From NCBI RefSeq assembly GCF_000023965.1, contig NC_013202.1, positions 540,001-572,000 on the forward strand: DNA of 32,000 bases, written 5' to 3'. The stretch's first letter is position 1. Every line of letters begins with the position of its first letter. The stretch comes from Halomicrobium mukohataei DSM 12286 (GTDB lineage Archaea; Halobacteriota; Halobacteria; Halobacteriales; Haloarculaceae). Positions 1 through 32,000 of the stretch are shown piece by piece. Under the pieces are notes generated by a model. The model saw only the letters and a list, made by a program, of their open reading frames with translations, was not told where the DNA came from and made no database searches. The position numbers were made by a program, and so were the translations under genes.

Positions 1-445
1 TTGCGTACCTCGCGGGATCGAAGATCCCGCTCAGTATCGCTACACGATTCTCGAACCAATCGAGGATTCGCTGGAAGCGAGTTTCCGCGATGTGTGCGAC
101 GAGTACGGTTACGAGATACTATCGCTACATATTTCGCCCGATCACGTACACTTGTTCCTATCAGCTCACCCGAAGTACGGGCCGAGCGAGATTGTACGGA
201 CAATCAAGAGCATCACGGCACGGGAGATGTGGGAACAGCACGAACCGTTCTTGGAGGAGTACCTGTGGGGCGGTGGATTTTGGGAGGAATCGTACTACGT
301 GGGGACGGCAGGCGATGTTTCGACCGACACGATTGAGCAGTATATCGAGCGAACGGAACACGTTTAGCGGAGTGTACGGCCTTCACCCTCGGGGTCAAGC
401 CCCGAGGCACTCGGCCTGCTCCGCCTGTAGACTGCCGGTGTAATC
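1..445 (+). mobile_element. Right-hand part of an IS200/IS605-type element: tnpA plus a subterminal hairpin. The left part lies outside the window.
   Basis: The tnpA ORF is open to nt 2. A hairpin follows the stop codon: cctcgggg (387-394), loop tcaag, ccccgagg (400-407). It is nested inside gagtg (371-375) / cactc (409-413). Confidence 0.5.
2..367 (+). CDS. tnpA: IS200/IS605-family Y1 (HUH) transposase TnpA, 5' end cut by the window edge
   Basis: Frame 2 is open from nt 2. The translation ...YEILSLHISPDHVHLFLSAHPKYGPSEIVRTIKSITAREMW...LWGGGFWEESYYVGTAGDVSTDTIEQYIE has the HVH (HUH) motif and the C-terminal Tyr region typical of IS200 TnpA. Stop TAG at 365-367. Confidence 0.85.
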   Translation, partial: CVPRGIEDPAQYRYTILEPIEDSLEASFRDVCDEYGYEILSLHISPDHVHLFLSAHPKYGPSEIVRTIKSITAREMWEQHEPFLEEYLWGGGFWEESYYVGTAGDVSTDTIEQYIERTEHV

Positions 446-453
446 GAGACGCT

Positions 454-699
454 ATGTCAGTCCTATCGACAGCAGACGAGGGGAAGTTCCTGATGGACAA
501 CGAAGCCGAACAGATCGGCGTCGTCACCGAAGTCGATCCCGACGAGCAGGTGGCCTACGTCGAACCGGAGCCCGGCATCGCCGAGAGCGTGATACAGGGC
601 TTTGGCTTCGGGAGCGCCGACGAAGACGACATCGAGGTACCAGCCGACTCCGTCGAGACGGTCACCGACACGGAGCTTCGGGTCGCGACCGATCTGTGA
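454..699 (+). CDS. Small acidic hypothetical protein (81 aa)
   Basis: ATG-started ORF with haloarchaeal acidic composition (MSVLSTADEGKFLMDNEAEQIGVVTEVDPDEQVAYVEP...). I recognise no family with certainty. Confidence 0.5.
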   Translation: MSVLSTADEGKFLMDNEAEQIGVVTEVDPDEQVAYVEPEPGIAESVIQGFGFGSADEDDIEVPADSVETVTDTELRVATDL

Positions 700-753
700 G
701 GCCATCGAACCCTACAACCGTCCGTATGAGGGGTGCGGCGTTCGAGGTGGAGG

Positions 754-1002
754 CTACTGTGTCCACCTGATTTCGTACTCGAGTTCGTACCGCTGCTCGC
801 CGCTGTCCGAGTCCGTGAGTCGTTCGAGTTCGACCTCGAACCGGGGCTGCTCTGGAACAGTGACGCGCTGTTCCGCCGTGTCGCTCGCTAACGTGACGTG
901 CCCCGAGTCGATCTGATCGGCCGCGTCCCGCAACGCGCGAGCGATTTCGGCTCTCGGGCTCTGTTCCTCGGTTTTGAATAGTTGTTCTTCTGGCATCAGC
1001 AC
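754..1002 (-). CDS. Amphi-Trp domain-like small acidic protein (82 aa)
   Basis: The ORF ends ...RFEVELERLTDSDSGEQRYELEYEIRWTQ, which resembles the haloarchaeal amphi-Trp domain proteins I recall. Needs an HMM check. Confidence 0.55.
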   Translation of the reverse strand: MLMPEEQLFKTEEQSPRAEIARALRDAADQIDSGHVTLASDTAEQRVTVPEQPRFEVELERLTDSDSGEQRYELEYEIRWTQ

Positions 1003-1109
1003 ACACTACGTCCCCGACCGGCATATAGATGTTCTTAGGTTGATGATTTGTCGGTGGATTTGCGGTCCCGATACCGGCCGCTGTTGACGCCGGAGACAGA
1101 GAGCCCGTA

Positions 1110-1191
1110 TCATACGGACCGTTGTAGCGATGTACTGGTCGTCTATCCCGTGGCGACGATCGCCGGTACGCGACGACAACGTTCCGTATCA
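1110..1191. repeat. Long-hairpin palindromic element, L-type copy A
   Basis: Left arm 1112-1143 atacggaccgttgtagcgatgtactggtcgtc. Loop 1144-1154 tatcccgtggc. Right arm 1155-1189 gacgatcgccggtacgcgacgacaacgttccgtat. Terminal 8-mers are tcatacgg and ccgtatca. Homologous to the copies at 7189-7273 and 30544-30628. Confidence 0.8.
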
Positions 1192-1398
1192 GCCGTCAGT
1201 TTCGACGCGCTCCTCGCCGTCGAAGTGCGCGGAGTTGTCCCGGGGTTCGTAGCCGAGCGCCTCTTTGGCCCGCTCCAGGGAGTAGTACTTGCGATCGTTG
1301 TCGGAGACACCGACAGGCTCGCTACGCTCGCCTGTCGAGCCCTCGCTCGCTTCGCTCGCGAGGATGCCGTAGACGATATCGGTACCGGCTGGGATCAC
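1189..1398 (-). pseudogene. Detached 3' fragment of an NAD-dependent epimerase gene (copy 3, the most diverged)
   Basis: Translation ..IPAGTDIVYGILASEASEGSTGERSEPVGVSDNDRKYYSLERAKEALGYEPRDNSAHFDGEERVETDG parallels the C-terminus of the intact gene. It has no N-terminal Rossmann part. Confidence 0.7.
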
Positions 1399-1604
1399 GT
1401 CGGGTCGGCGACGCGCTCCTCGCCGTCGAAGTGCGCCGAGTTGTCCTGGGGATCGTAGCCCAGAACCTCCTTCGCGCGCTCGATGGAGTAGTACTTGCGA
1501 TCGTTGTCGGAGACACCGACAGGCTCGCTACGCTCGCCTGTCGAGCCCTCGCTCGCTTCGCTCGCGAGGATGCCGTAGACGATATCGGTACCGGCTGGGA
1601 TCAC
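1395..1604 (-). pseudogene. Detached 3' fragment of an NAD-dependent epimerase gene (copy 2)
   Basis: Translation ..IPAGTDIVYGILASEASEGSTGERSEPVGVSDNDRKYYSIERAKEVLGYDPQDNSAHFDGEERVADPT. It is nearly identical to the C-terminus of the intact gene except for the 19-aa insert. Confidence 0.7.
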
Positions 1605-2368
1605 GTCGGGTCGGCGACGCGCTCCTCGCCGTCGAAGTGCGCCGAGTTGTCCTGGGGTTCGTAGCCCAGAACCTCCTTCGCGCGCTCGATGGAGTAGTAC
1701 TTGCGATCGTTGTCGGAGATGCCGTAGACGATCTCGAAGTCGTAGTCGGCGAGGAGGGCTCGCTCGTGGATATGAGCGCAGTCGCGGTAGGAGAGCCACA
1801 TCGCCTGGCCGCGCTCGTAGTCGATCGGCGGATGGCCCTTCGTGAGGTTGCCGATGCGGACGTTGCACACGTCGATCCCGTACTCGTCGTGGTAGTACCG
1901 GCCGATGATCTCTCCGGTGGCCTTCGAGACGCCGTAGAGGTTCCCCGGGCGGGGGAACTCGGAGCCGTCGAGTCGGAAGTCGTCGTGGGTGCGGTACAGG
2001 TCGGGCTTGCGCTCGTCCTCGTAGGCACCGACGGCGTGGTTCGAGGAGGCGTAGACGAACCGCTCGACCCCCTCGTCGACGGCCGCCTCGTACATCTTCT
2101 GAGTGCCGTCGATGTTGTTCGCCAGCACGGAGTTCCACGGCGCGTCGGGTCGCGGGTCCCCCGCGAGGTGGATGATCGCCCCGACGCCCTCGACGGCGGC
2201 CCGAACGTCCTCGTCGTCGGACACGTCGCCGACGACGTAGTCGTGGTCGGGCTCCTCGACCGGCGGACTGTGGAACATGAGCTTCCACTCGTAGTCGTCT
2301 TCGAGCCCACCGAGGATGGCCTCCCCAACCGCACCGCCAGCGCCCGTGAGCAGAACAGGCTCGTTCAT
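1601..2368 (-). CDS. NAD-dependent epimerase/dehydratase family protein (255 aa)
   Basis: N-terminal Rossmann motif VLLTGAGGAVGEAI, a YGVSK catalytic Tyr-x3-Lys motif, and typical SDR-extended length. Confidence 0.85.
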   Translation of the reverse strand: MNEPVLLTGAGGAVGEAILGGLEDDYEWKLMFHSPPVEEPDHDYVVGDVSDDEDVRAAVEGVGAIIHLAGDPRPDAPWNSVLANNIDGTQKMYEAAVDEGVERFVYASSNHAVGAYEDERKPDLYRTHDDFRLDGSEFPRPGNLYGVSKATGEIIGRYYHDEYGIDVCNVRIGNLTKGHPPIDYERGQAMWLSYRDCAHIHERALLADYDFEIVYGISDNDRKYYSIERAKEVLGYEPQDNSAHFDGEERVADPT

Positions 2369-2458
2369 TCAAGTAGATGCTACGGCGGGGGCGATACGTA
2401 CCTTGCGGTTTCGGCGCTCTCTCGACAGTCTTTCGTCAGGTCGCCCCCACCGACGGGT

Positions 2459-2812
2459 ATGGACCCGACAGATCCACAGGTCGCGTGCTTCGAGGCGGGC
2501 GTGAAGTTCGGCTCGCTGTACCACCAGTTCGCGGGGACGCCGATCAGTCCCGACAGCGCAGACTCGCTGGCGGCGGCGATGGCCGAAGCCATCGAGAACC
2601 AGCCCCACTGCGAGGACGTGACCGTCGAGATCCGCGAGGACGCGCTGCGCGCCGAAATCGAGGACCAGTCCGCCGACTACACCGAGTTCACCGGTCGCTT
2701 CGCCGAGGTCGAGATGACGGTCGACTACGAGGGCGTCGCCGTCGAGACGAGCATGCGGATGGACGGCGACTATCCGCTGATGGCGGTCGACGACGTGGAC
2801 GCCCCCGAGTAG
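2459..2812 (+). CDS. Archaeal dihydroneopterin aldolase family protein (MptD-like, 117 aa)
   Basis: ATG at 2459. FEAGVKFGSLYHQFAGTPISP...ENQPHCEDVTVEI...VEMTVDYEGV matches the haloarchaeal MptD-type family as I recall it. The upstream part of the 391-aa ORF is antisense to the epimerase gene and was discarded. Confidence 0.65.
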   Translation: MDPTDPQVACFEAGVKFGSLYHQFAGTPISPDSADSLAAAMAEAIENQPHCEDVTVEIREDALRAEIEDQSADYTEFTGRFAEVEMTVDYEGVAVETSMRMDGDYPLMAVDDVDAPE

Positions 2813-2838
2813 CGTCCGGGAGGTGTGTTCGGAAAGCG

Positions 2839-2847
2839 ATAATTTTA
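2839..2847 (+). promoter_or_regulatory. TATA-like box upstream of the 2874 ATG
   Basis: ataatttta in otherwise GC-rich DNA, about 27-35 nt upstream of the ATG. This fits the leaderless transcripts common in haloarchaea. Confidence 0.4.
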
Positions 2848-2873
2848 GTGCAGTCGTCGCTGTAGCGCAGTAC

Positions 2874-3884
2874 ATGGGATACGCTGCCCTGGATGCTATC
2901 GACGACGCAATCGACGCCACGAAGGGATTCCTCCTCCCCTTCGACCGCGGAACGTGGCTTCGTCTCGCAGTGATCATGTTTTTCGTCACCGGCGGCGGTG
3001 GCGTCCTGAACAACGCTGGCAACGCAGGACAGTTCGCGGGCAACGGTGACCCCGGTACCGCGCCGGGTGCCGGAGCCGGGACCGTGATGCCCGACATCGC
3101 GTTCGGTGCAGTCGCGATCGCCGTCGCCGGGTTTGCCGTCCTGTTTGTCTTCCTGATGCTGCTTGCCTCGCCGATCATGGAGTTCGTCTTCGTCGAGTCG
3201 CTGTTCGAGCGCGAGGTCCACGTCCGACGGTACTTCTCGCGCAACGTCGGCAACGGCCTCAGACTGCTGGGCTTTCAGATCGCGGTCGTCCTCGCCGCGG
3301 GGGTGTTCGTGGTCGGACTGTTCCTGGTTGGACTGCTGGTCGCCGGCGGCCTCGACAGCATCGCGGCGTCGCTGGGCCTGCTCGTGCTGGCGTTCCCGTT
3401 GACCGTGCTCCTGGTGATCGCCATCGGGATCGTCAACGGGTTCACGACCGTGTTCGTCGTCCCGATCATGCTGGCAGAGGACCGCGGCCTGCTCTCTGCG
3501 TGGAGTCGTCTGTGGTCGTCGATCACCAGTCACCTCGCGGAGTACCTCGTCTACCTCGTCGTCAGCGTGTTGCTGGGGATCGGCGTCGGGATCGTCGGCA
3601 GCATCGTCATGCTGTTCGCGCTCGCGCTCGCGGCGATTCCGTTCGGTCTCGTCGCCTTCGGCGTCTACACGTTCGCCGCGTTCAGTACGGCCGGGATCGC
3701 GGTCTACGCCGTGCTCGGACTGGGCTTCCTCGTAGTGGCCCTGCTCGTGGGCGGACTCGTACAGGCACCCCTCCAGTCGTTCCTGCGCTACTACGCGATG
3801 CTGGTGCTGGGCGGGATCGACGCCGACCTCGACCCGATCCCCGAGATTCGCGAGGGTCTGCGAGACGACGACGCGATGCAATAG
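2874..3884 (+). CDS. Multi-pass membrane protein (336 aa)
   Basis: Start chosen at MGYAALDAIDDAIDATKGFLLPFDRGTWLRLAVIMFF. Several long hydrophobic segments. It resembles a haloarchaeal DUF-type membrane family. Confidence 0.7.
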   Translation: MGYAALDAIDDAIDATKGFLLPFDRGTWLRLAVIMFFVTGGGGVLNNAGNAGQFAGNGDPGTAPGAGAGTVMPDIAFGAVAIAVAGFAVLFVFLMLLASPIMEFVFVESLFEREVHVRRYFSRNVGNGLRLLGFQIAVVLAAGVFVVGLFLVGLLVAGGLDSIAASLGLLVLAFPLTVLLVIAIGIVNGFTTVFVVPIMLAEDRGLLSAWSRLWSSITSHLAEYLVYLVVSVLLGIGVGIVGSIVMLFALALAAIPFGLVAFGVYTFAAFSTAGIAVYAVLGLGFLVVALLVGGLVQAPLQSFLRYYAMLVLGGIDADLDPIPEIREGLRDDDAMQ

Positions 3885-3951
3885 CGCCTTTCGGTTTCGC
3901 CGGTCACGGTCGGCCGCACGCTTGCGGTTACACTTTCACTTTCAGGCGGGC

Positions 3952-3959
3952 TTTTAATT
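3952..3959 (+). promoter_or_regulatory. TATA-like box upstream of the 3983 ATG
   Basis: ttttaatt lies 24-31 nt upstream of the ATG. Confidence 0.4.
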
Positions 3960-3982
3960 CCCCGCCGTGTGAACGTGTGGCT

Positions 3983-4441
3983 ATGAGCCAATCGACGCTC
4001 GACGACGACGAACTGTTCGGCGAGGCCGCCTCCGAGATGCGCGAAGACGTCGAGGCCTCGCTCGACGAAGCGCGCGCTGTCCTCCCGGTGGCCGACGACA
4101 TCTGGAACGTCGAGGCCGACAACACGCTGGGCGTGCTCAACGCGCTGAAGGGCGCGCTCGACGTGGACGACGCCGAGGAACACCTCCGGGACGCCAAGAA
4201 GTGGTACACGATGGGCGAGCGCGCCGACGCCTTCGAGGACGCCGATGACCTCGAAGCGGACATCGCCGCGCTCGAAACGCTGCTCGAAGACGTGGAGACG
4301 GCCCGCGAGCAGGTGGGCGAGCTGACCAGTACCGTCCCACAGCTCCGGGGCACCCTCGAAGAGTTCGCCGCCGAAGACGCAGACGAGGAGACCGACGACG
4401 CGGAGGCCGACGACGACGCGGAGGCCGAGGCGGAAGCCTAG
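3983..4441 (+). CDS. Highly acidic hypothetical protein (152 aa, DUF5790-like)
   Basis: MSQSTLDDDELFGEAASEMREDVEASLDEARAVLP...WYTMGERADAFEDADDLEADIAALE, with an acidic Asp/Glu/Ala tail. Confidence 0.65.
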   Translation: MSQSTLDDDELFGEAASEMREDVEASLDEARAVLPVADDIWNVEADNTLGVLNALKGALDVDDAEEHLRDAKKWYTMGERADAFEDADDLEADIAALETLLEDVETAREQVGELTSTVPQLRGTLEEFAAEDADEETDDAEADDDAEAEAEA

Positions 4442-5151
4442 CGGTCCCGCTCTCGAACGCTCGCCAGCACGTCCGCCAGCGCGTCGCTCGCCGCGTCGAG
4501 CAGTGCGTCGCCCCGTTCTCGGTTCGCGTCTCTCGGATCGCCGACCGTTCCGTTCTCGCTGAACTCCTCGGTGTCGTAGGCCAGATTCACTCCGTGTTCG
4601 AACGCGCCCCACGAGTCGGCCCCATTCGCGGCGCTCGCTTCGAGCCGATCGGTGCGCACGAGCTCCGGAGCCGTCGACAGGAGGAGGCTCGTCTCGACCG
4701 GACCGCCGTGGCCCATGTCGGGGGCGTCGACGGCGTCGAACCAGGTCAGCGGGACCGCGTAGGCCGTCCCGTCGCGGGTAACGCGACCGCAGACTTCTCG
4801 GAGCGCGTCGACGTTGCCGCCGTGGCCGTTGACGACGACGACCCGATCCCAGCCGTGGCTGGCGAGGCTCGCGACGGTCTCGCGAACGTAGTCCCGGAAA
4901 GTGTCCTCGCCGACCCACAGCGTCCCCGCGAAGTGACGGTGCTCCTCGGCGACGCCGACCGGAATCGCGGGCGCGACGACGACCTCGCCGTCGTAGGCCT
5001 CGGCCCCGGCTTCGGCGACGGCCTCGGCCGTGAGAACGTCGGTTCCGAGCGGGCCGTGGGGGCCGTGCTGTTCGGTGCTGCCGACCGGCAGGATCGCCAG
5101 GTCCGTGTCGAGATCCGCGGCGTCGGTCCAGGTGGCCTCGGAGAGGTGCAT
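4438..5151 (-). CDS. Creatininase-family amidohydrolase (237 aa). The archaeal ArfB-type deformylase belongs to this family.
   Basis: LAILPVGSTEQHGPHGPLGTDV and VVVVNGHGGN motifs typical of the creatininase fold. Confidence 0.8.
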   Translation of the reverse strand: MHLSEATWTDAADLDTDLAILPVGSTEQHGPHGPLGTDVLTAEAVAEAGAEAYDGEVVVAPAIPVGVAEEHRHFAGTLWVGEDTFRDYVRETVASLASHGWDRVVVVNGHGGNVDALREVCGRVTRDGTAYAVPLTWFDAVDAPDMGHGGPVETSLLLSTAPELVRTDRLEASAANGADSWGAFEHGVNLAYDTEEFSENGTVGDPRDANRERGDALLDAASDALADVLASVRERDR

Positions 5152-5206
5152 ACGCGTCCCGTGGCCGGCGAGGGAGACAAGCGTACCGCTCTCGGCCGTC
5201 GGGAGG

Positions 5207-5734
5207 TCAGACGATCGAGCTGGGCCGGCTCTGGAAGTACTCGAAGACGAGTCCGAGGCCGACGCCGTAGACGACGTGTGCCAGCAGCGTCAGGACGGCG
5301 TAGCCGACGAGCGCGAGGCCGGACTGGCCGGTGTAAAAGCCCAGCGCGAAGCCGGTCCAGATCGCGAACCCGAAGAACGCGCCGCTGACGGGGTCCCGGC
5401 GGCCGGGCAGGTACTCCTTGAGCGAGACGTACAGCAGCGGCCAGGGAACCATCCCACCGGCGAGGAAGATGAGATAGCCCGCGAGGATCGGCGGGACCAG
5501 TTCCTCGATGCCGACGAGTTCGGTCAGCAGCGCGAACGCCGACCGTTCGAAGACGCCGAGACTCTCCGCGATGAGGAGGACGACCGTCGACAGCGCCGTC
5601 CCGACGAGCCCCCCCGCCGCGCCGACGACGCCGTCGCCGACGATGCCGATCAGGCTGTCGAACTCCTCGGTTTCGCTCAGTTCGTCGACCGGATCGTCGA
5701 CCGGATCGTCGACGCCGTGCGGTGCGTCAGCCAT
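5207..5734 (-). CDS. Membrane protein (175 aa)
   Basis: Acidic N-terminus with a DDPVDDPVDE duplication, followed by four hydrophobic segments. Confidence 0.7.
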   Translation of the reverse strand: MADAPHGVDDPVDDPVDELSETEEFDSLIGIVGDGVVGAAGGLVGTALSTVVLLIAESLGVFERSAFALLTELVGIEELVPPILAGYLIFLAGGMVPWPLLYVSLKEYLPGRRDPVSGAFFGFAIWTGFALGFYTGQSGLALVGYAVLTLLAHVVYGVGLGLVFEYFQSRPSSIV

Positions 5735-5884
5735 GTCCCGTTATAGCATACCAAGAGTCAAAAACCTCCCGAAGGTGTTCGGCAAGCAACTGGTTCGAAT
5801 GCTGGGACCGGCCGTGCGGGCGGCGAGGCGGTCGTTGGGGCGCTCTCGCCCCGGTTGTGGAGTGTTCCCGGCGGCGACGCGTTC

Positions 5885-7087
5885 CTACTCCGGAACGTCC
5901 CCGATGGCGACGAGGCCGTCGCTGCTGCTGGTCGCGAAGAACACGGCCCCGTCGGCGAGGATCGGCGGGATCGAGGGCGTGTGGAAGTCGTCCATCACGT
6001 AGTCCCAGCGCGCCTCGCCCGTCTCGCGGTCGAACGCGGTGATCGTCCGGTCGGTGTACTCGCCGCGGTCGGCCATCGCGACCACGGTCTCGGTCCCGAC
6101 CGAGCAGCCGGCGGTGTACACCCACTCGTCGTACTCCCACCGCGTCGTTCCGTCGGCGATGTCGACGGCGGTGAGTCCGTCGTCGCTGGTCACGAACGCC
6201 GTAGTGCCGTCGGTAGCGACCGTCGCGTCGAAGGTCGTCCCGTCGTAGTCGAACGAGTGGCGTTCGCCGCGGCGGTCGCCCGTCTCCCGGTCGTGGACGA
6301 CGAGCGTTCGGTCGTCGACGACGAGGACGCCGCGGTCGGTCACGACCGGCGCGCTCGGGGACCGACCGTCGAGCGAGCGCGTCCAGCGGACCGATCCGTC
6401 GGCGAGCGCGAGCGCGGCGAGAGTGGCCGCCCCGTCGACGCTGCCGACGGCGTAGACCGTCCCGTCGGCGATGGCGGGTGTGACCCGCTGGCCCGGCAGT
6501 TCGGGCGCTTTCCAGCGCCGTTGGCCGTCTGTCGCTCCGAATGCCTTGAGGCCGTCGGCGTACGGGACGACGATCGTCCCCGTCGAGCGGTCGACGGCGA
6601 GCAGTTCCGCGAACGACGTTTCGAGCCCCTCGACGGAGCGCTCCCAGTCGACGCCTCCCCCCTGTCGGTCGAGGGCGACGAGTCCCGAGTCGTGTGCCAC
6701 GACGAACCGGCCGTCGACGAGGGCGCGCCCGTGACGACCCTCCCTGTCGAGCGTCGTGCGCCACCGTTCGGTGCCGTCCTGTGCGTCGAGCGCGATGGCG
6801 CTGCCGTCGTGGCTGGGGTCGAAGTTCGTGGTGTAGATCGTCCCGTCGGCGATAACTGGGTCCCAGCGCGTGAACGCCGCCGATGTCCAGGCGTGGCTCG
6901 CCCGCGAGGGCGCGGCAACGTCCGGGGCGAACGTGTTGGCGGCGTCGGCTCCGTGCTGTGTCCAGGAGCCGCCGGGGACCTCTGGCAGTGGCGTGTTCCC
7001 CCCGCTCGTCCACGGAAGCGAGGACAGACACCCAGAGAGGGCCGCCGTTCCGGCACAGGTCGTCGTCAGGAACGTCCGTCGATCCAT
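5885..7087 (-). CDS. PQQ-like beta-propeller repeat protein, secreted or lipid-anchored (400 aa)
   Basis: Start chosen at MDRRTFLTTTCAGTAALSGCLS, a twin-arginine signal plus a lipobox-like Cys. Repeated ..DG.VY....DG.L.A.D..TG...W motifs. Confidence 0.8.
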   Translation of the reverse strand: MDRRTFLTTTCAGTAALSGCLSSLPWTSGGNTPLPEVPGGSWTQHGADAANTFAPDVAAPSRASHAWTSAAFTRWDPVIADGTIYTTNFDPSHDGSAIALDAQDGTERWRTTLDREGRHGRALVDGRFVVAHDSGLVALDRQGGGVDWERSVEGLETSFAELLAVDRSTGTIVVPYADGLKAFGATDGQRRWKAPELPGQRVTPAIADGTVYAVGSVDGAATLAALALADGSVRWTRSLDGRSPSAPVVTDRGVLVVDDRTLVVHDRETGDRRGERHSFDYDGTTFDATVATDGTTAFVTSDDGLTAVDIADGTTRWEYDEWVYTAGCSVGTETVVAMADRGEYTDRTITAFDRETGEARWDYVMDDFHTPSIPPILADGAVFFATSSSDGLVAIGDVPE

Positions 7088-7110
7088 ACTAGCGCTTGAG
7101 ATAATATTTT

Positions 7111-7116
7111 GATAAA
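7111..7116 (-). promoter_or_regulatory. TATA-like box for the beta-propeller gene
   Basis: The minus strand reads tttatc inside the AT-rich block 7100-7118, 24-29 nt upstream of the start at 7087. Confidence 0.4.
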
Positions 7117-7188
7117 TCCAGCGGAATCGAGCGACCGAGCCGCGACGGCGGGCTGGGCGAGATCGCCGGGAACTGACTGCCTGCGGTG

Positions 7189-7273
7189 TCGTACGGACGG
7201 TCGTCGGAACGTTCCGGTGAGCGTCGCCACGGGGGAGACGCTTACCGATAGGCGGCGACAACTGTCCGTCTCA
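7189..7273. repeat. Long-hairpin palindromic element, L-type copy C
   Basis: Left arm 7191-7225 gtacggacggtcgtcggaacgttccggtgagcgtc. Loop 7226-7236 gccacggggga. Right arm 7237-7271 gacgcttaccgataggcggcgacaactgtccgtct. The arms are complementary at 24 of 35 positions. The terminal tca at 7271-7273 is the trpB stop codon. Confidence 0.75.
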
Positions 7274-8425
7274 GGAGAGATCGAACTGCTCTGCGGCCTG
7301 TGCCATGTCCTTGTCGCCCCGTCCCGAGAGGTTCACGAGGATCGTCTCGTGGTCGCCGTCCTCGGCCAGTTGCTTCGCGAGCGCGAGGCCGTGGCTCGTC
7401 TCCAGTGCGGGGATGATCCCCTCGGACTCGGAGAGTTCGCGGAACGCCCCGAGGGCTTCCTCGTCGGTGATCCCGCGGTACTGGGCACGACCGAGTTCGC
7501 GGAACATGGCGTGTTCCGGGCCGACGCCGGGGTAGTCCAGGCCCGCCGAGACGGAGTGGACAGACACGTCGTCGTCGATGACCCGCGTCTTCATCCCGTG
7601 GAGGACCCCCTCGGTGCCCGCCGCGAGCGGCGCAGCGTGGCGCTCCGAGTCGGCACCCTCACCGCCGCCCTCGCCGCCGTAGAAGGCCACGTCGTCGTCC
7701 CGGAAGGCGTGGAAGAGTCCCATCGCGTTCGAGCCTCCGCCGACGCAGGCGACCGCGGCGTCGGGCAACTCGCCCGTGCGGTCCTGGAACTGCTCGCGGG
7801 CCTCCTCGCCGATGACGCTCTGGAAGTCCCGGACCATCCGCGGGAACGGGTCGGGGCCGACGACGCTGCCCACGAGGTAGTGGGTGTCGTCGACGTTGTG
7901 CGCGAAGTCCTCCAGAGCGACGTCGACGGCCTCGGCCAGCCCCTCCTCGCCCCGGGTCACTTCGTTGACCGTCGCACCCATCAGGCGCATCCTGAAGACG
8001 TTCATCCGCTGGCGCTCGACGTCTTGCTTGCCCATGTAGATCTCCGTGTCGAGGTCCAGCAGCGCACCGGCCATCGCCGTCGCCGTGCCGTGCTGGCCCG
8101 CGCCGGTCTCGGCGATCAGTCGCTCCTTGCCGGCCTGCTTGGCAAGCAGCGCCTGCCCGAGCGTGTTGTTGATCTTGTGAGCCCCGCCGTGGAGCAGGTC
8201 CTCGCGCTTGAGGAAGATCTCCGCTCCCCAGCTGTCGCTGAGCGTCTCCGCGTGAAACAGGGGTGTCGGTCGCCCGGCGAACGATTCGAGCAGGTCCCGG
8301 AGCTCCGTCTGGAACGCCGTCGTCTCTCGAATGTCGTCGTAGGTCGTCGCGAGCTGTTCGAGCGGTGCTACCAGCGGATCGGGGACGTGGCGGCCGCCGT
8401 ACCCCGCGAAGTCGCCGTCAGACAT
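7271..8425 (-). CDS. trpB: Tryptophan synthase beta subunit (384 aa)
   Basis: FAGYGGRHVPDPL, GRPTPLFHAE, KREDLLHGGAHKINN (PLP lysine) and ETGAGQHG motifs. Confidence 0.85.
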   Translation of the reverse strand: MSDGDFAGYGGRHVPDPLVAPLEQLATTYDDIRETTAFQTELRDLLESFAGRPTPLFHAETLSDSWGAEIFLKREDLLHGGAHKINNTLGQALLAKQAGKERLIAETGAGQHGTATAMAGALLDLDTEIYMGKQDVERQRMNVFRMRLMGATVNEVTRGEEGLAEAVDVALEDFAHNVDDTHYLVGSVVGPDPFPRMVRDFQSVIGEEAREQFQDRTGELPDAAVACVGGGSNAMGLFHAFRDDDVAFYGGEGGGEGADSERHAAPLAAGTEGVLHGMKTRVIDDDVSVHSVSAGLDYPGVGPEHAMFRELGRAQYRGITDEEALGAFRELSESEGIIPALETSHGLALAKQLAEDGDHETILVNLSGRGDKDMAQAAEQFDLS

Positions 8426-8498
8426 ATGGGGACCCTCTACCGCCCGCGGTCTTAAATCTTCTATCGTGAGACAGCCCGCCGCGACGGCAGCGCCACGC

Positions 8499-9035
8499 TC
8501 ACAGCGTCTTCTCGAAGTGGATCAGCTCGTACTCGCCCTGGGTCGAGCGGTCGACCTCGCGATAGCCCGCGGCGGGGTAGAACCGCGCCGCCGCTTCCTG
8601 ACGGACGGCCGTCGTCGCCAGCAGCGTCTCGAAACCCAGCTGGGCGGCCCGTCGTTCGAGTGTCGCCAGCAGGTCCCGGCCGTGGCCACGGCCCTGCATC
8701 GGCGGGGCGACGCGCATCCGATGGAGTTCGCCAGCGCCGGGGACCGTCCGCTCGTCGTCGTGGCCCGACTCCGACGGCAAGAGCCCGCCCATCGCGACCA
8801 CCGGCCCGTCGAACGTCTCGGGGACGGCGGCGTCGCTCTCGTCCTCGCCGTCCCCGATACCGACCAGAAACTCCCCACCCACGTCGAGGTACCGGCTCTC
8901 GATCTCCCGGAGGTCGTCGGTACCGGGCACGTCCGCCGGATCGGTGCCGGCGACACGCATCGCCCACTCGTGGAGCTCCCAGACGGCGTGGGCGTCTCGC
9001 GGGTCGTACCGTCGGAGGGTCAGATCGCTCGCCAT
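8499..9035 (-). CDS. GNAT family N-acetyltransferase (178 aa)
   Basis: Start chosen at MASDLTLRRYDPRDAHAVWELHEWAM. RVAPPMQGRGHGRDLL is the acetyl-CoA binding motif (Q/RxxGxG/A). Confidence 0.8.
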   Translation of the reverse strand: MASDLTLRRYDPRDAHAVWELHEWAMRVAGTDPADVPGTDDLREIESRYLDVGGEFLVGIGDGEDESDAAVPETFDGPVVAMGGLLPSESGHDDERTVPGAGELHRMRVAPPMQGRGHGRDLLATLERRAAQLGFETLLATTAVRQEAAARFYPAAGYREVDRSTQGEYELIHFEKTL

Positions 9036-9066
9036 CGCTCTGTCCGGGAGTGTTCGGCCAGTAGCT

Positions 9067-9150
9067 TCATACTGCCGGCTGTACCTTCGTTCAGATAGTC
9101 GCCACCCCGGGGTGGCGAAGTCCGTGACAGATATACAGCCGGTAGTATCA
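9067..9150. repeat. Long-hairpin palindromic element, S-type copy 1
   Basis: catactgccggctgta (9068-9083) pairs with tacagccggtagtatca (9134-9150) with one G:T position. Central palindrome cgccaccccggggtggcg at 9100-9117. Confidence 0.8.
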
Positions 9151-9256
9151 GAGTGCTGGCTGGCGCTGGACAGTGGTTCACTGCGCGCCCAACAACGCAC
9201 ACAAACGGACGTGCGGTGTCCGAAGCCACTTCCGGGTGCCCGTCGAAGTGAGACCG

Positions 9257-10291
9257 ATGTCAGACACCAACCGCGTCTTCCTGCTTGCCGAGCGACCCGA
9301 CGGTCGACCCGACGAGGACACCTTCGAGCTGGCAGAGCGCGACCTACCGACGCCAGGCCCCGGCGAAGCGCTCGTCCGAACGCTGTACCTCTCGGTCGAC
9401 CCCTACATGCGCGGTCGGATGGACGCCCGCGAGTCCTACGCCGATCCGTGGGGCGTCGGCGATCCGATGGAGGCCGCCGTCGTCGGGGAAGTCGTCGAGT
9501 CCAACGGCGCGGGTCTCGAAGCGGGGACCGTCGTCACGGGTGAACTCGAATGGGCCGACTACGCAACCGCGCCGGGAACGGAGCTGTACCCCATCGACCC
9601 CGAGCTGGCCCCGATCTCGACGGCGCTGGGCGTGCTGGGCATGCCCGGCCGCACGGCGTACTTCGGGACCAAGGAGATCGCACAGCCGACCGCGGGCGAC
9701 ACGTTCGTCGTCAGCGGCGCGGCGGGCGCGGTCGGCTCGGTCGCCGGCCAGATCGCGGGACTCCAGGGCGCTGACGTGGTCGGCTTCGCCGGCTCCGACG
9801 AGAAGGTCCAGTTCCTCGAAGACGAACTCGGCTTCGACGCCGGCATCAACTACAAGACGACCGACGACTACGGGGCGGCACTCGACGAGGCGGCCCCCGG
9901 CGGCGTCGACGCCTACTTCGACAACGTCGGCGGCCCGATCACCGACGCCGTCTTCACCCGGCTCAACGTCGACGCCCGCGTCGCCGTCTGTGGACAGATC
10001 TCCCAGTACAACGCGACCGAGCTCCCGACCGGGCCGCGAAAGCTGGCGACGCTGGTCGAGACGCGCGCCACCGTCGAAGGGTTCCTCGTCGGCGACTACC
10101 AGCCGCGCTTCGAGGCCGCGACCCGCCAGCTTGGCGAGTGGGTCCAGCGCGGCCAGGTCCAGTACCGCGAGACCGTCACCGAGGGCCTGGAGAACGCCCC
10201 CGACGCCTTCCTCGGCCTCTTCGAGGGCGAGAACATCGGCAAGCAGCTCGTGAAGGTCGCCGAGCGGGACGTAAGGTCACGAGGGCTGTGA
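9257..10291 (+). CDS. NADP-dependent oxidoreductase, MDR superfamily (zeta-crystallin/YncB-like, 344 aa)
   Basis: TLYLSVDPYMRGRM and VVSGAAGAVGSVAGQIA (nucleotide-binding GxGxxG variant), with a C-terminal ...FEGENIGKQLVKV. Confidence 0.85.
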   Translation: MSDTNRVFLLAERPDGRPDEDTFELAERDLPTPGPGEALVRTLYLSVDPYMRGRMDARESYADPWGVGDPMEAAVVGEVVESNGAGLEAGTVVTGELEWADYATAPGTELYPIDPELAPISTALGVLGMPGRTAYFGTKEIAQPTAGDTFVVSGAAGAVGSVAGQIAGLQGADVVGFAGSDEKVQFLEDELGFDAGINYKTTDDYGAALDEAAPGGVDAYFDNVGGPITDAVFTRLNVDARVAVCGQISQYNATELPTGPRKLATLVETRATVEGFLVGDYQPRFEAATRQLGEWVQRGQVQYRETVTEGLENAPDAFLGLFEGENIGKQLVKVAERDVRSRGL

Positions 10292-10380
10292 CTCGCTGAA
10301 AAATGTCGCAAATGTCGGAGTAAGAGGGTTCAGATCGGATTCTAATTGAGTTGCAGGGGACTACGCGACAGTGTTGCTGC

Positions 10381-10464
10381 TCATACTGTCGGCTGTAACT
10401 GTTTCAAGATATTCGCGACCACAGGGTCGCAACATTCTGTACAGACTGACAGCCGGCAGTATCA
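10381..10464. repeat. Long-hairpin palindromic element, S-type copy 2
   Basis: catactgtcggctgta (10382-10397) pairs with gacagccggcagtatca (10448-10464). Central stem gcgacc / ggtcgc. Internal homology to copy 1 (ttcaagatattcgc versus ttcagatagtcgc). Confidence 0.8.
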
Positions 10465-10489
10465 TTCGATCGCTCGCAAAAGTGGGAAC

Positions 10490-10497
10490 CATTAAAA
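10490..10497 (+). promoter_or_regulatory. TATA-like box upstream of the island cassette
   Basis: cattaaaa lies 30-37 nt upstream of the ATG at 10527. Confidence 0.35.
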
Positions 10498-10526
10498 CCC
10501 TCTCATACGGATAGTCAGAGAAGACA

Positions 10527-11456
10527 ATGCCCCAAGAAGATCCGGAGTTCGGTGAGCCAGAGTTCTTGGGGTGGTTACTATTGAAGCGGCTGAAAGAACA
10601 GAGCAACGATCAGATTTCGAGATCGAAGTTTCTCAAACTCTGTTGTATCGCTGATCGTCGCCTTATCGAGTCACGTGGTTACGAGGTCGGTCTCCCTCGC
10701 TACTGGTATATGTACGGAGAACTCGCAAACGAACACGAGTTCTCGAAGCGATTTTATAATGCGCCGCTTGCCATCGGCTGGGATGGTCAGCAGTATCTCC
10801 CGAAGGAACTGCAGGTCGAAGCATTCGACGTATCTGAAGAAGGTCTCGAATCGATTCCGGATGCCGCCAGATGGACGGTTCGAGAATTCGGACGCAAGAA
10901 CGTCGAAGAGATCAAACAGTATCAGTATGAGAAGCACGCAGAAAACGAGTTTATTCGAAAATACAGCGAACTTCGATGGCTCCTGAGTACGATCGATCTC
11001 GGGAGACAGGAACGACTGGAGAACTACAGTAGCGGTGGAGAATCGAACGAGGAGTACCTCAAGCGGCAACTCGATGAAATGATGGCCACATATCCGGACG
11101 GTGAGGCCCGTTACGACGATTTGAAGACGCTCTATCTCCGGTGGGACGATACAGTTCGTCTCATGGTGGACCACTCCGTCGAGTACAGCCGAATTGCGGA
11201 GTTCCTCGACGATTTTATCCGGACACTCAGTAAGGCTGTACTTCGATTCGCATACAACCAGAACATAACTGACGAACGACTCGAAGACTGGGAGGAAGAT
11301 GCAGTCGAAGAGCGAGAAAAGTTCACGACTCATCTCACGACCATACGGTCGGAACTCCTTCGAGGCCGGTCACGAAGCACAGAGCTCGATCAGGTCTCGG
11401 ACGCGTATTCACAGACCATCGACGAACAGATTGAGCGGCTCCTTGCCCGGGAATAG
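10527..11456 (+). CDS. Hypothetical acidic protein (309 aa), first gene of the low-GC cassette. The N-terminal region may resemble a Panacea/DUF4065 domain.
   Basis: Long ATG-started ORF in low-GC DNA with acidic composition. Its stop TAG (11454-11456) abuts the next ATG. The motif SKFLKLCCIADRRLIESRGYEVGLPRYWYMYGEL is loosely like the SocA/Panacea signature. Confidence 0.7.
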   Translation: MPQEDPEFGEPEFLGWLLLKRLKEQSNDQISRSKFLKLCCIADRRLIESRGYEVGLPRYWYMYGELANEHEFSKRFYNAPLAIGWDGQQYLPKELQVEAFDVSEEGLESIPDAARWTVREFGRKNVEEIKQYQYEKHAENEFIRKYSELRWLLSTIDLGRQERLENYSSGGESNEEYLKRQLDEMMATYPDGEARYDDLKTLYLRWDDTVRLMVDHSVEYSRIAEFLDDFIRTLSKAVLRFAYNQNITDERLEDWEEDAVEEREKFTTHLTTIRSELLRGRSRSTELDQVSDAYSQTIDEQIERLLARE

Positions 11457-12119
11457 ATGGCGGACGCATCGTTTCTGGATACCGGTGTCGTACTGGGATT
11501 CTGTTTTCGCGATGACTCACATCATCATCGCTGCCGGGAGTATCTCGATGATCACGACTTCGTGCTGTTCGTTTCCGACCACGTAGAATCGGAGTATCTG
11601 AATAGAGAACCGAGTCTTGCGCAGGAGGTTGCAAACGGCATCTTCGATCACATCGATCGACTACACGATTCGGAATTCGAGGGACAGCTTGATTCGATGG
11701 ACACGTCCCGGATTCGCCAGAATCTGGTCTCAGGTAATAACCCTGCTGGGACAACACTACATACGTTCTACAGCGATGAAGTGCCGAATTTTATCCAAAT
11801 TACCGACCTGACTGAGCGACTCCGTGACCTCGCACGGGACATCGAACAGATCGCGATTGAGAACAGAGAGACCCTCATGACGAAAGTGGAAGTGTGGGAA
11901 CGAGATAACGAATATGCCGAGATCGACGACAAGCTCTCGGAAATCCCGTGGGACGACCGCCGTATCTGTCTCGATGCACATGATGTTGCCGAAGTAACAG
12001 GTAAACCGACAGAACTGGCCACCACGAATCCGACAGACCTGGTTGACCACGGCTACCGAACGGTAATTCTCGAACGAACGTCCCTCGAAAATGTAGTGTC
12101 GCTCGCAGTTCGGTCGTAA
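11457..12119 (+). CDS. PIN-like domain protein with a large internal insertion (220 aa)
   Basis: Acidic residues occur in canonical PIN order: FLDTGVV (D8), VESEY (E44/E46), CLDAHDVA (D173) and TTNPTDLV (D194). The gap between the second and third is about 125 aa. Confidence 0.6.
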   Translation: MADASFLDTGVVLGFCFRDDSHHHRCREYLDDHDFVLFVSDHVESEYLNREPSLAQEVANGIFDHIDRLHDSEFEGQLDSMDTSRIRQNLVSGNNPAGTTLHTFYSDEVPNFIQITDLTERLRDLARDIEQIAIENRETLMTKVEVWERDNEYAEIDDKLSEIPWDDRRICLDAHDVAEVTGKPTELATTNPTDLVDHGYRTVILERTSLENVVSLAVRS

Positions 12120-12135
12120 CCATTACACTCGGAAC

Positions 12136-12150
12136 GGTCCCGTCGGGACC
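12136..12150 (+). terminator. Short GC hairpin after the cassette
   Basis: ggtccc gtc gggacc, starting 17 nt after the TAA stop, followed by ctcttt. Confidence 0.25.
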
Positions 12151-12186
12151 CCCACGCTCTTTCGGGAGTGGCACGTAGGCGAGATC

Positions 12187-12771
12187 ATGTTGCAAGGAGC
12201 GACGCCGGAGCCGGCTCCCCAGCCGTCGACGGTGGCGATTATCGACGAGTTCGTCGACGGGATCCTCGCGTCGATTCCGCGGCTGCTGTCGGGACTGCTC
12301 TTTCTCGTGCTCGCATACCTGACGATCAAGCTCGTGCTGGCGGTCGTCCGGTCGGTCGTCGATCGGCTCTACCGGGACGAGGAGCAGCTCATCGTCGACC
12401 TCGTGGTCACCGTCGTCGGGATCTTCCTGTGGTTCGGCGCGACGCTGGGGCTCCTGAAGGTCGTGGGACTCGGCGACGTGGCCGCCAGCCTGGGCACCGC
12501 CAGCGGGTTCATCGGACTGGGCGTCGCGTTCGCGCTCAAGGAGATGATCGCCGACACGGTCGCGGGGGTGTACCTCCTGCAAGACGAGGACTTCTCGGAG
12601 GGGGACCGCGTCGAGACCGCGTCGGTGACGGGCCGGCTCGTGAGTATCGATCTCCGGAAGACCCGGATCGAGACCGACGATGGGAACCTCGTGGTCGTCG
12701 CCAACCGCGACGTCGAGAAGCGCTGGACGCGCCACGCTCGGGCCGACGAGGCCGCCGAAACGGACGCCTGA
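12187..12771 (+). CDS. Small mechanosensitive (MscS-family) channel protein (194 aa)
   Basis: Transmembrane helices followed by IGLGVAFALKEMIADTVAGVYLLQDEDFSEGDRVE...GRLVSIDLRKTRIETDDGNLVVVAN, the typical MscS beta-domain. Confidence 0.8.
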   Translation: MLQGATPEPAPQPSTVAIIDEFVDGILASIPRLLSGLLFLVLAYLTIKLVLAVVRSVVDRLYRDEEQLIVDLVVTVVGIFLWFGATLGLLKVVGLGDVAASLGTASGFIGLGVAFALKEMIADTVAGVYLLQDEDFSEGDRVETASVTGRLVSIDLRKTRIETDDGNLVVVANRDVEKRWTRHARADEAAETDA

Positions 12772-12825
12772 CTGCGGCAGTGGCGCAGGAGTTCGGTCGA
12801 GAAAGGGGGAGGGCAGACGGAGCGG

Positions 12826-13512
12826 CTACTCGAAGTGCGATTCGGCGTCGGCTTTCGCCCGATCGACGACGAACGCCTCGGCCTGGGTCATCGCCCGCAG
12901 CGCCTCGTCGGTGTAGTCGACCGTGATCGACGGGAGCGCGCGTGCCAGCCCGCCCAGCAGGTCGCCGGGGTCGATGTCGATGGTCAGTGCGTAGGCCTCG
13001 GGCGAGGCGTGCAGCGGCTCGGTGAAGGCAAACTGGGCGTCGATCAGGTCGGTCGTCGCCTCCCAGTCGTAGGCGGTCGCCGCGGCAGCCCACAGCGAGT
13101 CAGCGTCCGCGGCGACCAGCGGCGCGACGGCATCGCCCATGCGTCGCTGGCGAGCCAGCAGCGTCTCGCGGAGCTCGCTTTTGCGGTCCGGTGGGACGTC
13201 GGACCGAAGTGCGTCCCAGTAGAGGTCGCGGGCCAGAATCTCGTCGGCGAAGGCCTCGAAGTCGTCGTCACTGGCGGCATAGGAGAGGACCGCGTCGAAC
13301 TGGTGGAGGATCGCGTCTCGGTAGGACTGCAGTTCTGGCTGGACGATCTTCCGGTCGACCGTTTCGCTGTTCGAGAGGAGGCGATCGATCACCGCCCCCT
13401 CCGGACCGGTGGCGCTGCGCAGCGCCCGCGAAATGCTGAAGGCGTCGCTGGTCTCGCTGGCCAGTCCGTTGACGTACCGCTCGAACCCGTCCCTGACGGC
13501 AGCGCGTGTCAC
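12826..13512 (-). CDS. Hypothetical conserved-looking acidic protein (228 aa), GTG start
   Basis: ORF with haloarchaeal composition. I recognise no motif. Confidence 0.55.
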   Translation of the reverse strand: MTRAAVRDGFERYVNGLASETSDAFSISRALRSATGPEGAVIDRLLSNSETVDRKIVQPELQSYRDAILHQFDAVLSYAASDDDFEAFADEILARDLYWDALRSDVPPDRKSELRETLLARQRRMGDAVAPLVAADADSLWAAAATAYDWEATTDLIDAQFAFTEPLHASPEAYALTIDIDPGDLLGGLARALPSITVDYTDEALRAMTQAEAFVVDRAKADAESHFE

Positions 13513-13561
13513 GTCTTCTCGTGAGGGCCCGATCCCCCTATCGGTTTCGGCGGTTCGGACG

Positions 13562-13568
13562 TTTTAAG
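13562..13568 (+). promoter_or_regulatory. TATA-like box for the que operon
   Basis: ttttaag lies about 24-30 nt upstream of the queD ATG at 13592. Confidence 0.45.
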
Positions 13569-13591
13569 CACCCCCAGAGTAATACCCAGGT

Positions 13592-14047
13592 ATGGCTGAA
13601 GGATTATCGACCGAGCGGTCGGACGCGATCGCCGACGCGGGCGAGCGAGAACTCGTCGTCGGCGGCGACCGTCCCATCCGGATCAGCACGGGCCACCGGA
13701 TCATGCACCACGACGGGAAGTGCAGTCGGCCCCACGGCCACAACTACGAGGTGACGGTCCGAGTGACCGGAGCGCTCACGGCGGAGGGGTGGGTCGTCGA
13801 CAAGGGCGACGTGACCGACGCCATCGACGAGTGGGACCACCGCTTCCTCGTCGAAGCGGGCGATCCCCTCGTCGACGCCTTCGAGCGCAGCGGCGACGGC
13901 GACGCGCTGGTCGTGCTCGATCACCCGCCGACGGCGGAAGTGATGGCGATCGTCCTCGAAGAGCGACTCGCGGAATCACTTCCGGACACCGTCAGCGACG
14001 TGGGAGTGACCGTCCGCGAGACGGGCGAACTCGCAGCGGGGCCGTAG
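13592..14047 (+). CDS. queD: 6-carboxy-5,6,7,8-tetrahydropterin synthase
   Basis: HRIMHHDGKCSRPHGHNYEV is the PTPS/QueD zinc and catalytic motif. 151 aa. Confidence 0.85.
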   Translation: MAEGLSTERSDAIADAGERELVVGGDRPIRISTGHRIMHHDGKCSRPHGHNYEVTVRVTGALTAEGWVVDKGDVTDAIDEWDHRFLVEAGDPLVDAFERSGDGDALVVLDHPPTAEVMAIVLEERLAESLPDTVSDVGVTVRETGELAAGP

Positions 14048-14824
14048 ATGCCCGTCGACGCCGACCCGGTCGCGGAGCGAGCGGCCGAGACGCCGCCAGA
14101 GGCCGACGCCCTACCGATCAACGAGCTGTTTCACTCGCTGCAGGGCGAGGGGAAGCTGGCGGGAGTCCCGTCGGTGTTCGTCCGGACGAGTGGCTGTAAC
14201 CTCCGGTGTTGGTTCTGTGATTCCTATCACACCTCCTGGGAGCCCAGCCACGCCTGGCTGACGATCGACGAGATCGTCGCCGAGATCGAGGGCTACGACG
14301 CCGACCACGTCGTGGTGACCGGCGGCGAGCCGCTGATCCACGAGGAGACCGTCGACCTGCTGGAGCGACTCGACGAGCGAGGGTACCACACCACCGTCGA
14401 GACCAACGGGACCGTCGCCGTCGACGCGCCGATCGACCTGGCGAGTGTCAGTCCGAAGCTCGCGTCCTCGACGCCGACGCCCGAGCGGGACCCGACCGGC
14501 GAGGGCGACTGGGAGCAACGCCACGAGCAGCGCCGCCTCGACCACGAGGCGCTGGCGACGCTCGTCGAGCGCTACCCGACCCAGCTGAAGTTCGTCGTCA
14601 CCGGTCCCGACGACGTGGCGGAGATCGACCGGACGGTCGAGGAGCTTCGAGAGCGAACCGAGACGACGATCGACGACGCAGACGTGCTGTTGATGCCCGA
14701 GGGGCAGACGCGTTCGGATCTCGACGAGACGCGCGGGGTCGTGGCCGACCTCGCGCTGGAACACGGCTACCGATACACGCCGCGGCTCCACGTCGACCTC
14801 TGGAACGACGCCCCGGGCACCTGA
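14048..14824 (+). CDS. queE: 7-carboxy-7-deazaguanine synthase (radical SAM)
   Basis: ELFHSLQGEGKLAGVPSVFVRTSGCNLRCWFCDS is the QueE CxxxCxxC-type cluster motif. Its ATG follows the queD TAG directly. Confidence 0.85.
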   Translation: MPVDADPVAERAAETPPEADALPINELFHSLQGEGKLAGVPSVFVRTSGCNLRCWFCDSYHTSWEPSHAWLTIDEIVAEIEGYDADHVVVTGGEPLIHEETVDLLERLDERGYHTTVETNGTVAVDAPIDLASVSPKLASSTPTPERDPTGEGDWEQRHEQRRLDHEALATLVERYPTQLKFVVTGPDDVAEIDRTVEELRERTETTIDDADVLLMPEGQTRSDLDETRGVVADLALEHGYRYTPRLHVDLWNDAPGT

Positions 14825-14832
14825 GACACATC

Positions 14833-15459
14833 ATGACCGACGAGACAACGATGGAGGACGCGGCCGAGGCGACGAACGCCCCGGCCACAGTCCCCGACGG
14901 CGAGGGTATCGACTGGGAGAAAGCACAGGAAGGCACCCGCCTCCTGCTGGAATCGATAGGCGAGGACCCGACCGCGGACGGCCTCGAAGCCACCTGGCAG
15001 CGTCGGGTGCCCGCACTGTTCGAGACGTTCAGCGAGGCCAACCGCGAGGCCGAGAAGCCGACGATGCGGACCTTCGAAGCCGATCAGGAGGGACTGGTCG
15101 TCAAGACCGGTATCCCGGTGTATAGCCTCTGTGAGCACCACCTGCTGCCCTACCACGGGACGGCACACGTCGCCTACCGACCGGACGAGCGGGTCGTCGG
15201 CCTCTCGAAGCTGGTCCGGTACGTCCGCTGGCAGGGCCGCAAGCCCTCGATGCAGGAACGCCTGACGCGCGACATCGCCGACGGACTGGCGGCAGAACTG
15301 GACGCGGCGGCCGTGCTGGTCGAGATCGAGGCCACCCACATGTGCGAGGCCATGCGCGGCGTCGAGACCGCGACCACGACGACGACCCGCTCGGTCGTCG
15401 GATCGCCGACGACGACCGAACGCGAACGCTTCACCGACGCCGTCAAGAAACATGAGTGA
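14833..15459 (+). CDS. folE: GTP cyclohydrolase I (type IA)
   Basis: PVYSLCEHHLLPYHGTAHVAYRPDERVVGLSKLVRYV and ATHMCEAMRGV motifs. Confidence 0.85.
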   Translation: MTDETTMEDAAEATNAPATVPDGEGIDWEKAQEGTRLLLESIGEDPTADGLEATWQRRVPALFETFSEANREAEKPTMRTFEADQEGLVVKTGIPVYSLCEHHLLPYHGTAHVAYRPDERVVGLSKLVRYVRWQGRKPSMQERLTRDIADGLAAELDAAAVLVEIEATHMCEAMRGVETATTTTTRSVVGSPTTTERERFTDAVKKHE

Positions 15460-16267
15460 CGAACGATCCGCCGCCGCCGACGCACCGAGCGGCGACGACC
15501 AGTCGGCCGCAGACGGCCCGACCACCGACGCCCCCCAGACGACTGACGACCCCGATTCGGCGGACGACTCGCCGACGGCCGACAGCGCCGTGATCCTCGC
15601 CTCCGGGGGGATGGACAGCGCGACAGCGGCATACGAGGCCGTGGATCGGGGGTACGAGGCGCTGTACCTCCTGCACACGAGCTACGGCCAGGCGACCGAA
15701 GAGACCGAGCGCGCGTGTGCCCAGGCGCTCGCCGACCACGTCGACGCGGCCGACTTCCTCCACGTCGAGACCGGCCACCTCGCACAGATCGGGGCCTCCT
15801 CGCTGACCGACGAAGAGATGGCCGTAGACGACGCCGATCTGGACAGCGACGAGATCCCGACCTCATACGTCCCCTTCCGGAACGCGAACCTCCTGTCGAT
15901 GGCCGTCTCCTACGCCGAGGCCAACGACTGCTCGGCGATCTTCATCGGCGCACACAGCGAGGACTTCTCGGGGTATCCCGACTGCCGCCCGCAGTTCTTC
16001 GACGCCTTCCAGCAGGTGATCGACGCCGGGACGAAACCCGAGACCGAGATCGAACTGGTCGCGCCCTTCGTCGAGTGGTCCAAGACCGACATCGCCGAGC
16101 GCGGCCTCGAACTCGGGGTGCCCTACGAGGACACCTGGAGTTGCTACCGCGAGTCCCCGCCGGCCTGTGGCACCTGTGACGCCTGCGCCTTCCGGCTCCA
16201 GGCCTTCCAGAACCTCGGCGAGCGCGACCCCGTCGAGTACGCCGAGCGCCCCGACTACACGGAGTAG
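15452..16267 (+). CDS. queC: 7-cyano-7-deazaguanine synthase, with a possible 46-aa acidic N-terminal extension
   Basis: AVILASGGMDSATAAY (PP-loop) and a C-terminal CYRESPPACGTCDACAFR zinc motif. The ATG at 15452 overlaps the folE stop (atgagtga). An in-frame GTG at 15590 is an alternative start. Confidence 0.85.
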   Translation: MSDERSAAADAPSGDDQSAADGPTTDAPQTTDDPDSADDSPTADSAVILASGGMDSATAAYEAVDRGYEALYLLHTSYGQATEETERACAQALADHVDAADFLHVETGHLAQIGASSLTDEEMAVDDADLDSDEIPTSYVPFRNANLLSMAVSYAEANDCSAIFIGAHSEDFSGYPDCRPQFFDAFQQVIDAGTKPETEIELVAPFVEWSKTDIAERGLELGVPYEDTWSCYRESPPACGTCDACAFRLQAFQNLGERDPVEYAERPDYTE

Positions 16268-16350
16268 GGAGCCAGAGGACCGTCGCGGGATTTTCGTTCG
16301 ACAGACTGTGGACCGGCCGGTCAGTCGGGGAGCAGACGACCCTTTTCATC

Positions 16351-16378
16351 GTCGAGTGCCCTCGCTTCGCTCGCCCGG
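16351..16378. repeat. GC-rich tcgcttcgctc motif locus, related to the 57-nt insert of the tandem array
   Basis: gtcgagtgccctcgcttcgctcgcccgg aligns with gtcgagccctcgctcgcttcgctcgcgagg at 1335-1364 (and 1541-1570). Confidence 0.6.
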
Positions 16379-16456
16379 ATGCTGTTGCGCCGCGCTTCAC
16401 CAGGACTGGCTAAAGAAGAGCGTCGATTCGCGCGAACTCGACCCGATTGCGTCGCT

Positions 16457-16843
16457 TCAGGACTCGACGCCCGTCTCTGTGGCCAAGCCGTCGAGCAGGT
16501 ACACCGCGCCGGTCTCGGTCGTCGCCAGGGGCACGTCGTGAACGTCACAGATCCGCAGGAGCGCCGAGATGTCCGGTTCGTGTGGCTGGGCGGTCTGGGG
16601 ATCCCGCAGGAAGACGATGCCGTCGATCCGGCCGTCGACGACCTCGGCACCGATCTGGGTGTCGCCCCCGACCGGTCCCGACTCCTTGCGTTCGACGGTC
16701 AGGTTCGTCTCCTCGGTGATGCGCTTGCCGGTGGTGCCGGTCCCGACGAGTTCGAACGTCGAAAGCAGGTCCTCGTACTCCCGTGCCAGGTCGATGATGG
16801 CCGGCTTCTTCTCGTCGTGTGCGATGAGCGCGACGCGCGTCAT
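16457..16843 (-). CDS. mgsA: Methylglyoxal synthase
   Basis: [20 protein letters not shown]...[11 protein letters not shown]...[11 protein letters not shown]...[34 protein letters not shown]. Confidence 0.85.
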
Positions 16844-16894
16844 AGCGAGTGGGTGGTACCCCTCGTCTATAGGTGTGATGCACGCCGCCGGGGA

Positions 16895-17158
16895 CTACTC
16901 GACGGCCACGTCGCCGTCGCTGGTGACGGTCACGTCGTACCCCTCGACCGCGAAGGTGATCGCCTCGTCGCTGCCGTTGACGACCGCAGCCAGCTCGTCG
17001 GCGTCGACGTAGCTCCCGAGATCGTCGATCTCCGCCGCCGTCAAGTCGCTGGCCGAGCGCAGCGACTCGACGATCACGTCTTCGGCCGGCGTCGGACTGA
17101 CCCACTCGTCCCCGGTGTCCCCACGAATCATGTACACTGTGCTGTCGTCCGAGTCCAT
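16895..17158 (-). CDS. Small acidic protein, HalOD1-like output domain (87 aa)
   Basis: Start chosen at MDSDDSTVYMIRGDTGDEWVSPTPAEDVIVESL...LGSYVDADELAAV. It resembles the haloarchaeal HalOD1 family as I recall it. Confidence 0.55.
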   Translation of the reverse strand: MDSDDSTVYMIRGDTGDEWVSPTPAEDVIVESLRSASDLTAAEIDDLGSYVDADELAAVVNGSDEAITFAVEGYDVTVTSDGDVAVE

Positions 17159-17440
17159 ACACGGTCGAACGACCCCGACACATATAATCCGGCACCAGTA
17201 GTTTCTGGCTCTGAAACAACCGGAAACAACGCCACTCCGCCGTCGGCATCGAGCGTCGTGACTGGGCGAGAGCGAAAATAGGTCGGCCGCGAACAGCGCG
17301 TGCCGACCCAGTGACCAGACTGACGAATCCGGGCAGCCGTTCTCGCAGTGTACGGGAGCCGCTGCCCTGGCATCACCTCCGAAGTGATGCAGTTGTGCGG
17401 TACACGGCACCGCGTCATAGTTCTTTCGCCGGCCGGCCGG

Positions 17441-17483
17441 CGTCGGAGTCACGACCGGCCACCAGAGGGACAGCTGGCAATTC
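17441..17483. repeat. Partial S-type element (centre plus right arm) directly abutting copy 3
   Basis: gtcggagtcacgaccggccaccagagggacagctggcaattc parallels gtcgagtcgcaacgacccgccacgaaggggacagctggcagtatc of the adjacent full copy. Confidence 0.6.
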
Positions 17484-17552
17484 CATACTGCCACCTGTCC
17501 GTCCAGGTCGAGTCGCAACGACCCGCCACGAAGGGGACAGCTGGCAGTATCA
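17484..17552. repeat. Long-hairpin palindromic element, S-type copy 3
   Basis: catactgccacctgtcc (17484-17500) pairs with ggacagctggcagtatca (17535-17552) with one mismatch. The terminal tca at 17550-17552 is the stop codon of the dUTPase-family gene. Confidence 0.75.
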
Positions 17553-18014
17553 GTCGAGTTTCTCGTGCTGGTAAGAACCCTCGTAGGTCTCCTCGTGGGC
17601 GGCCTCAGCGAGGACGAACTGTGCGATCCGGGCGTCCGCTTCGAGTTCGATCTCGTGGTGGACTTCGAGCAGTCCCTCGCCGCGGCCCTCGTAGCCGGCG
17701 TCCCAGACCGCAGTGTGGAGCATACAGGAGTTGCGCATCAGCGACGACCGCGGGTAGACGAAGCCGACGTGGCCTTCGGGAACGGCGACCCGTTCACCGT
17801 ACTCGGCGACGTACGCGCCCGGTTCGAGCCGATAAACGCCGTCGTCGGGATCGATCTCCGTCCGGTCACCGACGTGCTTGTCGCCGCGTTCGATGCGACC
17901 CGGCTCGACCTGTTCGGACACCGCCGCGAGCGTCAGGTCGACGCCGTTGGGCTGGACCTGTTCTGGTCGCAGGTCACCCAGCGCCTCGGCGACGAAACGT
18001 CCGCTCTTGTACAT
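17550..18014 (-). CDS. dut: dCTP deaminase/dUTPase-family protein (archaeal dUTPase-like, 154 aa)
   Basis: Start chosen at MYKSGRFVAE. VQPNGVDLTL, GFVYPRSSLMRNS and AVWDAGYEGRGE motifs of the trimeric dUTPase/dCTP deaminase fold. Confidence 0.75.
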   Translation of the reverse strand: MYKSGRFVAEALGDLRPEQVQPNGVDLTLAAVSEQVEPGRIERGDKHVGDRTEIDPDDGVYRLEPGAYVAEYGERVAVPEGHVGFVYPRSSLMRNSCMLHTAVWDAGYEGRGEGLLEVHHEIELEADARIAQFVLAEAAHEETYEGSYQHEKLD

Positions 18015-18244
18015 GCCCCATCGGTCGGTAACCAGCGTGATGAGCCTTCCGAGACCGGCACGTCGAACCGGGGGACGCGAGGCGGATCCGGATGAACAAT
18101 GGTTCGGATTTCCCGAGCAGTATCGAACGATCGGCAAAGATCGTCGGCGAGAGTCACGAGAAACTGAGCAGATCCGGAAGCAGACCGGCACAAAAGGCCA
18201 CAATTCGGCAGACACCGCTCGAAAACTCGCGGGAATACGCGGGA

Positions 18245-18250
18245 TTTATA
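18245..18250 (+). promoter_or_regulatory. TATA box for the aconitase gene
   Basis: tttata lies 28-33 nt upstream of the ATG at 18278. Confidence 0.45.
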
Positions 18251-18277
18251 CGCGCGCGCCGTCGACTCACGGACGTT

Positions 18278-20254
18278 ATGGGACAGACGCTCACGGAGAA
18301 AATCCTCGACGATCACCTCGTCGAAGGCGAACTCACGCCCGGCGAGGAGATCGGGATCGAGATCGATCAGGTGCTGACACAGGACACGACTGGAACGCTC
18401 GTGTGGCTCCAGTTCGAAGCGCTGGGACTCGAAGAGGTCCAGACGGAACTGGCCGCACAGTACTGTGACCACCAGACCTACCAGTTCGACTTCAAGAACA
18501 CGGACGACCACCGCTTCCTGCGCTCGGCCGCTGGGACCTTCGGTGCCCACTTCTCCCGGCCCGGCAACGGTATCTGTCACAACGTCCACAAGGAGAACTT
18601 CGCCGCGCCCGGCAAGACGATGCTCGGCTCGGACTCCCACACGCCGACCCCCGGCGGACTGGGCGAGCTCGCGATCGGCTCGGGCGGCCTCGACGTGGCC
18701 GTCGCCATGGGTGGCGGTGCCTACTACATCGACATGCCCGAGGTCGTCAACGTCCGCCTGGAAGGCGAGCTGCCCGAGTGGGCGACCGCCAAGGACGTCA
18801 TCCTCGAACTGCTCCGCCGGCTCTCGGTCAAGGGCGGCGTCGGCAAGGTGCTCGAATACACCGGCCCCGGCGTCGAGAGCCTGACCGTCCCCGAGCGGAC
18901 GACCATCACCAACATGGGGACCGAGCTCGGCGCGACCACCTCGATCTTCCCGACCGACGAGAACACGGAGGACTACCTCTCGCGCCTCGGTCGCGACGAG
19001 GAGTACGTCGAGCTCCAGCCCGACGACGACGCCGAGTACGCCGACGAGATCGTCGTCGACCTCTCGGACCTCGAACCGCTCATCGCACAGCCGTCCATGC
19101 CCGACAACGTCGTCCCGGTCGAAGAGGTCGAGGGCGTCGACGTCGAGCAGGTCATGATCGGCTCCTGTACGAACGGTGCCTACGAGGACATTCTGCCCTC
19201 GGCGAAGATGCTGGAAGGTCGCAACGTCGACAAGAAGACCGAGATGATCGTCGCGCCCGGCTCCAAGCAGGCCTCCGAGATGCTGGCCCGTGAGGGCTGG
19301 ACCGCGGAGATGATGGCCGCTGGCGTCAACTTCTCGGAAGCGACGTGTGGTGCCTGTATCGGCATCGGTCACGTCCCGGCTTCGGACTCGGTCTCGCTGC
19401 GGACCTTCAACCGCAACTTCGAGGGTCGCTCCGGTATCGAGGACGACTCCGTCTACCTCTGTTCGCCCGAGGTCGCCACCGCGGCGGCACTCAAAGGCGA
19501 AATCGTCGACCCGCGCAACCTCGCCGACGAACTCGGCGATCTGGACGCGCCGGGCATCGAACTGCCCGACGAGTACATCGGCAACTCCGAGTCGGACCTC
19601 ATCGCGCCCGACGAGGCCGTCGACGACGAGCTCATCAAGGGCCCGAACATCGGCGACGTGCCCCTGAAGGACCCGCTCGGGCCGGACATCGAGGGTGAGG
19701 CGCTCCTCAAGATGGAGGACAACATCACCACCGACCACATCATCCCGGCGACGGCGGACATCCTCAAGTTCCGCTCGAACATCGACAAGCTCTCTGACTT
19801 CACGCTCTCGCGTGTCGACGACACCTTCGCACAGCGCGCGAAGGACAACGACGGCGGCGTCCTCGTCGCAGGCGAGAACTACGGGCAGGGCTCCTCGCGC
19901 GAACACGCGGCCCTCTGTCCGATGTATCTCGGCATCGACGCCGTCCTCGCACAGAGCTTCGCCCGCATCCACAAGGCGAACCTCTTCAACTTCGGGATCG
20001 TTCCCCTGGAGATCGACGCGGACACCTACGAGCAGATCGAGCAGGGCGACGACATCGAGATCGTCACCGACGTGGCCGACGCCATCCAGTCCGGCGAAAC
20101 GGAGTTCACCATCCGTGTCAACGACGACTGGGAAGCAAGCGCCACGCTGGACGCCTCCGATCGCGAGCGACGGTTCCTCGCCTCCGGTGGCAAGCTCACC
20201 CACACGAAACAGCAGTACGAGGACGACAGCGGCGCTGCGCCCGCGGACGATTAG
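18278..20254 (+). CDS. acn: Aconitate hydratase (658 aa, fused large and small domains)
   Basis: MGQTLTEKILDDHLV, GSDSHTPTPGGLG, IGSCTNG, CGACIG and GENYGQGSSREHAA motifs. Confidence 0.85.
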   Translation: MGQTLTEKILDDHLVEGELTPGEEIGIEIDQVLTQDTTGTLVWLQFEALGLEEVQTELAAQYCDHQTYQFDFKNTDDHRFLRSAAGTFGAHFSRPGNGICHNVHKENFAAPGKTMLGSDSHTPTPGGLGELAIGSGGLDVAVAMGGGAYYIDMPEVVNVRLEGELPEWATAKDVILELLRRLSVKGGVGKVLEYTGPGVESLTVPERTTITNMGTELGATTSIFPTDENTEDYLSRLGRDEEYVELQPDDDAEYADEIVVDLSDLEPLIAQPSMPDNVVPVEEVEGVDVEQVMIGSCTNGAYEDILPSAKMLEGRNVDKKTEMIVAPGSKQASEMLAREGWTAEMMAAGVNFSEATCGACIGIGHVPASDSVSLRTFNRNFEGRSGIEDDSVYLCSPEVATAAALKGEIVDPRNLADELGDLDAPGIELPDEYIGNSESDLIAPDEAVDDELIKGPNIGDVPLKDPLGPDIEGEALLKMEDNITTDHIIPATADILKFRSNIDKLSDFTLSRVDDTFAQRAKDNDGGVLVAGENYGQGSSREHAALCPMYLGIDAVLAQSFARIHKANLFNFGIVPLEIDADTYEQIEQGDDIEIVTDVADAIQSGETEFTIRVNDDWEASATLDASDRERRFLASGGKLTHTKQQYEDDSGAAPADD

Positions 20255-20258
20255 AGCG

Positions 20259-20284
20259 AGGGTCTGACCGCAGGGAAGACCCTC
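20259..20284 (+). terminator. Hairpin immediately after the aconitase stop codon
   Basis: gagggtct (20259-20266) pairs with agaccctc (20277-20284). Confidence 0.3.
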
Positions 20285-20290
20285 GATTAA

Positions 20291-20353
20291 GCGAACGCAG
20301 AGCGAAGCGATGCGTGAGCAGTGAGACGCCGAGCGCGGCGAGGGGTCTCCGAC
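20291..20353. repeat. GC-rich gagcgaagcga motif locus (reverse orientation), related to the 57-nt insert
   Basis: It contains gagcgaagcga, the reverse complement of tcgcttcgctc, and ends in gtctccgac. The insert plus its flank at 1298-1362 has the same order and similar spacing on the opposite strand. Confidence 0.45.
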
Positions 20354-20403
20354 AAAGCCAAGCGGTGTACCGCCGCGGCGAGCGCGACGGCACTCACACT
20401 TCG

Positions 20404-20413
20404 TTTTTCTTTT
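20404..20413 (+). terminator. Oligo-T tract
   Basis: tttttctttt is the only long T run between the aconitase and GNAT genes. Archaeal termination commonly uses oligo-T. Confidence 0.35.
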
Positions 20414-20483
20414 GGGAGCGCGACCAGGCGCGGGGTTGGCCAGGAGCCCGAATCTTGATACGTGCGGCCTCGACAGTCGGTGT

Positions 20484-21650
20484 ATGGGCACGTTCCGTAG
20501 CGTCACCGAAGACGAGCGGGCGACACACCAGCGGATCAAAGATCACGTCTGGGGCGAGGGCGGCGTCCCCGATCCGGACGAGACGGTGCCGCGGGCGCTG
20601 GGCGAGCGGTGGGCCTACGTCGAAGACGGGCGGTTCCGCTCGATCTGTGCGCTGCTGGAGATCGACGTGCGTCTCGCGGGGGAATGGCGCACCATCGGCG
20701 GGATCAGGGGATTCGTCACGCCGCCGGAGCACCGCGGGCAGGGATACGGACGGCGGCTCCTGCGTGGGGCCGTCGCGGAGTTCGCCGACCGCGGACTGTC
20801 CTACGCGGTCCTGTGGCCCGCGTCGATCGACTACTACCGGGAGCGCGGGTGGGGACTGGTCCACACCGAGACGGCCTACGCCTTCCCACCGGAGGCGATG
20901 GCAGATCCCGGCCCAGCGGGACGCTTCGAGCGCGTCGGCCCGGACGACTTCGGACGCCTCGAAGCGGTGTGGGAGACCGAAGCCAGCGACTACGAGCTGG
21001 CGCTCCGACGGACCGGGCAGTGGTGGCGAGAGCGGGTGCTCGACGATGCATGGGCCTACACCTGGACGCCGGACGGGGACGACGAGCCCGCGGGCTACGT
21101 CGTCTACAGGCTCAACCGCGACGCCGAGACGCTGACCGTCGAGGAGCTGGCCGTCCGGAGCGAGCGGGCGCGCCGACAGCTGCTTGGCTTCCTCGAACGC
21201 CACGCTCCACAGGCCGACCGCGTGGAGTGGACGTGTCCGCGGGAACGGCGGCTGCTCAGAGAGGCGGCCGATCCCGACGCCGTCGAGGCGTCGGTCGAGC
21301 CGGGGGCGAGCGGATACGTCGTCGACGTACCGGCGGCGATCGAGACGCTCCCCGCCGAGCGAGGGCCGGCGAAGGCGGTGACGATCGAGGTGACCGATCC
21401 ACTCGCGCCCCGCAACGACGGGCAGTTTCGAGTCGAGCCGGACATGACGTGCCGGCCGCTCGAAACCGGAGCGACCATCGACGATCCCGGTCTCGTGGTC
21501 GACGCCGCCGTCCTGGCGCAGTTGTACGTCGGAACGCTGTCGATCGAGACGGCGGCGGCCCGCGAGATCGTGACTGCGACCGACGACGCCGTGGCTGCGC
21601 TGAGCGAGACGTTCGGAGCGCGGGACGTGTACGTGAGCGATTTCTTCTAG
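20484..21650 (+). CDS. GNAT acetyltransferase with a C-terminal extension (Eis-like architecture, 388 aa)
   Basis: Start chosen at MGTFRSVTEDE. GIRGFVTPPEHRGQGYGRRLL is the acetyl-CoA motif. The long C-terminal region resembles Eis/SCP2-type enzymes. Confidence 0.7.
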   Translation: MGTFRSVTEDERATHQRIKDHVWGEGGVPDPDETVPRALGERWAYVEDGRFRSICALLEIDVRLAGEWRTIGGIRGFVTPPEHRGQGYGRRLLRGAVAEFADRGLSYAVLWPASIDYYRERGWGLVHTETAYAFPPEAMADPGPAGRFERVGPDDFGRLEAVWETEASDYELALRRTGQWWRERVLDDAWAYTWTPDGDDEPAGYVVYRLNRDAETLTVEELAVRSERARRQLLGFLERHAPQADRVEWTCPRERRLLREAADPDAVEASVEPGASGYVVDVPAAIETLPAERGPAKAVTIEVTDPLAPRNDGQFRVEPDMTCRPLETGATIDDPGLVVDAAVLAQLYVGTLSIETAAAREIVTATDDAVAALSETFGARDVYVSDFF

Positions 21651-21957
21651 TGGTGTCGGTGGGTACCGGTTCGAGAGAGACGCGACTCGGTGGTCGCGAG
21701 AGGGGTCACAGAGAGCGAGTCGCCAAAACGAAAGTGGGGTGGGATGGTTGGGGGGATGTGGGGGTAGCACCCAGTTGGGTGCGTATACTCTTGCGTCCTT
21801 GATAGTTAAGAGCTTTTTGGCACGATGTGAGACGTACACGCCGGTCGCAGGAGCGAACATGTCGTGTCTCGGTGATCCCAAGAATAGAGGGTGTATCGAT
21901 CACCGGGAACCCCGGAGGCCGCCATCCATTAGTGAGCCCGCGACGTAGAGAGAGGCA

Positions 21958-22449
21958 GTGACGACCGTTCCCGACAGCGATACGGAGCCGCCGACGGTCC
22001 GTCCCGCGACGCGGTCGGACCTGCTGGCGGTCCATCGGATCGAGTCGGCCTCGTTCCCACAGCCCTGGCCGTTCTCCGCGTTCGAGAGCTACGTCGGCGA
22101 ACCCGGCTTCCTGGTCGCCGTCGACGAGCGCGACGACGACCCCGAACTGCTGGGTTACGTCGTCGCCGACACCGTCCCCAACCACGGGACGCCGCTTGGC
22201 CACGTCAAGGACCTCGCGGTCGAGGAAGCGTACCGCGGACAGGGGATCGGTCGACGACTGCTCCGGCGTGCCATCGACGTGCTCGAAGACGCCGGAACGG
22301 GCTCGGTCAAGCTCGAAGTCCGGGTCACCAACACGGCCGCGCGCTCGCTGTACCGGTCGTTTGGCTTCGAACACCGCCGGACGATCCCCAACTACTACGG
22401 CAACGGCGAGGACGCACTGGTGATGATCCGGGCGCTTGACGACGGGTGA
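21958..22449 (+). CDS. rimI: RimI/Ard1-type N-terminal acetyltransferase (163 aa), GTG start
   Basis: HRIESASFPQPWPFSAFES, LAVEEAYRGQGIGRRLL and SLYRSFGFEHRRTIPNYYGNGEDALVM. Confidence 0.75.
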   Translation: MTTVPDSDTEPPTVRPATRSDLLAVHRIESASFPQPWPFSAFESYVGEPGFLVAVDERDDDPELLGYVVADTVPNHGTPLGHVKDLAVEEAYRGQGIGRRLLRRAIDVLEDAGTGSVKLEVRVTNTAARSLYRSFGFEHRRTIPNYYGNGEDALVMIRALDDG

Positions 22450-22456
22450 TCGACAG

Positions 22457-22462
22457 TTTATA
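22457..22462 (+). promoter_or_regulatory. TATA box upstream of the 22488 ATG
   Basis: tttata lies 26-31 nt upstream of the ATG. Confidence 0.45.
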
Positions 22463-22487
22463 CCCGTCTCGGGCACGCTGTCCCCGT

Positions 22488-22874
22488 ATGGGCTATGCCT
22501 GCCCCGTCTGCGAGGAGCCACAGGCCGACGCCGGCCACCTGGCGAACCACCTCGCGTTCACGGCGCTGACCGGCGGCGACGACCACGAGGACTGGCTCGA
22601 CGAACACGTTCCCGAGTGGGGCGAGTTCGGCGAGGACGAACTCGCCGCCGAGGTGATCGAACTGGCCGACGAGACGGAGTTTCCCTTCGAGGCCGACGGC
22701 CACGACCACCAGCACGAGCACGATCACGGCCACGAGGTCGACCCCCAGCAGGCCCGTCAGCGCGCCACCGGCGAGCTGGACGACGAGGCCGAGTCGATCC
22801 TGCGCGAGGCCCGCGAGATGACCGAGTCGATGCACGACGAGGACGACACGAGCGACGCAGACGAAACCGAGTAG
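22488..22874 (+). CDS. Small zinc-finger-like acidic protein (DUF5810-like, 128 aa)
   Basis: MGYACPVCEEPQADAGHLANHLAFTAL, then a His/Asp-rich segment (DGHDHQHEHDHGHE) and an acidic tail. Confidence 0.6.
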   Translation: MGYACPVCEEPQADAGHLANHLAFTALTGGDDHEDWLDEHVPEWGEFGEDELAAEVIELADETEFPFEADGHDHQHEHDHGHEVDPQQARQRATGELDDEAESILREAREMTESMHDEDDTSDADETE

Positions 22875-22897
22875 TCCCCGCCAGACCAAGCGGGGGT

Positions 22898-23311
22898 ATG
22901 CACACCGAGGGGACGTTTTTACCGGAGACCGCCCGAGAGGCACGCGAGCGCTACGAGGCGCTGGGCTCGACGGCACAGGTCGTCGTCAAGGCCGTCGCCA
23001 AGTCGATGGCGTTCGACAGCGAAGAGTACGACGAGCGGGTGACCAGCGACGTCGTCGAGACGGCCCGCGAAGCCATGTTCGGCGAGGAGCTGGCGGTCCG
23101 TGTCGGTACCGCGGCGGAGTTCGAGGAGTGGCGCGAGACGGCCGACCACGAGGTCGAGGTCTTCGGTGCCGACAACGTCGACGCCGTCGCCTGGCACGCC
23201 CCGCCGTTCGCCGAGACCGCCGTCGCGGCGACGTTCCAGGAGGAGGAAGCGGCCGCCGTCGCGACGCTGCGCCGACAGGCCGTCGCTCGGATCTACCAGG
23301 ACGTGGTCTGA
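22898..23311 (+). CDS. Hypothetical acidic protein (DUF5809-like, 137 aa)
   Basis: MHTEGTFLPETAREARERYEALGSTAQVVVKAVAKSMAF... Its stop overlaps the next ATG (tgatg). Confidence 0.6.
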   Translation: MHTEGTFLPETAREARERYEALGSTAQVVVKAVAKSMAFDSEEYDERVTSDVVETAREAMFGEELAVRVGTAAEFEEWRETADHEVEVFGADNVDAVAWHAPPFAETAVAATFQEEEAAAVATLRRQAVARIYQDVV

Positions 23312-23748
23312 TGCGAACAGTCACCCGGAACCTCCTGCTCGGCATCGGGGTCGTCCTGGTCCTCTTGCTCGCGCTGGGGGCAGCGCCGTCGCTGCTTCGC
23401 AGCGGCGACCCCTACTACGTGAGTGCGACGCCGGTCGGCGAGGTCGACGCCAACGAGACGAACGTCACGAGCGGCCCGAACGCGACGGCCGTCGGCGGCG
23501 ACGCGCTCTCGGAGCGGACCCACCCGTTCACGACGACGGCAATCGCCGACGCGGGCGCGAATCAGACCGGCTACTCCGAGCCCTACTGGCGCGGTCCGGT
23601 CGGGATCAAGGGCGCGTTCACGCACTCGCCGTTCGACGAACTGGCGGCGCTACGGCAGCGCAACCCACGGGCGGCCGACGGCGAGTCGGTGCGACTGGCA
23701 CACAACGGGACGCTTTATCGTATCGGCGTCACACAGGATCGAGCATGA
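23311..23748 (+). CDS. Membrane-anchored hypothetical protein (145 aa)
   Basis: N-terminal TM helix LLLGIGVVLVLLLALGAAP. Its stop overlaps the NUDIX ATG (atga). Confidence 0.55.
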   Translation: MRTVTRNLLLGIGVVLVLLLALGAAPSLLRSGDPYYVSATPVGEVDANETNVTSGPNATAVGGDALSERTHPFTTTAIADAGANQTGYSEPYWRGPVGIKGAFTHSPFDELAALRQRNPRAADGESVRLAHNGTLYRIGVTQDRA

Positions 23749-24311
23749 GCCCGGATTCGAACCCCGACCCGAGCCGCCAGCCGAGCCACGAGTGGCCGAT
23801 CGTCGACTCCGAGACCGAGTACGAGACCGGCTGGTACACCGGCGGCTACGATCGCGTCCAACAGCCGGACGGGAGCGAGAAGTCCTACTACTGGGCGGAG
23901 CTGCCCGACGCCGTCGTGGTGGTCGCTCGCAGCGGCGACGAACTGATCCTAGTCGACCAGTACCGGCCGACGATCCGCGAGCAGTGTCTCGAGCTGCCGG
24001 CGGGCATCGTCGAGGACGGCGAGTCCTACACCGAGGCGGGCCGGCGCGAACTCCGCGAGGAGACCGGTTTCGATGCCGCCGGCATCTCCCTGCTGGAGGA
24101 GTTCTGGTGTTCGACCGGCGTCCTCAGACACCGGCGAGGGATCGTCTTCGCCGAGGGGCTGGAACCGGTCGAGTCGGATCTCGACGACAACGAGTTCCTC
24201 ACAGTCACGACCGTCCCGATCGCGGACGCGCTGGACGTGGCCCGCCGCGAACCGGCCAACGACGCCACGATCGAGGGGGTCCTGCTCGCGCGAGCGGAGG
24301 GGCTGTTGTGA
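23745..24311 (+). CDS. NUDIX hydrolase (188 aa)
   Basis: Nudix box GIVEDGESYTEAGRRELREETGF. Confidence 0.8.
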   Translation: MSPDSNPDPSRQPSHEWPIVDSETEYETGWYTGGYDRVQQPDGSEKSYYWAELPDAVVVVARSGDELILVDQYRPTIREQCLELPAGIVEDGESYTEAGRRELREETGFDAAGISLLEEFWCSTGVLRHRRGIVFAEGLEPVESDLDDNEFLTVTTVPIADALDVARREPANDATIEGVLLARAEGLL

Positions 24312-24871
24312 GCCGACGGCATCCCTGGAACCGGCCCGATCCCGAGTGGCCGGTCCACGAAAGCGTCGTCGTCTGGGAGACACCGTTCTTCGAGGCCGGC
24401 TACGACACCATCGAGCGGCCCAACGGCGACCTCGCGGACTACTACTGGCTGGAGCCGGCCGACGCCGTCATCGTCGTCGCGCCGACGGCCGAGGACGAGC
24501 TCGTCTTCGTCGAGCAGTACCGTCCGCGGTTCCGGATGCGGTCGCTGGGACTCCCGGCCGGCGGGATCGACGACGGCGAAGAACCCATCGAGGCCGCCCA
24601 CCGCGAACTCCGCGAAGAGACCGGCTACCGCGCCGAGGAACTCAGCTACGTCGACTCGTACGTCCCGTCGGGGTGGACCCGCTACGTCCGGCACGTCTTT
24701 TTCGCGACGGGACTGGTGGCGGGTGAGCCCGACCCGGACGAGGGCGAAGTCATCGAGACCCTGACGGTCCCCGTCGACGAGGCCGTCGACGTGTTGCGGT
24801 CACGGGAGGGGCCGGTCAACGGCTTCGCGCTCACGCCGATCCTGCTCGCTCGCGAGGACGGACTGCTGTAG
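24308..24871 (+). CDS. NUDIX hydrolase paralogue (187 aa), GTG start overlapping the previous stop
   Basis: Nudix box GGIDDGEEPIEAAHRELREETGY. Same overall layout as the preceding gene. Confidence 0.8.
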   Translation: MSRRHPWNRPDPEWPVHESVVVWETPFFEAGYDTIERPNGDLADYYWLEPADAVIVVAPTAEDELVFVEQYRPRFRMRSLGLPAGGIDDGEEPIEAAHRELREETGYRAEELSYVDSYVPSGWTRYVRHVFFATGLVAGEPDPDEGEVIETLTVPVDEAVDVLRSREGPVNGFALTPILLAREDGLL

Positions 24872-24958
24872 TCGTCGGCCACGCGCCCTCCCAGAACAGC
24901 CGTACAGTTCGAGTACCGACCGTGAGGCGTAAGGGAGCCCAGCACCCAGCGTTCGGTA

Positions 24959-25339
24959 ATGGACGGGGAAATCGGGCACGAGGAACTGGAAACGATACTG
25001 GAAAACGGTGCCGACGCGCGCGTCGTGGACATCCGTTCGCCCGGCGCGTACGAGCGGGGACACATCCCCGGCAGCGAGAACGTCCCGCTCCAGCAACTGG
25101 TCGACGACATCGAGCAGTTCGACGGCGCGGAGCGGGTCGTGACGGTCTGCCCGCACGGGAAATCGAGCGTCCAGGCCGCGCGGCTGATCGCCTCCTACGA
25201 GGGGTTCTCGGGCCGCGCCGAGAGCTTCGGCCCCGGGCTGGCGTCCTGGGACGGGCCGATCGAGAGCGGACGCGGCGAGGGGGAGGCGGACGAGGACGCG
25301 GGAGCGCCCGCCGACGAGGGACCAGACGCGCCGTTCTAG
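24959..25339 (+). CDS. Rhodanese-like domain protein (126 aa)
   Basis: VVDIRSPGAYERGHIPGSENVP and the active-site loop VCPHGKSS, with an acidic tail. Confidence 0.8.
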   Translation: MDGEIGHEELETILENGADARVVDIRSPGAYERGHIPGSENVPLQQLVDDIEQFDGAERVVTVCPHGKSSVQAARLIASYEGFSGRAESFGPGLASWDGPIESGRGEGEADEDAGAPADEGPDAPF

Positions 25340-25390
25340 GGCGGCCAGTCAACGGCCGACTTATGTGTTCTGCCCGTCCTACGGTAGGCA

Positions 25391-26137
25391 ATGACTGTTC
25401 GACACGACGGGCTCGCCGTCGAGTGGCTCGGCTACGCCACGATCCGGCTCGCGGGCGAGGAGACGGTCGTCTACTTCGATCCGGGGCGGTACGGCGTCCT
25501 CACCGGCGAGTGGGAGCCCGACGAGGCGGGACTGAACCACCCGCCGGGACGCGACTACCGGCCGGAAGACGGAGACGTGATCTGTGTGAGTCACGTCCAC
25601 CACTACGACCCCGACGGCATCGAGCGGGTGGCGAGCGCGGACGCGACCGTCGTCGCCTTCGAGGGGATCGACGGGCAGGATCGAGAGCGCGGGCTCGCGC
25701 CGATCACCGAACTGCCCTACGAACTGCGGACGGTCGACGCGACGACGAACCTCACGGTCGACGGCGTCTCCGTCTGGTCGACGCCGGCCCACAACGAGCC
25801 GGACGGCCCCCACACGCGCCCGGACGGGACCCCCTACCACCCGGAGGGATTCGGCTGTGGATTCCTCGTCGACGTGGAGGGGACGCGGGCGTTCTGGCCG
25901 GGGGACACCGACGTGTTGCCGGGCCATCGCTCGGTCGACGTGTCGCTGTTCTGTCCGCCGATCGGCCAGCGGTTCACGATGGACCGCCGCGAGGCCGCGC
26001 GGCTGGCCGCGACCATCGAGCCGAACCTCGTCATGCCGGTCCACTACAACACGTTCTCGACGCTGGCGACGGACTCGCGGGCCTTCGCCGCCGACGTGGC
26101 CGCCGCTGGCGTCCCGGTCGTACTCGACGAGCAGTGA
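25391..26137 (+). CDS. MBL-fold metallo-hydrolase (248 aa)
   Basis: VICVSHVHHYDPDG (HxHxD-like) and later PGDTD / MPVHYNTF motifs. Confidence 0.75.
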   Translation: MTVRHDGLAVEWLGYATIRLAGEETVVYFDPGRYGVLTGEWEPDEAGLNHPPGRDYRPEDGDVICVSHVHHYDPDGIERVASADATVVAFEGIDGQDRERGLAPITELPYELRTVDATTNLTVDGVSVWSTPAHNEPDGPHTRPDGTPYHPEGFGCGFLVDVEGTRAFWPGDTDVLPGHRSVDVSLFCPPIGQRFTMDRREAARLAATIEPNLVMPVHYNTFSTLATDSRAFAADVAAAGVPVVLDEQ

Positions 26138-26322
26138 CGGGTCGTCGCGAGTCGAGAGTGGTGGCTCTGGTGAAAGCTCTCGTCAGAAAGGGCTCAGAGG
26201 GGGTAACGTTTCGTCATTGCCACCACCAGCCCGTAGCCGGCCACGGGTGAAAAACGCGTTTATCCGGGACGGCCGAGAGCGAACACCGAAACGATCACCC
26301 GATCGACCACCGTAGCGCCCGT

Positions 26323-26883
26323 ATGGACAGATCTGCCGAGTCGTTCGCCGAGGCGCTCGCGTCGGGCGACAGCGACAGCGTGAACGAAGCGATCGACGAG
26401 ATCGAAGCGGTCGAGTCGGCTCTCCGCGTCGAACAGTACGGGGCGCTGTTCGATGCGTGTCACCCGGTCTACGAGAGCGACGACGGCTACGTCCGCCAAT
26501 CCGTCGTGCGGTTTCTGCGCGACGCCTACCCGATGCTGGAGCTGACGATCGCCGCAAGCGAGCGAGAGCGCGTCGACGGCTACACGATCGGCGATCTGCG
26601 CGAGAACAGGACGCGCCTCGTCGAGTTCCTGCTCGACGCACTCGGAGACGACGACGGACGGGTCCGGAGAGCCGCCGTCGACGGCTTCGACACGCTCGGT
26701 GTCGCGATCGATCTGGCAGAGATCGACGCCGAGAAGCGGGTGCTACTCGACGAACTCGACGACCTCGCCGACGATCTCCCCGAGGAGAAAGCCAAACACG
26801 CCGAAGAAGCGAGGCAGTCGGTGGCGCGAATGGGATTGGTCGGCAGTCTCGTCGGCGACCTCGATCTCGATGTCCCGCGATGA
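26323..26883 (+). CDS. Hypothetical helical (HEAT-repeat-like) acidic protein (186 aa)
   Basis: DGYVRQSVVRFL and DDDGRVRRAAVDGFDTLG resemble HEAT/PBS repeat signatures. Confidence 0.55.
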   Translation: MDRSAESFAEALASGDSDSVNEAIDEIEAVESALRVEQYGALFDACHPVYESDDGYVRQSVVRFLRDAYPMLELTIAASERERVDGYTIGDLRENRTRLVEFLLDALGDDDGRVRRAAVDGFDTLGVAIDLAEIDAEKRVLLDELDDLADDLPEEKAKHAEEARQSVARMGLVGSLVGDLDLDVPR

Positions 26884-26922
26884 CGAGCGCGACGGCCACG
26901 TGAACGGGGAAACTCGCGTCCG

Positions 26923-26943
26923 GCCTCGATGAGCGGCCGAGGC
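26923..26943. terminator. Hairpin between convergent genes
   Basis: gcctcg atgagcggc cgaggc lies between the stop at 26881-26883 (+) and the nucS stop at 26946-26948 (-). Confidence 0.25.
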
Positions 26944-26945
26944 GC

Positions 26946-27683
26946 TCACTCCTCGGGCGGTGCCAGCGAGACGAACTCCAGTCCCTTCTGGGCCAGGAGT
27001 TCGCGGGCGCGGTCGGTGACCGACGGGGCGACGAGGAGTCCCCGGATCTCGGCCTCGTCGTGGAGGTCGCGCCCGAGCGCCTGGACGTACCGGTCGAGCT
27101 GTCCGACCGCGTCTGGCCCGACGCGCCGTCGTTTCAGCTCCACGACGACGGTCCGCCCGTCCGCGTCTTCGCCGTAGATGTCGATCGCACCGGCGGGCGT
27201 CGACCGCTCCGTCGCGAGCGGGGTAAACGCGGGTTCGAGGAGGTCGGGATCGTCGAGGATGCGCTCGCGCAGATCCTCTTCGGTACCGGTCAGCGACAGG
27301 TCGGTGGCGTCGGTCACGTCGAAGACGCCGACGTGAGACAGCGACTCGAAGGCGATCGAGAGCAGTTCGTCGGGCGAGGATCGCTCGCTCTCGACGACGA
27401 ACTCGCCGTCGACCACGCGGACCGCGTGCTCACAGCCCGGCGGCTGCCAGTTGACCGGCTGCTGGCCCTCGTCGGTGTGGACCAGCGCCGCCCCGTCGGG
27501 TTTGAGCATGACGTGGCGATCGCCGGGACCCAGCGTACTCGTCGCGCGTCCGTCGTAGTCGACCCGGCAGCGGCCAAACAGCGTCACCAGCGCTCCCGCG
27601 TCGATCCCCCGCTCGACGAGGTCTCCGGCCGCGTCAAAGTCCGGGTCAGACAGCGTCTCGGTCGCGTCCCCGTGGGTCGTCAC
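26946..27683 (-). CDS. nucS: Endonuclease NucS/EndoMS (245 aa), GTG start
   Basis: GRCRVDYDGRATSTLGPGDRHVMLKPDGAALVH, GAIDIYGEDADGRTVVVELKRRRVGPDAVGQLDRYVQAL. Confidence 0.85.
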   Translation of the reverse strand: MTTHGDATETLSDPDFDAAGDLVERGIDAGALVTLFGRCRVDYDGRATSTLGPGDRHVMLKPDGAALVHTDEGQQPVNWQPPGCEHAVRVVDGEFVVESERSSPDELLSIAFESLSHVGVFDVTDATDLSLTGTEEDLRERILDDPDLLEPAFTPLATERSTPAGAIDIYGEDADGRTVVVELKRRRVGPDAVGQLDRYVQALGRDLHDEAEIRGLLVAPSVTDRARELLAQKGLEFVSLAPPEE

Positions 27684-27695
27684 GCTCGGCCGTAG

Positions 27696-28247
27696 TCAGT
27701 CGGGTCGTAAAAAGGACGCGTCGTCGATCGGGTACAGCGGTGCCAGTCGCGCGAGCGTCTGCCAGAGCGCACGGCGGGCACGCTCCGGAGACAGTGCCCC
27801 GTCGTCGACGCGCTCGCCGAGTCGATCCTTGGCGGTGACCAGCGTCCGACGGAGCCGTTCCTCGTCGGCCGTCGGGCCGGCGACGGCGAGGGGCTCACCG
27901 CCGTCGAGACCGAGCGGACAGACGAGGTAGGTGCTGGTCTCGTCGGCGGGTCCGACGACGACGAGCGACTCGATCGTCGGGTCGACGGCTGCCAACACGT
28001 CGGCGGGGTCCAGCCGCCGGGCCAGCGGTCGCGGATCGACGCGTGTTCCGACGGCGTCGTCCCGGCTCGAAGCGAGATCGAACTGGTGGGCGATCCGGTC
28101 GGGAACGGGCGGGGGCCGCGAGCGGTCCCGTCGGCCACCGAACGGCGTCTCGGGCGTGATCGCAGCGGCCAGCCCCGTCCCCCGGTGTGCGTAGTGGAGA
28201 CGGTAGCCGTCGCCGTCCCGGTAGGCGACCAGTGCGCGGTGTGCCAT
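27696..28247 (-). CDS. Hypothetical protein (183 aa, DUF6735-like)
   Basis: Start chosen at MAHRALVAYRDGDGYRLHYAHRGTGL. Family assignment is from memory only. Confidence 0.55.
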   Translation of the reverse strand: MAHRALVAYRDGDGYRLHYAHRGTGLAAAITPETPFGGRRDRSRPPPVPDRIAHQFDLASSRDDAVGTRVDPRPLARRLDPADVLAAVDPTIESLVVVGPADETSTYLVCPLGLDGGEPLAVAGPTADEERLRRTLVTAKDRLGERVDDGALSPERARRALWQTLARLAPLYPIDDASFLRPD

Positions 28248-28343
28248 GGCGTCGCTGGGCGCGTGTTCGGTGATAAACCCGCGCCGCCGATCGTGACACT
28301 GAATGGCACAATCCTCAAGTGCGTACCCGTCGTAGTCGCACGT

Positions 28344-28631
28344 ATGCTGGGGACCGAGTGGGTGTACGCCGCGATCGCGGGCTTGCTCTTCGCGCACCTC
28401 CTGACACTGCTGTATGCCTACCGGTCGAACCGGTCCGAGCCGGCCGCCGACAGCGTCTCCGACGCCGCGGCGGTCGAGGTGGCCGATCGAGCCGACCGGA
28501 GCGTCTGTCGGTGCCCGGAGTGTGGCACCGAGAACGACCGTGCGTACCGCTTCTGTCGGCAGTGTGTCTCCGAGCTACCGAGTGCGCGGCTCCACGTCGA
28601 GCACCCCAGCGAGCAACAACAGCCCTACTGA
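28344..28631 (+). CDS. Small membrane-anchored zinc-ribbon protein (95 aa)
   Basis: TM helix WVYAAIAGLLFAHLLTLLYAY, then CRCPECGTEN...YRFCRQC. Confidence 0.55.
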   Translation: MLGTEWVYAAIAGLLFAHLLTLLYAYRSNRSEPAADSVSDAAAVEVADRADRSVCRCPECGTENDRAYRFCRQCVSELPSARLHVEHPSEQQQPY

Positions 28632-28679
28632 TCGCTGTCCCGAACGTGGCGCTCGAACCGGACCCGAACTGCGGCCGCG

Positions 28680-29318
<639 letters not shown>

Positions 29319-29376
29319 TTAACGTCCGGGCCCGATCGTGACACCGCTTATGGCTCCCGGGGCCGTACGGACGGCT

Positions 29377-30546
29377 ATGTCCGAGTCCTATCCCGACCCG
29401 CCGGTCGAGCCGGCGACGATCACCCCGGAGACGCTGGCCGGACGGCTGGCCGACGGTGAGAGGGTTCGGTTGCTCGACGTGCGCGACCGCGACGAGTACG
29501 AGCGATGGCACATCGCCGGGCCGTCGGTGACGGCGACACAGCACTCGTTCGCAAAGGCCCTGCAGGCACAGGTCCGAGGGTCGGTCGACGAGCTGGCCGC
29601 ACAGGTCGCGGGCGAGGGGCCGATCACGGTCGTCTGTGCCCGGGGGGAGGCGAGTGCCTACGTCGCCGGACTGCTGACGGAGGCCGGCGTCGACGCGCAC
29701 AACCTCGCGGGCGGGATGGACGGCTGGGCCCGCGTGTACGAGGCACACGAACTCGACGCGGACGAGGCGACGATCGTCCAGTACCAGCGACCGGCCTCGG
29801 GCTGTCTGGGCTATCAGATCGTCGCGGACGGCGTGGCGGCCGTCGTCGATCCGCTGCGCGCGTTCGCAGATCGGTACGCCGCGGACGCGACGCGATTAGA
29901 CGCGACGATCGAGTACGTGATCGACACTCACGTCCACGCCGACCACGTCAGCGGCCTGCGGTCGGTCGCGGCGGCGACTGGCGGCGAGGCGCTGGTGCCG
30001 GCGCGGGCTCACGAGCGCGGCGTCGTCGGGACCGTCGGGACGCTGGCCGACGGCGAGACGCGCAGCCTGGGGGAGACGACGCTCCGGGCGGTCGCGCTGC
30101 CGGGTCACACGACGGGGATGACCGGCGTCGCGGTCGGCGACGTGCTGCTGACCGGCGACAGCCTCTTTCTGGAGAGCGTCGCCCGCCCGGACCTCGAAGC
30201 GAGCGACGACGCGGCGGCGTTCGCCCGAGAACTGTACGCGACGCTGACCGAACGGCTGGACGCGTTCGACGACGAGACCCTGATCGCGCCGGGCCACGTC
30301 GGCGAGCGAACGGTGCGAAACGACGACGGCAGCTACGCGGCGACGCTGGGCCAGCTCCGAGAACGGCTGTGGGCCTTCGCGGTCGACGAGGCGACGTTCG
30401 TCGAGCGCGTCACGGAGAACGTCCCGCCGCGCCCGGCCAACGCCGAGGCGATCGTCGCAGCCAACCTCGGCCGACGGACGCCGAGCGACGACGACGCCTT
30501 CGAGTGGGAACTGGGACCGAACAACTGCGCCGCGACGGCGGAGTGA
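29377..30546 (+). CDS. Rhodanese-MBL fusion protein (persulfide dioxygenase/sulfurtransferase-like, 389 aa)
   Basis: N-terminal rhodanese (LLDVRDRDEYERWHIAG, VVCARGEAS loop). C-terminal MBL (YVIDTHVHADHVSG, ALPGHTTGM). Start could also be 29338 or 29350. Confidence 0.8.
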   Translation: MSESYPDPPVEPATITPETLAGRLADGERVRLLDVRDRDEYERWHIAGPSVTATQHSFAKALQAQVRGSVDELAAQVAGEGPITVVCARGEASAYVAGLLTEAGVDAHNLAGGMDGWARVYEAHELDADEATIVQYQRPASGCLGYQIVADGVAAVVDPLRAFADRYAADATRLDATIEYVIDTHVHADHVSGLRSVAAATGGEALVPARAHERGVVGTVGTLADGETRSLGETTLRAVALPGHTTGMTGVAVGDVLLTGDSLFLESVARPDLEASDDAAAFARELYATLTERLDAFDDETLIAPGHVGERTVRNDDGSYAATLGQLRERLWAFAVDEATFVERVTENVPPRPANAEAIVAANLGRRTPSDDDAFEWELGPNNCAATAE

Positions 30547-30628
30547 TACGGATTATTGTAGCGATTTACCGGTGATCGTCGCCACGGAGTAGACGATCAC
30601 CGGTAAGCAACTACAATAAACCGTATGA
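30544..30628. repeat. Long-hairpin palindromic element, L-type copy B
   Basis: Left arm 30546-30580 pairs with right arm 30592-30626 at 30 of 35 positions. Loop gccacggagta at 30581-30591. The left terminal 8-mer tgatacgg contains the TGA stop (30544-30546) of the preceding gene. Confidence 0.85.
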
Positions 30629-30716
30629 GACGGGTCGTCGCCGGTCCGCACCGGGTCGATCCCACGGCGATGTGCGGTCGCCCGGGAGAACGCTGACGAT
30701 AGCCGTATAGTAGGGG

Positions 30717-31010
30717 CTACAGCGAGAAGCGACGCCGGATCACGTCGACGAGTGACTCCTCGTCGGTGGGTTCGTGCTCGCCGACGACGCCGGACTGGGG
30801 CGAGAAGACCGTCCGCTCGCCGTCCCGTGTCACCTCGATGAGCGCGTCCGCCTTCAGTTCGGCGAGGGCGTCCTCCAGGTGGTCGATGTCGGCGTCGACC
30901 CGCGACCGGAGTTCGAAGACGGTCATCCCGTCCTCGGGGCGATCTCCGAGGGCATCCAGCACTGCGACCTGCGTGTCGGGACGGTCGCGGTACTCCGGTT
31001 TCGCTCTCAT
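30717..31010 (-). CDS. Small winged-helix-like protein (97 aa)
   Basis: Start chosen at MRAKPEYRDRPDTQVAVLDALGDRPEDGMTVFELRSRV...LAELKADALIEVTRDGERTVF, a wHTH-like pattern. Confidence 0.5.
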   Translation of the reverse strand: MRAKPEYRDRPDTQVAVLDALGDRPEDGMTVFELRSRVDADIDHLEDALAELKADALIEVTRDGERTVFSPQSGVVGEHEPTDEESLVDVIRRRFSL

Positions 31011-31095
31011 ACCGGGAGATAGTCGTGGAACCCCCTTGTGTTTGTCCCCGAGCGAGAGAGACCGGCGGTCGGCTCGCGGTCGTCCCAAGCAGTAG

Positions 31096-31103
31096 GCTTA
31101 TCA
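31096..31103 (+). promoter_or_regulatory. TATA-like box upstream of the 31128 ATG
   Basis: gcttatca lies 25-32 nt upstream of the ATG. Confidence 0.35.
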
Positions 31104-31127
31104 CTCGGAGCGGGCCATGTCGTGACA

Positions 31128-32000
31128 ATGAGTCTCAAATGCTCCGTGCTTGGGCACGCGTACGGAGAAACGACTGTCGAGCGCGACCGCGAAGAGCAGG
31201 GTAGCGAAGTCGTCATCACGATCCGAGAGGTCGAAACCTGCGAGCGGTGTGGCACCGAGCGCGTCGTCTCCGAGAACAAGGAGGTCACGGCGATCGAAAC
31301 ACCCGACGACACCGAGACGGCAGCGTCGGAGGGCGAAGCGGCGACGACGGACGCCGAAAGCGAGTCCGAGTCCGACACTGCCCGAGAGGAGCCGTCGGAC
31401 GAGGAGGACGACGTGGAGGACGACGACACCGAGGACGTTCCGGCGGCGGGCGAGGAGCTGTCGGCCTCGGAGATCGTCGGCGGCGAGGAGACGCCGTCGA
31501 CACCCGAGGCCGAGGCCGAGCCCGATACCGGCGCGGAGATCATCGACGCCGAATCCGACGAGCCGGTGTCCGAAGAGGCCGTCGACGAGGAACTGGCCGA
31601 CCCCACGGTCGACCCCGAGATCGACGAGCAGGACGGCGACGAGCAACTGGGCGGCGGAGCCCCCGCCGTCGATACCGAGGAGATCGACGCGGACGACCCC
31701 GACGCCGACGACGCCATGATCATCGACGAGGACGACGACGATCCCGTCGAGCAGGGGGACCGCCAGCCCGGCGAGTGGCCCGAAGAGCCCGACACGGGCG
31801 ACGACGAGTGGCAGCCCGATACGATCGGGACGATCGACGAGGACGACGAAGAGCAGGCCACGGAGACGACGACGCTGACGGTCCCCGACGGCCAGTTCCG
31901 CTGTCCGGAGTGTGACTTTACGACGCTGGTCGAGTCCTCGTCGCTGCGGCGTGGCGACTTCTGTCCGGAGTGTCACCGCGGCACACTCGTCCACGAGCCA
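31128..32000 (+). CDS. Double zinc-ribbon protein with a very long polyacidic linker, 3' end cut by the window edge
   Basis: This ORF is absent from the supplied track because it has no stop in the window. My translation of frame 3 from ATG 31128 has no stop codon. It reads MSLKCSVLGHAYGETTVERDREEQGSEVVITIREVETCERCGTERVVSENKEV..., then about 220 aa rich in Asp/Glu/Thr/Ala, then ...FRCPECDFTTLVESSSLRRGDFCPECHRGTLVHEP. Confidence 0.65.
   Translation, partial: MSLKCSVLGHAYGETTVERDREEQGSEVVITIREVETCERCGTERVVSENKEVTAIETPDDTETAASEGEAATTDAESESESDTAREEPSDEEDDVEDDDTEDVPAAGEELSASEIVGGEETPSTPEAEAEPDTGAEIIDAESDEPVSEEAVDEELADPTVDPEIDEQDGDEQLGGGAPAVDTEEIDADDPDADDAMIIDEDDDDPVEQGDRQPGEWPEEPDTGDDEWQPDTIGTIDEDDEEQATETTTLTVPDGQFRCPECDFTTLVESSSLRRGDFCPECHRGTLVHEP

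Follow-up and report, generated by a model that had tools for sequence, protein, structure and literature searches.

The closest described relatives of the locus analyzed here are the PanAT and VapBC toxin-antitoxin systems, the HARPs, and the Hma/DUF499-centered BREX-related defense loci. Some PanAs neutralize through extra domains, namely Phd-C, PAD1, or ZBD (NetFlax, PMC10440598), and the authors of that study favor a sensor role for Panacea (PMC10440598). A pair consisting of a PanA and a PIN-like protein has been listed for Actinobacteria as a prediction only (cluster T38/pT43; Kurata et al. 2022, Dataset S1, PMC8832971). As VapBC comparators we took Shigella VapC (5ECW), Caulobacter VapBC1 (5K8J), Mycobacterium tuberculosis VapBC (5X3T), and the haloarchaeal NgVapBC1 (PMC13488343); in Natrinema gari, half of the predicted haloarchaeal VapCs that were assayed proved nontoxic. 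HARPs, which are minimal protein-only RNase P enzymes, are PIN proteins with two inserted helices for dimerization and tRNA binding, and they have an evolutionary link to toxin-antitoxin toxins (PMC8266387). Finally, PIN, HEPN, and Schlafen RNases have been recruited as backup effectors in or beside BREX and BREX-related core loci (PMC12839542), and a two-gene unit of a PIN and a Panacea-like protein was not found in the main text of that study.

Within a 32,000-nucleotide stretch of Halomicrobium mukohataei DSM 12286 DNA (hereafter the window), a preliminary description had singled out two adjacent genes, ORF1 and ORF2, as a pairing for which no described system was known. Given the actinobacterial prediction and the PIN RNases at BREX and BREX-related loci, the pairing has more of a precedent than was assumed there. 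In our analysis, the two genes probably form a self-contained, horizontally mobile toxin-antitoxin or abortive-defense cassette of the PanAT-like kind. The features on which this reading draws are collected in Table 1.

Table 1. Features of the two-gene cassette and its surroundings, in window positions
Feature	Position	Strand	Size or extent	Basis
Low-GC islet	10292..12140	.	GC ~50-55%	Composition profile
Promoter-like element	10481..10504	+	23-46 nt 5' of ORF1 ATG	20 upstream regions aligned
ORF1, putative antitoxin/sensor partner	10527..11456	+	309 aa	126 homologue clusters
ORF1 N-terminal domain	10548..10991	+	Residues ~8-155	AF2 secondary structure, Foldseek
ORF1 C-terminal helical domain	11043..11453	+	Residues ~173-309	AF2 helices, conservation
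ORF2, putative toxin/effector	11457..12119	+	220 aa	Predicted PIN-domain nuclease
Helical insertion in PIN domain	11613..11885	+	Residues ~53-143	AF2 secondary structure

As first reported, the TAG stop codon of ORF1 (11454-11456) directly adjoins the ATG of ORF2. This arrangement is kept across the family: of 49 distinct loci, 45 have a gap of -4 to +7 nt between the two genes, and in 23 the codons abut exactly (0 nt). Since ORF2 has 98 homologue clusters in addition to those of ORF1, and since the median dN/dS values of 0.086 (ORF1) and 0.098 (ORF2) reveal purifying selection on both, the kept junction completes the case that these are real genes and not chance open reading frames. An antisense reading frame of 220 aa (10671..11333) is a by-product of ORF1 and was ruled out by the ORF1 dN/dS of 0.09.

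The pairing suggested from the single locus held in every case that could be inspected, ORF1 lying directly 5' of ORF2 in all of the ~50 distinct loci whose flanking DNA was long enough, including loci picked by ORF2 similarity alone, the remote locus L055, and plasmids. The bicistronic order, with the gene in the antitoxin position first and a coupled junction, is that of VapBC loci, and the conserved adjacency to a toxin-like gene is that of PanAT pairs. Furthermore, the pairwise identities of ORF1 and ORF2 are tightly correlated (r = 0.97; none of 2,000 Mantel permutations was as high), indicating co-divergence, and no partner swapping was visible in the ~50 loci. ORF1 occurs without ORF2 twice (L015 and L062), and in L050 an intact ORF1 accompanies an ORF2 with a natural in-frame deletion of residues ~52 to 135, while no close ORF2 relative without ORF1 was found. 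Such an asymmetry is what is expected of a toxin-antitoxin pair. In L013, on plasmid pB of Haloarcula sp. NS06, ORF1 carries a +1 frameshift at residue ~212 and ORF2 is intact; barring a sequencing error, this locus tolerates ORF2 although ORF1 is incomplete.

ORF2 has a PIN fold interrupted by a helical insertion, as had been proposed from its motifs: VapC structures head the Foldseek matches, PF01850 is recognized within the family, and the acidic residues are kept. The AF2 model (mean pLDDT, 89.9) matched the VapC 5ecw_A best among PDB entries, with a probability of 0.98 and a target-normalized TM-score of 0.66, followed by 5k8j_B (0.95, TM 0.66), 5x3t_B (0.91, TM 0.61), 2fe1, and 1o4w. The corresponding E values are weak (0.13 to 0.5) because of the helical insertion. 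With PF01850, the window ORF2 scored 20.1 bits, below the gathering threshold of 23.6, over its residues 6 to 48 only (the N-terminal 43), and 11 of 36 full-length family members matched the model (best E value, 8.9e-7), three family members having a precomputed PF01850 assignment. When the insertion was deleted, 16 of 29 constructs matched. Searching PDB sequences with profiles of the family and of the insertion-deleted constructs gave no significant PIN hit, the one relevant match being the VapC AF_1683 (E value, 1.4), and the window ORF2 matched no NCBIfam or PADLOC-DB v2 model.

The quoted acidic positions are all present in the window protein (FLDTGVV, VESEY, CLDAHDVA, and TTNPTDLV). Of the two glutamates offered for the second position, E46 is conserved but E44 is not (48/90). 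Across 90 full-length homologues, D8 is found in 90, E46 in 84, D173 in 84 (with glutamate in four more), and D194 in 89, and the canonical PIN order of acidic residues is joined by a threonine, T189, that is present in all 90. Beyond the residues named before, D167, C171, H175, H65, R123, and R127 are also invariant (90/90), and C16, H22, H23, and C26 are nearly so. The unusually long stretch separating acidic positions two and three was borne out as well, with 127 residues from E46 to D173. It accommodates an insertion of ~90 to 110 residues, in which long helices (41-70 and 115-143) stand on either side of two short ones. The conserved motif EGQLDSMD and three of the invariant residues (H65, R123, and R127) fall within the insertion, whose conservation is 0.58, compared to 0.66 for the core.

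ORF2 thus shares with VapC the PIN fold, the four acidic positions, and the conserved threonine, and the cassette shares with VapBC loci the gene order, the coupled or overlapping junction, and a mobile, patchy distribution. It differs in that ORF2 has 220 residues instead of ~130, the insertion separating the second from the third acidic position, and in the additional invariant C171, H175, and H65 and near-invariant C16, H22, H23, and C26. Additionally, instead of a small VapB (~70 to 100 aa) of the RHH, AbrB, Phd, or HTH type, the partner is a 309-aa protein of another fold, and no such domain was found in ORF1 with Pfam or NCBIfam.

A VapC-group PIN domain split by long protruding helices, ~200 to 220 aa in length and present in archaea, including haloarchaea, also recalls the HARPs. 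The pair could on this basis be a nontoxic accessory RNA-processing enzyme, in which the ORF2 arm, like the HARP spike-helix domain, would serve in oligomerization and in measuring structured RNA, and ORF1 would contribute structure or specificity as a stable subunit instead of acting as an inhibitor. The two inserted helices of HARPs and their link to toxins fit this idea, as do the position of the ORF2 insertion between two ~30-residue helices with invariant R123 and R127, the frameshifted ORF1 tolerated in L013, and the size, order, and constraint of ORF1. Indeed, with its size, its well-ordered fold, and a constraint as strong as that on ORF2, ORF1 departs from the usual antitoxin, which is small, labile, and quick to evolve. 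However, the ORF2 insertion has four helices and not two, and its constant pairing with ORF1 sets ORF2 apart from the stand-alone HARPs. No family member matches the PIN_5 model of Pfam, and the HARP structure 8kd9_E is a weak Foldseek match (probability, 0.12; TM-scores, 0.28/0.31) that ranks behind the VapC structures, so that we rejected ORF2 as a HARP. The patchy, low-GC distribution on plasmids and in defense islands is not housekeeping-like either, and ORF1, not ORF2, is the gene that persists alone. We consider a nontoxic processing enzyme very improbable.

Turning to the partner of this PIN protein, ORF1 looks like a divergent Panacea/DUF4065-like N-terminal domain followed by a helical C-terminal domain, a reading on which five weak lines of evidence agree. 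A loose likeness to Panacea had been noted for residues ~33 to 67, and several independent weak matches that agree in register now strengthen it. In the AF2 model (mean pLDDT, 84.1), the N-terminal domain consists of two helices, a beta-hairpin (PRYWYMYGEL), and three further helices, and the order of secondary-structure elements in ORF1 is compatible with alpha1 to alpha7 of Panacea, in which the beta1-beta2 hairpin follows alpha2. The best PDB match was the C-terminal domain of DarG (7yk3_B; probability, 0.63; target-normalized TM-score, 0.44), which is homologous to DUF4065 (PMC13621843). Matches in BFVD were viral proteins of 110 to 160 residues, among them A0A1P8VV54 (probability, 1.0; TM-score, 0.53) and a phage protein annotated as SocA-like Panacea (probability, 0.23; TM-score, 0.53). 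Similarly, the distant homologue P0348 matched PF13274 with 21.5 bits (E value, 4.8e-4) over positions 1 to 107 of 113, and P0323 did so with 12.8 bits (E value, 0.24) over positions 2 to 110, both below the cutoff of 25.7 bits. Both matches share their register with the invariant W60/G64 motif of the ORF1 family, and both proteins are themselves followed by coupled proteins of ~230 residues with PIN-like motifs. In NCBIfam, two family members weakly matched SocA_antitoxin and one matched antitoxin_DarG.

Taken one by one, all of these links are below the curated thresholds, and the structural matches in PDB and BFVD have E values of 0.06 to 4. PF13274 matched neither the window ORF1 nor any of 44 close relatives, profiles of ORF1 and of the extended ORF1 family retrieved no significant match among PDB sequences, and a phmmer search of PDB with the Panacea-like region of P0348 gave only spurious apolipoprotein matches. 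The window ORF1 matched no toxin-antitoxin or defense model of Pfam, NCBIfam, or PADLOC, a single HamA match in PADLOC-DB v2 (E value, 0.011) being at chance level, and the extended family had no match in PHROGs. ORF1 might thus be unrelated to Panacea, its N-terminal helix-helix-hairpin being a winged-helix module of a generic kind that binds DNA to autoregulate the operon, and the SocA, DarG, and Panacea matches being chance likenesses of small helical domains. Against this, the same family is the best or near-best match in two structure libraries as well as in two independent HMM libraries, the two Pfam matches span the whole 113-position profile in register with W60/G64, and no HTH or winged-helix family was matched instead. 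We regard an origin outside Panacea as unlikely.

The C-terminal domain of ORF1 carries the conserved motifs LYLRWDDTVRL and FLDxFIxxLSK and had no family or fold match. The last ~29 residues, which hold a helix at 285-308, are poorly conserved and modeled with low confidence, which makes them a candidate toxin-binding tail. By analogy with the accessory domains of PanAs, the C-terminal domain may be the part that neutralizes the toxin. On a Panacea-like reading of ORF1, the cassette shares several properties with PanAT pairs: the antitoxin-like gene lies 5' of, and is tightly coupled to, the toxin-like gene; its product has a domain of helices and a beta-hairpin, with distant relatives matching PF13274 and the SocA model of NCBIfam; and an extra domain is attached to the Panacea-like one, as in PanAs with Phd-C, PAD1, or ZBD. 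Nevertheless, the cassette differs from described PanATs. ORF1 and its 44 close relatives are missed by PF13274 and would hence fall outside PanAT surveys, the ~135-residue helical C-terminal domain of the 309-aa protein has no known relative, the toxin candidate is a 220-residue PIN protein with a large insertion, ORF1 evolves as slowly as ORF2 without partner swapping, and the host is haloarchaeal.

In the window, the cassette occupies a ~1.85-kb islet with a GC content of ~52%, versus 68 to 70% around it; along the sequence, the values are 0.49 to 0.55 over positions ~10250 to 12150 and 0.67 to 0.73 in the flanks. Despite the low GC content, the encoded proteins are acidic (pI 4.76 and 4.48), as the preliminary description had remarked. 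The upstream neighbor is a high-GC gene for an NADP-dependent oxidoreductase (PF16884/PF00107) ending at 10291, and the downstream neighbor, starting at 12187, encodes an MscS-type channel (PF00924). Around the islet we found no tRNA gene, no convincing direct or inverted repeats at the flanks, and no Rfam match. The cassette is horizontally mobile and patchily distributed, as seen from its low GC content, its presence in few genomes of many genera (the close family occurs in only 12 GTDB species genomes), and copies on four haloarchaeal megaplasmids found by protein search. There was no nucleotide-level match in plasmids, neither protein matched any of 50,697 phage records, and a homologue search with a very diverse alignment returned the known family and nothing further.

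Aligning 20 upstream regions revealed a conserved promoter-like element, in which a BRE-like GGGAA, rich in purines, precedes a TATA-like CATTAAAA. The consensus, AG.G..AAA.GTTAA.AA..T..C, ends ~23 nt before the ATG, and farther 5' there was no conservation. Judged by known haloarchaeal promoter architecture, this element would be the promoter. Its position implies that the ORF1 leader is very short or absent. A 5-nt inverted repeat (AGAGG...CCTCT) around the TATA-like box of some loci was rejected as an operator, as it is neither maintained nor compensated across loci. The gene after the cassette has a promoter of its own.

The suggestion that the cassette resides in defense islands proved true of many copies but not of the window's own, which has housekeeping genes for 9 to 10 kb on each side. 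Within the clade to which the window copy belongs (78 to 86% identity), 14 loci have the cassette between a divergent DUF499 ATPase gene and a DUF1156 methylase gene, with a helicase gene downstream of it, and thus in the auxiliary-effector slot of Hma/DUF499-centered BREX-related systems (PMC12839542, PMC11232893). Strains of Halorhabdus, Natrinema, and Halorussus are among the hosts of such Hma loci with the cassette. This location, the recruitment of RNases as backup effectors at BREX and BREX-related loci (PMC12839542), and the sensor role that the NetFlax authors prefer for Panacea would fit a pair that is a dedicated auxiliary arm of this defense instead of an addiction module acting on its own. 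In that case, ORF1 would detect either a phage product or the disruption of the core system by a phage, with ORF2 as a backup suicidal RNase, and solitary copies such as that in the window would be remnants or escapees. However, a conserved promoter-like element belongs to the cassette itself, separate from the promoter of the next gene, and the cassette occurs in many other contexts. There is no Hma gene within 5 to 10 kb in the window or in 12 further loci (L005, L006, L011, L017, L018, L025, L044, L049, and L056 to L059), nor any Hma association in the more divergent clades (35 to 70% identity). Other nuclease and toxin-antitoxin cassettes also use this slot, and the unrelated cassettes in it (FokI-like, DUF262, AbiE-like, and IS1595) are what an insertion hot spot would collect. 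A dedicated auxiliary arm is therefore a possible but rather doubtful explanation.

We thus propose the following for a self-contained toxin-antitoxin or abortive-defense cassette. ORF2 would be a metal-dependent PIN endonuclease with a VapC-like core and a catalytic center formed by D8, E46, D173, and D194, and its helical arm would probably serve in substrate recognition, oligomerization, or partner binding. ORF1 would be its cognate, very divergent PanA-type partner, combining a Panacea-like N-terminal domain with a family-specific helical C-terminal domain, and would bind ORF2 and hold it inactive. The nuclease would be freed by a trigger, which could be cassette loss, infection, or an inhibited neighboring defense system, and would then arrest growth by cleaving cellular RNA. 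Both genes would be transcribed from the one conserved BRE/TATA promoter and translationally coupled through the TAG/ATG junction. The cassette would move as a ~1.65-kb unit, solitary in the window and filling the accessory-effector slot of Hma loci in the closest relatives. The nuclease activity, its toxicity, the neutralization by ORF1, the ORF1 domain that neutralizes, and the trigger are what we infer from these comparisons.

A more specific and quite unlikely version is that of a sensor-effector fail-safe that was recruited by haloarchaeal Hma/BREX-related systems and also works alone. Here the Panacea-like domain of ORF1 would detect a viral cue or an inactivated neighboring restriction system, the family-specific C-terminal domain would then release ORF2, and the HARP-like arm of ORF2, with its invariant arginines and a possible Cys/His metal site, would dock a structured RNA such as tRNA, the cleavage of which would abort infection. 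If correct, this would be the first characterized archaeal Panacea-type switch and a new route to substrate specificity in a VapC-type toxin.

Should ORF2 turn out to be nontoxic, the pair would instead represent an uncharacterized accessory RNA-processing complex. Canonical haloarchaeal VapBCs have previously been expressed in Haloferax volcanii under tryptophan induction (PMC13488343). If the toxin-antitoxin or abortive-defense reading is true, the "hyperpromiscuous" Panacea domain extends to a haloarchaeal lineage invisible to current HMMs, so that surveys based on PF13274 would undercount such systems. The cassette would further provide a PIN toxin of unusual build, in which a conserved helical arm is joined by additional invariant Cys, His, and Arg residues, and a small, genetically tractable candidate for the proposed backup-effector layer of archaeal BREX-related (Hma) systems.

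The two genes lie exactly where the preliminary description had placed them, with the TAG stop codon of ORF1 (11454-11456) directly adjoining the ATG of ORF2, and all the motifs it had quoted were found in their products. With pI values of 4.76 and 4.48, ORF1 and ORF2 are acidic, and the composition profile recovered the low GC content noticed earlier: the pair forms an islet of 0.49 to 0.55 GC over about 10250-12150, against 0.67 to 0.73 in the surrounding DNA. Homologue clusters numbered 126 for ORF1 and 98 for ORF2, nearly all of about 309 and about 220 residues, respectively; those with a named source all came from Halobacteria, and most clusters were unnamed metagenome sequences. Median dN/dS was 0.086 for ORF1 and 0.098 for ORF2 (34 informative locus pairs), and both are real genes under selection.

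A NADP-dependent oxidoreductase gene stands on one side of the islet and an MscS channel gene on the other, with 7-deazaguanine genes (QueD/QueE/FolE/QueC-type) close by. A tRNA gene, a flanking repeat and an Rfam family were looked for at the islet borders, and none was found. The 7-deazaguanine (archaeosine/queuosine precursor) gene cluster is co-directional and lies 1.5 kb 3' of the islet (13592-16267). Before it is encoded an acidic protein that had no match in Pfam and whose counterpart is called as a gene in a related Halomicrobium genome (L001 11370-12056).

Features of the cassette and of the DNA 3' of it, in window coordinates
Feature	Position	Strand	Remarks
BRE/TATA-like element	10481-10504		5' of ORF1; 20-locus comparison
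ORF1	10527-11456	+	309 aa
ORF2	11457-12119	+	220 aa
Acidic protein	12826-13512	-	228 residues; between MscS gene and QueD-like gene
PTPS/QueD-like gene	13592-14047		co-directional in 7-deazaguanine cluster
Radical-SAM QueE-like gene	14048-14824		co-directional in 7-deazaguanine cluster
GTP cyclohydrolase I gene	14833-15459		co-directional in 7-deazaguanine cluster
QueC gene	15452-16267		co-directional in 7-deazaguanine cluster

The two-gene arrangement recurs elsewhere. Scanning GTDB with the ORF1 family gave 12 species genomes, all Halobacteria from many genera, and scanning metagenomes with the ORF2 family gave 37 loci. Wherever the locus extends far enough 5', the ORF2 homologue is immediately preceded, on its own strand, by an ORF1 homologue; this order is kept down to 35% identity and extends to a remote locus, L055 (HMM E-values of 2.4e-46 and 9e-24). 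Stop and start are separated by -4 to +7 nt in 45 of the 49 distinct loci, with a gap of exactly 0 nt in 23. ORF1 stands alone on a Halorussus halophilus megaplasmid (L062 5980-6909), where the low-GC contrast is also gone. No cassette copy was found in phage records. Pairwise identities of ORF1 and ORF2 correlated with r = 0.97 (32 distinct pairs), a value reached by 0/2000 Mantel permutations, and the two genes have therefore been inherited as one unit, without partner swapping.

Across 20 loci, the only conservation 5' of the pair was a BRE/TATA-like element with the consensus GGGAAAAGTTAAGAAC, covering about 46 to about 23 nt before the ORF1 ATG, and the aligned loci showed no general conservation 3' of the ORF2 stop. 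Since conservation is confined to the promoter element and the two genes, the mobile unit is promoter, ORF1 and ORF2, about 1.65 kb, with a GC content of 0.45 to 0.58 that is usually lower than that of its own flanks. Several loci carry a 5-nt inverted repeat (AGAGG-N13-CCTCT) either side of the TATA-like box, a doubtful operator because it is not consistently kept.

ORF2 had been proposed to be a PIN-like protein with a large helical insertion, and both searches and modeling agreed. The window protein matched PF01850 weakly (E 0.001, 20.1 bits, cut-off 23.6, residues 6-48); of 36 aligned homologues, 11 matched it (best 8.9e-7), six matched PIN_12, and three PIN_3; in constructs without residues 53-159, PF01850 was matched in 16/29. 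AF2 modeled ORF2 with confidence (pLDDT 89.9, pTM 0.81), and the best-matching PDB folds are those of the VapC toxins 5ecw_A (with probability 0.98 and a target-normalised TM-score of 0.66), 5k8j_B, and 5x3t_B, followed by the archaeal PIN domains 2fe1 and 1o4w. Among 90 full-length homologues, the acidic positions D8 (90/90), E46 (84/90), D173 (84/90, plus 4 E), and D194 (89/90) are conserved, whereas E44, also put forward, is variable; T189 is kept in 90/90. Judged by sequence and predicted fold, ORF2 is a PIN-domain protein carrying a large insertion.

In the model, this insertion is helical (helices 41-70, 80-91, 98-108, and 115-143), and it is almost as conserved as the core (mean column identity, 0.58 versus 0.66), with H65, R123, and R127 invariant. 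Also invariant are D167, C171, and H175, spaced i, i+4, i+8 along a single helix, while C16, H22, H23, and C26 are near-invariant. The residues C16, H22, H23, C26, H65, C171, and H175 lie close in sequence to the PIN acidic residues and could be a metal site, structural or catalytic; such conserved Cys/His residues are atypical of VapC toxins. An architectural analogue is the minimal RNase P HARP, a PIN_5 domain into which two spike helices are inserted (PMC8266387), but neither the fold search nor the Pfam scan of homologues supported ORF2 as a HARP relative.

For ORF1 and 44 aligned relatives, Pfam, NCBIfam, PADLOC, and PDB sequence searches returned nothing meaningful. Its AF2 model (pLDDT 84.1) has two parts separated by a poorly modelled linker, an N-domain (helices 10-25 and 32-50, hairpin 58-67, helices 104-155) and a C-terminal helical domain (174-308) whose last ~29 residues are of low confidence. 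We read the N-domain as Panacea-like because five weak lines agree. Its top PDB fold match, 7yk3_B, is the helical C-terminal domain of DarG, an antitoxin; this domain has been described as a homologue of DUF4065 (PMC13621843). Among its BFVD matches, viral proteins of 110 to 160 residues whose alignments span about 130 columns, are A0A1P8VV54 (probability 1.0) and a phage protein that carries the annotation of a SocA-like Panacea domain. When 1.84 billion representatives were searched exhaustively with a profile, 141 relatives emerged, mostly full-length (270 to 350 aa), the rest shorter partial sequences; in individual scans of 20 distant members, 2 matched essentially the whole 113-position profile of PF13274 (Panacea), with P0348 (E 4.8e-4, 21.5 bits) and P0323 (E 0.24) both below the 25.7-bit threshold. 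In the NCBIfam scan of the extended set, the family matched by the largest number of members was SocA_antitoxin (2, best 5.6e-4), and antitoxin_DarG was matched by 1. Finally, these matches coincide with a family-wide motif, F.K....L...L......dI.LP..WY..G(P)vv, in which W60 and G64 are invariant; this is the segment that had been flagged as resembling Panacea. By the curated criterion, ORF1 falls outside PF13274, and sequence and model together make a divergent Panacea-like domain quite likely.

Directly 3' of the distant Panacea-matching homologues lies a coupled protein of roughly 230 residues with the PIN-like motifs hFLDANI, SE.VENE, LVLDSEEVA, and VSLDKN and a long insert between them. 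The C-domain of ORF1 carries the motifs LYLRWDDTVRL and FLDxFIxxLSK and matched nothing in family, sequence, or fold searches, in keeping with the earlier remark that the rest of the protein was unrecognisable.

The best-supported model is that the cassette is a PanAT-like (Panacea antitoxin plus toxin) type II toxin-antitoxin or abortive-defence module. ORF2 would be a PIN RNase, its helical arm adding substrate, oligomer, or partner contacts, and ORF1 would bind and silence it. The evidence establishes the PIN fold, the catalytic residues, the linkage of the two genes, their co-divergence, selection and mobility, and an association with defence islands; ORF2 activity and toxicity, neutralisation by ORF1, and a trigger are inferred. 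Some PanAs neutralise via appended domains, and Panacea itself may act as a sensor (NetFlax, PMC10440598); by this analogy, the C-domain or tail of ORF1 is the likelier neutraliser. Orphan ORF1 copies, on L062 and in a Halobacteriales MAG (L015 5938-6879), fit antitoxin-toxin logic, as does L050 (1095-1478), where ORF1 is intact and an in-frame deletion of ORF2 residues about 52-135 removes essentially the whole insertion and reduces the protein to its PIN core, about 136 residues long. The 136-residue cluster P0080, on two contigs, is probably the same variant. In L012, both genes are damaged and fused.

Against a toxin-antitoxin pair stands plasmid pB of Haloarcula sp. NS06 (L013 6600-6680), where a 1-nt insertion (CGACTTCATGG versus CGGCTCATGG in L007) causes a +1 frameshift in ORF1 near residue 212 and ORF2 remains intact. 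Unless the insertion is a sequencing error, this case does not fit the logic, and ORF2 would be tolerated there without full-length ORF1. Furthermore, ORF1 is large, ordered, and slow to evolve, the Panacea evidence is entirely sub-threshold, and half of the predicted VapCs assayed in Natrinema gari were non-toxic.

On an AT-rich metagenomic contig (L053 5155-6666), a remote ORF2-like PIN protein (224 aa, 23% identity, FFFDTNV...ICLDAHDLA...VTSD) has before it, in place of ORF1, an unrelated helical protein of 197 residues, and partners may have been exchanged here over a long evolutionary distance. Flanking genes encode a 482-residue protein in which a Walker A-type motif (GLRGLGKST) can be seen by eye and a 660-residue protein that looks helicase-like from Walker A-type GTGTGKS and DEAH motifs.

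In 14 loci (L004, L007-L010, L012, L013, L020-L024, L028, and L036), all in a clade 78 to 86% identical to the window pair, the cassette lies between a DUF499 ATPase gene, which is divergently transcribed, and a gene for a DUF1156 N6-methyltransferase, with an SNF2 helicase gene further along in L004 and L028. This trio is Hma, otherwise known as the DUF499-centred BREX-related (BR) system. The slot is variable (e.g., L004 1-16663) and also holds a 740-residue protein resembling DUF262/GmrSD (match to 9jfl_B, 5.5e-18), a gene pair of which one encodes an AbiEii-like nucleotidyltransferase (weak match), an IS1595 element, and a 442-residue FokI-cleavage-domain nuclease, full-length in seven loci and partial in an eighth (L023). 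About 30 nt 5' of the nuclease gene is a conserved GTCAAGATTTAACG element (L004 8740-8772; L008, L009, L020, and L022), about 90 to 110 nt past the ORF2 stop in the latter four. It is probably the nuclease gene's own TATA promoter, so the nuclease would not be co-transcribed with the cassette. Single copies elsewhere adjoin an MmeI-type enzyme, DUF4238 and HEPN_AbiV genes, or a HerA-like ATPase with a recombinase nearby, or lie inside an integrase-bearing element, and four ORF1 homologues are on megaplasmids. A defence-island location holds for the Hma loci and others; some copies, the window's included, lie among housekeeping genes.

The pairing had been thought undescribed, but Kurata et al. 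(PMC8832971, Dataset S1) list a PanA plus PIN-like pair (T38/pT43) from Actinobacteria as a prediction, and UniRef already has an ORF2 homologue under the name "PIN domain-containing protein". In the literature and libraries searched, we found no description of the ORF1 family (invisible to PF13274, with a new C-domain), the insertion-bearing PIN family of ORF2, the obligate pairing of the two in haloarchaea and beyond, or the preference of the cassette for this slot in the Hma loci of haloarchaea. The presence of PIN RNases near BREX and BR loci is already on record: such loci are reported to recruit HEPN and Schlafen RNases, and PIN RNases less often, as backup effectors (PMC12839542). The Hma-slot context is the main addition to the initial interpretation of the pair as a toxin-antitoxin or defence cassette.
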